A DNA stretch of 64,000 nucleotides from Thermoplasmata archaeon. Its GTDB lineage: Archaea > Thermoplasmatota > SW-10-69-26 > JACQPN01 > JAJPHT01. Under the pieces are notes generated by a model. That model saw nothing but the letters and a program-made list of their open reading frames with translations, was not told where the DNA came from and searched no databases. Of the stretch, positions 1-64,000 are shown one piece after another. The stretch's first letter is position 1; each line of letters starts with the position of its first letter. Where the stretch lies: NCBI GenBank assembly GCA_034667685.1, contig JAXDQU010000012.1, positions 1 through 64,000 on the forward strand, given 5' to 3'. The position numbers and the translations under genes are program-made.

Positions 1-65
1 CTTTCCGCCATCACGCCAAGACGCCAACACGCCGCGTGTTGGCGTCGTGGCGTGATGGCGGAAAG
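1..65. repeat. Palindrome built from ~8-nt ACGCCA(NN) units, 31-bp arms
   Basis: 1-31 is the reverse complement of 35-65 with one mismatch; may extend beyond the window start. Confidence 0.9.
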
Positions 66-163
66 CGAAGCGCCACGCAGAAAATGAAAAGAAAAACCTC
101 GCGGCAACTGAGGAGGTTATGAAACAGGTTCTAGGGTCAGAGCCGCTCCCCGGGTCGCCCGTC

Positions 164-550
164 CTACGCCCCGCCCTTCGCCGGCTGGAGGAGGGCGAAC
201 CGGTTGCCGTCGGGGTCCTCGAAGGAGGCCAGGATGCCGAAGGGCGTCTCGACGGGGGCGGGCCCGCGGAACGCGACGCCGCGCGCCTGGAGCCTGGCGA
301 CCTCGCCGCGGCAGTCGCGCGTCGTCAGCGTGAGCCGGTAACCGTCCTCGGCGCGCGGGTCGACGAGGTACTCGCCCTGGATGAGCGCAAGCTCGACCTC
401 CGCGCCGGGGGGCGCCACGGTGAGCCAGCGGGGGCGGCCCTTCTGGCCGTAGTCCTGGCGCTTCTCGAAGCCGAGCTTGCCGACGTAGAAGCCGAGCGCC
501 TGGTCCTGGTCGCGCACGAGGAGGGGGACGTGGGTGGTCTTGTCGATCAT
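164..550 (-). CDS. VOC/glyoxalase-family protein
   Basis: HVPLLVRDQDQALGFY...LGF start, FEDPDGN end motif. Confidence 0.9.
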   Translation of the reverse strand: MIDKTTHVPLLVRDQDQALGFYVGKLGFEKRQDYGQKGRPRWLTVAPPGAEVELALIQGEYLVDPRAEDGYRLTLTTRDCRGEVARLQARGVAFRGPAPVETPFGILASFEDPDGNRFALLQPAKGGA

Positions 551-559
551 GATATCACT

Positions 560-1009
560 TCACTTCTTCTTGGGCGCGAAGGCCTTCACCATCATCTTGC
601 CGATCCAGCTCTGCTGGACGAGGGCCCAGGCGTTGCCGTCGGGGTCGCGGAAGTAGGCGGACGTGCCCCACGGCGCGCGTTGGGGCTTCTCGTAGCCGGG
701 GATGTCGAACCTGACGCCGCGCGCCTTCAGCGCCTCGTAGTCGGCGCGGCAGTCGGTCGTCGAGAGCGCGACCTGGAGGCCCGCGGTGCCCGCCTTCGGA
801 TCCTGGTCGCCCGCGACGCGCGTCTTCTGCTTCGCCACGATCAGCGCGAACTCGACGTCGCTCCCCTTGGGCGCGACCGTGACCCAGCGCGCGCCGGTGG
901 GGCCCTTGACGTCCGCGCGCTTCTCGAAGCCGACCTGGGTCGTGTAGAACGCCAGCGCGCGATCCTGGTCGCTCACCGCGAGGGGGACGTGCGTGAGCCG
1001 GACGTCCAT
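560..1009 (-). CDS. VOC/glyoxalase-family protein (paralog of 164-550)
   Basis: HVPLAVSDQDRALAFY, PWGTSAYFRDPDGN. Confidence 0.9.
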   Translation of the reverse strand: MDVRLTHVPLAVSDQDRALAFYTTQVGFEKRADVKGPTGARWVTVAPKGSDVEFALIVAKQKTRVAGDQDPKAGTAGLQVALSTTDCRADYEALKARGVRFDIPGYEKPQRAPWGTSAYFRDPDGNAWALVQQSWIGKMMVKAFAPKKK

Positions 1010-1432
1010 TCAGCCCACCGCCTTCTTCAGAAGCGCGGCGATCCTCTTCTCCGCGGCGTCGCCGATGCTCAGGAGGGCGAAGGACGTGACCCACATCGCG
1101 CCCTCGTCGAGCTTGGCCGGCGTGTTGAACCCGAGCGTCGCGTACCGCTCCTTGAACTTCGAGGCGGCCTTGAAGAAGCAGACGACGCCCTCCTTGCTGG
1201 CGTACGCGGGGAACCCGTACCAGGTCTTGGGCGTGAGGCTGGGCGCGTTCGCCTTCACGATGGCGTGGAAGCGCTCCGCCATCGCGCGATCGGAGGGGGG
1301 CATCTTGGCGATCGCGGCGAGGACGGCCGCTTCGCCTTCGCCCTTGCCGGCGCGCTCCGCCAGCATCTCCTTCATCGCCCCCTTCTCCGCGGTCGAGAGG
1401 CCCTTCGCCTTGGCCGCCTTCGCCTTAGCCAT
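1010..1432 (-). CDS. DUF1801/YdhG-like protein
   Basis: PKTWYGFPAYA..GVVCFFK.ASKFKERYATLGF pattern; tight operon spacing. Confidence 0.8.
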   Translation of the reverse strand: MAKAKAAKAKGLSTAEKGAMKEMLAERAGKGEGEAAVLAAIAKMPPSDRAMAERFHAIVKANAPSLTPKTWYGFPAYASKEGVVCFFKAASKFKERYATLGFNTPAKLDEGAMWVTSFALLSIGDAAEKRIAALLKKAVG

Positions 1433-1895
1433 CGCGGAGCACCTCCGCCAGGCGGTCCCAGACGACCTTGGCGCCGGCCGCGGCCCCGTACTGGAGCATC
1501 GCGTCGCGCGCCTCCTTCGACGCGCAGAGGTTCGTGAGCGTGAGGCGCGTGACGCCGTCCTTCTCGGCGAGCTCGACCGTGGCGCGAAGCTCGTTGGCGG
1601 GCTGCCCCTCGATCGCGTAGGTGTAGACGAGGCGCGTCACGGGATGCACGTCGAGGTAGGTGCCGAAGAACACCATCTCGTGGCCGTTGGCCGCGCGCTG
1701 CACGTAGCGGTACTTGCCCCCGGCGCGCACGTCCATGACGTCCACGCGCAGCGAGCCGCCCGGCGGCGCCCACCATCTCGGGACGAGCCGGGGGTCGGTG
1801 TACGCGGCGAACACCTTGGCCGCGGGCGCGCGGAAGGTGTGCTCGAGGACGAACTCGCGGTCGGAGATCACGCGTGCAGTGGCTTGGGGATCCAT
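1425..1895 (-). CDS. SRPBCC/AHSA1-domain protein
   Basis: MDPQ start; VFAAYTDPRLVPRWW, DVRAGGKYRY, GTYLDVHPVTRLVYT. Confidence 0.85.
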   Translation of the reverse strand: MDPQATARVISDREFVLEHTFRAPAAKVFAAYTDPRLVPRWWAPPGGSLRVDVMDVRAGGKYRYVQRAANGHEMVFFGTYLDVHPVTRLVYTYAIEGQPANELRATVELAEKDGVTRLTLTNLCASKEARDAMLQYGAAAGAKVVWDRLAEVLRDG

Positions 1896-1899
1896 GATG

Positions 1900-2220
1900 T
1901 CACTTCCTCTTCTTCGTGTCTTCCTCGACGAGCCGCGCGAGCCGTTGCAGGCGCGCGAGCTGGTCGGAGGCGTAGCGCCGCATCCAGGCGTCGAGCTCCA
2001 GGAACGGCTCGGCGCGCAGGGAGTAGAGCCGGCGCTGCCCTTCGGCGCGGACGGAGACGAAGCCGGCTTCGTGCAGGATGCGCAGGTGGCGCGACACGCC
2101 GGGCTGGTGGATGTCGACCTCCGCGGCCATCTCGCCCACCGAGCGTTCCCCTTCGCCGAGGAGCTCGACCAGGCGCCGCCGCGTGGGGTCCGCCAGCGCC
2201 GCGAAGACGTCCGCCGCCAC
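1900..2220 (-). CDS. ArsR/SmtB-family transcriptional regulator
   Basis: FAALADPTRRRLVELL, QPGVSRHLRILHEAGFV; heads the SRPBCC-VOC operon. Confidence 0.9.
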   Translation of the reverse strand: MAADVFAALADPTRRRLVELLGEGERSVGEMAAEVDIHQPGVSRHLRILHEAGFVSVRAEGQRRLYSLRAEPFLELDAWMRRYASDQLARLQRLARLVEEDTKKRK

Positions 2221-2264
2221 GCGCTATCCATACACGTCCGCGTATATACGGATTGGCGTATGCC

Positions 2265-2864
2265 TCAGGTCTCGCGCTCCAGCGTCGTCTTGACCGCGCG
2301 GTACGCCTTGCGCGAGACGAGCAGGCCCCAGTGTCCCGCGAAGGGGATCGCGACGTTCTCGACGTTCTCCATCTCCAGGAGCGCGCTCTCCGCGGGCACG
2401 ACGATGCCGTCCCACCTGCTCCAGAGGTTGAGGATCGGCACCTCGGAGCGCGTGCCTTCGTTCAGCTCCTCCAGGAAGGCGCTGCCCGGAAGGATCTGGC
2501 GCGTGCCGGTGAGGACGGGCGCGGCGCTGGCGGTCCACGTGCCGTGGTGCGGGACGCCCAGGCAGCAGAGGTGCGAGACGCGCGGCGCCCCGTCGAGGAA
2601 GCGCACGTACCAGCGCCCGATCAGGCCACCCATGCTGTGGCCCACGAGCGCCACGCGGTCCGTCCCCTCGACGGCGAGCACCTCGTCCACCTTGCTGGCG
2701 AGGTGGCGCGCCGAGACGCGCAGGTCGTGGAACGTGAAGCGCGGGAAGCTGGCCAGGTACACGTGGAACCCGTCGCGTTCAAGGAACCACTGCCACGCGT
2801 TCCAGTACACGAGCTCCTGCCCGAAGGCGCCGGGGAGCAGGATGACCGGGACGCGGTCGGGCAC
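2265..2864 (-). CDS. Alpha/beta-fold lipase/esterase
   Basis: VGHSMGG nucleophile elbow, LGVPHHGT, WSRWDGIV, GH; GTG start inferred. Confidence 0.85.
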   Translation of the reverse strand: MPDRVPVILLPGAFGQELVYWNAWQWFLERDGFHVYLASFPRFTFHDLRVSARHLASKVDEVLAVEGTDRVALVGHSMGGLIGRWYVRFLDGAPRVSHLCCLGVPHHGTWTASAAPVLTGTRQILPGSAFLEELNEGTRSEVPILNLWSRWDGIVVPAESALLEMENVENVAIPFAGHWGLLVSRKAYRAVKTTLERET

Positions 2865-2908
2865 GCAGCGGGATTCTTGCTCCTTCCTCAAGAAGCCGCC
2901 TCGTCCGG

Positions 2909-2974
2909 CCCGATTCCGCTTCCGCTTCCGAGTCCGATTCCGGAATCGGAAGCGGAAGCGGAATCGGACTCGGG
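2909..2974. repeat. Hexamer palindrome: five CCG(A/C)(T/G)T units followed by five reverse-complement units
   Basis: ccgatt ccgctt ccgctt ccgagt ccgatt cc|gg aatcgg aagcgg aagcgg aatcgg actcgg, between divergent genes. Confidence 0.9.
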
Positions 2975-3004
2975 TCCTTTGCGCCGCAAACGAGCATAAG
3001 AATC

Positions 3005-5029
3005 ATGGCGGACGCCGCGTTTCCGCGCCTCGTGCGCCGGGTCCTCGTCCTCGCGTGCGTGCTGCTGATCCTCCTTCCCGCCGCGTCGGCCGCGGACACG
3101 CTGAGCCTGGGCGATGCCGTCGTGATGCGCGCCGCCGCCGTGGCGGACACGGGCAACGGCTTCGTGGGCTCGACGGCCACGATCACCATCCGCACGGCCG
3201 ACAACGGCTCGGGGCACATCTTCCTCGACACGTTCCCGCTCACCGCGGTCGACATGCAGGGGAGCGCGCGCTTGGCGGCCCGCGTCGCGAGCCAGGTCAC
3301 GGGCGTGGCGCTGGCGAGCCACGACTTCTTCTTCACCATCCGCTCCGCCTCCGAGCAGATCGGCGGGCCCAGCGCGGGCGCCGACATGACGGTGGGCACC
3401 ATCGCCGCGCTCAACGGCTGGAAGGTGCGCCCCGACGTGCTCATGACCGGCACGATCGAGCCCGACGGCAGCGTGGGCCCCGTGGGCGGCATCCCCGAGA
3501 AGGCGGCCGCCGCGGCGCAGGCGGGCGTCACGACGTTCCTCTTCCCGGCGGGCGAGGAGATCACGACGTTGTCGTCCACGGGCAAGGACGTGAACCTCAC
3601 GCAATACTGCGCGACGCAGCTCCACATCGCCTGCATCCCGACGAGCGACGTGATCCAGGCGGTCAACGTGATGACGGACCACCAGATCGTGCTCCCGCCG
3701 CTATCGGGCAACGTCACGGGCGAGGCGTTCCTGGCGAGGCTCGCGCCGCTCTCCGCGCAGCTCGTCGACGCGAGCGGCGACCTGATCCAGCAGGCGCGCG
3801 ACGCGGGCGTCACCCCCGCGGCCTCCTGCGCGCCCAACGCCAACGGCGGGCTCGACCTCGCCCCCGCGACGCGGCTGGCGTGCGCGATCCAGACGGAGGA
3901 CGCGGCGCGCGCGGCGGCGGGCAACGCGACGTACTACACCGCCGCCTCGCTCTCGTTCCAGGCGGCCATCGACGCGCACGACGCGCGAGACGCGGCGCGG
4001 TTCCAGGCCGACAACGCCACGCGCGCGAGCCTCGCCGACCGGCTCGCGGCGTCGGCCGCGACCGTGGACGCGGCGCGCCAGCTCATCGAGCCCTACAAGG
4101 TCGACACGGTGGGTGTCTTCGAGACCGCGGGCGCCGCGCAGGTGCGGCTCCTGGAAGCCGAGGGGCGCATCGCCGAGGCGCAGGCCACCGCGCGCAACGC
4201 GACGAGCGCCAACGCCGCGCTCCTGGCGATCTACCAGGCCGCGTACGCCGCCGAGCGCGCCAACACCGCGACGTGGTGGCTCAAGCTCGGTGAAGGCGGC
4301 GAGCCGGGCCACGCGCTCGACGCGCAGGGGCTGGCCGACCTCGCGCGCGACGAGATCACCGCGAGCCGCGAGGAAATCGCGTATGTGACAGCCGTCTTCA
4401 GCCAGGCCAACGTGCAGGCCTCCGTCGCCGAGGCGAGCCGTCTGCTCGACGACGCGCAGAACGCCTACGACCGCGGGCTCTACGCGGGCGCGATGCTCGA
4501 CGCGCTCGACGCCGAGGTCAGCGCCAGCGTGCTCCTGGAGTCGGCCGGCTTCCGGGGCAGCGTGCCCCAGGAGAAGCTCGCCGCCGCGCAGGCCGGCGCC
4601 GCCCGCGCCATCGAGCAGGCCCGCGCGCGCGGCGTCGAGCCCTTCCTCGCGGAGAGCGAGTACGAGTTCGGCCAGACGCAGCAGGACCCGGTCACCGCGC
4701 TCACGTTCTACGGCCAGGCCAAGGTCTCCGCGAACCTCGCGGGGCTGCCCGGCGCCTTCGGCAACGCGCCCGTCTCCGCCGACTCGCGCTTCCAGGGCTT
4801 CCCGCAGGTCTACGCGCCGCCGCAGTGGATCGTGGGCGCCTTCGCCGTGGGCATGGCGCTGGGCGCCGGCCTGGGCCTCATCGCGCTGCTGCCGCGCCGC
4901 GAGGACGTCGAGCACCTGGAGCGCGTCGACTCCGGCCACGCCGTGGGTCTCGCGCCGCTGCCGCCGGTCGAGCCTCCGTCTCCGCCGCCCGAGATGCTAT
5001 CACCGCCTCCCGAGGGCGGGATGCCGTAG
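3005..5029 (+). CDS. Secreted, membrane-anchored S16 (Lon proteolytic-domain) serine protease without ATPase
   Basis: Signal peptide; IGGPSAG (Ser) and GPVGGIPEKA (Lys) dyad motifs, MTGTIEPDG; helical region; C-terminal TM helix. Confidence 0.85.
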   Translation: MADAAFPRLVRRVLVLACVLLILLPAASAADTLSLGDAVVMRAAAVADTGNGFVGSTATITIRTADNGSGHIFLDTFPLTAVDMQGSARLAARVASQVTGVALASHDFFFTIRSASEQIGGPSAGADMTVGTIAALNGWKVRPDVLMTGTIEPDGSVGPVGGIPEKAAAAAQAGVTTFLFPAGEEITTLSSTGKDVNLTQYCATQLHIACIPTSDVIQAVNVMTDHQIVLPPLSGNVTGEAFLARLAPLSAQLVDASGDLIQQARDAGVTPAASCAPNANGGLDLAPATRLACAIQTEDAARAAAGNATYYTAASLSFQAAIDAHDARDAARFQADNATRASLADRLAASAATVDAARQLIEPYKVDTVGVFETAGAAQVRLLEAEGRIAEAQATARNATSANAALLAIYQAAYAAERANTATWWLKLGEGGEPGHALDAQGLADLARDEITASREEIAYVTAVFSQANVQASVAEASRLLDDAQNAYDRGLYAGAMLDALDAEVSASVLLESAGFRGSVPQEKLAAAQAGAARAIEQARARGVEPFLAESEYEFGQTQQDPVTALTFYGQAKVSANLAGLPGAFGNAPVSADSRFQGFPQVYAPPQWIVGAFAVGMALGAGLGLIALLPRREDVEHLERVDSGHAVGLAPLPPVEPPSPPPEMLSPPPEGGMP

Positions 5030-5037
5030 CTCCGCGA

Positions 5038-5150
5038 AGGGCTCTGGACTCTGGACTCGGGGCTCAAGGCTCTGGATTGTGGTTCCGGAGCCCTGAGCCT
5101 CGAGTCCAGAGTCCAGAGTCCAGAGTCCAGAGTCCAGAGTCCAGAGCCCT
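5038..5150. repeat. Heptamer palindrome, type A (GGRCTCT units / GAGYCCA units)
   Basis: Six perfect GAGTCCA at 5102-5143; left arm is the reverse-complement unit; core ggctcaaggct...ccggagccctgagc. Confidence 0.92.
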
Positions 5151-5880
5151 ACAGAACGACGTCGGCAACGACCGGATCGTGGTCGGAAGGATAGCCGCCG
5201 TCGCGCTCGCGCACCACCCGCGCGTGCTTGACGTGCGCGCCGGCGGGGACGAGGATCCAGTCGAGGCGCGCGCGGGCGTGGGGCGAGAAGCCGTGGAAGG
5301 TCGGCGTGCGGTCGAGGTGCGTCGTGTCCTTGCGCGACGCGCCGCAGAGGATCGCGTGGACCTCGCCGCCGGGCTCCTCGTTGAAGTCGCCCAGGAGCGT
5401 CGCGGCGGGAAGGCGCGCGGAGATCAGGCGGGCCGCCTCGCGCCTCGCGTGGGGCGACTCGTGGTCGAGGTGCGTGTTGGCGAGCGTGATATCACGACCG
5501 CTGACGTGGTCGCGCAGCGTGGCCCACGTGACGATGCGCGGGTGGCGGTTGCCCCACGTCGCGCTGCCGCGCCGCGCGGGCGCGTCCGAGAGCCAGAAGT
5601 CGCCCGCGGCCACGAGGCTCAGCCTCGTGGCATCATAGTAGATCGCGTTGTGCTCGTCGCTCCCGTCGCCCTGGCGGTCGAGGCCGACGCGGCGGAAGCC
5701 CGGCAGGCGGGCGTCCAGGTCGGCGAGCTGGTGGGCAAGCGCCTCCTGCGTGCCCACGATGTGCGGCGCGTGGCGCAGGATCAGCGCGGCGGCCCGTTCC
5801 TTGCGCGCGTCCCAGCGGTTGACGCCGTCGTCCGCCACGTCGCGCCGGAGGTTGAACGTCATCAGCCGCAGCGCCGCCAT
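5149..5880 (-). CDS. Endonuclease/exonuclease/phosphatase-family protein
   Basis: MTFNLR, GTQE, NTHLD, GDFNE, RLDWI, SDHDPV. Confidence 0.92.
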   Translation of the reverse strand: MAALRLMTFNLRRDVADDGVNRWDARKERAAALILRHAPHIVGTQEALAHQLADLDARLPGFRRVGLDRQGDGSDEHNAIYYDATRLSLVAAGDFWLSDAPARRGSATWGNRHPRIVTWATLRDHVSGRDITLANTHLDHESPHARREAARLISARLPAATLLGDFNEEPGGEVHAILCGASRKDTTHLDRTPTFHGFSPHARARLDWILVPAGAHVKHARVVRERDGGYPSDHDPVVADVVL

Positions 5881-5962
5881 CGGGTCCTCGTGGGAGGTCG
5901 GGGCGTAAGCCGACCACGCGCGAGGCGGCACGACGCTGGCGAAACGAACATCCCCGATGAAG

Positions 5963-6056
5963 CCGGGGCTCTGGGCTCCGGACTCCGGGCTCGGGGCTCC
6001 CGCTTGCCTTGCAACCGGAGAGCCCCGAGTCCAGAGTCCTGAGCCCAGAGCCCCGG
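5963..6056. repeat. Heptamer palindrome, type B (with asymmetric spacer)
   Basis: GGRCTCY units, spacer cccgcttgccttgcaaccggag, then RGAGYCC units. Confidence 0.92.
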
Positions 6057-6093
6057 AACAATGCTCATCCACCCCTCTGCGCTTGCGCGCCGC

Positions 6094-6621
6094 GTGCCCA
6101 ACGACGAGCGACCCGCGCCGCCCCACGCGCCCGTGGAGGGCCCCGAGGAGTCCCTGGAGCCCGCGCGCGAGCAGGCGCACGAGCCCGACGGCATGATGGC
6201 GCGCCTGGAAGCGCTCGCCGCGCGCGAAAAGGAGCTGCTCGACAGGCTGGCGCGCATGCAGGCCGACTTCGAGAACTTCCGCCGCCGCAGCCGCCTGGAG
6301 GTGGGCGAGGCCGCCGGGCGCGGCAAGGAGGCGCTGCTCAAGGCGCTGCTGCCCAGCCTCGACAACCTGGACCGCGCGCTCGCGCACACCGAGGACCCGG
6401 GCCTCAAGGCCGTCGCGCGGGGCCTCGCGGGCGCGCTCGCGGCGCAGGGCATCGTCGTGCTCGACCCGGCCGGCGAGGCGTTCGACGCCAAGCTGCACGA
6501 GGCCATCGCCACCGAGGCGCGCGAAGGCGCGAAGCCGGGCGCGGTGCTGCGCGTCGCGGAAAAAGGATATCAGATCGATGGGCGCGTCGTGCGGCCCGCG
6601 CGCGTGGTCGTCGCGGGGTGA
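6094..6621 (+). CDS. grpE: Nucleotide exchange factor GrpE
   Basis: RMQADFENFRRR, LLPSLDNLDRAL, FDAKLHEAI, KGYQIDGRVVRPARVVV; ORF is open from 6061. Confidence 0.95.
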   Translation: MPNDERPAPPHAPVEGPEESLEPAREQAHEPDGMMARLEALAAREKELLDRLARMQADFENFRRRSRLEVGEAAGRGKEALLKALLPSLDNLDRALAHTEDPGLKAVARGLAGALAAQGIVVLDPAGEAFDAKLHEAIATEAREGAKPGAVLRVAEKGYQIDGRVVRPARVVVAG

Positions 6622-6741
6622 GCCGCAGCTCGCCTCGCGATAGGCCGGAGCGAAGCTGCGGCCGTGTGGCGGGCTGACGAGCTTGCTGCCGTGCGCGCGG
6701 TCGGCGCGCGCTTATCTCCCAGGCCGGCGCCTCTGCGGCGC

Positions 6742-6942
6742 ATGGCCGGCCTTGCCGCTCCGGAACCCATCGTCGCGCTCTGGGTCCCCTGGTGCCGACG
6801 CTGCGACGCGCCCATGACGACGATGGCCGAGCCGGGCTTCGAGGGGCGGCCGCCCAGCGGGACGCTCCAGCCGATCCGCGTGTGCCGCGCGTGCGGCGAC
6901 ACCGTGCGCGTGATGCACGTGCCCTGGGTCGCCACGGGCTAG
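6742..6942 (+). CDS. Small CxxC...CxxC zinc-ribbon protein (66 aa)
   Basis: CRRC and CRAC pairs, genome-typical codon usage. Confidence 0.5.
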
Positions 6943-7469
6943 CCCGTCGTCTCGACCGCCATGTCGAAGCGCAGCGTCAGGGGCCGCGCGTGCCAGACGC
7001 CGATCCAGCTCTCGCGCCACGTGTCGAGCGTCGCGTTGGCGTGGAGCGCGTGGTTGCCCGGCGCGAGGAGCGCGCTCGCCACGGCGCTGAGCGTGCCGTT
7101 CTCCACGGCGGTCTGCGTCGTGCCGCCCAGGACGGTCTCGTTCTCGTCGAGCAGCGTGAGGTTCAGCAGCGCGACGCGGCCGCCCGATCCGTCCAGGCGG
7201 TGGACGTGGAGCGCGAAGACGCCGCCCTTCGCGTTGCGCGCCATGCCGGCCATCTCCGCCACGTAGCGCGTGCCGCTCACGTTGAACTCGCCGTGGTCGA
7301 GCGTGGCGTCGTAGTCGGAGGGGCCCGAGGCGTGCGGCGCGTAGGCCGTGACGGGAAGCTCCGGAGGTCCCAGCGGCGTCCAACCCGCCACGAGCGCGCC
7401 CATGCCGAGCAGGGCCACGAGGATGAGCGCGACGGCCACGACGGCGAGGGCGCGTTGGCGCGTGTTCAC
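6939..7469 (-). CDS. Hypothetical membrane-anchored/secreted protein
   Basis: N-terminal hydrophobic helix, GC3-rich codons, many N-x-T/S sequons. Confidence 0.7.
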
Positions 7470-7490
7470 GGCGTCGGGAGCCCGTCACCG

Positions 7491-7500
7491 CTTTATAGAA
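7491..7500. promoter_or_regulatory. Putative archaeal TATA box for dnaK (possibly shared with the divergent gene)
   Basis: CTTTATAGAA about 30 nt before the dnaK ATG in a GC-rich context. Confidence 0.55.
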
Positions 7501-7526
7501 GCTCTTGTTTAGTCCGGCCGATCCCC

Positions 7527-9459
<1,933 letters not shown>

Positions 9460-9473
<14 letters not shown>

Positions 9474-10005
9474 GACGGGCCGCGGCTCCCGCGTCCTCCC
9501 TCGCCCCCTTCCCCAGCGTGCGCGAGGCGAGGACGAGCCACACGACCAGCAGCACCATCACGGGGTAGAGCGCCCAGGCGGGCACGAAGGGCGCGATGAA
9601 GCTGAAGCCGCCCAGCGCGAGGCCCATCACGGCCGTCGCCGCGCCGAACGCGCCACGGTTTTCCCAGGCGCTCGCGAGGAGCCACACCGCGGCGCAGACG
9701 TGCAGGCCGTAGCGCAACGACATGATCAGCGTGAACGTCGCGTCGCCGGGCGCGGCGCCCGCGTTGAGCGTCGCCACGTTGAGGATGATATCACCCGCGG
9801 CCCACGCGTAGCCGCCCACGCGGGCCCATCCGGGCGCGGCGAGCGCGGCGACGACGGGGAGCAGCGCGGCGTGGGCGAGGACGCCCAGTGCGACCTTGGC
9901 CTCGTTGAACGCGGGCGCGTTGGGCAGGCCGAAGGAGGCGAACATCAGGGCGAAGAGGGCCGCGGCGGAGAGGGCGGCGCGCGAGGCGAAGCGGGTCGCA
10001 GACAT
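9460..10005 (-). CDS. Hypothetical multi-pass membrane protein
   Basis: About six hydrophobic segments from MSATRF. Confidence 0.7.
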
Positions 10006-10031
10006 GCGGGCGTAGAATCCTCGCGCGGGGC

Positions 10032-10955
10032 TTAGTCCGATGCCACGCGGCGCTGTGCATCCGCGACAGCCTGGGCGAGGAAGGCGTCGAACGCGCGCGG
10101 GTGGACGAGCTCGCGCATGAGGATGGCCTGGACGCGCGCGATGCCCGGCTCGCGCTCGGCGGCGGCGCGGCGCCGCTCGGCCTGGTCGAGGTTCGCGACG
10201 GGCACCGCGACCTGCGGCGGGACGCCCGGCCCGAAGGGGCCCAGCACGCGGTCGGGGAACGCGCGCTCCAGCGCGGCGTTGGCGCGCCCGTCGCCCTGGG
10301 TGACGACGTACTCGACGAGGATCGCGCCCTCGATGGCGGCCAGCGAGACGCGCGGCGCCATCCCGCCCGCGCCCGCGGCCTGGAGCTTCTGGAGGCGCCG
10401 CTCCAGCGTGCGGGTCGAGACGCGCGCCTCCTTGGCGATGCCCGAGACGGCGCGGGCGGGCGTCCGGCGCAGGGCAAGAAGGATGCGCGCGTCGAGGGGC
10501 GGGAGCGGTGGCGCGTGTCGCGGCGGTGGCGCGACGTAGCTGGGCCAGACGCGCGTGGCGTCGAGCGCGCGGCCGATGCGCTGCGCGAGCCGGTCGGCGT
10601 CTCCGCGGTGCCAGACGTGCATGAACACGAGGCCGTGGGCGAGGATCGCCAGCTCGACGCCCGGGAAAGGAGCCAGCGCCTCCTCGAGCGCCTCGGGCGT
10701 CGCGGGGCTCACGCCGTCGAAGCCGTACCCCATGCGGCCGAAGCCGAGGAAATCCGACCGTGGCAGGAACGCGGAGCCCAGGAGCACGCCCCCTTCGCGC
10801 AGCGCGGCGAGGCGCGCGCGGATGGAGTTGCGGTGGAGCCCGGTGCGCGCGGCCAGCTCCTGCACCGGGGGCTTCACGGGCCCGCGCGGGAAGTTGCCGG
10901 CGTCCCAGCGGAACAGCTCGCGCAGGATCAGCCAATCCGCCGCGTCGAGACGCAC
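10032..10955 (-). CDS. Lrp/AsnC-like regulator with two winged-HTH modules
   Basis: LDAADWLIL...ELAARTGLHRNSIRARL and LDARILLAL...IAKEARVSTRTLERRL. Confidence 0.8.
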   Translation of the reverse strand: MRLDAADWLILRELFRWDAGNFPRGPVKPPVQELAARTGLHRNSIRARLAALREGGVLLGSAFLPRSDFLGFGRMGYGFDGVSPATPEALEEALAPFPGVELAILAHGLVFMHVWHRGDADRLAQRIGRALDATRVWPSYVAPPPRHAPPLPPLDARILLALRRTPARAVSGIAKEARVSTRTLERRLQKLQAAGAGGMAPRVSLAAIEGAILVEYVVTQGDGRANAALERAFPDRVLGPFGPGVPPQVAVPVANLDQAERRRAAAEREPGIARVQAILMRELVHPRAFDAFLAQAVADAQRRVASD

Positions 10956-11009
10956 GGCCCGGCACCCGCCGGGTCAGGCATGAAATGCTTGGAGCGGGAT
11001 CGCCCTCGC

Positions 11010-11912
11010 GTGGCCGACGCGCGTCCCGGATTCGCCTTCGCCGCCTGCTGCGCGGTGTGGGGCACGACGTTCCTCGTCATCAAGAGCAGCAACGACGCCT
11101 TCGCGCCGCTCTGGGGCGCAGCGTTGCGCCTCGCGCTGGCGGCGCTGATCCTCGCGGCGGTGTGGCTCGTGCGCCGCGACGCGATGCCGCGCGGGCGCGT
11201 GCTGCTCGTGGTCGTGCTGTTCGGGCTCTTCGACTTCGGGATCAACCTGGGCCTGCTCTACTGGGGCGAGCGCAGCGTGCCTTCGGGGCTCTCGGCCGTC
11301 TTCTACGCGACGGTGCCGGTGGTGACACTGCTCCTCGCGCGCCTCGTGGGCCAGGAGAAGCTCGACGCGTGGAAGCTCGCGGGCATGCTCGCGGCCTTCG
11401 CGGGCGTCATCGTCGTCTTCGCCAGCGAGCTCACCGCGCGCGCCGATCCGTGGGCGCTCGTCGCGATCCTCGGCGCCGCCGCCAGCGCCGCGCTCTCCAG
11501 CGTGCTGCTGCGCACCATCCCGCCGCAGCCGGTCGTCCCCACCGTGACCTTGGGCTGCGCCGCGAGCGCCGCGCTGCTTCTCGTCGGAAGCCTCGTCTTC
11601 GGCGAGACGTGGGCGACGCCTTCCAGCCTCGCGCCTTGGTGGCCGATCCTCTACCTCGCCGTGCTGGGCAGCATCGTCGCGTTCGGCCTCTTCACGTGGC
11701 TGCTCAACGTTTGGCCCGCCAGCAGCGCGACGCTCGTGGGCGTCATCGTGCCCGTCGTCGCCGTGACGGTGGGCGCGGTGGCCGCGCGCGAGCGCCTCGC
11801 GCTCACCACGCTCGCGGGCGGTGCGCTGGTGCTCGCGGGCGTCGCGATGGCGCTGCTCAGGGCACGCAGGCTGGACCGGCGGACACGGGCTCCGCATGCG
11901 GAGGCGCGGTGA
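11010..11912 (+). CDS. EamA/DMT-family transporter
   Basis: VWGTTFLVIK, GERSVPSGLSAV, YLAVLGSIVAF; ten TM segments. Confidence 0.92.
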   Translation: MADARPGFAFAACCAVWGTTFLVIKSSNDAFAPLWGAALRLALAALILAAVWLVRRDAMPRGRVLLVVVLFGLFDFGINLGLLYWGERSVPSGLSAVFYATVPVVTLLLARLVGQEKLDAWKLAGMLAAFAGVIVVFASELTARADPWALVAILGAAASAALSSVLLRTIPPQPVVPTVTLGCAASAALLLVGSLVFGETWATPSSLAPWWPILYLAVLGSIVAFGLFTWLLNVWPASSATLVGVIVPVVAVTVGAVAARERLALTTLAGGALVLAGVAMALLRARRLDRRTRAPHAEAR

Positions 11913-11979
11913 GCGCGGAGGCCGCGGAGTCCCAGAACGCCGCGCGCCCCGCGTCCTCCGCGTCTCCGCATGCGGAGCC
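11888..11979. repeat. Palindrome with CGCGGAG-type units and GGCTCCGCATGCGGAG ends
   Basis: Terminal inverted repeats; overlaps the EamA stop codon. Confidence 0.8.
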
Positions 11980-11998
11980 GCGAAGCGCGCGGGCAGGC

Positions 11999-13333
11999 TC
12001 AGACAACCCAGGGCTGGATCGTCGTCGCGTCGTCCACGAGCTTCGGCCCGTCGGTCATGCGCGCGAACGTGATGCGTCCGCCCTCGTCGGCGCTGAGCAC
12101 GGTGACGTAGCTCACCACGAGCGAGCCGTCGGGGGCGATGGCGCACTGCTGGAAGTCGCCCAGCTCGCGGCCGCTCGTGCACGAGACGCCGCCCTGGCAG
12201 GGCTCGCCCACGCGCGCGGGCGCGTCGCTCACGCGGCCGCTGACCTCGGTGGGCGTGGCGGTGTCCGCCCCGACGATCGCGCCGGCCGTCTCGTACCATT
12301 CCTTCGCCGGGTCGGGCGCGTGGTACCACGAGAGGCCGAGCTTGCCGGGCGCGCCGGCGGCGACCCACAGGAAGAGCGAAAGGCCCGCCTCGTGGAACGC
12401 GGTCCGCGGCTCGCTCCACGTCTTGCCCATGTCGTGGCTGTAGACGTACGCGACGTGGCTCGCGCTCTCGCCGGCGCTCTCGGTCCACGCGACGTAGACC
12501 GTGCCCGCGGTGTCGGCGACGGTCTGCGGGAAGCTGTCGGTGAGCTTGCGCTCCTTCACGATGATGTCGTCCTTCCACGTCTTGCCCGCGTCGTGGCTCT
12601 GCACGAAGTGGAGGTTGCCGCCCTCGGCGATGCTGAAGGCGACGAAGCCGCCCTTCGTCGCGACGATGGGGCCCGGGTCGCCGCCCACGGGGCTCGCGGT
12701 CACGGGGGTCCACGACGCGCCGTTGTCGGTCGTCTTGGCGACCTGCACGCCGGGCTGCCCCGAGTAGTCGAGGTAGAACGTGCCCGCGTGCTCCGGGTCT
12801 GGCCAGAGCCACTGGCGGTCGGTGTCGACGTCGCCCGTCGCGCTGCCGGCCTGCCACGTCTCGCCCTTGTCGGTGCTGTACGACACGCTCTCAGTTGCGA
12901 GGCCGAGCTGGTCCGCGACGACGATCGTGCCCTTGCTATCAATGGCGATGTCGCTGTCGGAGCCGCCCGGGAGATAGCTGTGGTAGGGCGCGGGGCCGAG
13001 GCCCGCCTTGAAGGCGAACGTCTTGCCGCCGTCCTTGGACGTCCAGATGGCGCCCTGGAAGAGGCCCTTGTCCACCATCTTCGTCGCGTCGAGCGGCCGG
13101 GTCGCGTACTTGATGAGGCCGGTGGGCGCGGCGACGATGACCATGCCGTCGGCGGCGACCTTGATCGAGGGCTCGGACGCGATGCGGTCGGCGTCGACGC
13201 GCACCGACTTGGCGAACGTGAGGTTCGTGCCCAGCGTGAGGCCGCCCTGCGAGGCGGGACCGACGTCGGGCGTCTTGACGCAGCCCGCGAGCGAGGCGCC
13301 CAGCACGACGAGGACGAGCAGCGCGGCGCGCAC
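11999..13333 (-). CDS. Asp-box (BNR/sialidase-like) beta-propeller lipoprotein
   Basis: LAGC lipobox; repeated SxDxGxTW (SKDGGKTF, STDKGETW, SHDAGKTW). Confidence 0.85.
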   Translation of the reverse strand: MRAALLVLVVLGASLAGCVKTPDVGPASQGGLTLGTNLTFAKSVRVDADRIASEPSIKVAADGMVIVAAPTGLIKYATRPLDATKMVDKGLFQGAIWTSKDGGKTFAFKAGLGPAPYHSYLPGGSDSDIAIDSKGTIVVADQLGLATESVSYSTDKGETWQAGSATGDVDTDRQWLWPDPEHAGTFYLDYSGQPGVQVAKTTDNGASWTPVTASPVGGDPGPIVATKGGFVAFSIAEGGNLHFVQSHDAGKTWKDDIIVKERKLTDSFPQTVADTAGTVYVAWTESAGESASHVAYVYSHDMGKTWSEPRTAFHEAGLSLFLWVAAGAPGKLGLSWYHAPDPAKEWYETAGAIVGADTATPTEVSGRVSDAPARVGEPCQGGVSCTSGRELGDFQQCAIAPDGSLVVSYVTVLSADEGGRITFARMTDGPKLVDDATTIQPWVV

Positions 13334-14668
13334 TCAGACCACCCAGGGCTCGGGCGTGCTGTCCAGGAGCTTCGGGCCCTCGTCGACGCGGGCGAAGGCG
13401 ACGTGGCCGCCGCTCATGGCGTCCTTGACGATGACGTAGCTCATGACGAGCGTGCCGTCGGGGGCGATGGCGCACTGCTGGAAGTCGCCCAATTCGCGGC
13501 CGCTGGTGCACGTGGTGCCGCTCTCGCAGGGCGGGTAGGGGAGCGCGGCGTCGCCGCCCACGCGCTCGTCCCACGTCTGGGGGCTGGGCGCGTCCGCGCC
13601 GATGACCTCGCCGGCGTGCTCGTAGAACTTCGCGTTGTCGGGCGACTCGTACCACGAGAGGCCCAGCTTCCCCGGCGAGCCCGCGGCGGCCCAGAGGAAG
13701 AGCGCCTTGCCCGTCTCCGAGAACGCGATGACCTTGGGGCTCCACGTCTTGCCCGCGTCGTGGCTGGAGACATACGCCGTGTTCGTCTTGTCGCCGTCGT
13801 GCTCCTGCCAGAGGACGTAGAGCGTGCCGGCGGTGTCGGCGACGGTGATCGGGAAGTGGTCGAAGAGACCCTTGTGGTCCTTGGCGATGACGTCGCTCTT
13901 CCACGTCATGCCCTTGTCCTCGCTGTGCGTGTAGAGGATGTCCTGCCCCTGGAAGCTCGTGAACGCCACCGTCTGGTTCGTGGCGACGATCGGGCCGGGG
14001 CTCGTGCTGGGCGCGTCCGTCTCCACGGCGCTCCACGTCTTGCCCGCGTCGGTCGTCTTGGCGACGTTGATCGACACGGCGTTGTGGTCGTAGTTCATGT
14101 AGACCGTGCCCGCGGTCGCGGGGTCGGGCCACATCCACATGCGGTCGACGTCAGGCACGCCGCTGCCCAGGGGCGTCGCCTCCGTCCACGTCGCGCCATT
14201 GTCGTTGCTCGTGCTGACCACTTCGAGCGCGAGGCCGAGCTGGTCGGCCATGTAGATCGTGCCCTTGCTATCAATGGCGAGGTCCGCGTCCCCCGCGCCC
14301 GGCAGCGCGTCGTGGTAGGGGAGCGGCGCCATCTGCGCGAAGCTCCACGTCTTGCCGTTGTCCTTCGAGGTCCAGATGGCGCTCTGCGCCGCGCCGTTGG
14401 GCGCCTCGACCGCGAGGTCCTGCGGGCGCGTCGCGTACTTGACCGAGCCCGTGGGCGCGGCGACGAGGATGACGCCCGTCTTCGTGACCTTGATCGAGGG
14501 CTCGCTCGCGATGCGCGTCGCGTCGACGACCACCGGCTTGCTCAGGTTGAGCGCCGAGGGAAGGCTCGCGGCGGGCGCGGAGGCGGGCGCGCCGTTGGGC
14601 GCCTGCACGCAGCCCGCAAGGGTGGCGCCCAAGAGTAGGAGGGCCACGACGAAAGGGCGGGGGGACAT
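13334..14668 (-). CDS. Asp-box beta-propeller lipoprotein (tandem paralog)
   Basis: LAGC lipobox, Asp-boxes, colinear with 11999-13333, both 444 aa. Confidence 0.85.
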   Translation of the reverse strand: MSPRPFVVALLLLGATLAGCVQAPNGAPASAPAASLPSALNLSKPVVVDATRIASEPSIKVTKTGVILVAAPTGSVKYATRPQDLAVEAPNGAAQSAIWTSKDNGKTWSFAQMAPLPYHDALPGAGDADLAIDSKGTIYMADQLGLALEVVSTSNDNGATWTEATPLGSGVPDVDRMWMWPDPATAGTVYMNYDHNAVSINVAKTTDAGKTWSAVETDAPSTSPGPIVATNQTVAFTSFQGQDILYTHSEDKGMTWKSDVIAKDHKGLFDHFPITVADTAGTLYVLWQEHDGDKTNTAYVSSHDAGKTWSPKVIAFSETGKALFLWAAAGSPGKLGLSWYESPDNAKFYEHAGEVIGADAPSPQTWDERVGGDAALPYPPCESGTTCTSGRELGDFQQCAIAPDGTLVMSYVIVKDAMSGGHVAFARVDEGPKLLDSTPEPWVV

Positions 14669-14727
14669 CGCGCTCCCGAACCGGGGAGGGGGTTATAGAC
14701 CGCATGGCACGGGGATTGTACATGCCC

Positions 14728-14797
14728 GGGCTCTGGGCTCTGGACTCCGGGCTCAAGGCTCCGGAGCCCTGAGCCCGGAGTCCAGAGCCCAGAGCCC
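14728..14797. repeat. Heptamer palindrome, type A
   Basis: gggctct gggctct ggactcc gggctca aggctcc|ggagccc tgagccc ggagtcc agagccc agagccc. Confidence 0.92.
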
Positions 14798-14851
14798 CCG
14801 CGAAGGATTCTGCAGCAACGCCTATCCGCCCGTGGATGCTGGTGCGGCCCG

Positions 14852-15937
14852 ATGCGCATCCCGCTCGTGACAATGGCCGTCCTCTGCCTGGCTTTCGCGG
14901 GGTGCATCGGCGCCAAGCCCGCCCCCGAGACGCCGGCGGCCGTGAACGCCAGCGCGGAGGGGGGCCTGAACCTCCAGGCGATGGCGACCGGCGCGCCCAC
15001 CTCGCCCGTGGCCGCGACGCTGGACGCGCCGCCCGAGTGGCGCCAGGGCGAGTGGTGGACGGTCACCGTGCACGACGGGTTCGACAGCGCGACCTACACC
15101 GGGACGCGCGTCGTCGCCGGCGCGGAGCCCGACGCCTACCTCGTGGGGATGCCGGCCGACAAGTTCAGCACGGAGCTGATGGTGCTCCACATCCCAGGCT
15201 TCGGCCAGGTGGCGAAGAAGGACCTCAGCTTCGACGTGCACAACGTCAACTTCGCGCCGGTCAGCTTCCCGCTCACGGAGGGCAAGACCTGGAAGACCGC
15301 CTTCGAGGGGCGCCCGATCACCGCGGTCGCGCACGTCAAGAGCCCCACGGAGGCGCTCGTGCAGCTCGACGGCCCCAACGACCACATGAACGTCACCTAC
15401 GACGCGACGATCGGCGAGGTCCGCAAGATCGACTACGCCAACTACGCCACCGTCGAGGTCACGGGCCACGGCTACGGCTACCAGGGCCTCGTCACCGTCC
15501 CCCACATGTTCAAGCTCGTCTTCCAGCAGTTCCGCCTCGGCGGCGTCGTGGGCCCGGGCAACGCGCCCGCCGCGCCCGACGAGACCGTGAACGTGGACAA
15601 CACGTACGACCGCGTCAGCTTCGTCGAGATCCTCGCGGGCGCCAGCGCGCTCACCGGCCAGGCGGCGCCCACGGGCGGCGGCTACTTCGACGAGCAGGTC
15701 ACCGGCCCCGACGGCAAGGTCTACGAGACGACGCTCATGCCCACCGAGGGAGGCTCGTCCCCCTACAAGCTGGCCTTCTTCAGCGTCGACAAGCCCGGTG
15801 GCGTCTGGAAGTTCCACCACGTCGCCGCCGGCCCCGGCGTCGCCGAGGCCGAGGGCATCGCGTACCACGTGTACGACATCGAGCTTCCCTCCGGGCGCGT
15901 CCTTCCGAGCACGGGGCAGCACCACCACGGGGGCTGA
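14852..15937 (+). CDS. Hypothetical lipoprotein
   Basis: LAFAGC lipobox; PEWRQGEWW; FPLTEGKTW; beta-rich. Confidence 0.85.
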   Translation: MRIPLVTMAVLCLAFAGCIGAKPAPETPAAVNASAEGGLNLQAMATGAPTSPVAATLDAPPEWRQGEWWTVTVHDGFDSATYTGTRVVAGAEPDAYLVGMPADKFSTELMVLHIPGFGQVAKKDLSFDVHNVNFAPVSFPLTEGKTWKTAFEGRPITAVAHVKSPTEALVQLDGPNDHMNVTYDATIGEVRKIDYANYATVEVTGHGYGYQGLVTVPHMFKLVFQQFRLGGVVGPGNAPAAPDETVNVDNTYDRVSFVEILAGASALTGQAAPTGGGYFDEQVTGPDGKVYETTLMPTEGGSSPYKLAFFSVDKPGGVWKFHHVAAGPGVAEAEGIAYHVYDIELPSGRVLPSTGQHHHGG

Positions 15938-15948
15938 CGAACGTCCGA

Positions 15949-16032
15949 AGGGGCTGTGGACTCAGGACTCTGGGCTCCCGCCTGCCATGCGCCCGGAGAG
16001 CCCAGAGTCCCGAGTCCAGAGCCCGAGTCCCT
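15949..16032. repeat. Heptamer palindrome, type B
   Basis: Spacer cccgcctgccatgcgcccggag, homologous to the spacer in 5963-6056. Confidence 0.9.
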
Positions 16033-16174
16033 CGTTTCGTAGAGCAGCGGACTAGAGTTGCCCTCCAGAGAGCTTCTTCCCACGCGAGCCTACGGGCCGG
16101 AGGGGGGTCGGGCAAGGCCCGTACCTCAAGTGGCAACCCTGGCGCCTCGGAGGCCAGGCGTGCTGGGACCGAAC

Positions 16175-17308
16175 ATGAGGGCCATCATTCTCGCAGCCGG
16201 TGAAGGGTCGCGCCTGCGCCCGCTCACGGCCGACCGCCCGAAGCCCATGATCCGGGTGGCGAACAAGCCGATCGCCCAGCACGTCGTCGAGGCGCTCGTC
16301 GCGCACGGCGTCAAGGACATCACCTTCGTGGTGGGCTACCAGAAGGAGAAGGTCCAGTCCCACTTCCAGGACGGCCGCCGCTTCGGCGCGCGCGTCTCCT
16401 ACGCCTTCCAGCCCGTCCTGTCGGGCACGGCCGACGCGCTCCTCGCGGCGCCCCGGCCCACCGAGCCTTTCCTGGTGCTGGGCGCCGACAACCTCGTGGA
16501 CGGCGCGCTCGTCAAGCGCATCCTCGGAGCGCCGGGCGAGGGCGCCGCGCTCGCAGTCCACGCCTGCGGGACGCCCGGCCGCTACGGCGTCGTCACGCTC
16601 GAAGGCGACCGCATCGCCAGCATCGAGGAGAAGCCCGCGCAGCCCCGCTCCGGCTGGGTCAGCACCGGCGTCTACCGCTTCGCGCCCGAGGACTACGACC
16701 GCCTGCGCAAGCTGCGCGCGGCCGGCGCCGACGGGCTTCCCGACCTCATCCAGAGCCTCCTCTCGCGGGGCGCGCCCGTCGAGGCCGTGCGCACCGAAGA
16801 CCTGTGGGCCGACGCGGTCTACCCGTGGGACCTGCTGCGCGTGCAGGCCGAGGTCGTGCGGCGGACCTCGCCCGCGACGCCCGTCGTCGAGAACGTGAGC
16901 ATCGAGCGCGGCGTGATGCTCGGCGACGAGGTCAGCGTCGGCGCCTACACCACGCTGGGCCGCAACACCTGCGTGGGCAGCAACGTCGTCATCGGCGGCC
17001 ACTCCACGCTGGAGAACTGCATCGTGCTCGACGACGCGCAGATCGGGCCGTACAGCTACCTGAAGAACACGGTCATCGGCGCGGGCGCCATCGTGGGCCC
17101 GCGCTTCACGGCGGTGTCGGGCGCCTGCGAGCCCCGCACCGCGGACGGGCACCACGCGCTGGCCGACTTCGGCAGCGTCGTCGGACAGGACGCGCGGGTC
17201 GGCGCGTGCGTGACGCTGGCACCCGGGACCATCCTGGGCAACCGCGTCCGCGTCGCGCTGGGGAAGACGCTCGCGGGCACCGTCGAGGACGGGGCTATCA
17301 TTCTCTAA
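16175..17308 (+). CDS. Archaeal GlmU-like sugar-1-phosphate nucleotidylyltransferase/acetyltransferase
   Basis: ILAAGEGSRLRPLT..RPKPM, EKP, YPWDLL, C-terminal hexapeptide repeats; precedes glmS. Confidence 0.9.
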   Translation: MRAIILAAGEGSRLRPLTADRPKPMIRVANKPIAQHVVEALVAHGVKDITFVVGYQKEKVQSHFQDGRRFGARVSYAFQPVLSGTADALLAAPRPTEPFLVLGADNLVDGALVKRILGAPGEGAALAVHACGTPGRYGVVTLEGDRIASIEEKPAQPRSGWVSTGVYRFAPEDYDRLRKLRAAGADGLPDLIQSLLSRGAPVEAVRTEDLWADAVYPWDLLRVQAEVVRRTSPATPVVENVSIERGVMLGDEVSVGAYTTLGRNTCVGSNVVIGGHSTLENCIVLDDAQIGPYSYLKNTVIGAGAIVGPRFTAVSGACEPRTADGHHALADFGSVVGQDARVGACVTLAPGTILGNRVRVALGKTLAGTVEDGAIIL

Positions 17309-17323
17309 GGAGACGGGAACCAC

Positions 17324-19147
17324 ATGTGCGGAATCATCGGGGTTGTCGGAGTCGAAGGGGCCGCGAAGACGCTCGTGCAGGGCCTCAAGCGCCTGGAGTA
17401 CCGCGGCTACGACTCGGCCGGCATCGCCGTCGTCTCGGGCAACGAGCTCGCCATCCAGCGCGCCGTGGGCCAGGTCGCGAACCTGGAGAAGCAGGTCGCG
17501 CCCGCGGGCACCGTCGGGATCGGCCACACGCGCTGGGCCACGCACGGCGCGCCCACCGAGCACAACTCGCACCCGCACCGCGACTGCACGGGCCGCCTCG
17601 CCGTCGTCCACAACGGCATCGTCGAGAACTACCAGGAGCTGCGCGAGGAGCTGGAGGCGCGCGGCCACAAGTTCCGCTCGCAGACCGACACGGAGGTCCT
17701 CGCGCACCTCGTCGAGGAGCGCAACCGGGGCGACCTCCTGGCCGCCGTGCAGGAGATCCTTCCGCTCGTGCGCGGGAGCTACGCGCTCGTCGTCGTCAGC
17801 GCCGACGCGCCCGACCGCATCGTGTGCGCGCGCATGAAGAGCCCGCTGCTGATCGGCGTGGGCGCCGACCGCATGTTCCTCGCCTCCGACGCGACCGCGA
17901 TCCTGGAGCACACGCGCAGCGTCGTCTTCCTGGAGGACGGCGAGGTCGCCGAGCTGACGCGCGACCACGTGAAGCTCCTGGACGCCGAAGGCAAGCCCAA
18001 GATCCCCGTCGTGCGCGAGCTTCCGTGGAACCTCGAGGCGGCCGAGAAGGGCGGCTTCGACCACTTCATGCTCAAGGAGATCCACGAGATCCCCGACGCG
18101 CTCCACGAGGTCTTCCGCGGCCGCGTGGGCCTCATCGGCGAGCGCTTCGACGTCGAGGGCGCGCTCTCCGAGGGCGCCATCCGCCAGGCCAAGCGCATCG
18201 TCATCCTCGCGTGCGGCACGAGCTACTACGCCGGCATGGTGGGCCGCTCGATCCTGGAGCAGACCGCGGGCGTCCCCGTCGAGGTGCACCTCGCCAGCGA
18301 GTACCGCTACGCGCCGCAGGTGCGCCAGGAGAACACGCTCGCGATCCTCGTGAGCCAGAGCGGCGAGACCGCCGACACGCTCGAGGCGCTGCGCCGCGCA
18401 AGACAGAGCGGCGCCCGTACTCTCGCCATGGTCAACGTCGTGGGCTCGACGCTCGCGCGCGAGGCCGAGGGCGTCTTCTACCTGCGCGCCGGCCCCGAGA
18501 TCGGCGTCGCCAGCACGAAGGCCTTCGCCAACATGGTGGGCGGCTTCTACCTCCTGGGCCTGCACCTGGGCACCGTGCTCGGGCACCTCACGCCCGACGA
18601 GAGCAAGCGCCTCGCCAGCGAGCTGCGCACGCTCCCCCGCCTCGCCCAGCGCGCGCTGGAGAGCGCCGACGAGATGCGCGGCATCGCGGGCGGCTTCTTC
18701 CACGGCGCCGAGCACGCCTTCTACCTGGGCCGCCAGATCAACCACGGCCTCGCCATGGAAGGCGCGCTCAAGATCAAGGAGATCAGCTACCTCCACGCGG
18801 AAGGCTACGCGGCCGGCGAGCTCAAGCACGGCCCGCTCGCCCTCCTCACGCCCGACTTCCCCGTGGTGGTCTGCCTCAACGACCACGAGCCCACGTACGG
18901 CGTCATGGTCAGCAACATCGGCGAGGTGCGCGCCCGCGGCGCCAAGGTCCTCGCGGTGGCGACGGAGACCGACGCGAACATCCACAAGTACGTGGACCAC
19001 GTCGTGCGCGTCCCCGCCAGCGACCCGCTCTTCTTCCCGATCCCCGCGTGCGTGCAGCTCTACCTCATGGCGTACCACGCGGCCCACGCGCGCGGCTGCT
19101 CGATCGACCGGCCGCGCAACCTGGCGAAGAGCGTGACGGTCGAGTAG
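17324..19147 (+). CDS. glmS: Glutamine-fructose-6-phosphate transaminase
   Basis: MCGIIG, LEYRGYDSAG, GHTRWATHG, SQSGETADT, PRNLAKSVTVE. Confidence 0.98.
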   Translation: MCGIIGVVGVEGAAKTLVQGLKRLEYRGYDSAGIAVVSGNELAIQRAVGQVANLEKQVAPAGTVGIGHTRWATHGAPTEHNSHPHRDCTGRLAVVHNGIVENYQELREELEARGHKFRSQTDTEVLAHLVEERNRGDLLAAVQEILPLVRGSYALVVVSADAPDRIVCARMKSPLLIGVGADRMFLASDATAILEHTRSVVFLEDGEVAELTRDHVKLLDAEGKPKIPVVRELPWNLEAAEKGGFDHFMLKEIHEIPDALHEVFRGRVGLIGERFDVEGALSEGAIRQAKRIVILACGTSYYAGMVGRSILEQTAGVPVEVHLASEYRYAPQVRQENTLAILVSQSGETADTLEALRRARQSGARTLAMVNVVGSTLAREAEGVFYLRAGPEIGVASTKAFANMVGGFYLLGLHLGTVLGHLTPDESKRLASELRTLPRLAQRALESADEMRGIAGGFFHGAEHAFYLGRQINHGLAMEGALKIKEISYLHAEGYAAGELKHGPLALLTPDFPVVVCLNDHEPTYGVMVSNIGEVRARGAKVLAVATETDANIHKYVDHVVRVPASDPLFFPIPACVQLYLMAYHAAHARGCSIDRPRNLAKSVTVE

Positions 19148-19158
19148 GACGCGATCCC

Positions 19159-19731
19159 GTGGAGCCGCGCTTCTTCGCCAACCCGGAGAGATTCCGCGCG
19201 TGGCTTGCGAAGAACCATGCGAACAGGGCCGAGCTTCTCGTGGGCTTCTGGAAGGTCGGCAGCGGCAAGCGCAGCATGACGTGGGCGGAGGCGGTGGACG
19301 AGGCGCTCGCGTTCGGCTGGATCGACGGCGTGCGGAAGCGCATCGACGACGAAAGCTATCAGATCCGGTTCACGCCGCGCAAGGCGGGGAGCCACTGGTC
19401 GAAGGTGAACGTCGCGCACGTGGCGCGGCTCCGGGCGGAGGGCCGGATGACGCCCGCGGGCGAGGCGGCGTTCGCGGCGCGCGCCGAGGCCAAGACCGCG
19501 CGGGCGAGCTACGAGAACCGCGACGCGGCGAAGCTCCCGCCCGCGATGGCGAAGCGGCTGAGGGCGGACGCCGCGGCGTGGGCGTACTGGTCCGCGCGTC
19601 CGCCCAGCTACCGGCGCGCGGCGGCGTGGTGGGTCGTCTCCGCCAAGCGGGAGGAGACGCGCGAGCGCCGGTTCGCGACGCTGCTGGCCGACTGCGCGGC
19701 GGGGCGGCCGATCAAGCCGCTCTCGTACTGA
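19159..19731 (+). CDS. YdeI/OmpD-associated family protein
   Basis: FRAWL, AVDEALAFGWIDG, FTPRKAGSHWSKVN, SAKREETRERR. Confidence 0.88.
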   Translation: MEPRFFANPERFRAWLAKNHANRAELLVGFWKVGSGKRSMTWAEAVDEALAFGWIDGVRKRIDDESYQIRFTPRKAGSHWSKVNVAHVARLRAEGRMTPAGEAAFAARAEAKTARASYENRDAAKLPPAMAKRLRADAAAWAYWSARPPSYRRAAAWWVVSAKREETRERRFATLLADCAAGRPIKPLSY

Positions 19732-19770
19732 GGGGGAAGTCTCATGCCGCCGGCGGGCTAAGCCGCGCGC

Positions 19771-21063
19771 ATGGCCTCGTTCGGAAGCTCGGGCGTCCGT
19801 GGACCGTTCGCCACGGTGGCGACGCCGGAGTTCGCGCTGCGGATCGGCCGCGCGGTGGGCGCGATGCGCAGGCGCGTGGTCGTCGGGCGGGACGCGCGCG
19901 TGACGGGGCCGCTGCTGGAGCGCGCGCTCGTGGCGGGCCTTCTCGCGCAGGGCGCCGAGGTGGCGACGTGCGGCGTGCTGCCCACGCCCGCGCTCGCGTA
20001 CGCCGCGCGCCGGCACGAGGCGGGCATCGTCGTCACGGCGAGCCACAACCCCGCGCCGGACAACGGCTTCAAGCTCTGGGAGCCAACCGGGAAAGCCTTC
20101 GGCAAGGCGGAGCGCGCGCACGTCGAGCGCCTGCTCGCCGCGCCGCCCGAGAGCGCCGCGTGGGACGCGGTGGGCCGCGCCGAGGAGGAGCCCGGCGCCA
20201 TCGAGGCGCACGTCGCGCGCATCCTGGATATCACGGGGCCGCTGCCGCGGCCCCTGCGCGTCGTGCTGGATTGCGGCAACGGCGCCGCCAGCCGCGAGTC
20301 GCCGCTCCTGCTGCGCAAGCTGGGCTGCGACGTCGTGACGCTCAACGCGCAGCCCGATGGCCACTTTCCGGGCAGGCCCAGCGAGCCCAGCGAGGAGAAC
20401 CTCGCCGCGCTGCGCCAGGCGGTCGTCGCGGCCGGCGCGGACCTCGGCCTCGCGCACGACGGCGACGCCGACCGCTGCATGGCCGTCACCGCCTCGGGCC
20501 GCTACGTGCAGGGCGACGAGCTGCTCCTGCTCTTCGCGCAGGAGCAGAAGGGCAAGACGATCGCGTGCCCGGTCGACGCGAGCCGCACGATCGAGGACGC
20601 CAGCGGGTGCCGCGTCGTGCGCACGCGCGTGGGCGACGCCTACGTGAGCGAGGCGCTGGCCGAGGCGCGCGGCGCGTTCGGCGGCGAGGCGAGCGGCGCG
20701 TGGATCTTCCCCGAGATGTCGTACTGCCCGGACGGCCCGCTCGCCGCCGCGCTCGCGTGCCGCATGGTGGCGGCGCGCGGGCCGTTGGACGCGCTCGTCG
20801 AGGCGCTGCCGCGCTACCCGTTGTGGCGCCACAGCTGGCGCATGCGGCCCGAGGAGATCGCGCCCACGATGCAGCGCTTCGCCGAGGGGCTCGCGGAGGG
20901 CAAGGTCACGACGCTCGACGGCGTCAAGGCCGACTACGACGAAGGCTGGGTCCTCGTGCGGCCCAGCGGCACCGAGCCCAAGGTGCGCGTCACCGTCGAG
21001 GCGCGCGACGCCGCCGGGCTGGAGCGGCTGAAGGCGAAGGTCGCGCGCGTCAAGGCGCTCTGA
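19771..21063 (+). CDS. glmM: Phosphoglucosamine mutase / phosphohexomutase
   Basis: FGSSGVRG, TASHNP, DGDADR, GGEASG, RPSGTEP; clustered with glmS. Confidence 0.85.
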   Translation: MASFGSSGVRGPFATVATPEFALRIGRAVGAMRRRVVVGRDARVTGPLLERALVAGLLAQGAEVATCGVLPTPALAYAARRHEAGIVVTASHNPAPDNGFKLWEPTGKAFGKAERAHVERLLAAPPESAAWDAVGRAEEEPGAIEAHVARILDITGPLPRPLRVVLDCGNGAASRESPLLLRKLGCDVVTLNAQPDGHFPGRPSEPSEENLAALRQAVVAAGADLGLAHDGDADRCMAVTASGRYVQGDELLLLFAQEQKGKTIACPVDASRTIEDASGCRVVRTRVGDAYVSEALAEARGAFGGEASGAWIFPEMSYCPDGPLAAALACRMVAARGPLDALVEALPRYPLWRHSWRMRPEEIAPTMQRFAEGLAEGKVTTLDGVKADYDEGWVLVRPSGTEPKVRVTVEARDAAGLERLKAKVARVKAL

Positions 21064-22072
21064 ACGAGAGCGCGCGCCGCGCCAGCGCGGGGACGCCCGT
21101 CTCCATGCGCGCGAAGAACGGATCGTCCGTCGCGCCCTGGAGGTGCCGCGCGTAGCTCCCCTCCAGCAGGATCGCGAGCTTCCACGTGGCGAGCGCGCGG
21201 TAGAAGGGGAGGTGCGCGGCCTTGATCCCGGTGGCGGCCTCGTAGCGCTCGATGAGCTCGCTGCGCGTGGCGAAGCCCGGCGCCTCGGTCACGCGCGGCT
21301 CGAAGGGCAGGGCCGGAGGGTCTCCGCGCTCGCGCCAGAACGATAGCATCCAGCCGAGGTCGGCCAGCGGGTCGCCCAGCGTGCTCATCTCCCAGTCGAG
21401 GACCGCGACGAGCCGGCCCTCCGGGCTGAAGACCACGTTGTCCAGCTTGGAGTCGCCATGCACGAGCGTGGTGCGCGGGCTCTTGGGGACGTGCGCGGCG
21501 AGCCACGCGCCGGCCTCGCGAAGCTCCGGCACGGGGCGCTTCTTCTCGGTCCAGGGGAGCGTCATCTCCATCTGGCCGGTCCAGCGCTTGACCTGCCGCT
21601 CCAGGTAGCCCTCGGGCTTTCCGAGCTGCGCGAGCGGCGTCCCTTCCCACGAGAGATTGTGGATCTCGGCGAGGGCGTCGACGAGCTCGAAGCCGAGCCT
21701 CCTTCGCGTGGGGGCGTCGTCGAGGGCGGGCGGGAGCGCGTTGCGCACGACGAAGCCTTCGACCTTCTCCATGAGGTAGAAGGGCGCGCCCAGGACGTCG
21801 GCGTCCTCGCACGCGGCGACGGGCCGCGGCGCGCGGACCGGGGTGTCGGCGAGCGCGGCGAGGATGCGGTGCTCGCGGAGCACGTCGTGCGCGGTGGGGA
21901 GGAACGCGCCCGCGGGGGGCCGGCGCAGCACGAGGTCGCGCCCGCCCCAGCGCAGGAAGAACGTCTCGTTGCTGTGCCCGGCCTGGTGGCGCTCCAGGGA
22001 GAAGTCGTCCGCCGCGCCCAGCGTCGCCGCGAGCCACGCGCGCAGCCTGCTTTCGTCGACGAGGGCGCTCAC
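21050..22072 (-). CDS. APH-like phosphotransferase (ACAD10/11 kinase-domain type)
   Basis: GHSNETF, VLRRPP, AHDVLRE, HGDSKLDN, LDWEMSTLGDPLADL. Confidence 0.9.
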   Translation of the reverse strand: MSALVDESRLRAWLAATLGAADDFSLERHQAGHSNETFFLRWGGRDLVLRRPPAGAFLPTAHDVLREHRILAALADTPVRAPRPVAACEDADVLGAPFYLMEKVEGFVVRNALPPALDDAPTRRRLGFELVDALAEIHNLSWEGTPLAQLGKPEGYLERQVKRWTGQMEMTLPWTEKKRPVPELREAGAWLAAHVPKSPRTTLVHGDSKLDNVVFSPEGRLVAVLDWEMSTLGDPLADLGWMLSFWRERGDPPALPFEPRVTEAPGFATRSELIERYEAATGIKAAHLPFYRALATWKLAILLEGSYARHLQGATDDPFFARMETGVPALARRALSFRAP

Positions 22073-23253
22073 GCGATCGACCCCGGCGCGGGGCGGCTCG
22101 ATCCGCGCTCGCGCGTCGCATTCAGCACGCCGCGGGCGATGCTCATCTGGTGGACCTCGTCGGGCCCGTCGTAGATGCGGGCGGCGCGCGCGTCGCGCCA
22201 GAGCCGGGCGAGCGGCGTGTCCTCGCTGTAGCCCAGCGCGCCGTGGATCTGGATCGCGCGGTCGGCGATGCGTTGCAGCGCGTTGGCGACGTGGACCTTC
22301 AGCATCGCGATCTCCTGGCGGTGCGGCAGGCCCTGGTCGATCTTCCACGCGGCGTGCATCACGACGAGGCGCGCGAGGTGCAGCTCGGTGGCCGAGTCCG
22401 CGATCATCCACTGGACGGCCTCCTTCTCCGCGAGCGGCCCGCCGAACGCCTCGCGCTCCAGCGCGCGCCGGCTCGCGAGGTCCAGCGCGCGCTGCGCCGC
22501 GCCGATCCAGCGCATGGCGTGCGCGATGCGGCCGCCGCCGAGCCGGTGCTGCGCGTGCTCCAGCCCGTGCCCTTCGACGCCGAGCAGTTCGCCGCGCGCG
22601 CCATCCAGCGCGACCTCGCCGTGGCCGCCGGGCGCGTGCGTTCCCATGACGGGCACGTCGCGCACGAGCTTCCAGCCAGGGTCCTGTGCGTCCACGAGGA
22701 AGAGGCTGAATCCTTCGCCCGTGCGCGCGACCGTGATCGCAAATGCGGCGCCGCGCGCGCCGGTGATGAACCACTTCTCGCCGCGGAGGCGCCACGCGTC
22801 CCCGTCGCGCGTCGCGGTGGTGCGCAGCCCGCGCGGGTCGGCGCCGGCCGCCTTCTCCGTCATGGCGAAGCACGAGCGGATGCGCCCCTCGGCGAGCGGC
22901 TTGAGCCAGCGCTGCTGCTGGGCCGGCGTCCCGAACGATAGCAGCGTGTGCATGTTGCCCTCGTCGGGCGCGCTGCAGTTGAGCGCCAGGGGCGCCAGGG
23001 AGGAGGCGCCAAGCTCCTGCGAGACGAGCGCCATCCCGACGGTGGAGAGACCCAGCCCGCCCCATTCGCGCGGCAGGTGCGGCGTCCAGAGCCCGGCGGC
23101 GCGCGCCTTGGCCCGCAGCGCCTCCACGACGCGCGCGTCCGGCTCGCGGTCCAGGTCCATCTGCGCCTCCGCGGGGATCGCCTCGCGCGCGACGAACGCG
23201 GCGACGCGCTGGCGCAGCGCCTCCAGGTCGTCGGGCACCGCGAAGTCGATCAC
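22069..23253 (-). CDS. Acyl-CoA dehydrogenase (ACAD10/11-like)
   Basis: NCSAPDEGNM, CFAMTE, GEKWFITG, RIYDGPDEVH. Confidence 0.93.
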   Translation of the reverse strand: MIDFAVPDDLEALRQRVAAFVAREAIPAEAQMDLDREPDARVVEALRAKARAAGLWTPHLPREWGGLGLSTVGMALVSQELGASSLAPLALNCSAPDEGNMHTLLSFGTPAQQQRWLKPLAEGRIRSCFAMTEKAAGADPRGLRTTATRDGDAWRLRGEKWFITGARGAAFAITVARTGEGFSLFLVDAQDPGWKLVRDVPVMGTHAPGGHGEVALDGARGELLGVEGHGLEHAQHRLGGGRIAHAMRWIGAAQRALDLASRRALEREAFGGPLAEKEAVQWMIADSATELHLARLVVMHAAWKIDQGLPHRQEIAMLKVHVANALQRIADRAIQIHGALGYSEDTPLARLWRDARAARIYDGPDEVHQMSIARGVLNATRERGSSRPAPGSIA

Positions 23254-24290
23254 GCGCCGCCCCCGCGCTGCTGCGCCTCGAACCAGCGCACGGCATCGCG
23301 CTGCACCAGGAAGACGATGGCGAGGACGTTGAGCGCGGGGATCACGAGCGTCGTGATGGCGAACGCCGCGCCCACCCCGAAGAGCGCGACCATGGCCCAG
23401 CGCGTCCACGCGACGCCGCGCAGGCCTTGTGTCCCGGCGACGATGCCCATCACGCCGAACGCCGCGAGCGCGAGGGCGGCCAGCGCGCCAAGCTCCGCGG
23501 TGGGTGGCCCCGGGTAGGGCAGGGCTCCGGCGAAGCTCGCGTAGATGAGGAGCGCGAACGCGCTGACGCAGCCGATGGCGCCCAGCACGATCGAGAGCAC
23601 GCACGCGAAGGTGACGCCGCCCGGCCGCGTCGTCGGCGCGGGATGCGCGGCGACGGGCGGCGCGAGGGCCCAGGAGGGGGCGCGCGCCGCCGTCCCGCAT
23701 TGCGTGCAGAACGCCGCGCCGGGCGGCAACGGCGCGCCACACGAGGCGCAGAACGCCGACGCGGGGGAGGCGGGGGGAGGCGCGGGGGCGGCGGGGGCGC
23801 CGGTCTGGTAGGTCGCGAGCGGCCGGCCGTAGTGCGTCTCGGTGCCGCGGTACGCGAGGCCGAGGCGCGCCAGGACGGCGAGGCTGCGCGCGTTGCCCGG
23901 ATCGACCACGGCCACGATGCGCGGCAGGCCGATCTCCTCGAAGCCCCAGCGCACGACGCGCCGCGCCGCCTCCGTCGCGTACCCCTTGCCCCAGGCGGCG
24001 CGCGCGAGGCCATAGTAGACCTCCACCTCCTGCGAGTCCTCCAGCGGCATGAGCCCCACCCAGCCCACGACCTCGCCGCTGGCCTTCTCCACGATGGCGA
24101 AGTGGCGCCGCTGCGGATCCGCGCCCGAAAGCCGCCGCTGGAACGCCGCGCGCGCCTGCTCCGTCGTGAGCGGCTGGCCGCCGGGCAGATGGCGCATGAC
24201 CTCGGCGTCCTGCACCAGCCGCAGGTAGGCGGGCTCGTCCTGCGGCTCGTAGGGACGCAGGAGCAGGCGCTCGGTCTCCAGGGTGGTCAT
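23250..24290 (-). CDS. RimJ/RimL-type GNAT acetyltransferase fused to a zinc-ribbon and TM domain
   Basis: LETERLLLRP, WGKGYATEA, NARSLAVL; CASC...CTQC; four TM helices. Confidence 0.8.
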   Translation of the reverse strand: MTTLETERLLLRPYEPQDEPAYLRLVQDAEVMRHLPGGQPLTTEQARAAFQRRLSGADPQRRHFAIVEKASGEVVGWVGLMPLEDSQEVEVYYGLARAAWGKGYATEAARRVVRWGFEEIGLPRIVAVVDPGNARSLAVLARLGLAYRGTETHYGRPLATYQTGAPAAPAPPPASPASAFCASCGAPLPPGAAFCTQCGTAARAPSWALAPPVAAHPAPTTRPGGVTFACVLSIVLGAIGCVSAFALLIYASFAGALPYPGPPTAELGALAALALAAFGVMGIVAGTQGLRGVAWTRWAMVALFGVGAAFAITTLVIPALNVLAIVFLVQRDAVRWFEAQQRGGGA

Positions 24291-24305
24291 TGACCCCGAG
24301 GAGGC

Positions 24306-25223
24306 TCAACCGTATGTGAAGGTAGTGCAATGGCTCGTGTAGCCGTCATCGAAGCACAGCTTCGTCGGATACGCGCTCGCAGGGATCTCAAAAGCGAGTT
24401 CCCCTTCGAGCGCACCTCCGGCATCCACGTCTCCATCCTGCATCGCACGCGGAAGGGAGTACGTCGCGCTGTCGTAGTCCCGGCTGACGCCGTCCGACGA
24501 GGAGAGCTTGAAGTCAAAGGGATTGACGTTGAACGTCTTCTGCCCGGCGTTCTTGACGGTCAGGTCCACGGTCACGAACTTGTGCCCGGTCTGGGCGCAA
24601 CTGTAGCCGATGCAGTCTCGGTGGTCGGATCCAAGGCTCTCGAACATGGCGCAGTACCGGGCGCCCGCGCAATCGTCCTGATGATAACTTGAGGGGTTCT
24701 GATTGGGGGAAGCGGGCGTGGGGGATCCGCCGGGGGGGCTTGCGGGCGTCGAGCTCACGGGCGACGCGCTTGAGTCTCCCGGCGCCGGAGACGTCGGGCT
24801 CCCCACCGATGCGCCTTGGGCCTGGACGGCTGAGGACGTGCCGGAATCGCCGGTGCTCCCGGGACGGGAAGGCGCGCTCCCCGCGATGGCGAGGAGCACA
24901 AGACTGACGGCGAGCGCGCCGGAGAGGTGCTTGGCCCACGGCCGCGTTGCCTTTGGAAGGAGAAGACACACCGCGACAATGAGGCCGAGGAGCGCGAAAG
25001 GACCGAGCACGTCCGCGGTCGCGGTATCGTGGCTCGCCAGCCCTGCCAACATGATGATGCCGGCCCCGGCGACCATGAGCCAAAGAAACTTCGCCCAGCG
25101 AGGAGTCGGCCGTTTGCTCGGCGCTGGTTCCGGGGGCACGACGAGGGGAAGTTGGGCACCGCAGCGACCACAGAACCGTTCGCCAGGCTGGCCTTGGGCC
25201 CCGCAGTTACCGCATTGGGTCAT
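24306..25223 (-). CDS. Zinc-ribbon + TM + DUF4352-like Ig-fold protein
   Basis: CGNC...CGRC, three TM, S/P linker, FVTVDLTVKN...NPFDFKL...GELAFEIP; lower-GC codons. Confidence 0.75.
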   Translation of the reverse strand: MTQCGNCGAQGQPGERFCGRCGAQLPLVVPPEPAPSKRPTPRWAKFLWLMVAGAGIIMLAGLASHDTATADVLGPFALLGLIVAVCLLLPKATRPWAKHLSGALAVSLVLLAIAGSAPSRPGSTGDSGTSSAVQAQGASVGSPTSPAPGDSSASPVSSTPASPPGGSPTPASPNQNPSSYHQDDCAGARYCAMFESLGSDHRDCIGYSCAQTGHKFVTVDLTVKNAGQKTFNVNPFDFKLSSSDGVSRDYDSATYSLPRAMQDGDVDAGGALEGELAFEIPASAYPTKLCFDDGYTSHCTTFTYG

Positions 25224-25268
25224 GGGAGGAAGAGGGTCGCAGAGGTAACATGATTTCTGGAGTTGTCC

Positions 25269-27701
25269 TCAGGAGAGGGATTCAAGAACCACCTGAGAGG
25301 TCCCATCCTCCAAAGCTTCGACGCGCAGCACGGTCTCCGCGGCGTCCTTCACGTCGCCCACGTGCGTGATGATGAGGATCTGGCGGAAGTGCCCCGTGAG
25401 CCCCTTGAGGGCGAGGAGGATGTTCTGCTTGCGGATCTCGTCCTGGCTGCCGAAGATCTCGTCGAGCGCGAGGAAGCCGAAGCCCTCGGTGCCGGCGCGC
25501 TCGGCGACGACCTGCGAGACGGCGAGGCGCAGGCACAGGTTCGCCAGGTCGCCCTCGCCGCCGCTGAAGCGCGCCAGCTCGAAGTGCTGCCCTTCGTCGA
25601 GGACGCGCAGGCCGTAGTCCTCCGCGACCTCGAGGTCGGCGTAGCGCCCCTCGGTCATCTCGCGGAAGAGGCGGCCCGCGTGGTTCGACAGCAGCGGCCG
25701 GAGCCGGCCGATGAGGTGGTCCTTGAACTCGGGCAGGAGCCCCTGCTCGCGGTCGCCCGCCAGCAGCTCGAGCAGCGTCACGCGCGCCGCGAGCGCCTCG
25801 GCCTGCTTCGCGAGCGCCTCCTGCTGCGCGATCTGCGCCTGCGCGGCGCGCGCCGTCTCCGCGAGGCGCGCCAGCTCGCCCTGGACGCGCTCGCGGGTGA
25901 CGCGCGCCTCGGTCAACCGCCCCTCGGCCGACGCGGCCGCCGTCTCCGCCGCGGCGTGCGCGGCCTCGTCGAAGCCCAGCGCGTCGCGAGCCTGCGTGGC
26001 GGCCGCGCGCTGGGCCTCGGCCTCGGCCGCCGAGAGCGCAAGCTCGCCCAGGAGCGCCACGAGGTCCGTCTCGCGCTCGGCCTGCGCGCAGAGCGCCGCG
26101 TGCCGGCGCGCGTCCGCGTCGAGCGCCTGCGCCAGCGCGCGGGCGGCCTGCTCGGCGGCCGCGTCGTAGGGCTCCTCGCCCAGCGCCGCGGCCTGGCCCG
26201 CGAGGCGCTCGTGGCGCGCGCGGGCATCGACGACGCGCGCCTGGAGCCCGGCGAGGCGCGTCTCGTCGGCCACCAGCTTGTCGAGCTTGACGCGCAGCTC
26301 CTTCTCGCGCTCCGCGAGCGCCGCGAGGCCGGCGCGCCCCTTCGCCTCGTCGTCGCGCAGCTTCGCCAGCGCGAGGCCCATCTCGGTGAGCGCGGCGCGG
26401 TGCGCGTCGATCTCGACGCCGAAGCCGTGGAGCAGCTCGCCGTGGTGCTCGCGCAGCGGCCGCGTGCAGGTGGGGCAGGGCGTCTCGGGGCCCATCTCGC
26501 GGATGCGCTTCGCCTTGGCCTCCGCCTCGTTCAGCTGGCGCGCGCGCTCCTTCCGCGAGGCCTCGACCCCGCTGGCCTGCTGCACGGCGGCGTCGTACGC
26601 GGCCTGCGTCTGCGGGCGCTGCGTCGCGACGCGGTCGGCCAGCGCGCGCACGGTGCCCAGCGCGGCGAGACGCTCCTGGGCCTGCGCGATCTCCGTCTCG
26701 GCGGCCTGCGCGTCGGCCAGGGCGCGCGTCATCTCCGCGCGCACCCGCGCGAGCTCCTCGTGCTTGACGCGCCGCGCCGCGAGCGCTTCGAGCCGCGCCT
26801 TGGCCTCGGGGATCTGCGCCAGGCGCGGGGCGAGCGCGTCGGCCTGCGCGGCGGCCTCGCGCGCCTTGGCGAGCTCCGCGGCGCGCGTCTGCTGCTGGGC
26901 GGCCAGGTGCCCCACGCGCTGCTCGGCGAGCCGGATCGCCGCGAGGACGAGCTTGTGCTCCTCCGCGCGCTTCCGGCCGGCGTCGCGGACTTCGCGGAGC
27001 GACTCGACCTCCTCGACGAGCTGCGCGATGCGCGCCTCCGCTTCCGCGACGCGCGCGCGGGCGGCCTCGCTTTCGATCTGCGCGCGCTGGACCGACTCGG
27101 CGAGCGCGGCCGGGTCGACCAGCGCGCTGCGCACGCCCGCCAGGTGCGCGCGGGCCTCGCGGCGCTGCGTGCGCGCGAGCTGGATCGCGCCGTCCACCGC
27201 GTCGAGGCGCAGCAGGCCGATGAGCAGCCGCTTGCGGTCGGAGGCCTTGGCGTCCGTGAGCGCGGAAAGCTCGCGCTGCCTTGCCACGAGCGTCGTGAAG
27301 AACGCCTCGCGGTCCATGTGGAAGAGGCGCTCCACGTAGGCCGTCGCCTCCTTGCTCGACGCGGCGCCGGGCGGCACGACGAGCTTGCCGTCCACCTTCA
27401 CGGAGGCGACGTGCGCCTCGGACTTCCCGAGCAATTCGCGCACGACCTCGTAGGTGTGCGCGCCGAAGCGGAACTGGAGCAGCACGCGCACGTCGTCGCC
27501 CGGCGCGGCCCCCCGGCGCTTGATGAGGTCCTTGCCCGTCCTCGCGGCGTCGTGCCCGTAGAGGCACCAGCCCACGCTCTCCAGCAGCGTGCTCTTGCCC
27601 GCGCCATTGCGGCCCACGAGCGCGATGACGCCGTCGGGCAGCTCGAGGTCGACGAACTTGAACCGCCGGAAGTTCTGGATGCGGAGGCGGTCGATCCTCA
27701 T
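25269..27701 (-). CDS. rad50: DNA double-strand break repair ATPase Rad50
   Basis: GRNGAGKST, Q-loop, CPTC zinc hook, FSGGE, LALDE, IITH; GGAGG RBS before MRID. Confidence 0.93.
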   Translation of the reverse strand: MRIDRLRIQNFRRFKFVDLELPDGVIALVGRNGAGKSTLLESVGWCLYGHDAARTGKDLIKRRGAAPGDDVRVLLQFRFGAHTYEVVRELLGKSEAHVASVKVDGKLVVPPGAASSKEATAYVERLFHMDREAFFTTLVARQRELSALTDAKASDRKRLLIGLLRLDAVDGAIQLARTQRREARAHLAGVRSALVDPAALAESVQRAQIESEAARARVAEAEARIAQLVEEVESLREVRDAGRKRAEEHKLVLAAIRLAEQRVGHLAAQQQTRAAELAKAREAAAQADALAPRLAQIPEAKARLEALAARRVKHEELARVRAEMTRALADAQAAETEIAQAQERLAALGTVRALADRVATQRPQTQAAYDAAVQQASGVEASRKERARQLNEAEAKAKRIREMGPETPCPTCTRPLREHHGELLHGFGVEIDAHRAALTEMGLALAKLRDDEAKGRAGLAALAEREKELRVKLDKLVADETRLAGLQARVVDARARHERLAGQAAALGEEPYDAAAEQAARALAQALDADARRHAALCAQAERETDLVALLGELALSAAEAEAQRAAATQARDALGFDEAAHAAAETAAASAEGRLTEARVTRERVQGELARLAETARAAQAQIAQQEALAKQAEALAARVTLLELLAGDREQGLLPEFKDHLIGRLRPLLSNHAGRLFREMTEGRYADLEVAEDYGLRVLDEGQHFELARFSGGEGDLANLCLRLAVSQVVAERAGTEGFGFLALDEIFGSQDEIRKQNILLALKGLTGHFRQILIITHVGDVKDAAETVLRVEALEDGTSQVVLESLS

Positions 27702-27726
27702 CCGCGACACTCCTCCCAGCGTCTTG

Positions 27727-27808
27727 CTCCAGCCACAGAGGACACAGAGGCCACAGAGGATGATTTGTCTCTCGTCCTCTGTGGCCTCTGTGTCCTCTGT
27801 GGCTGGAG
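27727..27808. repeat. Nonamer palindrome (CACAGAGG(A/C) units), perfect 34-bp arms
   Basis: 27727-27760 is the exact reverse complement of 27775-27808. Confidence 0.95.
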
Positions 27809-27825
27809 GGAGACAGGCCATGCCA

Positions 27826-28944
27826 TCATTTGGGATCCCCGCCTGCCGCGCTCGCCAGCAATGCCTTCGCCTCGCGGAGCACCGCGTCCCGGTCCGCGCC
27901 GAGCGTCCGCTGGGAGAGGAAGCCTTCGAACTCGTCTTCGAGCGAGCCCAGCGCGGCGGAGACGACGCCCGCGTTCTCGCGGCGCACGATCTCGGGCTGG
28001 AGGTCGAAGTGGAACGCGCCCTGCGTGAGCTGCTTGACGCGGCGGAAGTCCAGCGTGGCGTGGACGTGCGCCGGGATGCCGGTGACGCGCAGCCGCGCGA
28101 TGGCGTCCTGGAGGTCGGCGGCCCCGAGCGCGTCGTACACCGCGCCGGGGGCGTCGGCCTCGGCCATGCCCTCGCAGCGCACCGGGGGCAGCATCTCCAT
28201 GCGGCGCGCGGGGAGCGAGAGCGGCGTCACGGTGCCGCGCGCCAGGTCGACGAGGTTGACGCTCTTCGTCTCGCCGCATTCCTTGAACGTGCAGCGCTCC
28301 GTGCTGCCCGCGTACCAGACCTTGGGCGCCACCTCGACCGCGCGGTGGTAGTGCCCGAGCGCCACGTAGTCCATCCCCGGGGGAATCTCGTTCTGCGGGA
28401 CGACCTGCTCGTGGAACTCGCCCGTCCTGAAGTCGCCCACGCCCACGACGCCCGCGTGCAGCGCGGCCACGTTCCAGCGCGCGCCCTCCGCCGGGCGCAC
28501 GGCGCGCAGCTGCGCCAGGAGCGCGTCGTTGTCCGCGGCGTGCGGGGTCGCGTGGATCGCCAGGTCGCCGACGCGCACCACCTCGGTCTTGCCCTTGTAG
28601 ACCGCGCGCACGCCCGGGATGAACTCCAGGAGGCGCAGCACCGCGCCCGTCTCGCGCAGCCTCGGGGCCTCGTGGTTTCCCGAGATCACGACGAAGGGAA
28701 TGCCCGCCTCATGCAGCCGGCGGCACTGGTCCATGACGTGGTGCAGGGCGCGGTTCGTGGGGCGCACGCTATCAAACAGGTCGCCGCTGTGGAGCACGAC
28801 GTCGACGCGCTTCTCGAGCGCGACGTCGATGGCGCGGCGGAAGGCGTCGAAGAAGTCCTGCTCGCGGGCGTTCAGTCCCTCTGGTGTTACCCGGCTGTAG
28901 GCCGCGAATCCGACGTGGGTGTCGCTGACGTGGAGGAGCTTCAT
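27826..28944 (-). CDS. mre11: DNA repair nuclease Mre11
   Basis: SDTHVG, SGDLFD, SGNHE, LH, ALGHYH, YAGSTE. Confidence 0.93.
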   Translation of the reverse strand: MKLLHVSDTHVGFAAYSRVTPEGLNAREQDFFDAFRRAIDVALEKRVDVVLHSGDLFDSVRPTNRALHHVMDQCRRLHEAGIPFVVISGNHEAPRLRETGAVLRLLEFIPGVRAVYKGKTEVVRVGDLAIHATPHAADNDALLAQLRAVRPAEGARWNVAALHAGVVGVGDFRTGEFHEQVVPQNEIPPGMDYVALGHYHRAVEVAPKVWYAGSTERCTFKECGETKSVNLVDLARGTVTPLSLPARRMEMLPPVRCEGMAEADAPGAVYDALGAADLQDAIARLRVTGIPAHVHATLDFRRVKQLTQGAFHFDLQPEIVRRENAGVVSAALGSLEDEFEGFLSQRTLGADRDAVLREAKALLASAAGGDPK

Positions 28945-28964
28945 GGTGCGGCCTTCCCGTCCGG

Positions 28965-29060
28965 GCCGCCTCTGGCGGGGAAACCGCGGAATCTCCGAAT
29001 CTCCGAATCACGCGGAGATTCTGGGATGCCGAGATTCCGTCCTTTTCCGCCGGAGGCGGC
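28965..29060. repeat. Palindrome with GCCGCCTCYGGCGG ends and GAATCTCC inner units
   Basis: Terminal inverted repeats; half-copy at 41433-41469. Confidence 0.85.
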
Positions 29061-29068
29061 TGGAAGCG

Positions 29069-30643
29069 TCAGTAGAAGTCCTCCCCCACCTTCTCGCGCA
29101 CGGGCACCGCGGCCTCGACCACCACGGGCGTCTTGGCGAGCCGCTCCACGTAGTCCTCGAAGAGGTGGACCTGCGCGGGGATCGCGAAGGGCGCGTAGGG
29201 GCTCGTGATCAGCACCTCGCCGGGCATCAGCGTCTGGATCTCGTTCTCCAGGGACGCGACGTCCTGCTTGGCGCTGTCCTTGAGCGTCTGGCGGTCCTGG
29301 GCGTCGGCGAGGCCCATGATGAAGAGCGTGTTGAACTGGCTCAGGCATTCGCGGTCGACGAGCTTGGGCTGCTGCGTGATGGCGCAGAGGCCGGTCTTGA
29401 ACTTCCTGCCTTCGCGCGCGATCTGGGCGAAGACGTTGGACGCGCTGGCCTTGCCGAGGACGCGTTGCGCCTCTTCGAGCGTGATGAGGATCGGCGGCAC
29501 GTCGTCGAAGCCGTCCTCCGCGAAGAGGCGCTTGTTCTCCTCGAAGACGGCCCGCGCGAGCACGCTGTTGACGAGAAGCTCTTCGGCCTCGGAGAGGCCG
29601 CCGGTGTCCACGAGGACGACCTTGCCTTCGTGGAGCTCGCGGATGACGTTCTTCGTGACGCTGACCTTCTCGTCGCGGTGGACGAGGCCGCTGCGGAAGA
29701 GGCGCGCGATGCGGCGCTTCACGACGCTGATGCTGCCCTCGTGGAAGTTGGGCAGGTCGTTCTTGAGGTCGGCCGGACTGCGGTCGTGGATGTCGGCGAG
29801 CCAGCTCCCGCCGTAGCGCCAGCGCGCGGCGTCGAGCAGCTCGCCCTGGGGGCCGGAGAACTCGAAGAGTTGCTTGAGGTCGGGGATCTCGATCTCGTGC
29901 GCGCTCACCTGGAGCTTGGTGTAGCTGCCCTTGAGCGGTCGCGTGGCGTAGACGCGCAGGTTGCGCGCGGCGAGCGGGTGGTGCTTGAGGCCGAGTTGGC
30001 TCGCGCGCCCCGCGCCGTCGTAGTACTCGCCGTGCGGGTCCACGATGAGGAGGCCGTAGCGCCCCGTGTTCATGACGCTGGCCGCGAGCACGCGCATGAG
30101 GTTCGACTTGCCCATGCCGGTGGTGGCGAAGACGCCGACGTGGTACGGGAAGCTCACGTGCCCCTTGATGCCCACGGGGAACGGCACGGTCGTCTCGCCG
30201 CTGCGGAGATAGCCGACCTCGACGTCGCCCATGTCCTCGCGCAGGAAGGCGTAGTCCGTCTCGTTGGCGCGGCGGACCTTGGCGAAGTGCGCGGGGAGCG
30301 TCTTGGCCTTGCGGAAGCGGCCCCCCTTGACGTAGCCGAGCGGGACGGCGACGCCCACCCGGTAGAGGCGCGTGGTCTCGTCCCAGAAGTTGGCGGGGTC
30401 CCAGCGGCCGGCCTCCTCCAGCGTCATCATGCGGCCGGCCATGCGGGCGGCCAATTCGGGCTCGCCTTCGAGGCCGAAGCGCACGTCGGTGACGCGCATC
30501 AGGAGGGGGACGCTCTGCGCCGGGTCTTCCGCGACGAGCAGGTCGCCGACGCAGACCTCGGCGTCGTGCGGGCAGCGGAACGTCAGCTCCAGGACGCTGT
30601 TGCCGGTGATCCTGCCCTGGACGTCGTTCAGGCGCGACCCCAT
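29069..30643 (-). CDS. herA: HerA-family helicase/translocase
   Basis: HVGVFATTGMGKSN, DPHGEY, LEEAQ, IAREGRKF, TQQP; upstream of mre11. Confidence 0.9.
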   Translation of the reverse strand: MGSRLNDVQGRITGNSVLELTFRCPHDAEVCVGDLLVAEDPAQSVPLLMRVTDVRFGLEGEPELAARMAGRMMTLEEAGRWDPANFWDETTRLYRVGVAVPLGYVKGGRFRKAKTLPAHFAKVRRANETDYAFLREDMGDVEVGYLRSGETTVPFPVGIKGHVSFPYHVGVFATTGMGKSNLMRVLAASVMNTGRYGLLIVDPHGEYYDGAGRASQLGLKHHPLAARNLRVYATRPLKGSYTKLQVSAHEIEIPDLKQLFEFSGPQGELLDAARWRYGGSWLADIHDRSPADLKNDLPNFHEGSISVVKRRIARLFRSGLVHRDEKVSVTKNVIRELHEGKVVLVDTGGLSEAEELLVNSVLARAVFEENKRLFAEDGFDDVPPILITLEEAQRVLGKASASNVFAQIAREGRKFKTGLCAITQQPKLVDRECLSQFNTLFIMGLADAQDRQTLKDSAKQDVASLENEIQTLMPGEVLITSPYAPFAIPAQVHLFEDYVERLAKTPVVVEAAVPVREKVGEDFY

Positions 30644-30725
30644 GCGGCAGGCTAAGCCGCTTCACATCTTCATGATGGAGGGCTGGCCGAAACGAAGGTG
30701 GGTTGCGCGTGGAGCGCGTGGAGCC

Positions 30726-31655
30726 TCAGGCGACGTGCGCGCGGATCGCCTCGTCGGCCCACGCGCCGTAGGATCGGAAGCGGCGCGGGAAGAGGACCTC
30801 GACCTCGCGGACGCCGCCGATCTCCAGCGCGGCGCATTCCGCCTCCTCGGCGTCGGCGAGCGCGCCCAGGTGGACGAGCACCGCGAGCGCGGCGTGCCCT
30901 TCGAAGAGGTCGGCGGAGTCGGTCAGGACGAGCACGTCGGGCAGGCGCGCCCGCACCGCGCGGGCGACCTCGCGCGAGTCGGTCTTGGGGTCGAGGTAGA
31001 GGTTGAGGAGCGCGAGGCCCGCGCCGCGCCAGCGCCCGAAGTCCAGCTCGGGCACGAACCAGAGGGCGCGGCCCGCGACGAGCCGCTCGTAGCGGCGCGC
31101 GGCCGTCTTCGTCGAGACGCCCAGCTCGCGCGCGACGCCGCCCAGGCTCGCGCCCGGCGCGTGGCGGAGGGCCGCGAGGAGCCGCCAGTCGAGCGGCGAG
31201 GGCGCCATCGTCGGGGCGGGCGCGCGCACCGGCACGCACGGCAGCGTCTCCGCGACGCCGGGCAGGCGTTCGAGGAGCTTGAGGCGGCGCGCCAGCGACT
31301 CGGGGCCGTGGGCGAGGAACGTCGTCGTCATCCAGCCGCCGAGGTTGTCCTGCGCGGAGACGGTGCCCTCCAGGAGCGCGAGGTCTTCGAACGCCTGCGG
31401 CTTGTGGCGCGGGTCGGCCACGCGGAAGTTGCCAGCACCCAGCGACGCGCCCACGAGCGCCGGGTTGGGCAGCACGTCGTAGCGCGCGAGGAAGCCCGCG
31501 TCGTGCCACGCGGCGAGCCGCGCGCGCACCGTGCTTCCCGCGACGCCGACCTTGCGCGCGATGGCGTCGGTCGACACGCGCGGGTCGAGGCTGCCCCAGA
31601 AGAGGACGCGCTCGCGGAACATCTCGCGCAGGATGGCGAGGTCCACGGCGTCCAT
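30726..31655 (-). CDS. Lrp/AsnC-like regulator with two winged-HTH modules
   Basis: MDAVDLAIL...IARKVGVAGSTVRARL; LDWRLL...VARELGVSTKTAARR. Confidence 0.8.
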   Translation of the reverse strand: MDAVDLAILREMFRERVLFWGSLDPRVSTDAIARKVGVAGSTVRARLAAWHDAGFLARYDVLPNPALVGASLGAGNFRVADPRHKPQAFEDLALLEGTVSAQDNLGGWMTTTFLAHGPESLARRLKLLERLPGVAETLPCVPVRAPAPTMAPSPLDWRLLAALRHAPGASLGGVARELGVSTKTAARRYERLVAGRALWFVPELDFGRWRGAGLALLNLYLDPKTDSREVARAVRARLPDVLVLTDSADLFEGHAALAVLVHLGALADAEEAECAALEIGGVREVEVLFPRRFRSYGAWADEAIRAHVA

Positions 31656-31806
31656 GCCGGGCCGATCCGCGCCGCGCGCCAAGAAGGTGCGTGTCCGATC
31701 GCGTCGGCCGCGCGCGCGGAACCGGACACGCGGATGCGCCACGGGGGCGAAAACGCGCGCCGCGCCGGCGGAGGGGTGGTGAGGCCGCGCCGCGTCCGTC
31801 TCTTGC

Positions 31807-32613
31807 ATGCCCTACACGACCTCCGATGGCATCCGCATCGCGTACGACGACCTCGGCAGCGGAGAGACCGCGCTGCTGCTCATGCCGGGCTGGTGCGGCA
31901 CGCGCGCCGCCTTCAACCGGGTGGCGCCCCTTCTCGCGCGCCCCCACCGCGTGCTGGCGATGGACTGGCGCGGGCACGGCGGCTCCGGCGCGGCCGCGGG
32001 CGACTTCGGCGAGAAGGAGCTCCTCGACGACGCGCTCGCGGTCGTGCGCGCGAGCGGCGCGAAGCGCGTCGTGCCCGTCGCGACGGCGCACGCGGGCTGG
32101 GTCGCGCTGGCGCTGCGCCAGGCCTTGGGCGCGCGCGTCCCGCAGATCGTGCTGCTCGACTGGATCGTGACCGAGGCGCCTCCGCCGTTCCTCGCGGCGC
32201 TCGCCGCCATGCAGGACCCCGCGAAGGTGGAGGCGACGCTCGCGCAGGTGTTCGCCATGTGGCGCGACGGCACGCAGACGCCCGACGTCGAGGCGTTCCT
32301 CCAGGTCATGGCGTCGTTCGGCCCTGCGATGTGGGCGCGCGCGGGACGCGAGATCGCCGCCTCGTACGCGAAGGAGGGGAGCCCGCTCGCCGCGCTGGCG
32401 CGCCTGCGCGACGCGCCGCCCGTGCTGCACGCCTACGCACAGCCCAGGGACGCGGGCTTCCTCGCGCTCCAGGAGGCCTACGCGCGCGAGCACCCCTTCT
32501 ACCGCGCGAAGGTGCTGCCCGGGCGCACGCACTTCCCGACGATCGAGACGCCCGAGGCGACGGCGGAGGCGATCGAGGCGTTCCTCGCGCGGCCGCTCAC
32601 GGCTCCGCCATGA
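31807..32613 (+). CDS. Alpha/beta-hydrolase-fold protein, Hod/Qdo/AqdC-like dioxygenase
   Basis: MPGWC, DWRGHG, ATAHAGW (Ala at nucleophile site), LLDW, HAYAQP, RTHFP. Confidence 0.75.
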   Translation: MPYTTSDGIRIAYDDLGSGETALLLMPGWCGTRAAFNRVAPLLARPHRVLAMDWRGHGGSGAAAGDFGEKELLDDALAVVRASGAKRVVPVATAHAGWVALALRQALGARVPQIVLLDWIVTEAPPPFLAALAAMQDPAKVEATLAQVFAMWRDGTQTPDVEAFLQVMASFGPAMWARAGREIAASYAKEGSPLAALARLRDAPPVLHAYAQPRDAGFLALQEAYAREHPFYRAKVLPGRTHFPTIETPEATAEAIEAFLARPLTAPP

Positions 32614-33211
32614 ACCGGCGGAACGCGTCGAGCGTCCGCGGCCGCATCGTGTGGTTCGTGCGCTTCTCGTCGCCCAAGGTGCTCGTGGGCGTCTTGCCGT
32701 AGTCGTGGCCCGGCAGCACGATCAGGCCGTCCGGGAGCGCGGGCAGGATCTGCGTGAGCGCGCGATGCATGGCGTCCACGTCGGACCCGGGAAGGTCGAC
32801 GCGGCCGCACTCGCCCACGAAGAGCGTGTCGCCCGTGAGCAGCCATTCGCCGGCGACCTCGTAGCACATGCTATCAAAGCGGTGGCCGGGCGTGTGGAGG
32901 GCGCGGACGCGGGTCGGGCCGAAGGCGAGGATCTGCCCGTCGCGCAGCTTCACGTCCACGGGATGGTCGGCGGACTCGTGGGCGACGACGCGCGCGTTCG
33001 TCAGCGCCTTCACCCGGGGAATGCCCTTGACGTGGTCCGGGTGGCCGTGCGTCGCCCAGACCTCGGTGACGCGCAGGCCGCGCGCCTTCGCCTCCTCCAC
33101 GAGCCGGTCGGGCTCGAAGCCCGGATCGACCAGCGCGGCCTCGCCGTTCCCCGGATCGACCAGGTAGGCGAAGTTCTGCATCGGGCCGACGCGGAGCTGG
33201 TGGATTTGCAT
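32597..33211 (-). CDS. MBL-fold metallohydrolase (glyoxalase II/ETHE1-like)
   Basis: THGHPDH, HTPGH, TGDTLFVGECGRVDL, PGHDYG. Confidence 0.92.
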   Translation of the reverse strand: MQIHQLRVGPMQNFAYLVDPGNGEAALVDPGFEPDRLVEEAKARGLRVTEVWATHGHPDHVKGIPRVKALTNARVVAHESADHPVDVKLRDGQILAFGPTRVRALHTPGHRFDSMCYEVAGEWLLTGDTLFVGECGRVDLPGSDVDAMHRALTQILPALPDGLIVLPGHDYGKTPTSTLGDEKRTNHTMRPRTLDAFRRFMAEP

Positions 33212-33217
33212 GCGGGC

Positions 33218-33250
33218 CTCAGCCTCAGCCTGAGCCTTAGCCCTAAGCCT
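33218..33250. repeat. CCTCAG-type hexamer tandem run
   Basis: cctcag cctcag cctgag ccttag ccctaag. Confidence 0.7.
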
Positions 33251-33271
33251 CCGGCCACGCTGCGCGGCCTG

Positions 33272-34074
33272 CTCCCGTGGCGCCCGGGGGACCCGAGGAT
33301 GGTGAATCGGGGCGGCGCATGCGGTTCCAATTCGCACGCTGAGCGTCGGGCTGAACGCGCGGATTGTGCCACGAGGCCGCCACAAGATGAGCGTCATGCG
33401 AATCCGACGCGACACCCCCTCCCCTTGGGTTCGGATCCACGTGCCGCTGGCCTGGCGCATCGGATCCGGCCCGAGAACTGCTGCTCCTTGGCGCTTTCAA
33501 GCCGCTTCCGGTGGAGAGAGAATAACTTCCGATGGGATTCAAGCCGTGCAGCGCCATGCTGTGAGCGGATGCGCATGAGCCGACCGACGCTGATCGCCGG
33601 TACGTCGCCCCGGTGGATGATCAGGCTCTGGGATGAGTTGGGTCGCGGCGACCGCAGCGTTGGGATGAGAGAGGTGATCGATCGGTCCATGCAGGCCCCC
33701 ATGGCCTCGCACAGTTCTGGCCCCCTATCGGTTTCCTGGCAGTCGGGGACCGAAGAATGGATCCAGGTCCTCCCTGCATCCTTCACTCGCAAGATTCCAG
33801 TCTGCAACGACTCGCGCGAGCGCATGACGCTCGCCACGGCGCTTGCGCTGGATTCGTTGCCGCAGCGCCTCGTCGAGGCAGCGAAGAAAGGACGTCCTTG
33901 GAAGCGAAGGTTCCCAGCCGTGGCGTCCCGGTCGCAAACCTACCAATTGCGCTTCCCCGAACTTGAGATCCGCGTCATCGCGGGCCGATAAGCGGGTCGG
34001 ACCCAAGGATCCACGCCGCCGCTCCGACCATGTGCCCGCCTCGGGTCCCCCGGGTCCCTCGGGCGCCACGGGAG
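33272..34074. mobile_element. Candidate cassette: lower-GC insert between inverted 9-mer-repeat arms
   Basis: 33272-33298 is the reverse complement of 34039-34074 apart from one extra 9-nt unit. Confidence 0.5.
33569..33991 (+). CDS. Hypothetical protein or pseudogene inside the cassette
   Basis: 140-aa ORF with atypical codon usage, no recognisable motif. Confidence 0.3.
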   Translation: MRMSRPTLIAGTSPRWMIRLWDELGRGDRSVGMREVIDRSMQAPMASHSSGPLSVSWQSGTEEWIQVLPASFTRKIPVCNDSRERMTLATALALDSLPQRLVEAAKKGRPWKRRFPAVASRSQTYQLRFPELEIRVIAGR

Positions 34075-34197
34075 TGGCCCGCCGCAGGCGTCCTCCGAAA
34101 CACCCAAACGCGATCATCGGGTTCGACGTCTCAGCGCCTGGAGGAGGATTGGCTCCCGCCACGGATGCGGGGTAGATGCCGGCGCGGTCGTGCAGTC

Positions 34198-35409
34198 ATG
34201 GCTGTCGAACTCGGCCTCGTCCTCCTCAAGCTCCTCGTGCTTCTCGTCGCGGCCAAGCTCGCGGGCGAAGCGGCCGAGCGTCTGCGCCAGCCCGCCGTGC
34301 TCGGGGAATTGCTCGCGGGCGTGCTCCTGGGCCCCACGGTGCTGCGCGCGGCCTACTTCACGGGGGACGCGCCGGGGGCCGACATCATCGCCTTCGTCGC
34401 GGAGCTGGGCGTGATCCTGCTCCTCTTCGAGGTGGGGCTCCAGACGAAGCTCCGCGACATGCTGAAGGTGGGCGCCTCCAGCGTGCTCGTCGCGCTCGTG
34501 GGGATCGTGGGCAGCTTCGCGGCGGGCTTTGGCGTCTCGTGGGCGATGGGCGCGCTGCACGTCTGGAGCGACGCGCTTCTCTTCCACGTCTTCGTGGGCG
34601 CGACGTTCACCGCGACGAGCGTGGGCATCACGGCGCGCGTGCTGGGCGACATGGGGCGGCTCGACACCGCCGAGGCGCGCATCATCCTGGGCGCCGCGGT
34701 CCTCGACGACGTCGGAGGCTTGCTCGTCCTCGCGTTCGTCACCGCGCTGGCGGCGGGCGCCGTCTCGCTCGTCGGGCTCGGCCTCACCGTCGCGCTCGCG
34801 CTGGGCTTCCTCGCCGTCGCGGTCAGCCTGGGCCTCTGGATCATGCCGCCCGTCATGGGCTGGCTCGCCGACCGGCGCGTGCGCGGCGCGGTCCTCACCG
34901 GCGCCGTCGCGTTCTGCCTCCTCCTGGCGTGGGGCGCGCAGGCCGCGAGCCTCGCCCCGATCGTGGGCGCCTTCGCCGCGGGCCTTGTCCTCGCCACGAC
35001 GCGCCAGCAGGGCGCCCTCGCCGAGCGCGCGCGCCACGTCGCCGACGTCTTCGTCCCCTTCTTCTTCGTCTACGTCGGCCTCCAGGTCGACCTGCGCGGC
35101 GCCGGGGGCGACGTCGGGCGCATCGCGCTGGCCGTCGTCGTGCTGCTCGTCGCCGCCATCGTCGGCAAGCTCGTGTGCGCGTGGGCCGTCCCGCGCGGGC
35201 TCAACCGTTACGCCGTGGGCGTGGGCATGGTGCCGCGCGGCGAGGTCGGGCTCATCTTCGCGCTCGTGGGCGTGACGACCTTCGTGGGTGGCGCGCCGCT
35301 GATGGAGCCCTGGCAATACACCGCAATCCTGCTCGTGGTGGCGCTCTCGACCTTCATCACGCCATTGTGGCTGAAGCGGGCGTTGCGGCGCGGCGCGCCC
35401 ACCGGGTAG
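34198..35409 (+). CDS. CPA2 (NapA/Kef-type) cation:proton antiporter
   Basis: VLGELLAG, ATSVGITARVL, AAVLDD, GMVPRGEVG. Confidence 0.93.
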   Translation: MAVELGLVLLKLLVLLVAAKLAGEAAERLRQPAVLGELLAGVLLGPTVLRAAYFTGDAPGADIIAFVAELGVILLLFEVGLQTKLRDMLKVGASSVLVALVGIVGSFAAGFGVSWAMGALHVWSDALLFHVFVGATFTATSVGITARVLGDMGRLDTAEARIILGAAVLDDVGGLLVLAFVTALAAGAVSLVGLGLTVALALGFLAVAVSLGLWIMPPVMGWLADRRVRGAVLTGAVAFCLLLAWGAQAASLAPIVGAFAAGLVLATTRQQGALAERARHVADVFVPFFFVYVGLQVDLRGAGGDVGRIALAVVVLLVAAIVGKLVCAWAVPRGLNRYAVGVGMVPRGEVGLIFALVGVTTFVGGAPLMEPWQYTAILLVVALSTFITPLWLKRALRRGAPTG

Positions 35410-35414
35410 CGTGC

Positions 35415-35705
35415 TCACCCGAAGATCGAGCCCAATCCGCTCGCGGCGGCCTCGTCCTCGGCCACGAGCATGTCGTGCAGCTTGTCGGCGTCGGGCGCGC
35501 GCTCGGCGAAGCCCAGGAGCACGGCGTCCGCGCGCGTGATGCCGGCCTCGCCGCCGTCCACGAAGAGGTAGACCCAGTCGCCGGGGATGCCGAAGTGGCG
35601 CGCGTCGCGGATCTGGAGGCTCTGGCGCGAGAGGATGTCGTCGCCGAGGGCCTCTTCGAGCTGCGCGCGCTGGCTGCTCTTCACGCGGTAGACCTGCCAC
35701 GCCAT
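35415..35705 (-). CDS. Archaeal-type hypothetical protein
   Basis: MAWQVY..DDILSRQSLQIRDA...AASGLGSIFG; native codon usage. Confidence 0.75.
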   Translation of the reverse strand: MAWQVYRVKSSQRAQLEEALGDDILSRQSLQIRDARHFGIPGDWVYLFVDGGEAGITRADAVLLGFAERAPDADKLHDMLVAEDEAAASGLGSIFG

Positions 35706-35739
35706 GAGGATCAGGACGCGCCGGGCGCGGCTTGAGGCT

Positions 35740-35917
35740 TCGCCAGCGGGATCGTGAGCCAGAAGCGCGGCCTGCACGAGCCGCTCGTGGGTCTCGCGCA
35801 GCGCGTCCCGTGCCGTGCGGAGCGCGGTGAGATCACGGAAGGACCAGACGCGGGCGCGCGTGCCCTCGGTCGTGCGGATGGGCGCCCTGTGGCGATCGAG
35901 CACGCGCCCGTCGTTGA
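35740..35917 (-). pseudogene. PAS/PAC sensor-kinase fragment
   Basis: LNDGRVLDRHRAPIR...RVWSFRDLTALRTARDALRETHERLVQ resembles a PAC motif plus coiled-coil linker. Confidence 0.55.
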
Positions 35918-36082
35918 GCGACCTCCTCGCGGCCCTCCTCGTTGGGCGCGCGTGGAGCTGGGCCATGCGGCGGCGGGGCCCGGGACCAGGATTCGGGCGC
36001 CGGACGGGGGCCTCCGCCCGTTCCGGAAGACGGGCCTCGTTTTGCCAAAGCTCATCATCCCCGCGCGGCCCATCCGCCCCTC

Positions 36083-36466
36083 GTGTCCGTCGCGGCTTGG
36101 GTCGAGTTCGTGAACCACGAGGCCGAGAACCTGGCCGGGCTTGGCAACCTTCCGCGCGCCGCGCTGCGCGGCCACATGCGCGACCGCCTCGCCGAGGCTT
36201 TTCCCTCCCCCTTCGTGTTGGAGGCGCGCTGCCTCGTCGTGGGCGAGCGCGAGCCGCACCTCCTGGAATTGGTCCCCGAGGGCATCACGCGCGAGGCCGC
36301 GGCGCTGACCGGGCCTCTCCTGGCGTCCACGGGGCGCGAGCTGCACCCGGGCTCCGTCGTGCGCGTACGCTTCGCCATGGAAGACCCGCGCCGCCGCGAC
36401 CCCGAGGTGCCGGGCCTGGCGGGCGCGCTCCTCGACTTCGTCGTGGACGTTCCCGTCGAGGCGTGA
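36083..36466 (+). CDS. Hypothetical protein
   Basis: GC3-rich ORF from GTG. Confidence 0.6.
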   Translation: MSVAAWVEFVNHEAENLAGLGNLPRAALRGHMRDRLAEAFPSPFVLEARCLVVGEREPHLLELVPEGITREAAALTGPLLASTGRELHPGSVVRVRFAMEDPRRRDPEVPGLAGALLDFVVDVPVEA

Positions 36467-36484
36467 GGGCCCCCGCGGCGCGTC

Positions 36485-36604
36485 CCCGACCCGCCCTTGT
36501 CTTCGTGGCGCCCCTTTCTCAACACCGAGAATCCCGAAATCCGCGGATGCCTCGGATGCGCGGTGTCAGGAAGGGAGCGCCACGAAGACGAACATGGGTC
36601 AGGA
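36485..36604. repeat. Long imperfect palindrome; core copied in inverted orientation at 59410-59478
   Basis: acaccgagaatcccgRaatccgcggatgcctcggatgcgcggtgt shared; outer TCGTGGCGC/GCGCCACGA arms. Confidence 0.85.
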
Positions 36605-36607
36605 ACG

Positions 36608-38044
36608 CTACTCCGGCAGCCCGTCGTGCCGCGCCACGGTGCGCAGCCTCGCCTCGTGCCGCTTCTTGGCGATCCACCACGCCAGCCGCGCGAAGATGCC
36701 TTCGCCCCGCGAGAGCACGGTCTGCGCGGTGGGGTGGCGGTGCAGCAGCTCGTGGCGCCGGCCGTGGTGGCGGCGGCGCGGCGCGTAGAGCTGGAAGAGC
36801 GGGAAGCCCAGGAGCGCGAGGGGCGCGCCCACGAGGATCGCGCGCCAGCCGCAGGCGGCGACGAGGAGGAGCGCGGCCGCGGCGCCGAGGATCGGCAGGA
36901 GCGGCGTGCGGATCGGGCGGAACGGGTCCTTGCGCGCGAGGACCCACGCCGCGCCCGCGGTCGCGAGGAAGGAGAGCGCCACGAAGAAGACGGTGGCGCC
37001 GATGAGGAGCGTGAGGCCGCCGGCGAGCGTGGCGAGGAGCGAGAGGCCGCTGATGGCGAGGAGCGCGCGCAGCGGGACGCCGGAGCGCGTGAGCTTGCCG
37101 AGCGCGGGCGGGAGGTAGCCGTCGGCCGCGAGGGCGTGCGTGAGGCGCGAGGCGCCCAGGAGGTTCGCCTGGTCCGCGCCCAGGATCGAGACGAGCGCGC
37201 CCAACCCGAGGAAGGCGCCGGCCACTGGACCGGCCACGCGCGCGGCGGCCACGACGAGGGGCGCGCTGGTCGCGGCGATGTCGCCCTGCGGCAGGATGGC
37301 GAGGAGCGCGCCGTTCACGAGAAGGTAGGCGAGAAGGCTGAACGCGAGGCCCACGGCGATGGCGATCGGGATGCTGCGGCGCGGGTTGCGCACCTCGGCC
37401 GCGGGGAGCGTGGCGACCTCGAAGCCGGTGTAGGCCCAGAAGATGACCATGAACGCCGTCGCGAAGGCGAGCGGGCCGCCCGTGGCGAGCGGCTGGAGGT
37501 GAGAGGCGGACCCGGCGGGGGCGTGCCACGCGGCGGCGATGCCCAGCGCGACGAGGAGCGCGAGGGGCGCGAGCTTCAGGAACGAGAGCGCGGCGCCCAG
37601 GCGCGAGGCGGTCTTGGCGGGGACGAGGTTCGTCACGAGGACGAGGAGGACGAAGGCGCCCTTCACGAGGTCGTCCTGCCACCACGTCATGAAGGGGAGG
37701 AAGCCGTGGAGGTACTGCACGAACGCGGCGGGGAAGACGGCGGCGCCCAGGAGCTGCGCGAGCAGGATGCACCAGCCCACGAGGAAGCCGGCGCGCTCGC
37801 CGAACGCATCGCGGGCGTAGGCGTACGCACCCCCCTCGCTGGGCGCCATCTGGGCGCACGCGCTGAAGTTGAGGGCGATGACGAACGCCACGACGCCGGC
37901 CAGCAGCCAGAGCGCCAGCGAGGCCGCGCCCACGAGCGGCGTGGTCAGGCTCGCCGCGACGTAGATGTCCGCGCCCACCACCGCGCCCACGACGAGGGCG
38001 GTCAGGTCGAAGGCGGAGAGCGTGCGGGCGCGAAGCTCGGGCAT
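36608..38044 (-). CDS. APC-family amino acid permease
   Basis: GAVVGADIY, EGGAYAY, WAYTGFE, EVRNPRRSIP, SRLTHALAADG. Confidence 0.92.
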   Translation of the reverse strand: MPELRARTLSAFDLTALVVGAVVGADIYVAASLTTPLVGAASLALWLLAGVVAFVIALNFSACAQMAPSEGGAYAYARDAFGERAGFLVGWCILLAQLLGAAVFPAAFVQYLHGFLPFMTWWQDDLVKGAFVLLVLVTNLVPAKTASRLGAALSFLKLAPLALLVALGIAAAWHAPAGSASHLQPLATGGPLAFATAFMVIFWAYTGFEVATLPAAEVRNPRRSIPIAIAVGLAFSLLAYLLVNGALLAILPQGDIAATSAPLVVAAARVAGPVAGAFLGLGALVSILGADQANLLGASRLTHALAADGYLPPALGKLTRSGVPLRALLAISGLSLLATLAGGLTLLIGATVFFVALSFLATAGAAWVLARKDPFRPIRTPLLPILGAAAALLLVAACGWRAILVGAPLALLGFPLFQLYAPRRRHHGRRHELLHRHPTAQTVLSRGEGIFARLAWWIAKKRHEARLRTVARHDGLPE

Positions 38045-38096
38045 CCCGACTGCCGCAGGGGTCGCGGGCGATATATGAACTGCACGGATCGTGATT

Positions 38097-38288
38097 CTAC
38101 GGGGGCAGGCCGCCATCGGGCGTGCAGACGTAGGCGCGCCCGGCCCAGTCGTTCCCGACGACCTGGCCGTTGGGACAGCAGGACGGGTACGACAGGGCGT
38201 CGCACTTGTAGTCCAGGATGGCCTGCGCCTCGCCCACGAAGGCCGTGGCGAAGATCAGGAGCGCGGCGACGAAGGCAAGACGCGACAT
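38097..38288 (-). CDS. Small secreted Cys-rich peptide (63 aa)
   Basis: Signal peptide ending AQA, four Cys, native codons. Confidence 0.55.
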   Translation of the reverse strand: MSRLAFVAALLIFATAFVGEAQAILDYKCDALSYPSCCPNGQVVGNDWAGRAYVCTPDGGLPP

Positions 38289-38341
38289 GCGCCCCCGGCA
38301 TGCGCGGCGCGGAGCAAATCGACATGGGTCGCCGCGTAGCC

Positions 38342-38491
38342 ATGGAAAGGCATACGCGGGGCGCGCGCGTGCGGCCCCACGTGGGCGGCGGGCCTCGCTT
38401 CTGCGACCTCTGCGGCGCGCCCTTCCTCGACCTCCACTGCAAGCTCACGTGCACGCGGTGCGGGTACCGGCGCGACTGCTCCGACCCGTAG
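38342..38491 (+). CDS. Small zinc-finger protein (HVO_2523-like)
   Basis: CDLCG...HCKLTCTRCGYRRDCSDP. Confidence 0.7.
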   Translation: MERHTRGARVRPHVGGGPRFCDLCGAPFLDLHCKLTCTRCGYRRDCSDP

Positions 38492-38743
38492 GCGCGGGTC
38501 AGGTGACTAGACACGTTGGCGCCGCGCGATCCGCTCGTGTATAGTCACCTGACCCTCGACGCGCGCCACCCGTCCCACCCGAAAGCGCCCCCACGGGGGT
38601 ACCTTCGGGGTCCCCTCTGATAACGACTAAGCTTGGGAGCGCGCTGGGACGGCCAACCAGGCCCCCTTGGCGAGCACCCCGGGCCTCTGCATGCGCATCC
38701 GCGCCAGAGCCCCTGCTTGTCGACCGCCTGGCGAGGAAGAACC

Positions 38744-40120
38744 ATGCAACAGACCGAGAACCTCGCGCCCCATGTCCAGGAGATTGCCCGGGCGCTTCAG
38801 AACCGCATGGAGCCGGACGCCATCGAGGACGAGCTTCGCCGCTACCTCGACTACGGTGTGCCGCTGGCCCAGGCCAAGAAGGACATCGTGCGCATGCACG
38901 GCGGCACGCTCGTCGCCGGCGCCAAGAAGCTCGCGGAAGTCCAGCCCGAGGAGAAGGGGCTGGAGTTCACCGCGCGCGTGCTCACGGTGAACCCCAAGGA
39001 GATCACCGTCAAGGGGCAGCAGAAACAGATCTTCTACGGCTACCTCGCGGACGCGACCGCCAAGGTCCCGTACACGGCGTGGAAGCCCTTCGAGACGATG
39101 CAGAAGGGCGCGACCGTCCACGTGGAGAACGCGTATGCCAAGAAGGGCTTCCGCGACCCGGTCGAGATCAGCCTGGGCGACTACACGACCGTCGCCGTCT
39201 CGAACGAGCAGATCGCCGTGAAGGACGACTTCGTGCCCAGCGCCGCGCAGGCCGAGGGCGGCCGCATCAGCGGCGCGGAGCGCAAGCTCGCCGACCTCGT
39301 CGACGGCCTCACGAGCGTCACGCTCACCGCGCGCGTGCTCTCGCTGCGCGAGAAGACCATCAGCACGGCCAACGGCCAGAAGACGCTCGTCGAGGGCGAG
39401 CTGGCCGACGAGACGGGCCGCGCGCCGTTCAGCGCGTGGGAGCCCGAGCGCGTCAAGGACGTGAAGGAGGGCAGCGTCGTGCGCGTGCGCGGCGCCTACG
39501 TGCGCGCGTTCCGCGGCATCCCGCAGGTCAACTTCGGCCAGTACGCCACGCTGGAGGTCCTGCCCGACCGCACGCTCCCCAACCTCGCCGAGCTGGAGCG
39601 CCCGGCCGCGATGGACCTGGGCAAGCTCGAGGCCCGCGGCGGCGCCACCGGCGTCGCGGTCGAGGGCATCGTGCTGGAGGTCAAGAAGGGCAGCGGTCTC
39701 ATCTTCCGCTGCGCGCAGGAGGGGTGCAACCGCGTGCTCCAGAACCGCCAGTGCGCGATCCACCCGCAGAAGCAGGAGGGCATCCCCGACCTGCGCATCA
39801 AGGCCGTCCTGGACGACGGGCGCGGCGCGGCGACGTTCTTCGCCAACCGCGAGGCCACCGAGAAGCTCCTGGGCAAGACGCTCGCCCAGTGCCAGCAGCA
39901 GGCGCGCGACGCGATGACGATGGACGTCGTCCACGAGGACCTCGACCGGCTGCTCACCGCGCACCGCGTGGTCGTCACGGGCCGCGCCACCTCGGGCGAG
40001 TACGGCCTCCAGATCCTCGCCGACGCCGTGGACTTCGCCCCCGCGCCCGACGCGGAAGCGGAGGCCGAGAAGCTCCTTGGCGCCGTGGCCGAGATCCTCC
40101 AGGGGGTGGCGCCCCAATGA
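38744..40120 (+). CDS. rpa: Replication protein A (multi-OB-fold, Zn finger)
   Basis: GYLADAT, GELADETG, CAQEGC...CAIH, DLRIKAVLDDG. Confidence 0.88.
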   Translation: MQQTENLAPHVQEIARALQNRMEPDAIEDELRRYLDYGVPLAQAKKDIVRMHGGTLVAGAKKLAEVQPEEKGLEFTARVLTVNPKEITVKGQQKQIFYGYLADATAKVPYTAWKPFETMQKGATVHVENAYAKKGFRDPVEISLGDYTTVAVSNEQIAVKDDFVPSAAQAEGGRISGAERKLADLVDGLTSVTLTARVLSLREKTISTANGQKTLVEGELADETGRAPFSAWEPERVKDVKEGSVVRVRGAYVRAFRGIPQVNFGQYATLEVLPDRTLPNLAELERPAAMDLGKLEARGGATGVAVEGIVLEVKKGSGLIFRCAQEGCNRVLQNRQCAIHPQKQEGIPDLRIKAVLDDGRGAATFFANREATEKLLGKTLAQCQQQARDAMTMDVVHEDLDRLLTAHRVVVTGRATSGEYGLQILADAVDFAPAPDAEAEAEKLLGAVAEILQGVAPQ

Positions 40121-41091
40121 GCGCCCCCGTCCCGGGCGCCGAGGGCGAGGCGGGCGACGCGCGCTTCCAGCGCGAGGTCGCGCACCGCGTCTTCGCGGCC
40201 GAGTTCAACCAGTCGAAGTTCTCCTACAAGGAGAGCGGCGACCGCAGCCCCACGTTCGTCGTCTCGCCCTACGGCGCGAAGGTCAACCGCCTCTTCCTCG
40301 TGGGCGTCCTCACGAGCGTCGAGACCAGCGGCGCCACCGGCACCAACTACCGCGGCCAGATCGTCGACCCCACCGGGCTCGTGACCATCTGGGCCGGGCA
40401 GTACGAGCCCGAGGCGATGGCGCAGCTCGCGGAGATCCACCCGCCGGCCGTCGTCGCGGTCGTGGGCAAGGGGCGCACGCGCGAGCCCGAGCCCGGCGTC
40501 ACGTACGTGAGCATCCGCCCCGAGAGCATCCATCAGGTCGACAAGGCCGACCGCGACGCCTGGATCCTCGACACGGCGCGGCAGAGCCTCCAGCGCCTCG
40601 ACGCCATGCGCGAGGCGCAGAAGATGGAGACGCCCACGCCCAAGGCGCTCGAGGACCTCGGCTTCCCCCAGGACGTCGCCGAGGGCGTCTGCAAGGCCAT
40701 CGAGCACTACGGCAAGGCCGACCTCGCGCGCTACGCCGCGCTCGTGCGCGACGCGCTGGAGAGCCTGCTCCCGGGCGGCGCCGAGAAGATGGCCGCGGTC
40801 CCGGAGTTCGCGCCGGCGGCGCCGCGGAGCGGCGCGGCCCCCCCGCCCCAGCGCCAGCCCTCGCCCCAGCCCGTCCCGCAGCCGAAGGCGCCCGAGGCCA
40901 ACGCCCACGAGGACGCCGTGCTGGCGCTCTGCGAGAAGCTGGACGACGGCAAGGGCGCCCCGTGGGAGGACGTCGTCGCCGAGGCCGCCAAGAAGGGCAT
41001 CGGCGAGGCCGCCGTCGAGGAGTGCCTCAACGCGCTCATGGACAAGGGCCAGATCTACGAGCCGGTGCTCGGCCGCCTGAAGCGCACGTGA
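40117..41091 (+). CDS. RPA-associated OB-fold protein with C-terminal winged helix
   Basis: REVAHRVFAAEF, VNRLFLVGVL, DPTG, AGQY, GQIYEP; ATGA overlap with rpa. Confidence 0.88.
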   Translation: MSAPVPGAEGEAGDARFQREVAHRVFAAEFNQSKFSYKESGDRSPTFVVSPYGAKVNRLFLVGVLTSVETSGATGTNYRGQIVDPTGLVTIWAGQYEPEAMAQLAEIHPPAVVAVVGKGRTREPEPGVTYVSIRPESIHQVDKADRDAWILDTARQSLQRLDAMREAQKMETPTPKALEDLGFPQDVAEGVCKAIEHYGKADLARYAALVRDALESLLPGGAEKMAAVPEFAPAAPRSGAAPPPQRQPSPQPVPQPKAPEANAHEDAVLALCEKLDDGKGAPWEDVVAEAAKKGIGEAAVEECLNALMDKGQIYEPVLGRLKRT

Positions 41092-41639
41092 GGTGATCGC
41101 ACGAAGCGACCTCACATGGTCCACGAGCGCGCCGAGAGGCCCCGCAAGCCGCGCGCGAGATAGGGCGGGCGCGCATCGAAGCGCGCGGGCGTGGCCGTCA
41201 CGCCGCTGGCGGGCTTGCCCCCCAGACCCCCCATTTGGCGCTCGGCAATCGAGATTCCACGCCAACGACCGCTTGCAGAGCGGTGTCCGTTCCGTGATGT
41301 CTCGTCATCGCGCCGCGCCCTCCAACCCGCGCCTGGCATATGGCGCTTCGGGCACTCGGCTCACACGAAGAGCGACGGCCGACGCCTCCGGATTCGCCGG
41401 CTGGCCGCGGGCGCGCTCCGCGCGGAAAGCATGGAATCTCGGAATCCCGCCTTTCCCGCCGGAGGCGGCGCAGACCATCGTGATCCAGTGCCGGAAGCTC
41501 CGGCCCCGCGAGGAGCGAACGCTCAAATCCCAGGGCGCCCTCGCCGCGTTCGCCGCGATGACGTGGGATCAACCACCTGAGGTCAGCAACCGGTGATGGA
41601 TTACCGTTTTTCAGCTGAGCGGCTTTGCTATCAATACGA

Positions 41640-41765
41640 ACCGTTCCCGTTCTCGTTCACGTTCACGGCGTTCGTTCCACGTTCACGTTGCACGTTCCGC
41701 GTTCGTGCAACGTGCAACGACAACGTGAACGTGGAACGACGCCCGAGAACGTGAACGAGAACGGT
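41640..41765. repeat. Hexamer palindrome (CGTTCA units / TGAACG units)
   Basis: About ten degenerate units per arm. Confidence 0.92.
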
Positions 41766-41776
41766 GGACGCCCGCC

Positions 41777-43372
41777 TCATTCTTCTGGCGCGACGTACTC
41801 GACGACGTACTTCGCGCGGCTGGCGCGGAACGCGAGCCAGAGGCGCACGAGGACGATGATGAGGATCGCCAGGCCGATGACGAGCACGACGTAGGAGGCG
41901 GGGTTCGTCACGATGAACTGGTTGAAGGCGCCCAGCACGCGCGCGCTGTGGAACTGCTGGCCGGCCTGGCCCACGTCGACGGTGGCGGCGGGCGAGGGGA
42001 CCTGGAGCGTGAGGCTCGCGCTCACGGGCGGGCCCTCGCGGAACGTGGCGCGGAAGGTGACGCGGTGCGCGCCGGCGGCCTGCTCGGCGTTGTCGAGCGT
42101 GACGCGCCAGGCGGCGCTGGGCGGGACGGCGATGGGCGGCGCGCCGTCGACCTGGTAGGTGAAGGTGACGGGCTCGCTCCAGCCGGGGCCGGTGGCGAGC
42201 AGGCCGGTCACGACGACGGGGCGCAGCCACGGGTAGAGCGCGCCGGGGCTCGTGATCGTGAGGCTGGGCGGCTTGCCGAAGGCGAAGGGGCTCACGTCGA
42301 GCGCGAGGAGGCTCGTGCCGTTGGCCGTGTGGAGGGCCATGTAGGCCGTGGTGCCGGCGAGGTAGGGCGCGCCGATGAGCGCGAGGTCGCCGCTGACGTG
42401 CGTCGTGGTGCCGGTCGTGACGTTGCGCGCGACGAGCTGCGCGTACGAGGCGTCGTGCACGACCTGGAGCATGCGGTCGTCGGAGAGCGGCGTGGGCGCG
42501 GCGTCCTGCAGGTGGATCGAGGTCTCCATCGGCTGGCCCGCGGAGGCGTCGTAGCGCGCCAGCGTCCACGTGTAGTCGAGGTACTGGTCGAGGAAGTAGA
42601 CGCCGCGGCCGTTGGTGAACGGCGCGCCCTGGATGCGGCTGTCGGCCGTGACCTGGAAGACGCCCGTGCCGTTGGGCGAGACGTCCGCGCCCATGACGTC
42701 CCAGACGTCGAAGCGGAACGTGCGGAAGTAGACGTCATGCCCCACCACGAGCGGGTCCTGCGCCTTGTCGGTGGTGACGTAGACGGGGAACGTCGTGTCG
42801 TTGGCGAAGTCGTACGCGAAGATGCGCGTCGTGCCGTTCGCCTCGTCCTCGTAGGCCACGAGCGTCCCGTCGATGCTCGGGTTGGCGTGGTTGCGCCCGC
42901 CGCGCGTCACCTGGCGCAGCTCGCCCGTCGCCAGGTCGTAGGACCAGATCTGGCCGCTCTCGCGCGGACGGTACTCCTCCCAGACGACGGTCGTGCCGCT
43001 GATGGCCGGGTTGCGCTGGATCGCGGTGCCGTTGCCCAGGTAGAAGCCGCTGCCCGCGCCCACGTTGTAGGCGTAGATGCGGCCACGCGCCGCGTCCTCC
43101 CAGACGAGCCAGTCGCCGCTGCCGAAGATCTGGCGCGGCTGCTGCTTGCCGATGGGCGTCGAGGACGACTGGCCGTAGAGCCACGTCCCGTCGAAGAACG
43201 AGAGGTAGGGCACCTTGCCCGGGCCCGTGTAGCCCGCGGTCGGAGGCGCCAGCTCGGACTCCTGCGTGGCCGTGCCGCCCGGCGGAGGCGAGGGCGCGAT
43301 GACGTGCGCGCCGGCCACCGGGGCCATCACGAGCAGGGCCACGAGCAGGCCCAGGGCAAGCTGTCGGGACAC
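41777..43372 (-). CDS. Cell-surface beta-propeller (TolB-like repeats) with C-terminal TM anchor
   Basis: NPAISGTTVVWEE, NPSIDGTLVAYED repeats; signal peptide; Ig-like domain; TM. Confidence 0.8.
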   Translation of the reverse strand: MSRQLALGLLVALLVMAPVAGAHVIAPSPPPGGTATQESELAPPTAGYTGPGKVPYLSFFDGTWLYGQSSSTPIGKQQPRQIFGSGDWLVWEDAARGRIYAYNVGAGSGFYLGNGTAIQRNPAISGTTVVWEEYRPRESGQIWSYDLATGELRQVTRGGRNHANPSIDGTLVAYEDEANGTTRIFAYDFANDTTFPVYVTTDKAQDPLVVGHDVYFRTFRFDVWDVMGADVSPNGTGVFQVTADSRIQGAPFTNGRGVYFLDQYLDYTWTLARYDASAGQPMETSIHLQDAAPTPLSDDRMLQVVHDASYAQLVARNVTTGTTTHVSGDLALIGAPYLAGTTAYMALHTANGTSLLALDVSPFAFGKPPSLTITSPGALYPWLRPVVVTGLLATGPGWSEPVTFTYQVDGAPPIAVPPSAAWRVTLDNAEQAAGAHRVTFRATFREGPPVSASLTLQVPSPAATVDVGQAGQQFHSARVLGAFNQFIVTNPASYVVLVIGLAILIIVLVRLWLAFRASRAKYVVEYVAPEE

Positions 43373-43418
43373 CGGAGCGCCCCTCCCTTGGAGCGGATAT
43401 AAGACTTGTTGTGCACCC

Positions 43419-44579
<1,161 letters not shown>

Positions 44580-44628
44580 GCGCCGGGCATCCCGCGCGCC
44601 GGGCATGAAGGCATCCTTGAGCGCGCGT

Positions 44629-44752
44629 CGTTCACGTTCACGTTCTCGTTCACGGAAATCGTTGCGCGTTCACGTTCCACGTTTCTCGTGCAACCTGCAA
44701 CGACAACGTGAACGTGCAACGTTGTCCGTGAACGAGAACGTGAACGTGAACG
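44629..44752. repeat. Hexamer palindrome, same family as 41640-41765
   Basis: Shared core tcgtgcaacStgcaacgacaacgtgaacgtg in the same orientation. Confidence 0.92.
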
Positions 44753-44819
44753 GTTCTTGTCCAAGTTGAGATGGTGCGTACAACAAGCAGCAAAGAGGAC
44801 CGCCTGGGAGCGCGGTTGC

Positions 44820-44933
44820 ATGCACCCCGACATCCCCCGCAGCAACCTGGCCGGCTTCGCGCAGACCACCGCGGTCCTGGCGTTCCTGGCGAACAAGAAC
44901 CTCGCCGTGGGCGGCGGCTACGCCCTCCGCTGA
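44820..44933 (+). CDS. Small ORF, 37 aa (MHPDIPRSNLAGFAQTTAVLAFLANKNLAVGGGYALR)
   Basis: All sense codons end in G/C; GGAG upstream. Confidence 0.5.
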   Translation: MHPDIPRSNLAGFAQTTAVLAFLANKNLAVGGGYALR

Positions 44934-44939
44934 GGGCGC

Positions 44940-45810
44940 CGACGAACCCGCAGGTTCGTTGAGCGTCGTCCGCTGAATTCCCCTTCACGATTCTGGTTGG
45001 TCACTCCGGCTCGCGCGCTGGTTCGCTCCGCGCGCGGGTCGTTCCTCCGGACTGCATCCCCGGAGGACAGGTTCGCAAGATTGGTCCCAGCCCCCGCGCG
45101 CGTTCGCTCGCGCTCGGGGGAATCAGAACCGCAAGAAGAGTGCGGAGCTCGGAGGCGCGTGGCGTCGCCGCGTGATCCGGCCGGTCCGTGCCTCTTGCGA
45201 GGCCGCCCGCTTTCCCGCGACACGGGGGCGCTACGGGCGTTCTCCCGGGGCGTGGGGCCCCGAGGCGGCCGGCCGCGACCCCGTTGCCGGGGCCGGGACC
45301 TTCACCGATCGCGATGGGCTGGCCAGCCCGCGTGCGATCCCCCGCCGTCCACGTCGTGCACGTGGCGGGGCCGCCGGGGCTTGCGCCGCCGGCGTGGCGC
45401 CACGACCCCGTCAGGCCGTGGCTGGGCAGCAGACTCCACACGTCCAGCTGCATGGCGCAGGCGCGTGGCGCGCTTGCGCTTCGGTCCGATCTTCGGCCCC
45501 GAGGCCGCGGGTGGTGTCCGGGCTGGTTCGGGGCGTTGCGGCGGATCGTCCTGCGTGTCCTTGCGGACGCGCGGGCGAGGATGCCCGTGAGGGCGTCCCG
45601 GTCCCGGGGGCGACCCGGAGCCGCGGCCGTCGCTTTCGCTTCGGCCGTGCTGGGCGGTCTCGTGAGCTCATGTCGCGCAAGGCGACGACGAGTGTCGCGA
45701 CCGTCACGATCCACGGCCGCGCGCGCCGGATCCCTTGCGGGTCCCGTCTCGCGCAGCCGCGCGTTCTGCGCCTCCAAGGCGCATGCCTCACTACACGCGC
45801 GCCATGCAAA
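44940..45810. ncRNA. Candidate large structured non-coding RNA/ssDNA element of unknown class
   Basis: No credible ORF; more than ten short stems with tetraloop-sized loops; strand unresolved. Confidence 0.5.
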
Positions 45811-45989
45811 TCGTTGTCGGCGGCAGGTTCTAAATAAGTCGAAACCGCGCAGCAAGGCTTGATAGCACGGGCGCTTCGCCTAAAGGGCAAAGCCTCATGC
45901 ATCGTGTGTTTCCGCTGCGCGGTTTGCATCCTCGGCATCCAAAGTTGCAGAAGTTGTAGCGTTTCTTCCGATGGAGCCGGTGCATTGGG

Positions 45990-46427
45990 TCATGACGCTT
46001 CGAGGATGCGCTTCAGTTGCGCGAGATCCTTCTGGTTGGCGCGGCGCATCGCGGCCGCCATCATGGGCGCCGCGACCTTGGAGAAGCCGCGCGGCTCGCC
46101 GCGGTTGCGCAGGCTCATCCGCGTCGCGCCCGGGCCGGCATCGGACCAGGCGTACGTCGTCTCCATCGGGAAGGGCCCCTCCGCGGTGCGCATCACGAGG
46201 CGCTCGCCCGGCACGAGCTCCACGACCTCGTAGGTGTAGGCCAGCGTACGGCCCAGGAAGCGCGCCTCGAACGCAACGCGCGATCCGACGCGCAGCGGGC
46301 GCTCGGTCTCCCACGTCGCGCCGCGGATGTTGGCGTACCACGTGGGCGCGTTCGACGGATCGGCGGCGTACGCGGCGACCGCCTCGCGCGGCCGCGCGAT
46401 CACCGTCTCGGTGAGCACGTCGACCAT
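45990..46427 (-). CDS. SRPBCC (polyketide cyclase-like) protein
   Basis: IARPREAVAAYAADPSNAPTWY, GPFPMETTY, NQKDLAQLK. Confidence 0.88.
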   Translation of the reverse strand: MVDVLTETVIARPREAVAAYAADPSNAPTWYANIRGATWETERPLRVGSRVAFEARFLGRTLAYTYEVVELVPGERLVMRTAEGPFPMETTYAWSDAGPGATRMSLRNRGEPRGFSKVAAPMMAAAMRRANQKDLAQLKRILEAS

Positions 46428-46434
46428 GCGCGCC

Positions 46435-46842
46435 TCAGATCTTCGCCAGCTCGCGGTGCGTCTTCACGACGCTCTCCACCGCGCTGCGCCCCACGTCCAC
46501 GCGCGCCTCGGCCTGCAGGCGCGACATGCCGGGCCCGGTGATGGCGAGGCCGACCGGCTTCTCGAACTCGACGGCGAGGTCCGCGGCCTTGCGGCTGCTG
46601 TGCCCCGCGACGATCTGGTCGTGCCCCGTCTCGCCCTGGATGACGCAGCCGATGACGACGACGGCATCCACGTCCTTGCGCTTCAGGAGCTTCTTGATCG
46701 GAAGGCTGGTGTCGAACACGCCGGCCGTCCACACGACGGGGCCGTTCTCCTCACCGAGGAACTCGGCGTGCGCCTTGGCGCGCTCCAGCATCCGGCTCGT
46801 GATATCATAGTTGAACTCGGCGACCACGTATGCGATCCTCAT
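46435..46842 (-). CDS. ribH: 6,7-dimethyl-8-ribityllumazine synthase
   Basis: VAEFNYDIT, GVFD, GCVIQGETGHD, GLAITGPG. Confidence 0.95.
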   Translation of the reverse strand: MRIAYVVAEFNYDITSRMLERAKAHAEFLGEENGPVVWTAGVFDTSLPIKKLLKRKDVDAVVVIGCVIQGETGHDQIVAGHSSRKAADLAVEFEKPVGLAITGPGMSRLQAEARVDVGRSAVESVVKTHRELAKI

Positions 46843-46843
46843 G

Positions 46844-47422
46844 TCAATGCTTCCCCACGTTGGAGCCTGAGAACTTGCTGCCCGTCTCGCTGCGCGCGCC
46901 CACGCCCGGACCCTTGGACGCCGCGTGGCGCGCCTCGAACGGATTGACGCCCGGCCGCAGCGCCTCCGCGCCGCCCACGTCGGCATAGCCTTGGCGCTGC
47001 CCCGTCCCCGCGCGCGGCGTGAGCGCCGTGGGGCCCTTGAGCAGGGCGAGCGCATTGAGCGCGTGCTCGCTGGCGCGGTTCGCGCAGAGCGCCTCCAATT
47101 CCTTCGGAGACTTGGCCTCGTCGAGGTGCACGAAGACCTCCACGATGTGCCGGCCCGCGCCGACCTGCGCCCACTGGAGGCCCATGCTCGCGACGTGCGC
47201 GCTCTGCTTGTCCACGGCCTCGGGGCCGGGCATGCCGCACGCGACCACGATCTCGCAGCCCGCGTCGAAGAGACGCTTGCACGCGACGGCCAGGTCCTTG
47301 ATGCCGGGCACCGTGTAGCGCTCGATGCGGAGGCCCGTCGCGTTCGCCTGGAGCGTGCGCACGACGATGCCGCCCATGTCCACGCTCGCGAACGTCGTGT
47401 CGACGACGCCCACCTTCGTCAT
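46844..47422 (-). CDS. ribC: Archaeal riboflavin synthase
   Basis: GVVDTTFA, TVPGIKDL, HIVEVFVHLDE, GTGQRQG. Confidence 0.93.
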   Translation of the reverse strand: MTKVGVVDTTFASVDMGGIVVRTLQANATGLRIERYTVPGIKDLAVACKRLFDAGCEIVVACGMPGPEAVDKQSAHVASMGLQWAQVGAGRHIVEVFVHLDEAKSPKELEALCANRASEHALNALALLKGPTALTPRAGTGQRQGYADVGGAEALRPGVNPFEARHAASKGPGVGARSETGSKFSGSNVGKH

Positions 47423-47880
47423 GGCGCGTCCTCCGTCGCGCGCGGATCGTAGAGCTCCAGGATGCGCTTCACGATCTTGCGCGTGCCGTTGAGGTCGTGC
47501 TCGTCGAAACGCGGGCAGCGCGCCACCTCGATGTGGCCCATCCCACGTTTTGATAGCTCGGCGCGGAGCTGGTCCGCCTGGTGATAGTCGTCGTAGCCCA
47601 GCGCGATCACGTCGGGCTTCACGGCCGCGACCGTCGCGTACTGGTCGACCGGGCTCCCGAGGATCGCGCTGTCGACCGGCTTGAGCGCCGCCACCAGCGC
47701 GAGACGCTGCTCCTGGGGCACGATGGGCTGGTGCTTCCGCTTCGCCACCATGACGTCCGTCGCCACGACCACGACAAGCTCGTCCCCCATCTTCTTCGCC
47801 TCCGAGAGATAGTGCACGTGGCCCAGATGCAGCAAGTCAAAGACTCCCGCTGCCATCACCCGCTTGGCCATTGCATTCAC
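47419..47880 (-). CDS. ribL: Archaeal FAD synthetase
   Basis: GVFDLLHLGH, PDVIALGYD, LNGTRKI; located in the rib cluster. Confidence 0.9.
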   Translation of the reverse strand: MNAMAKRVMAAGVFDLLHLGHVHYLSEAKKMGDELVVVVATDVMVAKRKHQPIVPQEQRLALVAALKPVDSAILGSPVDQYATVAAVKPDVIALGYDDYHQADQLRAELSKRGMGHIEVARCPRFDEHDLNGTRKIVKRILELYDPRATEDAP

Positions 47881-48569
47881 GCACGGGGCGCGGCGGCATC
47901 AAGCTTGACCCACGCGGCGATGACGTCCTTGCCTTCGACGAGGACGCCCTCGTGCTGCGCGGCCCACGCGCGCGCCTCGGCGACGCGCCGGGCCTTGCCG
48001 TCGTCCGCGAGCATCTCGGCGCCCACCACCACGGGCGTGACGCCGGCCAGACGCGCGAGCGCGACCGCGATCTCGGTATGCCCCTGGCGCTGGTGGAGGA
48101 GCTTCTCGGCGCCCACGCAGAGGTGGACGTGCCCCGGCGCGCGGAACGCCTTGCCGAACGCCTCGACGTCGGGGCTGCGCGCGAGCCTGCCGAACTCGGA
48201 GACGGTCAGCGCGCGGTCGTCGTCCGTGATGCCGGTGAAGGTCTTCCGGTGGTTGATCGTCAGCGAGAAGCTGCTGCGCGTGTCGTACTTGATATCGTTC
48301 GGGATGAGCCGCCTGAGCACCGGGTGGCGCGCGGCGTCCTCGGCGTAGAGATCCTGCAGGAAGGGAAGCTCCAGCGCGGCGCCCACGCGCGGGTCGACGG
48401 CGAGGAAGACGAGCCCGCCCGCGTCCTGGCGGAGCATGCGGATCTGGCGGGGCGTGGCCGTCTCCGCGGCGAAGAAGAGGTCGACCTCCTCCTCGCGGCC
48501 GTCGGCGTCGTAGATCAGGACGGGACGGCCGGCGCGGAGGTTCGCGCAGGCCTGATCGAGGGGGGACAC
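47877..48569 (-). CDS. ribB: 3,4-dihydroxy-2-butanone-4-phosphate synthase (archaeal type)
   Basis: YDADGREEEVD, SSFSLTINHRKTFTGITDDDR, PGHV, RQGHTE. Confidence 0.93.
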   Translation of the reverse strand: MSPLDQACANLRAGRPVLIYDADGREEEVDLFFAAETATPRQIRMLRQDAGGLVFLAVDPRVGAALELPFLQDLYAEDAARHPVLRRLIPNDIKYDTRSSFSLTINHRKTFTGITDDDRALTVSEFGRLARSPDVEAFGKAFRAPGHVHLCVGAEKLLHQRQGHTEIAVALARLAGVTPVVVGAEMLADDGKARRVAEARAWAAQHEGVLVEGKDVIAAWVKLDAAAPRA

Positions 48570-48623
48570 AAGGGGGCCACCCCGAGACAAGGAATCAAGC
48601 TTGGGTAGCTACCCAAGCGGGAG

Positions 48624-48818
48624 TTACATCACGTCCTGCTGCTGGCGGTAGCGGGTGACGTACCCCGCGACGCGGTTGCGCATGGCCTTGCCCTGGATGT
48701 CGGCCAGCTCGTCGACGGCCTTCTTGTTGTGCTCGAAGTCGGGCGTGAACTTCTCGGGGAAGCGCTCGACGAGCTCGATCGCGACGCGCTTGATGTAGGT
48801 GGGACGGATGTTGCCCAT
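48624..48818 (-). CDS. rps17e: 30S ribosomal protein S17e
   Basis: [11 protein letters not shown]...DFEHNK...[10 protein letters not shown]. Confidence 0.97.
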
Positions 48819-48936
48819 GGTGTCATCTCATCCAGGGGGCCGAGGCCCTGGCCTTCCCGCCGCAGAACGTCCGCGGCAGGCGCTCCTGGATACGCGGGCA
48901 AGCCCGCCCCCCCTCATGAAGCCTGCGGGCGGAGCC

Positions 48937-49698
48937 TCAGGGCAGGAGCGTGGCGCCCGCCCCGGGCGTGGGGTGCGGAGTGGCCGCCGCCGCGCCGGAG
49001 CTCGCGCAGGCCAGCTTGGTCTCCTGGCCGGACACGAACAGCGAAGCCTGGGAGCCATCCGACCCGTCCGGGCAGGTGGCGCTGTACACCTGGAGTCCCG
49101 AGCAGGAGGGGTTGACGAGGCTGACGTGGGCGCATGCTCCCCCGACGTCGCCGCTGGGGTTGGCACCGGCGCACGCGCTGCCCACGTTGAACGCCGTCTC
49201 GTAGCCGCAGACGCCGGCGAAGTCGTTGCTGGGGCAGACGACGTCCCGCCACGCCACCGACGTGCTCCCTTCCACTTCCCACCAGAGGCCAGCGCACCCT
49301 TGGTAGACGCCCGGCGAGAGGCACCAGAATGGGAAGCTGGTGGGCTCGTTGTTGGCCCCGACGCACGGTCCGGTCGTGGTGCCCGGTCCGTTCTGGACGA
49401 ACGCGTACGGCGTCAGCCCCTGGGAGGCGCACCCGGCGCCCGCCCGCGTCTCCGTCCCTGCGGAGGCGACGAGGCCGCAGGTGAAGGAGCCGCCTGCGTT
49501 CGCCTGCGGCGCCACGGTGCTGCTGATCGCATAGTCGAGGTGCACGGTGTCCGCGTTCGTGGTGCCCGGCGCGGCGGCATCGGCGCCGACGCAAAGCTCG
49601 CCGCTTCCGACGCAAAGCGAGGCGGCACCCACGGAGGGGACGAGCACGAGGAGCGGGACGAGGAGCATGCTGACGAGAAGCCTCCGGTTGACGCACAT
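48937..49698 (-). CDS. Secreted Cys-rich hypothetical protein
   Basis: Signal peptide, about 15 Cys in the mature part, G/A-rich. Confidence 0.65.
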   Translation of the reverse strand: MCVNRRLLVSMLLVPLLVLVPSVGAASLCVGSGELCVGADAAAPGTTNADTVHLDYAISSTVAPQANAGGSFTCGLVASAGTETRAGAGCASQGLTPYAFVQNGPGTTTGPCVGANNEPTSFPFWCLSPGVYQGCAGLWWEVEGSTSVAWRDVVCPSNDFAGVCGYETAFNVGSACAGANPSGDVGGACAHVSLVNPSCSGLQVYSATCPDGSDGSQASLFVSGQETKLACASSGAAAATPHPTPGAGATLLP

Positions 49699-49765
49699 CG
49701 AAGCGGCCAGCGGCGGTGGAGGCGATAAACCATGCGCCAAAGTGAGAGGTTTCCTCCAGTCGCTG

Positions 49766-50725
49766 TTACCCCAGCGCCGCCGCCACCATCAAAGGAAGAA
49801 TCACGGCCGCGTCGCCCTCGACGTTCACGATCCGCGCATCCTCCTTGACCTTGCCCCATGAGATGGCCTCTTCGAGCCGCGCGCCGGAGAGGGAGCCGTC
49901 GTGCTCGACGGCCGTGGTCACGTAGACCGCGTAGTCGAGCCCGCCGCGGAACTGGCTCCACCAGATGACGTGGTGCTTGCTGATGCCGCCGCCGATCATG
50001 AGGGCGCCGAGCTCCTTCGCGCCGAACGCGAGGTCTGATAGCAGCTGCTCGTCGGCGAGGAGGTCGAAGCCGATCTGGCGGTCGTGCTGATATCTCGACC
50101 AGACCTGCGAGCCCACGCTGCCGTCGGTGGGGCCCGGGATGAAGATGGGGACGTCCTTCTCGTAGCAGGCGCGCAGCAGGCTCTCTTCGCTGCGCGGCTC
50201 CTGCGCGATCCGGCGGCCCAGCTCGCGGGTGAAGTCGCGCGTGCTCCAGCGCTTCTGCGTGGCGAACATCTCGACGAGCCAGGGCTGGAGGCGCTCCTCC
50301 AGGATCTCGCCGTAGCTCTCGTTGGGCACGAGCACGTTGCCCAGGCGGTTGACCTCCTCCGCGTGGAGCGCGCGGTCGTCCAGGTCGAAGCTGCCATGAT
50401 AGTACTCGCGCCACGTGCGCGCCAGGTCATGGTCCAGCGTGCCGCAGGTGGTCACGATGGCGTCCACCATGCCGGCGCGCACCATGCCGGTGAAGACGCC
50501 GCGCACGCCCGTCGCGCACAGCGCGGCCGGGAAGCTGAGGATCGTGGTGACGCCCTCCCCGCGCATGCGGCCCAGGATCTCGGCGCCCAGCGCGAGCTTC
50601 TTGGCGCTGAACGCGGAGGCCTCGCCCATCTGCGAGACGAGGTCGGCCGCGCGCAGGCCCGGCGAGATCGCCATGTCCTTCACGGGCGTGAGGCGCGCGC
50701 GGATCCCCTTCGGGTCGCGGGTCAT
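49766..50725 (-). CDS. dys: Deoxyhypusine synthase
   Basis: TTCGTLDHD, NRLGNV, GGGISKHH, DGSLSGARLEEAISWGK. Confidence 0.95.
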   Translation of the reverse strand: MTRDPKGIRARLTPVKDMAISPGLRAADLVSQMGEASAFSAKKLALGAEILGRMRGEGVTTILSFPAALCATGVRGVFTGMVRAGMVDAIVTTCGTLDHDLARTWREYYHGSFDLDDRALHAEEVNRLGNVLVPNESYGEILEERLQPWLVEMFATQKRWSTRDFTRELGRRIAQEPRSEESLLRACYEKDVPIFIPGPTDGSVGSQVWSRYQHDRQIGFDLLADEQLLSDLAFGAKELGALMIGGGISKHHVIWWSQFRGGLDYAVYVTTAVEHDGSLSGARLEEAISWGKVKEDARIVNVEGDAAVILPLMVAAALG

Positions 50726-50815
50726 CGTGCGCGCACCGGGCGCGCGCCGGAAGAGCGTTTCCCATCGACGCCCCGGCCACAAGCAGGAATCCTGCCGGCC
50801 AGCAGAGGCAAGCGC

Positions 50816-51148
50816 ATGGGAGCCACCCGCCTCGCGCTCTACCTCGTCGGCCTCGTGATCGTCGTCGTGGCCGCCTGGGTCTTCCTCACGCAGACGCCGG
50901 TGGGCCGCCAGGTCCCCTCGAGCCTCGCCCTCGTGCTGATCCTGCTGCTCGTGGGCATCGGCGTCATGGCCGCCGCGAGCAACATCAACGAGTCGCGCGT
51001 CACGCGGCGCGTGGTGCGCGAAGGCGCGCCCGGCTACGTCGCGCCCCCCGCCTACGAGCGCCGCGTCTACGACACGCGCTACGCCCCCGGCTACGTCGAG
51101 CCGCCCGTTGACGGGGAAACCATCGTCGACGAGCGCCGGTTCGACTGA
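50816..51148 (+). CDS. Small two-TM membrane protein
   Basis: Two hydrophobic helices, native codons. Confidence 0.7.
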   Translation: MGATRLALYLVGLVIVVVAAWVFLTQTPVGRQVPSSLALVLILLLVGIGVMAAASNINESRVTRRVVREGAPGYVAPPAYERRVYDTRYAPGYVEPPVDGETIVDERRFD

Positions 51149-51182
51149 GGGTTCATAGGGGCTCCCTCCCCTTTTTCGGCCA

Positions 51183-53123
51183 GTGGTCCCCCTCGACGCC
51201 GAGCTGAAGGCGCTGGCCGCGCTGGTGTCGCTGGCCTTCGCCTCCATCGTGCTGATCGTGCCCGGCCGGAGCGCGCGCAACCTCTGGCTCGCGGCGTTCC
51301 TCCTCCTCATCGCGGGCAACCAGGGCGCCGAGACGATGCGCGCCTTGGGCGGCCCCCACGTGGAGGCGTGGTACCGCCTCGCGGCGATCTGCGCGGCGAT
51401 CGACCCGCTCGCGCTCCTCATGTTCGTCTCGGCCGCGCTGGGCCCCGTCGCCCGGCCCTCGCGCCTCTTCCTGGGCTACGTCCTCCTCGCCAGCGGCGCC
51501 CTCGCGCTCTACGCGGGCTGGACGCTGCAGCTCAACCGCGCCACCAACGGCGACCCCGTGGCGTTCAGCCTGGCGGTCTCCGTCCACACGCTGCTCGTCT
51601 ACGGCTGGTGCCTCGTCGTCTCCGTGCGCCGCCTCCGCGAAGATCCGACCGCCCCGTGGGGGATCATGATCCCGGCCCTGGCCGTGGCGGTCATGCCGCG
51701 CGCGATCGACATGCTCAACGCCGTCTTCGCGATCGTCCTGCTGCCGCGGTTCGGCGGCGCGCACGATCCGCCGCCGTACTTCTACGGCCTGCTCGCGGCC
51801 AGCCTCGCCCTCATGGCGCTGATGGTGGGCCTCCTCGTCCGCGAGGCGCGCCGCGCGACGCACCCCGTCGCCAAGCGCCGGCTCGCGCAGGCCGCGCTGG
51901 CCGCGGGCCTCGTGCTTGCCCTCGTGAAGCTCCCCGGCGTCCTCCTGGGCACGCCGCTCATCGGCGAGAGCCCGCGCATCGATGCCGTGAACTCGTTCCT
52001 GGGCCGCTCGGGCGCCGCGGTGCGCTGGCTCGTGTTCGGCGCCTTCGCGTCGGCCATGGTCTTCACCGACGAGACGCCGCGCTTCTCGCCGGCGCAGCGC
52101 CGCCTCGCCTCGCGCGGTCTCCTGGTCATCGCGTTCATGACGTTCGCGGCCACGCTCCTCGTCGCCATCTTCGGCACGCTGGGCTACTCCGCCTCGACGC
52201 TCGCCGCGGCCGTCTTCGTGGCGCTCGCGGCGCTGGCGCTCTCGCAGGGGTTCCGCGGCCTCGTCGACGCGACGGCGCGCACGCTCTACGGCGTGCCGCG
52301 CCAGGGCGAGGCGGAGGCGCTGCCCGAGACGCGCGTCGGCCCCGGCGCCACGCTGGCCTCGCGCTACCGCGTCGTGCGCGCGCTCGGGGGCGGCGGATCG
52401 GGCGAGACGTTCCTGGCGTGGGACGAGCACCTGCGCCGCGAGGTGGCGCTCAAGGTCGTCCCCGCCTCGGGCCCCGCGGCGCTGCGCGAGGCGCGCATCG
52501 CGGGCGCGGTCCACCACCCCTTCGTCGTCGCGGTCCACGACGTGCTCCAGCGGCGCGCCTCCGTCGTGCTCGTCATGGAGTACGTCTCGGGCGGCTCGCT
52601 CGCCGACCGGATCGAGCGCGAAGGCCCGCTCCCGCTGGCGCAGGGCGCGGCGCTCCTCGACGAGATCGCGCAGGGCGTCAGCGCCGTGCACGCGCTGGGC
52701 GTCGTGCACCGCGACCTGACGCCCGCGAACATCCTGCTCACGCCGGAGGGCCGCCCCAAGATCGCGGACTTCGGCATCGCGGGCCGCGTCGGACGGCGCA
52801 CGCTCGTCCTGGGCGACACGCTCCTGCGGATGGGCACGCCCGGCTTCGTGGCGCCCGAGCAGGCGCGCGGCGAGACGCCCACCGCGGCCGCGGACGTGTA
52901 CGCGCTGGGCGTGATGCTGCGCGCGGCGGTGCGCGGCCCGCTCCCCGCGTCGCTGGAGGCCGTCGCCGCACGCGCCACGCTGCCCGATCCCGCGAAGCGC
53001 TGGCCCGACGCGAAGGCGTTCCTCGACGCGCTGCGGCTAGCGCTCCCAGTACACGAGCGCGCTGCGTCCGACGTGGACGACGTCGCCGTGCGCGAGCGGC
53101 GCGGGCCCCTCGATCCGCCGTAG
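51183..53123 (+). CDS. Multi-TM sensor fused to a Hanks-type Ser/Thr kinase
   Basis: About eleven TM segments; GGGGSG, VALK, HRDLTPAN, DFG, GTPGFVAPE, DVYALG. Confidence 0.9.
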   Translation: MVPLDAELKALAALVSLAFASIVLIVPGRSARNLWLAAFLLLIAGNQGAETMRALGGPHVEAWYRLAAICAAIDPLALLMFVSAALGPVARPSRLFLGYVLLASGALALYAGWTLQLNRATNGDPVAFSLAVSVHTLLVYGWCLVVSVRRLREDPTAPWGIMIPALAVAVMPRAIDMLNAVFAIVLLPRFGGAHDPPPYFYGLLAASLALMALMVGLLVREARRATHPVAKRRLAQAALAAGLVLALVKLPGVLLGTPLIGESPRIDAVNSFLGRSGAAVRWLVFGAFASAMVFTDETPRFSPAQRRLASRGLLVIAFMTFAATLLVAIFGTLGYSASTLAAAVFVALAALALSQGFRGLVDATARTLYGVPRQGEAEALPETRVGPGATLASRYRVVRALGGGGSGETFLAWDEHLRREVALKVVPASGPAALREARIAGAVHHPFVVAVHDVLQRRASVVLVMEYVSGGSLADRIEREGPLPLAQGAALLDEIAQGVSAVHALGVVHRDLTPANILLTPEGRPKIADFGIAGRVGRRTLVLGDTLLRMGTPGFVAPEQARGETPTAAADVYALGVMLRAAVRGPLPASLEAVAARATLPDPAKRWPDAKAFLDALRLALPVHERAASDVDDVAVRERRGPLDPP

Positions 53124-53732
53124 GTTGAGCCGCGTGCCGTTGCGGCTGCTGGGCACGTTCTCCAGCGTGAGGCGCCCCCGCGCGGCGCGCACGACGCTGT
53201 TCTCCATGCTCACGAACGGATCGTAGTCGAGCGAGATCGCCGCCTCGCGGCTGCGCCCCAGCGTCCAGGCCATCTCCTCGGGCGGATCGGGCGCGCGCAG
53301 CGGGAAGACGCGCTCCTCGTCGGCGCCCTTGAGCAGCACGAGGCGCGGCCCGCGCTGCTCGGGCTGGCCCGCGGCGTCGAGCGGCACGGTGCTCACGCGC
53401 GGCTCGACGATGCTGCGCGCCTGCGCCAGCTCGCGAAGCTCCTCGGAGAGCGAGAAGAACATCGGGTGGTTGAGGTGGTACTCCCGCGTCGGGCCCCCGG
53501 CGCGCAGCGCGTCGCGCGAGAGCGCCAAGCCCACGCGCTCCAGGCGATCGAGGTGCTCGCGCACGGTCTGCCGCGCCACGACGCGCTCCGCGTCCTTGCG
53601 GCTCCCCTGGATCTCGATCTCGCGCAGCGTGCGCGGCACGCGGATCTCGCGCAGGAGCGCCAGGCGCGGCAGGCTCCCGAGCGCGGCGAAGGTCGCGGCC
53701 AGCGTCTCGTCGTCGGGTCCGCCTTGCGGCAT
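53037..53732 (-). CDS. ArsR-like wHTH + FHA-domain regulator
   Basis: FAALGSLPRLALL, RQTVREHLDRL; FHA motifs LGR, DPFVS, SRNGT, LAHGDVVHVG. Confidence 0.85.
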   Translation of the reverse strand: MPQGGPDDETLAATFAALGSLPRLALLREIRVPRTLREIEIQGSRKDAERVVARQTVREHLDRLERVGLALSRDALRAGGPTREYHLNHPMFFSLSEELRELAQARSIVEPRVSTVPLDAAGQPEQRGPRLVLLKGADEERVFPLRAPDPPEEMAWTLGRSREAAISLDYDPFVSMENSVVRAARGRLTLENVPSSRNGTRLNLRRIEGPAPLAHGDVVHVGRSALVYWER

Positions 53733-53847
53733 GCGGCGGCAATCGCGCTGGCGCACTTGGGCCTTCTGCCCGGCAGGATCGTTCCTGCCTTCTGGGGATG
53801 CGGCCCTGGATGGGAAACGTGAAGCGAGCGCGCGCGGTGCCGCACGC

Positions 53848-55146
53848 GTGAAGGCCTTCGCCGTCGCTGCGCTCCTTCTCCTCGCCGCGGGCGCCCTCGC
53901 CGGGTGCACGCAGCAGGACCAGGCCACTCTCTCGAGCGCCGCCACCGCGCTGCATTCGGCGCTGACCAACACGTCCTTCGCCGGCGTCGAGCGCCCCAGC
54001 GACGCCTACTGCGGCAAGGACTCGCGCCCCGAAGGCGCAGGGTGCGTGCACGAGCCCGTCAAGGGTGACCCCAACTCGCGCGCCGACCCGCCCGGCCTCG
54101 TCGAGCTGCGCGGCTGGGTCCTCGGCACGCCCGTCTGCAAGGAGTCCGGCACGCATGGTTGCTTCGAGTACGGCGCCGAGATCCTCCTCGACACGAGCTG
54201 GGACTCGTCGCTGGATGCAGGCAGCGGCGTCACGCCCATCGACACGCCCGACAAGGTCGTCCACTTCCTGACGCCCGACGACGTGCTGATGTTCGGCCAG
54301 GGCTCCGCGGGCGGATCGCCCCAGGTCGACTCCGACGGCCTCTCCTTCGGCGGCTCGCAGGCGCTCGTGGTCCACGTCGAGATCGTCGGCTGGGCCGCGG
54401 ACCACGCCGGGAAGCCCAACGACCGCGCCAGCGCGCCCTCCGGCTGGACGGAGCAGACCGCGTTCGGCGAGGGCCCCGGCGTCTTCTGGGCCTACCCGCC
54501 CCAGCGCCTCTGGACGGGCTCGACCTTCGTCCCCTGGCAGCAGGACGCCTACGTGCGCCTCGTGGGCTTGGGATGGGAGGACGAGCCACACGTCTCCTGC
54601 AACCCCGACGGCGCGTTCGGCGCGGGCACCTGCTCGGGCGAGAGCAGCGGCACCTCGGGCGAGGCCGGCGACCGCAGCCGCATCAACTGCTGGTTCGGCC
54701 AGACCATGTGGGGCATCCCCGCGCCGAGCTCCACCTCGAAGCGCGGCTGGATGGAGCTTCACCCGCCTGACTACATGGTGCTCCTCGACGCGCAGAAGCC
54801 GCGCCCCAAGGACACGACGATGCAGTTCCAGACCTCGCTGGGCACGTTCCCCATCACCTTTGCGAAAGAGAACGCGATCCTCTCCATCTGCGCGGACGAC
54901 CAGCGCTCCGGCGACGACGCCTCCGCCACGCTGCTGATCCACCCCGGCCCGCGCCCGAGCGCCACGTCCCAGCTGGCCTGCGGCGCGCTGGAGAACGGCG
55001 ACTTCACCGTGCAGGCTTCGAAGAACGTGATCGTCACGGCGGAGACGTCGCCCATCCCGCACTGCCGCGTCGAGGCGCACATGAACGGCAGCAATTCGTT
55101 CAACGCGAAGCTCTTCGCGCTGTACGTCGCGCGCTGGGTGCCCTAG
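53848..55146 (+). CDS. Cys-rich hypothetical lipoprotein
   Basis: LAGC lipobox, HVEIV and WMELHPPD motifs. Confidence 0.8.
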   Translation: MKAFAVAALLLLAAGALAGCTQQDQATLSSAATALHSALTNTSFAGVERPSDAYCGKDSRPEGAGCVHEPVKGDPNSRADPPGLVELRGWVLGTPVCKESGTHGCFEYGAEILLDTSWDSSLDAGSGVTPIDTPDKVVHFLTPDDVLMFGQGSAGGSPQVDSDGLSFGGSQALVVHVEIVGWAADHAGKPNDRASAPSGWTEQTAFGEGPGVFWAYPPQRLWTGSTFVPWQQDAYVRLVGLGWEDEPHVSCNPDGAFGAGTCSGESSGTSGEAGDRSRINCWFGQTMWGIPAPSSTSKRGWMELHPPDYMVLLDAQKPRPKDTTMQFQTSLGTFPITFAKENAILSICADDQRSGDDASATLLIHPGPRPSATSQLACGALENGDFTVQASKNVIVTAETSPIPHCRVEAHMNGSNSFNAKLFALYVARWVP

Positions 55147-55170
55147 GGCGGCCGGCGTTCGCGCGGCGGC

Positions 55171-55272
55171 CTACGTGACGACCTCGGCCAGCCGCCCTTC
55201 CTGGGCCGCGCGCTTGATCTCCATCGCGATCCGGCGGCCCGTGCTCGTCGGCTGGCGCCAGAGCGCGTTCCC
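55171..55272 (-). pseudogene. Orphan diverged copy of the last 33 codons plus stop of purP
   Basis: GNALWRQPTSTGRRIAMEIKRAAQEGRLAEVVT* versus the gene end GNATWRRPMSTGRRIAMEIRRGAEEGRLAELVT*. Confidence 0.92.
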
Positions 55273-55306
55273 CGGCCGCGCCCGATGGGCGAAATCCCTC
55301 CACGCG

Positions 55307-56470
55307 CTACGTCACAAGCTCGGCGAGGCGGCCTTCTTCGGCCCCGCGGCGGATCTCCATCGCGATCCGGCGACCGGTCGACATCGGGCGCCGCCATGTC
55401 GCGTTCCCGTAGGGGTGGCCGACGCCGACGTGGACGTTCGTCCCGCCGCCGATCCTGGGCGCGACGTCGTAGATGTAGAACTTCATGTCCTTGTCCACGC
55501 ACGTCTGGAGGCAGAAGGGGCCGATGACGCCGGGCGCGTAGTGCTCCTTCGCGGCGGCGACGAACTTCTCGCCCAGCGCGAAGGCATCCTCGAGGAGCGA
55601 CTCGCGCACCGTGGCCGTGTTGTGGCCGACCACCGTCATCTCGGGGATCTTCTGCTTGCCCTGGAGCGTCAATTGCTGCGCGGCGGGCAGGCGCACGTGG
55701 CCGTCCAGGCTCGACTCGAAGCGCCAGTCGACGCCCAACAGCTCCAGGGGCTCCTCGCCGTGGCGCGCGGCGAGCGGGCTGTGGAAGAAGTTGAAGTTGA
55801 ACACGGGGCCGATGACGTAGCGCTCGATGCGCGCCTTGTCGAGCGACTCCTGGTCGATGACGCCCTGCGATAGCAATTCGCCGCTCTTCTCCTGGTATTC
55901 CTGGTATGACGCGGCGGTGAAGAAGCCGCGCTCCAGCTTCTTCTTGGCGTGGTGGAGCTTGACGATGACCAGCTCGTTGATATCACGCGGGTCGTTGATC
56001 TTCTCGGGGAAGGGGAGCCCGGCCTTCTCCAGGAGCCAGTAGTAGTCGCGCTGCTCGGTGCGCTCCTCGGTGCGCAGCATCCCGCGGTTGCCGAAGATCG
56101 GCACGCGCCACTTGTCCTCGACGTTGTCGATCCCGCAGTAGACGGTGAAGCTGCGGTTGGGCACCCAGATGGTGCTCCGGTCGAGCAGGTGCTGCTGGCG
56201 CGCGTCCTGCACGACGTCGCCGAAGCGCGGGAGCACCATGCACTCGTCGATGGCGCCGCGCAGGAGCTTGCCGTGCGCGTCGCGCTGCGCCTTGAAGTAG
56301 CGCGCGTAGGTCTTCTCGCGCCCCTGCTGCGCCACCACGAGCGTGCGGAAGCCCTCGTCCGCCGCGCCGTCCGCGACGTCCAGCGCGCTGTGGCTGCCGA
56401 TGGCGCCCACGGTGAGCTTGCGCGTATCGTACCGGGCCAACGCTTCCTGCACCGCGGCGCGGGGGATCAT
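55307..56470 (-). CDS. purP: PurP-family formate-dependent FAICAR synthetase
   Basis: GSHSALD, VPNRSF, FGNR, IGPFCLQ, DVAPRIGGGTN, GRRIAMEI. Confidence 0.92.
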   Translation of the reverse strand: MIPRAAVQEALARYDTRKLTVGAIGSHSALDVADGAADEGFRTLVVAQQGREKTYARYFKAQRDAHGKLLRGAIDECMVLPRFGDVVQDARQQHLLDRSTIWVPNRSFTVYCGIDNVEDKWRVPIFGNRGMLRTEERTEQRDYYWLLEKAGLPFPEKINDPRDINELVIVKLHHAKKKLERGFFTAASYQEYQEKSGELLSQGVIDQESLDKARIERYVIGPVFNFNFFHSPLAARHGEEPLELLGVDWRFESSLDGHVRLPAAQQLTLQGKQKIPEMTVVGHNTATVRESLLEDAFALGEKFVAAAKEHYAPGVIGPFCLQTCVDKDMKFYIYDVAPRIGGGTNVHVGVGHPYGNATWRRPMSTGRRIAMEIRRGAEEGRLAELVT

Positions 56471-56580
56471 CGGCCCTGCGAGGCGGCGGGCCGGAAAAAG
56501 CCTTCCTCGCCCCGGTCCCTGCCAGCGGACTCGATCCGGGCGCCGGGGACGGGGGCCGGACCGGGACGGTAACAACGTTC

Positions 56581-58278
56581 ATGATGCCGCGTCCTCTCCG
56601 TCGTAACGTGGGAGACTCGGGTCGGGGAGCGAAGATCTTCATGGCCGTCGTGGTGGCCGCGCCCGTCCTGTTCGGGTTCTGGGTGGGGCTGAAGACGTCG
56701 GAGCGCACGATCCCCGCGGACGCCCTGATCCCCGAGGGCCAGTTCGGCGCCGGCGTCGCCGTGCTGCGCACCGCCACCGACACCTACGTCGCAACCTTCG
56801 TCTACGCGCGGCTGCCCGACGTCGTGGTCGACTCCATCGTGCGCGACTACGGCGACCTGGCCAACCAGACCGTGGGGCCCGTGCCCAGCGTCCCCTCTGG
56901 GCCGCCGCAGGTGCCGCCCAACGCGCCCTGCCTGCAGAACTGCCCGCCGGGGCAGGCGCCCCCGCCCACTGGCGTCACCGCCCTCACGGGCGACCTGCGC
57001 AAGGCGCTCAACAGCACCCGCCTCTCCGCGCACGGCGCCTTCGCGGAGGTCTCCGACTTCCATTTCGTGGACCGCTCGCGCGAGGTGACCTACGTCGTGC
57101 TCGGACGCCTTCCCAACGCCTCGGTGCCCGACATCCGCCTCGACTCGCTCGGCTTGGGCGAGGTGGCGGAGAACCTCCTCCAGGCGTGCCGCGAGGCCAC
57201 CGCCCGGGCCGACCTCGCCGACGTGGAGTGCCCCGCCAACCCCACGACGCTGCGTCTCGATGCGACGCTGGACCCGAGCCTCGTGGACCGCTTTGGCGCG
57301 CTGCCTTCGGGGACGTCCTCCGTGTTCGGCCCGCTGGTCTGGGACACGCACCAGCCCCTCGCGCCGCTCCCTTCCGGCTTCTGGGGGAAGCTGGGCAAGT
57401 TCGCGTCCGGCGACCCCGTGCCCCTTTACCTCCCCACCAGCATCGCCCTCCTCGCGCTGGGCATGATCCTCCCGGCCTTGGCATGGAACACGGTGGCCGG
57501 CATCGCCTTCCGCACGGCGCCCATCCTCCCCATGCCCGTGCTGGGGTGCGCCACCGTGGTCGGCTCCCTCGTGGCGGTGCGCTACGACCTCGTCCCCTGG
57601 CTGGGCGTGGGCCTCCTCGTCCTCGCGCCGGCCGCGCTCTACGCCTGGGCGGCGTTCGTGTACGCGACGAAGGAGCTTCCGTGGGCGGACTACCACTCCG
57701 GCCCCTACGTGGCGCTGGGCCTCGTGCTCGTGGCGGCGTTCGTCGCCGTGCGCCTTGGGCAGGTGCCCTGGAACGTCACCATCATCGCCTTCCTCGCCTC
57801 GGGCCAGGCGTCCGCGAACGCGGCGCTCCTCGTCCGCCAGGCGGGGTTCGTCTTCATCGGGACGCTCGTCCTGGGCCTCCTCCTGGCCTTCGGGCCCATC
57901 GCGGGGGGCGCGCTGGTCGGGTCGGGCCATCTCTGGAGCGACCGGAGGAGGCGCCTCAAGGCGATGGAGCGACCGAAGGACTTCGCGAAGCTCTCGCGCC
58001 GCGAGCGCCGAAAGCTGGAGGCCGAGCACCTGGCCAAGGCCAGCGCCGAAGCCCTCTGGAGAGACACCGGCGCGGAGGAGCTGGGGGCCGCCGCCCGGAC
58101 CTTCATCGCCTGGCGGCTCTACGAGAGAAGCGAGAAGGACAAGAAGTTCCTGGAGCGCTACAAGCAGGCCGTTGCCAACCTGCGCGGCGAGACGTACGCT
58201 CCGGAGCCGTCCCTCCAGGAGCCGTTGCACAGCGTGCGCGTCCAGGTGGCGGATCAGGGCGGGCCCGAGGCCCGGTAG
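56581..58278 (+). CDS. Hypothetical membrane protein (extracellular domain plus about six TM)
   Basis: Long ORF, hydrophobic segments, native codons. Confidence 0.7.
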   Translation: MMPRPLRRNVGDSGRGAKIFMAVVVAAPVLFGFWVGLKTSERTIPADALIPEGQFGAGVAVLRTATDTYVATFVYARLPDVVVDSIVRDYGDLANQTVGPVPSVPSGPPQVPPNAPCLQNCPPGQAPPPTGVTALTGDLRKALNSTRLSAHGAFAEVSDFHFVDRSREVTYVVLGRLPNASVPDIRLDSLGLGEVAENLLQACREATARADLADVECPANPTTLRLDATLDPSLVDRFGALPSGTSSVFGPLVWDTHQPLAPLPSGFWGKLGKFASGDPVPLYLPTSIALLALGMILPALAWNTVAGIAFRTAPILPMPVLGCATVVGSLVAVRYDLVPWLGVGLLVLAPAALYAWAAFVYATKELPWADYHSGPYVALGLVLVAAFVAVRLGQVPWNVTIIAFLASGQASANAALLVRQAGFVFIGTLVLGLLLAFGPIAGGALVGSGHLWSDRRRRLKAMERPKDFAKLSRRERRKLEAEHLAKASAEALWRDTGAEELGAAARTFIAWRLYERSEKDKKFLERYKQAVANLRGETYAPEPSLQEPLHSVRVQVADQGGPEAR

Positions 58279-58487
58279 CCGGCCTGCTCCACGGCGGCCT
58301 GCATGTCCTCGATGCGCGCGGCCTTCGGGTCGTAGCTGACCGTGGCGCGGTGGAAGACGAGGTCGACGTTCGCGCTCGCGACGCCCGGCACGCTGCGCAG
58401 CGCGTCGCCGACGTGCTTCTGGCAGTTGGCGCACGTCATGCCCTGGATGCGCAGGACGACGGTCTCCTTCTGGCCGAAGAGGCCCAT
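58254..58487 (-). CDS. Heavy-metal-associated (CopZ-like) chaperone
   Basis: GMTCANC, VEQAGY. Confidence 0.92.
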   Translation of the reverse strand: MGLFGQKETVVLRIQGMTCANCQKHVGDALRSVPGVASANVDLVFHRATVSYDPKAARIEDMQAAVEQAGYRASGPP

Positions 58488-58521
58488 GGGCGGACCATCG
58501 TCGCGGCGCAGCTTGAAGCTG

Positions 58522-59355
58522 TCACCAGACGCGGCCCCAGTGCACGTCCAGGTCGTCGTGGAGCACCATCTCCAGCGCCTCGACGAGCGCCTCGGACTCC
58601 GCCTTCTGCCCCTTGGCGCGGATCTCCTCGACCGTCTCGCCGCGGCGCACCGGGAAGGCGCGCTGCGCCAGGATCGGGCCCTGGTCGAGGTCGGGCGTCA
58701 CGAAATGCGCGGTCGCGCCCGCCACGCGCACGCCGTGCTCCCACGCCTGGCGGTACGCCGACGCGCCCGGGAAGGCCGGCAGGAGGCTGGGGTGGACGTT
58801 CACGATGCGGTTGGGGTAGCGCCACACGAACGACGGGCTGAGGATGCGCATGAAGCGCGCCAGCACCAGGAGGTCGACCTCGGCCTTATCGAGGATCTTC
58901 AGCGCGCGCTGCTCGCCCAGCGCCGGCTTCGTCCAGGGCACGTGGTGGAACGGCAGCCCCCGCTGCGCGGCCAGCGGCGCCAGGTCCTTGCGGTTGGAGA
59001 GGACGAGCGTGGGCTCCATGCGCAGCCGGTCCGCGCCCACCGCGTCGAGCACCGCCTCCGGCGCGTGTGATTCCTTCGTCACGAGGAGCGCGACCTTGCG
59101 CTTCGCCTTCGGGTCGTGCACCTGCACGCGCACGTCCATGCCCAGCGACTTGCCCACCGCGGCGAGGTCGCGTCGGAGCGCCTTCTCGTCGAGCTTCGCG
59201 AAGCTGGCCTGCACGAGCATGTGGAACTCGCCGCGGCGCACGCGCTCCTCCAACGCCTCGATGTTCGCGCCCCGCTCGAAGAGGAAGCTCGTGAAGCGCG
59301 CCACGACGCCGGTCCGGTCGGCGCCCGTGACGGTGAGGTTGACGACGCGGGGCAC
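58522..59355 (-). CDS. purU: Formyltetrahydrofolate deformylase
   Basis: N-terminal ACT (GADRTGVV), LARFMRILS, NVHPSLLPAFPGA, GATAHFVT.DLDQGPI. Confidence 0.9.
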   Translation of the reverse strand: MPRVVNLTVTGADRTGVVARFTSFLFERGANIEALEERVRRGEFHMLVQASFAKLDEKALRRDLAAVGKSLGMDVRVQVHDPKAKRKVALLVTKESHAPEAVLDAVGADRLRMEPTLVLSNRKDLAPLAAQRGLPFHHVPWTKPALGEQRALKILDKAEVDLLVLARFMRILSPSFVWRYPNRIVNVHPSLLPAFPGASAYRQAWEHGVRVAGATAHFVTPDLDQGPILAQRAFPVRRGETVEEIRAKGQKAESEALVEALEMVLHDDLDVHWGRVW

Positions 59356-59409
59356 GGGCCGGCCGAGCGGGGTCGGCGCGCTTGACCCTTTGCGCGCGCA
59401 TGCTCGGCT

Positions 59410-59478
59410 CGTGGCGCTTCTTTCCCACACCGCGCATCCGAGGCATCCGCGGATTCCGGGATTCTCGGTGTCGGAAAG
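59410..59478. repeat. Inverted copy of the 36.5 kb palindrome core
   Basis: About 45 bp match with one mismatch. Confidence 0.85.
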
Positions 59479-59544
59479 GGAGCGGCCGGCCAACGAACCT
59501 GGATGGCCCGAACGGCTTTATGCGGGGCCGCGGTTGGCGGACCC

Positions 59545-59781
59545 GTGTCCAAGAAGCGCCCGCTGGACGTCCTGAACGCCAGCCTCAACAAGCGCGTGAT
59601 CGTCCACCTGCGCGGCAAGCGCGAGTACCGCGGGACGCTCGACGGCTACGACCACCCGCACCTCAACCTCGTGCTCAAGGGCGTCGAGGAGATCCACAAC
59701 GTGGGCACGCCCGAGGAGAAGACCGCGATGCGGGACCTCGTCATCGTCCGCGGCGACAACATCATCTACATCAGTCCGTAG
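59545..59781 (+). CDS. Lsm/SmAP RNA-binding protein
   Basis: [30 protein letters not shown]. Confidence 0.95.
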
Positions 59782-59845
59782 TCGCCGCGGATGGCCGCCG
59801 GGAGGCGCCGAAGGCGCCGGTCGCCGCAGCGACCCGGCGAGCATG

Positions 59846-59878
59846 CGCGGCGACAACATCATCTACATCTCGCCGTAG
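59846..59878 (+). pseudogene. Orphan copy of the last 10 codons plus stop of lsm
   Basis: Identical to 59749-59781 except the Ser codon (TCG vs AGT). Confidence 0.9.
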
Positions 59879-59884
59879 GCTCGC

Positions 59885-60211
59885 TCAGAGCCCGCGCCGG
59901 TAGACGTTGTCCATGAAGGCCTGCATGCGGTCGGACTCGCGGTCGATGCGCCGCATGCTCTCGAAGAGGAGCAGCACGACGAAGAGGACGACGACGTCGA
60001 CGAGCGTCGAGACCGTCCCGCCCACGATGCCCACGACGCGGAAGGCGTCCTGCTGACCGGTGGCGGCGAAGACCTGCTGAAGCACGAACGCGACGATGCG
60101 CGCCAGGACGAGCAGCGCGACGACGAGGCTGACGGCGCCGTGGCTTCCCCGCGCCTCGATCGCGCGCGCCACCGCTCGCTCGCCCAGCCGCCCGCTTGCC
60201 GTCGTGCCCAT
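59885..60211 (-). CDS. Small two-TM membrane protein
   Basis: Hydrophobic helices, native codons. Confidence 0.65.
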   Translation of the reverse strand: MGTTASGRLGERAVARAIEARGSHGAVSLVVALLVLARIVAFVLQQVFAATGQQDAFRVVGIVGGTVSTLVDVVVLFVVLLLFESMRRIDRESDRMQAFMDNVYRRGL

Positions 60212-60301
60212 GCCTGCTGCTCGGCCGCGCGGGCTCTTGGGTCGTCTCGCCGCGCCCTCGATGCGCGCAGGTTCAAGACGCGGCACGGCCGATGCGGAGG
60301 C

Positions 60302-60760
60302 GTGAGCAAGCGCGAGCAGGAGAAGAAGACGAGCCTCGACGCCCTCGCGCGCGTCGCGTACGCCGTCGGGGGCGGCAATCCCCACCCCGCGCCCCCGCCG
60401 AAGCCCAAGGCGAAAGCCCCTCAGCCTCGGCCTCAGCCTCAGCCCCAGCCTCGGCCCCTCGCGAAGCCCGCGGAGCCCGCGCTCGATCGGGCCCGCCGCG
60501 CGCAGCTCGCGGACCGCAAGGCGAAGCTCGAGGAGGAGCGCGCGCTGCGGGAGCGGCGCGAGCGCGAGCTGGCGGGCGGCTCGAACCTCGCGTGGCGCGG
60601 CGCGTGGACCGCGGGCAACCTGCCCGGCGTGCACCGCACCGCGTTCGACCGCGTCGAGCCCTCGCTGGCCGACAAGATCCACGGCGTGCTGGGCGACGCG
60701 AAGGAGAAGGACGGGCGCGCGAAGAATCGCGACAAGGGGCGCAGGCAGGGCGGGCGCTGA
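60302..60760 (+). CDS. Hypothetical basic protein with PQ repeat
   Basis: Native codons outside the CCTCAG run. Confidence 0.6.
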   Translation: MSKREQEKKTSLDALARVAYAVGGGNPHPAPPPKPKAKAPQPRPQPQPQPRPLAKPAEPALDRARRAQLADRKAKLEEERALRERRERELAGGSNLAWRGAWTAGNLPGVHRTAFDRVEPSLADKIHGVLGDAKEKDGRAKNRDKGRRQGGR

Positions 60761-60792
60761 GTTCAAGCCCCGGGCGCACGTCACCCGCGTTC

Positions 60793-61596
60793 GTGCAAGA
60801 GCGCCCGTTGGGCCGCAGCGGCATCCACGTCCCCGTCGTGGGCATGGGCACCTGGAAGACGTTCGACGTCGAGGGCGCGGCCCGGAACGCGCGGCGCCGG
60901 CTCGTGCGCGAGTCGCTGGACCTGGGCGTCTCGCTCTTCGACAGCAGCCCCATGTACGGCGCGGCGGAGGAGGTCCTCGCCGACGCGCTGAAGAACGACC
61001 GCGAGGAGGCGATCGTGGCGACCAAGGTCTGGGCCGCGAGCGCGGAGGAGGGGCGCCGCCAGATCGACCGCGCGCTCCAGTGGTACGAGGGCGTCGTCGA
61101 GATCTACCAGGTGCACAACCTGCGCCTCTGGCAGGAGCACCTCAAGGAGCTGGAGCAGCGCAAGAAGCGCGACGAGGTGCGCGCGATCGGCGCCACGCAC
61201 TACAACAGCGCGGCGTTCCACGAGCTCGAGGAGGTCATGCGCACCGGCCGCCTCGACATGATCCAGGTCCCGTACAACCTCATCGACCGCAAGGTGGAGG
61301 AGAAGGTCCTCCCGCTCGCCGAGAAGATGGGGCTGGGCGTGCTCGTCATGGAGCCGCTGGGCACGGGCGTCCTGGCGCGCAAGGCTCCGCCCGAGGAGAC
61401 GTGGCAGCCCTTCGCCGACGAGGAGGTCGCCACGTGGGCGCAGGTCTGCCTGAAGTGGATCCTCTCGGACCCGCGCGTCTCGTCCATCATCCCGGCGACC
61501 TCCTCGTCCGAGCACCTGCAGGAGAACGCGGCCGTGGGCGGCGGCACGTGGTACGACGAGAAGGAGCGCGCGGCCATCGCGGATCTGCTGCGGTGA
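60793..61596 (+). CDS. Aldo/keto reductase
   Basis: GMGTW, FDSSPMYG, ATKVW, YQVHN, QVPYN, IIPAT. Confidence 0.93.
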   Translation: MQERPLGRSGIHVPVVGMGTWKTFDVEGAARNARRRLVRESLDLGVSLFDSSPMYGAAEEVLADALKNDREEAIVATKVWAASAEEGRRQIDRALQWYEGVVEIYQVHNLRLWQEHLKELEQRKKRDEVRAIGATHYNSAAFHELEEVMRTGRLDMIQVPYNLIDRKVEEKVLPLAEKMGLGVLVMEPLGTGVLARKAPPEETWQPFADEEVATWAQVCLKWILSDPRVSSIIPATSSSEHLQENAAVGGGTWYDEKERAAIADLLR

Positions 61597-61670
61597 CCGC
61601 CATCATCCGAAGGCCGACGATCGGAAGCTCCGACGATTGCATGCCTCGTGTCTGGGCGCGCTCGCGCGGA

Positions 61671-61812
61671 AAACGACGGAACCTCCGCCCGTGACCCCCG
61701 TTGGAAACCCGAGAACCCGCGGACCCGACGACCCGAATCCAAAGATCGGGTTTCTCGGGTCCGCGGGTCCGCGGGTTTTCGCCCAGGTCACGAGGCGGAG
61801 ATTCCGTCGTTT
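61671..61812. repeat. Palindrome with ACCCGNGG-type octamer units
   Basis: aaacgacggaa.ctccgcc...ggcggag.ttccgtcgttt arms; inner acccgaga/acccgcgg/acccgacg units versus cgggt units. Confidence 0.88.
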
Positions 61813-61880
61813 GCCGCCGGCCTTCGCGGGGCCCCCGCCGATCCGAAATCGCATTACCCGAAGCGCGCTCTCCCGGCGGC

Positions 61881-62657
61881 GTGGCCCCCAAGGAGCCCTC
61901 CACGCTCCCCGAACTGCAGGCGACGCACAAGTCCGCGCCGCGCAGCCGGCTCTCGAAGCCCGCGGGCGAGGCGGACGAGCACTCGGCCGTGCGCAACTAC
62001 GTGCGCGACCTCATCCTCGGCTTCAACGACGGCCTCGTCTCGGTCTACGCGATCACCGCGGGCGTCGCGGGCGCGGCGCTGGGCACGCGCGAGATCGCCA
62101 TCGCGGGCACCGCGGCGGGCGTGGCGGGGGCGCTTTCGATGGGCCTCGGTGAATACCTCTCCACGAAGTCGCAGGGCGAGTATTACGCGAGCGAGGCGAA
62201 GCGGGAGCGCGACCACATCGCCAAGTATCCCAAGCTCGAGCGCGAGGAGCTCCACGACATGCTCGCGAAGAAGGATTACCCGCCCGAGATGATCCCGCGC
62301 CTCGTCGACCACATCGCGGGAGACGCCGACCGCTTCGTGGACTTCATGATGCGCGAGGAGTTCGGCGTGGGCCAGGAGAGCGACCGCAGCCCGTTCGTCG
62401 CGATGGGGCTCGTCATGCTCGCGTTCGTCGTGGGCGCGCTGATCCCGCTTGCCCCCTACTTCCTCGTCCGCTCGGCGGGCGCGGGCCTCGCCGTGAGCAC
62501 CGTCCTGGCGCTCGCGGGCCTCTTCGTCGCGGGCAGCGTGAAGAACGTGACCGCGGGCCTGCGCTGGTGGAAGGGCGGGATCGAGATGCTGGCCCTGGGC
62601 GCGCTCGCGGCGCTCATCACGTACGGCGTGGGCCTGCTCTTCCACGTGACCGCCTAA
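61881..62657 (+). CDS. VIT1/CCC1-family Fe/Mn transporter
   Basis: RDLILGFNDGLVS, AGALSMGLGEYLS, GALIPLAPY. Confidence 0.93.
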   Translation: MAPKEPSTLPELQATHKSAPRSRLSKPAGEADEHSAVRNYVRDLILGFNDGLVSVYAITAGVAGAALGTREIAIAGTAAGVAGALSMGLGEYLSTKSQGEYYASEAKRERDHIAKYPKLEREELHDMLAKKDYPPEMIPRLVDHIAGDADRFVDFMMREEFGVGQESDRSPFVAMGLVMLAFVVGALIPLAPYFLVRSAGAGLAVSTVLALAGLFVAGSVKNVTAGLRWWKGGIEMLALGALAALITYGVGLLFHVTA

Positions 62658-62660
62658 GGT

Positions 62661-62870
62661 GATATCACGGACGACGACCTGCTCTCCGACCGACGCTCGC
62701 GCGCGCCCTGCTGGAGAGCGCGGCGGGCGCCACGGCGCTTGTCGACGAGCGCGGCGTCATCGTGCTGGTCAACCAGCGGGCCGAGCGCCTCTTCGGCCAT
62801 CCGCGGGACGAGATGCTCGGCAAGCCCATCGAGGCGCTGATGCCGGCGCGTGCGGGCGGGTGGAGCGTTG
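62661..62870 (+). pseudogene. PAS-domain fragment
   Basis: ARALLESAAGATALVDERGVIVLVNQRAERLFGHPRDEMLGKPIEALMP, truncated by the repeat. Confidence 0.75.
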
Positions 62871-62876
62871 ACGACG

Positions 62877-62959
62877 AGGCTCTGGGCTCAGGGCTCGGGG
62901 CTCCCGGTTTGCTCTGCCCCCGGAGAGCCCCGAGCCCTGAGTCCTGAGCCCAGAGCCCT
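62877..62959. repeat. Heptamer palindrome, type B
   Basis: Spacer cccggtttgctctgccccggag, same orientation as the other type B copies. Confidence 0.9.
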
Positions 62960-62991
62960 GAAGTCTCTCCAGCGCCCCGCCCCACCCAATG

Positions 62992-63000
62992 GTTAAATAG
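62992..63000 (+). promoter_or_regulatory. Putative TATA box of rpl37e
   Basis: GGTTAAATA, AT-rich patch about 45 nt upstream of the ATG. Confidence 0.5.
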
Positions 63001-63041
63001 GAGGCTTTCATTCGGCGCGCTATCCGCCCGGGTGAAATTCC

Positions 63042-63209
63042 ATGTCCAAGGGAACCTCCTCGAAGGGCAAGTTCCACACGCCCAACCACATCCGCTGCCG
63101 CCGCTGCGGGCGCCACGCGTACCACATCCAGAAGCACCGCTGCGCTTCGTGCGGCTTCGGCGCCACCGCGAAGCTGCGCTCCTACGCCTGGGCGAAGCTG
63201 AAGAAGTGA
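63042..63209 (+). CDS. rpl37e: 50S ribosomal protein L37e (absent from the ORF track)
   Basis: MSKGTSSKGK...HIRCRRCGRHAYH...CASCGFG. Confidence 0.96.
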   Translation: MSKGTSSKGKFHTPNHIRCRRCGRHAYHIQKHRCASCGFGATAKLRSYAWAKLKK

Positions 63210-63222
63210 GGCGGACGGGCCC

Positions 63223-64000
63223 ATGGCCCGCAAGCCCCGGCGGAAGGCGGCGCTGCGAAGCGCCAGCAAGACACGCGAGGCCGACCTGCTCGCCAGCGCG
63301 CGCGCCCTCGCGGAGGACCCCTCGCTCGCCATTCCCATTTGCGAGGGGCCCTGCGTCCTGTTCTCGCCCGTGAAGGCGGCGCAGCGCGCGATTCCGAAGA
63401 TCCACGCCGCGCGCGACGACGAGGCGAAGCTCCTCGCGTACGCCAAGCGCGGCAACGACCTCGCGCGCGCCTACGCCGCCACGCTCCTCCTGGCCAAGGG
63501 CGAGAGCGTCCCCTACCTGGCCGAGCTTCGCGTGCCGATGGGCAACGCGCCGTACGTGGTGCGCGGCAAGGCCAAGCCGTTCTTCGTCGCGGGACTCCAG
63601 AACCACCAGGACCGCGCGCTGCGCCTGCTGGCGCTCATGCCGTGGGTGAAGAAGCGCGGGCTCCACGTCTTCAGCGCCGACCGCGGCCTGGTCTGCACGG
63701 GCCGCCGCGCCGCGCCACCGAAGGACTTCGTCGAGGAGGAGATGGACGAGCTGGGCCTCCTGGAGACGAATCCCGCGGCGTGGACGTGCGGACACCAGGG
63801 CCGCGACGCGCTCAAGCTCACGTGGCGCGACGCCGGCCTTGCGCTGACGCGCTGCCAGGAGTGCTGCGCCGAGGGCTCGACGCTGGAGCGCCTGCTGCGC
63901 CACATGGCGGGGCCGAAGCTCCTCGCGGGCTTCGAGGTGGGCGCCGAGCTGGCTCCGCTCGAAGGCGCGCAGGCCGAGGCCGTCGCGCTCGACGAGGCCA
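63223..64000 (+). CDS. Hypothetical protein, truncated by the window end
   Basis: Open frame MARKPRRK... running to the end, native codons, Cys motifs. Confidence 0.75.
   Translation, partial: MARKPRRKAALRSASKTREADLLASARALAEDPSLAIPICEGPCVLFSPVKAAQRAIPKIHAARDDEAKLLAYAKRGNDLARAYAATLLLAKGESVPYLAELRVPMGNAPYVVRGKAKPFFVAGLQNHQDRALRLLALMPWVKKRGLHVFSADRGLVCTGRRAAPPKDFVEEEMDELGLLETNPAAWTCGHQGRDALKLTWRDAGLALTRCQECCAEGSTLERLLRHMAGPKLLAGFEVGAELAPLEGAQAEAVALDEA

Follow-up and report, generated by a model that had tools for sequence, protein, structure and literature searches.

The minus strand of positions 45151-45775 very probably carries the gene for an undescribed non-coding RNA, stable, highly structured and about 620 nt long, in an uncultivated soil archaeon. 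Coordinates refer to the window, the 64,000-nt stretch at positions 1 to 64,000 of contig JAXDQU010000012.1 (Thermoplasmata archaeon, assembly GCA_034667685.1). The mature RNA, about 622-625 nt long and bounded by the two strands of a terminal helix, is delimited by RNA-library contigs, homology, covariation and fold z-scores. A sequence-only reading had placed one structured RNA of about 870 nt at 44940-45810. A large structured RNA is indeed present, spanning approximately 45151-45775, but what had been read as a single RNA of 870 nt consists of two structured elements, one on each strand.

Extent, expression and strand

Third-position G+C is flat across 44607-45989, with no phase above the others; in real genes of this 72% G+C genome it is 0.95-1.00. 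Five overlapping six-frame ORFs from the same region have no Pfam or NCBIfam matches, in agreement with the earlier view that it holds no credible gene. An RNA-library contig 97% identical to the large RNA differs from it by six single-base indels. Flat codon-position G+C, blank protein-family searches and single-base indels between near-identical copies together exclude a protein gene or pseudogene at 45151-45775. Spurious long ORFs do run across the large-RNA region, which has a G+C content of about 76%. The stretch had also been described as not tandem-repetitive, and 44940-45810 is in fact single-copy in the host genome (G000) except for the part within 44768-45045; a second copy of 45046-45990 is absent from that genome, where the only similarity is one 28-nt chance match. 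Homology to other copies of the RNA starts at 45151 and extends to about 45790-45800.

Transcripts from soil appear to correspond to this block. Among the 24 runs listed as containing part of the stretch, 17 are RNA libraries, from at least eight studies. Three RNA runs (X4, X7 and X9) were aligned to the stretch, and their large-RNA contigs are all confined to 45151-45772: a 620-nt contig matches 45151-45770 (X4), a 592-nt contig matches 45151-45726 (X9) and an adapter-flanked insert matches 45447-45772 (X7). Outside the block, where absence of cover is uninformative, X4 has no contig, X7 has short low-identity pieces near 46024-46071 and 45100-45119, and X9 contigs additionally cover a small ORF and a repeat. 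Assembled contigs are blind to strand, level and true ends, and RNA libraries may carry over DNA, but presence in so many of them suggests that the large RNA is abundant and stable.

Several signals support a minus-strand polarity. The GNRA loops previously noted on that strand are real, and of 86 strand-neutral tetraloop hairpins 29 have a GNRA loop when read on the sense strand, against 3 when read on the antisense strand. The sense strand also has the more extreme fold z-scores, and a TATA-like box upstream and a T-rich tract downstream have the corresponding orientation. The count of G-U versus A-C combinations (58 versus 35) leans mildly toward the sense strand, although this count is biased, and RNAalifold energies are nearly equal (-365.6 sense, -370.1 antisense). 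If the X7 library was dUTP-stranded, the adapters flank its insert in the orientation expected of a minus-strand RNA.

The first ~190 nt of the stretch originally proposed (44940-45128) belong to a separate structured element on the plus strand. This element has three hairpins (44977-45128), lies downstream of the small ORF and contains the conserved sequence GGUUCGCAAGAUYGGUCCCAG. A three-sequence alignment with the copies in a related genome (G003) gives 42 pairs, 9 of them compensatory, and the closing helix (44995-45002/45079-45087) can form G-U pairs on the plus strand only. In G003 the element abuts an SRPBCC gene, without a large RNA between them. The long-range pair ttctggtt/aatcagaa, once assigned to the large RNA, exists and is part of this plus-strand element instead. 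The sequence-only reading had met G-U pairs on the plus strand together with GNRA loops on the minus strand and left the polarity of its single RNA undecided; both signals are real, and they occur together because two RNAs on opposite strands adjoin. One long G+C-rich intergenic region can conceal two unrelated structured RNAs in this way.

The small ORF (44821-44933, plus strand) encodes 37 amino acids and belongs to a multi-copy small-protein family recognized from paralogs, orthologs and two 37-aa database matches. A hand count finds G or C in the third position of 37 of its 38 codons, stop included, and an RNA-library contig from X9 covers 44776-44933. Comparison with paralogs delineates a 43-nt hairpin insertion at 44934-44976, which ends in a second copy of CCGCTGA and is missing from the paralog on contig C89; a DNA contig from run X3 has 15 other letters in place of 44923-44982. 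A long palindromic GTTCACG-type repeat, REP-/MITE-like and outside the RNA, occupies 44633-44748, where the sequence matches itself on both strands, and at least 11 further contigs of the same genome hold matches to it.

Ends, fold and covariation

Upstream of the large RNA, the minus strand has a TATA-like box, TTATTTAG (45837-45830), preceded by a BRE-like TTCGAC (45843-45838), and both are kept in the homologs. The AT-rich, TATA-like patch reported earlier at 45829-45838 is thus a conserved feature, which reads TTCGAC-TTATTTAG on the minus strand. In all five genome copies a distance of 57-59 nt, counted by eye, separates TTCGNNTTATT from GGAGGCGCA downstream of it. Used as a search pattern, this arrangement retrieves three loci in genome contigs, all of them true, and five loci in metagenome contigs, of which four are true and the fifth is a false positive in a protein gene; viral contigs have 0 matches to the promoter-plus-5'-end pattern. 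Judged from its sequence and position, the TATA/BRE-like box is the putative promoter of the large RNA.

An archaeal promoter typically has its TATA/BRE elements about 25 nt ahead of the point where transcription starts, and an oligo-T terminator typically ends the transcript. The leader of about 30-35 nt predicted at 45776-45808 (minus strand) has this length because the start was placed by the usual archaeal TATA-to-start spacing; it would be removed from the mature RNA. In the alignment fold, a leader hairpin (45782-45768) pairs the leader sequence GCGCCU with the 5' strand of the terminal helix. At the other end, a terminator-like hairpin (45145-45129) is followed by a T-rich tract, together at 45121-45145 on the minus strand, and a T-rich tract after the terminal helix is also seen by eye in the aligned homologs. 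We propose that the large RNA has a promoter of its own, the TATA/BRE box some 60 nt upstream, that the transcript would end at the hairpin and T-tract, and that the leader of about 30 nt and a 3' trailer would be trimmed back to the terminal helix.

The terminal helix, P1, is formed by GGAGGCGC at the 5' end (45768-45775) and GCGCCUCC at the 3' end (45151-45158), both on the minus strand. Its eight pairs are invariant in all seven sequences of the structure set, and the single-sequence minimum free energy (MFE) fold closes with the same helix. The X4 and X9 contigs, from two studies, both end at 45151, which is a weak hint that this is a real 3' end. The unpaired tail after P1 reads UCCA in four of seven copies by eye, and the base following UCC is variable. 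On a bolder view, tRNA-processing enzymes might act on this acceptor-like helix and its 3' UCC(A) tail.

The large RNA folds better than dinucleotide-shuffled sequences (20 shuffles for each strand), a comparison that the sequence-only reading had named as a check. For 44940-45810 the z-scores are -6.81 on the minus strand and -3.14 on the plus strand; for 45151-45775 they are -5.55 (minus, sense) and -3.15 (plus), and the homolog in genome G002 gives -6.27 sense and -2.84 antisense. Local windows of 150 nt have modest z-scores of about -1 to -3.

Covariation among homologs, the other check named, points the same way. The structure set comprises seven sequences from one genus, two of them tandem copies, and its consensus has 147 pairs, 65 of them with compensatory changes on both sides. 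Pairing is possible in 88.1% of 1004 cells, compared with 35.3-41.6% when partners are slid, and the slid controls reach a covariation score of at most 0.089 where the alignment itself scores 0.311, a contrast inflated by the prediction of the consensus from the same alignment. None of 500 shuffles matches the observed pairing and covariation values. Differences between RNA contigs and the window are independent of the structure set, and an incomplete comparison by hand found four compensatory pairs (45318/45327, 45402/45419, 45407/45414 and 45734/45739) as well as differences that break predicted pairs (45405/45416, 45496 and 45497).

Individual hairpins on the minus strand illustrate this pattern. 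The hairpin at 45726-45745 carries a GCAA loop (45738-45735) that is GCAA or GCGA in six of seven sequences and UCGC in G002; its closing pair changes from C-G to G-C in run X4 (by hand), and it sits inside a 12-bp helix (helix 2; 45761-45750/45723-45712) in which five of eight pairs are compensatory. The GCAA-capped hairpin at 45557-45568 (helix 9) has six of eight pairs compensatory, and its loop becomes GAAA in X7 and X9, so that GNRA is kept (by hand). The 10-bp hairpin at 45399-45422 (helix 18) has six of seven pairs compensatory, and the independent X9 contig changes A-U to G-C at 45419/45402 and C-G to U-A at 45414/45407, with one disruptive change at 45416/45405 (by hand). A palindromic hairpin, GGGCUGGCCAGCCC (45316-45329), has a conserved core UGGCCA in the alignment, and both X4 and X9 contigs change its pair 45318/45327 from G-C to C-G. 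Inspection by eye also picked out a conserved 7-nt loop, GUGUGRW, as a candidate anticodon-loop-like element, and a candidate K-turn or C-box-like motif.

Homologs, genomic context and known RNA families

Full-length homologs occur in four of the five genomes of the genus (the host and G001, G002 and G003) and on two metagenome contigs. G001 has two tandem copies. The five genome copies are 592-700 nt long, and the homologs are about 60% identical. A plain DNA search of 61 relatives mainly retrieved the small-ORF module, with RNA homologs as weak partial matches that required relaxed BLAST settings. Covariance-model searches, limited in sensitivity because a first look gave several thousand candidates per genome and only about 150 of these were scored, did not find the RNA in G004 of the same genus, and found nothing beyond the genus in the family (9 genomes), order (15) and class (21), with 13 other genera covered. 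A search with filters off in the ribH neighbourhoods of 13 other genomes gave nothing convincing (best match 17.5 bits, E 0.006). As judged from these sequences, the large RNA would be either narrowly distributed or too fast in divergence for detection.

Three loci, in G000, G001 and contig L050, have the RNA downstream of ribH. An aminotransferase gene follows the RNA in G000 and G001, where ribH, the SRPBCC gene and the aminotransferase gene all share its orientation. In G003 the RNA is at a different location, adjoining a prolyl-tRNA synthetase gene, and both G003 and L050 have a different gene on its 3' side. At the loci examined the RNA has no integrase, transposase or tRNA as a neighbour. 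The ribH/aminotransferase context suggests vertical inheritance.

The Infernal/Rfam scan advised at the outset identified no known family for the large RNA. None of the 4227 covariance models of Rfam 15 reaches its gathering score anywhere in the window, and at E<=5 there are 0 matches inside 45151-45775; the sole matches in the region at E<=5 are chance-level miRNA models on the palindrome at 44631-44750. On five homolog loci there are 0 relevant matches, and one chance match lies outside the RNA. No description of such an RNA was found in the literature, which included PMC12918454 and bioRxiv 10.64898/2026.10.21.760802, although supplementary files may list candidate RNAs.

Individual candidates were considered in turn. 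The host is archaeal, and its archaeal RNase P and SRP RNAs map to other contigs: the genome's only match to RF00373 is at C52:11169-11539 (86.2 bits, above cut-off), and RF01857 matches at C8:42602-42914 (154.7 bits). As neither matches at the large-RNA locus, both are rejected as its identity. At that locus group I, group II and RNase P models have no match at E<=5, consistent with the earlier failure to see RNase P, SRP or intron hallmarks. A group II intron is further contradicted by ORFs without Pfam matches and by a 5' end that reads GGAGGCGCA and not GUGYG. The 6S RNA model (RF00013) has no match anywhere in the host genome, and 6S RNA is rejected on this basis and on the multi-branched consensus and MFE folds of about 620 nt. 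ARAGORN finds 0 genes at the locus and no tRNA in 44000-46500. The tmRNA model (RF00023) has five below-cut-off matches, all on other contigs and the three best 75-76 nt long; with RF00023 blank at the locus, no T-arm before the 3' strand (by eye) and no apparent tag frame, tmRNA is likewise rejected. OLE RNA has a model in Rfam and is linked to oap genes. It is rejected here by the lack of an Rfam match, the archaeal host and neighbours that are ribH, SRPBCC and aminotransferase genes, with no oapA-like gene. ROOL and GOLLD are rejected by the lack of an Rfam match, the lack of a tRNA in 44000-46500 and the 0 pattern matches in viral contigs.

Possible roles and comparison with known RNAs

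Large structured RNAs beyond ribosomal RNA are very rare, and RNase P, group I and group II introns, OLE, GOLLD and ROOL each gave unusual biochemistry or architecture. To our knowledge, the orphan large-RNA classes are nearly all bacterial. The RNA described here is longer than 500 nt, non-coding, built of covarying helices and represented by RNA-library contigs, features of "ornate" large non-coding RNAs, which are a descriptive class and not a homology group. The initial proposal of an unclassified large non-coding RNA in the size class of OLE, ROOL and GOLLD has therefore held up, given the lack of an Rfam match, the covariation and the contigs on a discrete block of about 620 nt. It seems to represent a new and narrowly distributed class of RNA.

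The features of the large RNA suggest neither cis-regulation nor a guide function. By analogy, we tentatively favour a trans-acting architectural RNA, whose multi-domain fold and GNRA contacts would scaffold an RNP or a higher-order RNA particle. Bacterial OLE, ROOL and GOLLD are thought to work as such RNAs. A role for an L7Ae-type protein is conceivable. A bolder and somewhat more doubtful version would make it the founding member of a new archaeal class of ornate large RNAs, one of the most abundant transcripts of a widespread lineage of soil Thermoplasmatota, which would form an RNP or an RNA-only particle with a function new to archaeal biology; we know of no earlier case in the OLE/ROOL/GOLLD size class outside Bacteria.

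It is unlikely, though worth weighing, that the RNA is instead a decoy that sequesters RNA polymerase or a translational regulator, in the manner of 6S, Ms1 or CsrB. The abundance and stability suggested by many RNA libraries would suit such a role, as would the predicted promoter and terminator of its own, and the invariant terminal helix and GUGUGRW loop could be protein sites (by eye). However, the 6S model is blank in the genome, and the branched multi-domain fold has neither a rod with a central bubble nor repeated short binding motifs. We know of no decoy RNA of the 6S/Ms1/CsrB type in archaea.

We consider a large ribozyme or self-processing RNA, possibly one that matures its own ends, to be rather improbable. 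Group I, group II and RNase P models are blank at E<=5 and the RNase P RNA is encoded elsewhere; there are no exon-like flanks, reverse-transcriptase ORF or GUGYG 5' end, and the narrow distribution speaks against an essential catalyst, even though size, many GNRA loops and long-range helices are typical of large ribozymes and the ends seem to be trimmed to defined positions.

That the RNA belongs to a mobile element, a provirus or a defence island, and is carried rather than serving the host, is more improbable again. GOLLD and ROOL often occur in prophages, and the different location in G003 beside the prolyl-tRNA synthetase gene, the tandem duplication in G001, the patchy distribution with none in G004, and the repeats and small insertion nearby would all fit such an origin. 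Against it, G000 has just one copy of the RNA, three loci place it downstream of ribH and two of these also upstream of the aminotransferase gene, no integrase, transposase or tRNA adjoins it, and its pattern has 0 matches in viral contigs. The structured mobile element that the sequence-only reading had offered as a second option finds no support in copy number, in the ribH context or in the viral contigs.

Only the orientation shared with ribH, SRPBCC and the aminotransferase gene in G000 and G001 favours a cis-acting leader or long 5' UTR of the aminotransferase gene, or a read-through tail of ribH/SRPBCC, which is highly improbable: RNA contigs stop at 45151, still about 545 nt short of where the aminotransferase gene begins, the interval holds a terminator-like site, a small convergent gene and a repeat, the downstream gene differs in G003 and L050, and the RNA has its own conserved TATA box. 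A decayed gene or G+C-rich spacer with incidental hairpins, to which the long spurious ORFs and the modest 150-nt z-scores might point, has almost no probability in view of the 65 compensatory pairs among 147, the GNRA strand bias, the conserved ends and promoter, the coincidence of RNA contigs with the block, and the lack of periodicity or protein matches.

As an archaeal large RNA that is apparently highly expressed across many soil studies, the RNA would be a new case for structure and function work, and it would be usable as a marker transcript of an uncultivated soil lineage. Like archaeal RNase P and SRP RNAs it is stable and structured, its 5' and 3' ends pair and its termini appear to be trimmed, but it is about twice as long and was found in a single genus, and both housekeeping RNAs are elsewhere in the genome. 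With the bacterial, RNA-polymerase-binding 6S and Ms1 RNAs it shares apparent abundance, stability, a probable trans-acting mode and ends that form a closing helix, although it is three to four times longer and branched rather than rod-like, and the 6S model is blank. As in bacterial tmRNA, an acceptor-like helix joins the two ends and an unpaired tail comes after it; unlike tmRNA, the large RNA lacks a T-arm before the 3' strand and an apparent tag frame, and the base after UCC varies.

The closest parallels are in the ornate class. OLE (~610 nt, Firmicutes) is similar in length, in its many conserved helices, in apparent abundance, in having its own transcription unit and in a function that is not readable from its neighbours; the large RNA differs in being archaeal, with about 76% G+C, no model match and no oapA-like neighbour. 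ROOL and GOLLD (~580 and ~800 nt, bacteria and phages) are reported to form RNA-only multimeric cages (bioRxiv 10.1101/2024.12.08.627333). The large RNA has no match to their models, is not beside tRNAs and has 0 pattern matches in viral contigs, but it shares with them the size class, an ornate branched fold, many tetraloops and non-coding status.

Composition of the gene-free gap

The ~1.38 kb between an aminotransferase gene (43419-44606, minus strand) and a gene for an SRPBCC/polyketide-cyclase-like protein (45990-46427, minus strand) do not look like coding sequence. Real genes in the window, where G+C averages 71.8%, have third-position G+C of 0.95-1.00 and second positions near 0.45-0.5, and this signature appears in no phase of the gap, where total G+C climbs to 0.76-0.79 in the middle. 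Long ORFs cross several frames, with no match in Pfam or NCBIfam. The fold of 44940-45810, compared with 20 dinucleotide shuffles, gives z-scores of -6.81 on the minus strand and -3.14 on the plus strand, with local 150-nt windows reaching merely -1 to -3. A scan with Rfam 15 detected no family at gathering score in the whole window, and none at E<=5 in 45151-45775. Given the lack of a coding signature, of domain matches and of Rfam matches, and a fold beyond that of shuffles, the observation of a stem-rich stretch without a credible gene is real and exceeds chance. The sequence-only reading had taken 44940-45810 for a single RNA of ~870 nt. The stretch is a composite of distinct parts, and the large structured non-coding RNA spans about 45151-45775.

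Next to the aminotransferase gene is a near-perfect palindrome of 116 nt (44633-44748) with GTTCACG/CGTGAAC as its unit. Besides matching itself on both strands, it has matches on at least 11 further contigs in the source genome (e.g. C12:41642-41763, C24, C87, C34, C1 and C85), and it appears to be a REP- or MITE-like element of the host archaeon. It is followed by a small plus-strand ORF of 37 aa (44821-44933), with G or C at 37 of 38 third positions (hand count, stop included). This ORF is one of a multi-copy family whose 37-aa members start MHPD, with two other copies in the source genome (C89:36981-37207 and C11:64819-64985), at least five in G003, another genome of genus g1 (L009, L015, L022 and L025; several at contig ends), and two each in its relatives G001 (L010) and G004 (L016). 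Two unnamed 37-aa proteins predicted by gene callers elsewhere also match it, and one family member is covered by a contig from an RNA library (run X9). Conserved upstream of the family ORFs are TAGAAC, about 15 nt, TGAGA and then a conserved 5' UTR; downstream are structured regions with hairpin loops reading GGUUCGCUCC.

Directly after the stop codon of the small ORF is a 43-nt hairpin insertion (44934-44976), which the C89 paralog lacks and which is replaced in a contig of DNA run X3. The second CCGCTGA copy that ends this hairpin looks like a target-site duplication. Beyond it, an alignment with two G003 copies defines a conserved structured element on the plus strand (44977-45128), with 42 pairs, of which 9 are compensatory. 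Its closing helix has many G-U pairs and therefore can form on the plus strand only. In G003 the element adjoins the SRPBCC stop codon, and the remaining ~860 nt present in the source genome at this point are missing there. Several features noticed from the sequence are thus real but belong to this element and not to the large RNA, namely the stems at 45043-45067 and 45091-45120 and the long-range pair ttctggtt/aatcagaa. This separate element likewise explains why G-U pairs had been noticed on the plus strand alone, an observation that had left polarity ambiguous.

Ends, strand and structure of the large RNA

Parts of 44600-46100 occur in 24 listed public runs, 17 of which are soil or root RNA libraries, representing at least eight studies and each containing 14-25% of the sampled words. 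Contigs were compared with the region for three RNA runs (three studies) and one DNA run, and in all three RNA runs they coincide with one block. X4 has a 620-nt contig entirely within 45151-45770 (10 substitutions, 6 indels), X9 a 592-nt contig over 45151-45726, and X7 a 357-nt contig (depth 64.8) whose insert, 45447-45772, lies between sequencing adapters. Contig ends fall at 45151 in two studies and at 45770/45772 in two studies, and homology among the copies begins at 45151. On the minus strand, complementary octamers occur at the block ends, GGAGGCGC at 45775-45768 and GCGCCUCC at 45158-45151. The evidence for expression is good but indirect, as contigs do not prove strand, level or ends, and DNA carry-over is possible in RNA libraries.

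Several observations point to the minus strand. A strand-neutral scan identified 86 hairpins that combine a 4-nt loop with four or more Watson-Crick pairs; the loop is GNRA in 29 of them when read on the minus strand and in 3 when read on the plus strand, bearing out the minus-strand GNRA loops noticed earlier. The fold z-score is -5.55 for sense and -3.15 for antisense in the source genome, and -6.27 and -2.84 in G002. A TATA-like box lies upstream on the minus strand, and a hairpin and T-rich tract downstream. The X7 adapter orientation agrees with a minus-strand RNA, provided that the library was dUTP-stranded. RNAalifold energy and the G-U/A-C count did not tell the strands apart.

The alignment of seven RNAs (801 columns) yields 147 pairs in RNAalifold, with both-side changes at 65, compared with 11-25 in controls slid by 1-3 columns. 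Of 1004 cells, 88.1% are paired (35.3-41.6% in the slid controls), the covariation score is 0.311 (at most 0.089), and none of 500 shuffles attained the observed structure values. Because the counts were made on the very alignment that had yielded the structure, and among related sequences, these figures overstate the case, but the margin is still large. The terminal helix is invariant, with eight pairs identical in all seven sequences, and the fold is divided into domains by several long-range helices and contains numerous hairpins. Comparison by hand of RNA-contig differences with the structure is a partly independent test. It revealed four compensatory pairs (45318/45327 in two runs, 45402/45419, 45407/45414 and 45734/45739), two single changes that create or abolish a G-U pair, a GCAA loop changed to GAAA in two runs, and three changes that disrupt predicted pairs (45405/45416, 45496 and 45497). 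The covariation evidence is solid, albeit from a small sample of sequences.

All seven RNAs have a conserved 7-nt hairpin loop, GUGUGRW (about 45436-45442; alignment columns 375-381). Around it, G002 and G003 have GUGAUGA or GUGAUGG, similar to a box C or K-turn motif. The loop could be a candidate L7Ae site or an anticodon-loop-like element.

Host, distribution and genomic context

RNase P RNA and SRP RNA of the archaeal type are both encoded in the source genome, with matches of 86.2 bits (above cut-off) and 154.7 bits, respectively. The host is therefore archaeal, and both RNAs are accounted for elsewhere in the genome. In an archaeal host, the TATA-like patch noticed upstream is plausibly genuine, a TATA box accompanied by a BRE-like element (45830-45843, minus strand). 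All copies share TTCGNNTTATT, located 57-59 nt upstream of GGAGGCGCA. The public record of L043, the same DNA as G003:C49, is labelled a Proteobacteria MAG, and its sister genomes Thermoplasmatota archaeon; the RNase P and SRP RNAs of the source genome suggest that the Proteobacteria label is wrong.

BLAST with relaxed settings recovered full-length relatives as two tandem copies in G001 and one in G003, and a covariance model, followed by BLAST confirmation, one in G002. Among the five genome copies, length ranges from 592 to 700 nt. The combined TTCGNNTTATT and GGAGGCGCA pattern recovered the three known genome loci among 185,579 species genomes. In metagenome contigs it matched L046 and L050, which are new copies, as well as two duplicates of known matches and one false positive. 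Model searches scored about 150 first-look candidates per genome, so that sensitivity was limited. They detected the RNA in four genomes, whether the 9 of the family, the 15 of the order or the 21 of the class were searched, and all four (G000, the source genome, and G001-G003) belong to genus g1. It was not found in G004, which is 88% complete and has ribH at a contig end, and ribH neighbourhoods of 13 other genomes gave no convincing match with filters off. The known distribution is narrow.

In G001, each tandem copy (L017, about 1087-1786 and 2247-2945; G001:C25) has a TATA-like box to itself. An insertion of ~45 nt in the 3' domain of both copies forms two extra GNRA-capped hairpins.

Upstream of the large RNA is ribH (lumazine synthase) in G000, G001 and L050, and downstream of it is the aminotransferase gene in G000 and G001; in G003 the RNA neighbours a prolyl-tRNA synthetase gene. 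The sequence-only reading had also considered a structured mobile element. The conserved ribH/aminotransferase context, the single copy in G000, the absence of a nearby tRNA there and the lack of a pattern match in viral contigs favour a vertically inherited host gene instead. Protein searches with ribH showed one or two in-frame TGA codons in the matched frames of genomes G003, G009, G010, G001 and G006, which may simply come from extending the open frame upstream.

Proposed working and relation to known RNAs

The large RNA is a non-coding, conserved and highly structured unit present in RNA libraries. We infer that it is transcribed from its own promoter and ends at its own terminator. A leader of ~30-35 nt, which can fold into a hairpin together with the terminal helix's 5' strand, would be removed, and the 3' trailer would be cut back to the terminal helix, leaving a short UCC tail; by eye, an A follows UCC in four of seven genomic copies. 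Neighbouring genes and database matches give no pointer to function. The size, the branched GNRA-rich fold and the presence in many RNA libraries lead us to propose, tentatively, a stable trans-acting architectural RNA that might scaffold a ribonucleoprotein or higher-order RNA particle. Rival explanations are a regulator that sequesters protein, a ribozyme, a passenger of a mobile element and a cis-leader.

The large RNA qualified as a member in none of the tests run against known RNAs, and literature searches turned up no description of it. The feature is real and represents a new RNA family, as the proposal of an unclassified large ncRNA had anticipated. In size class and ornateness it is akin to OLE, ROOL and GOLLD and, like RNase P RNA and SRP RNA, it would be a stable archaeal RNA with paired ends.
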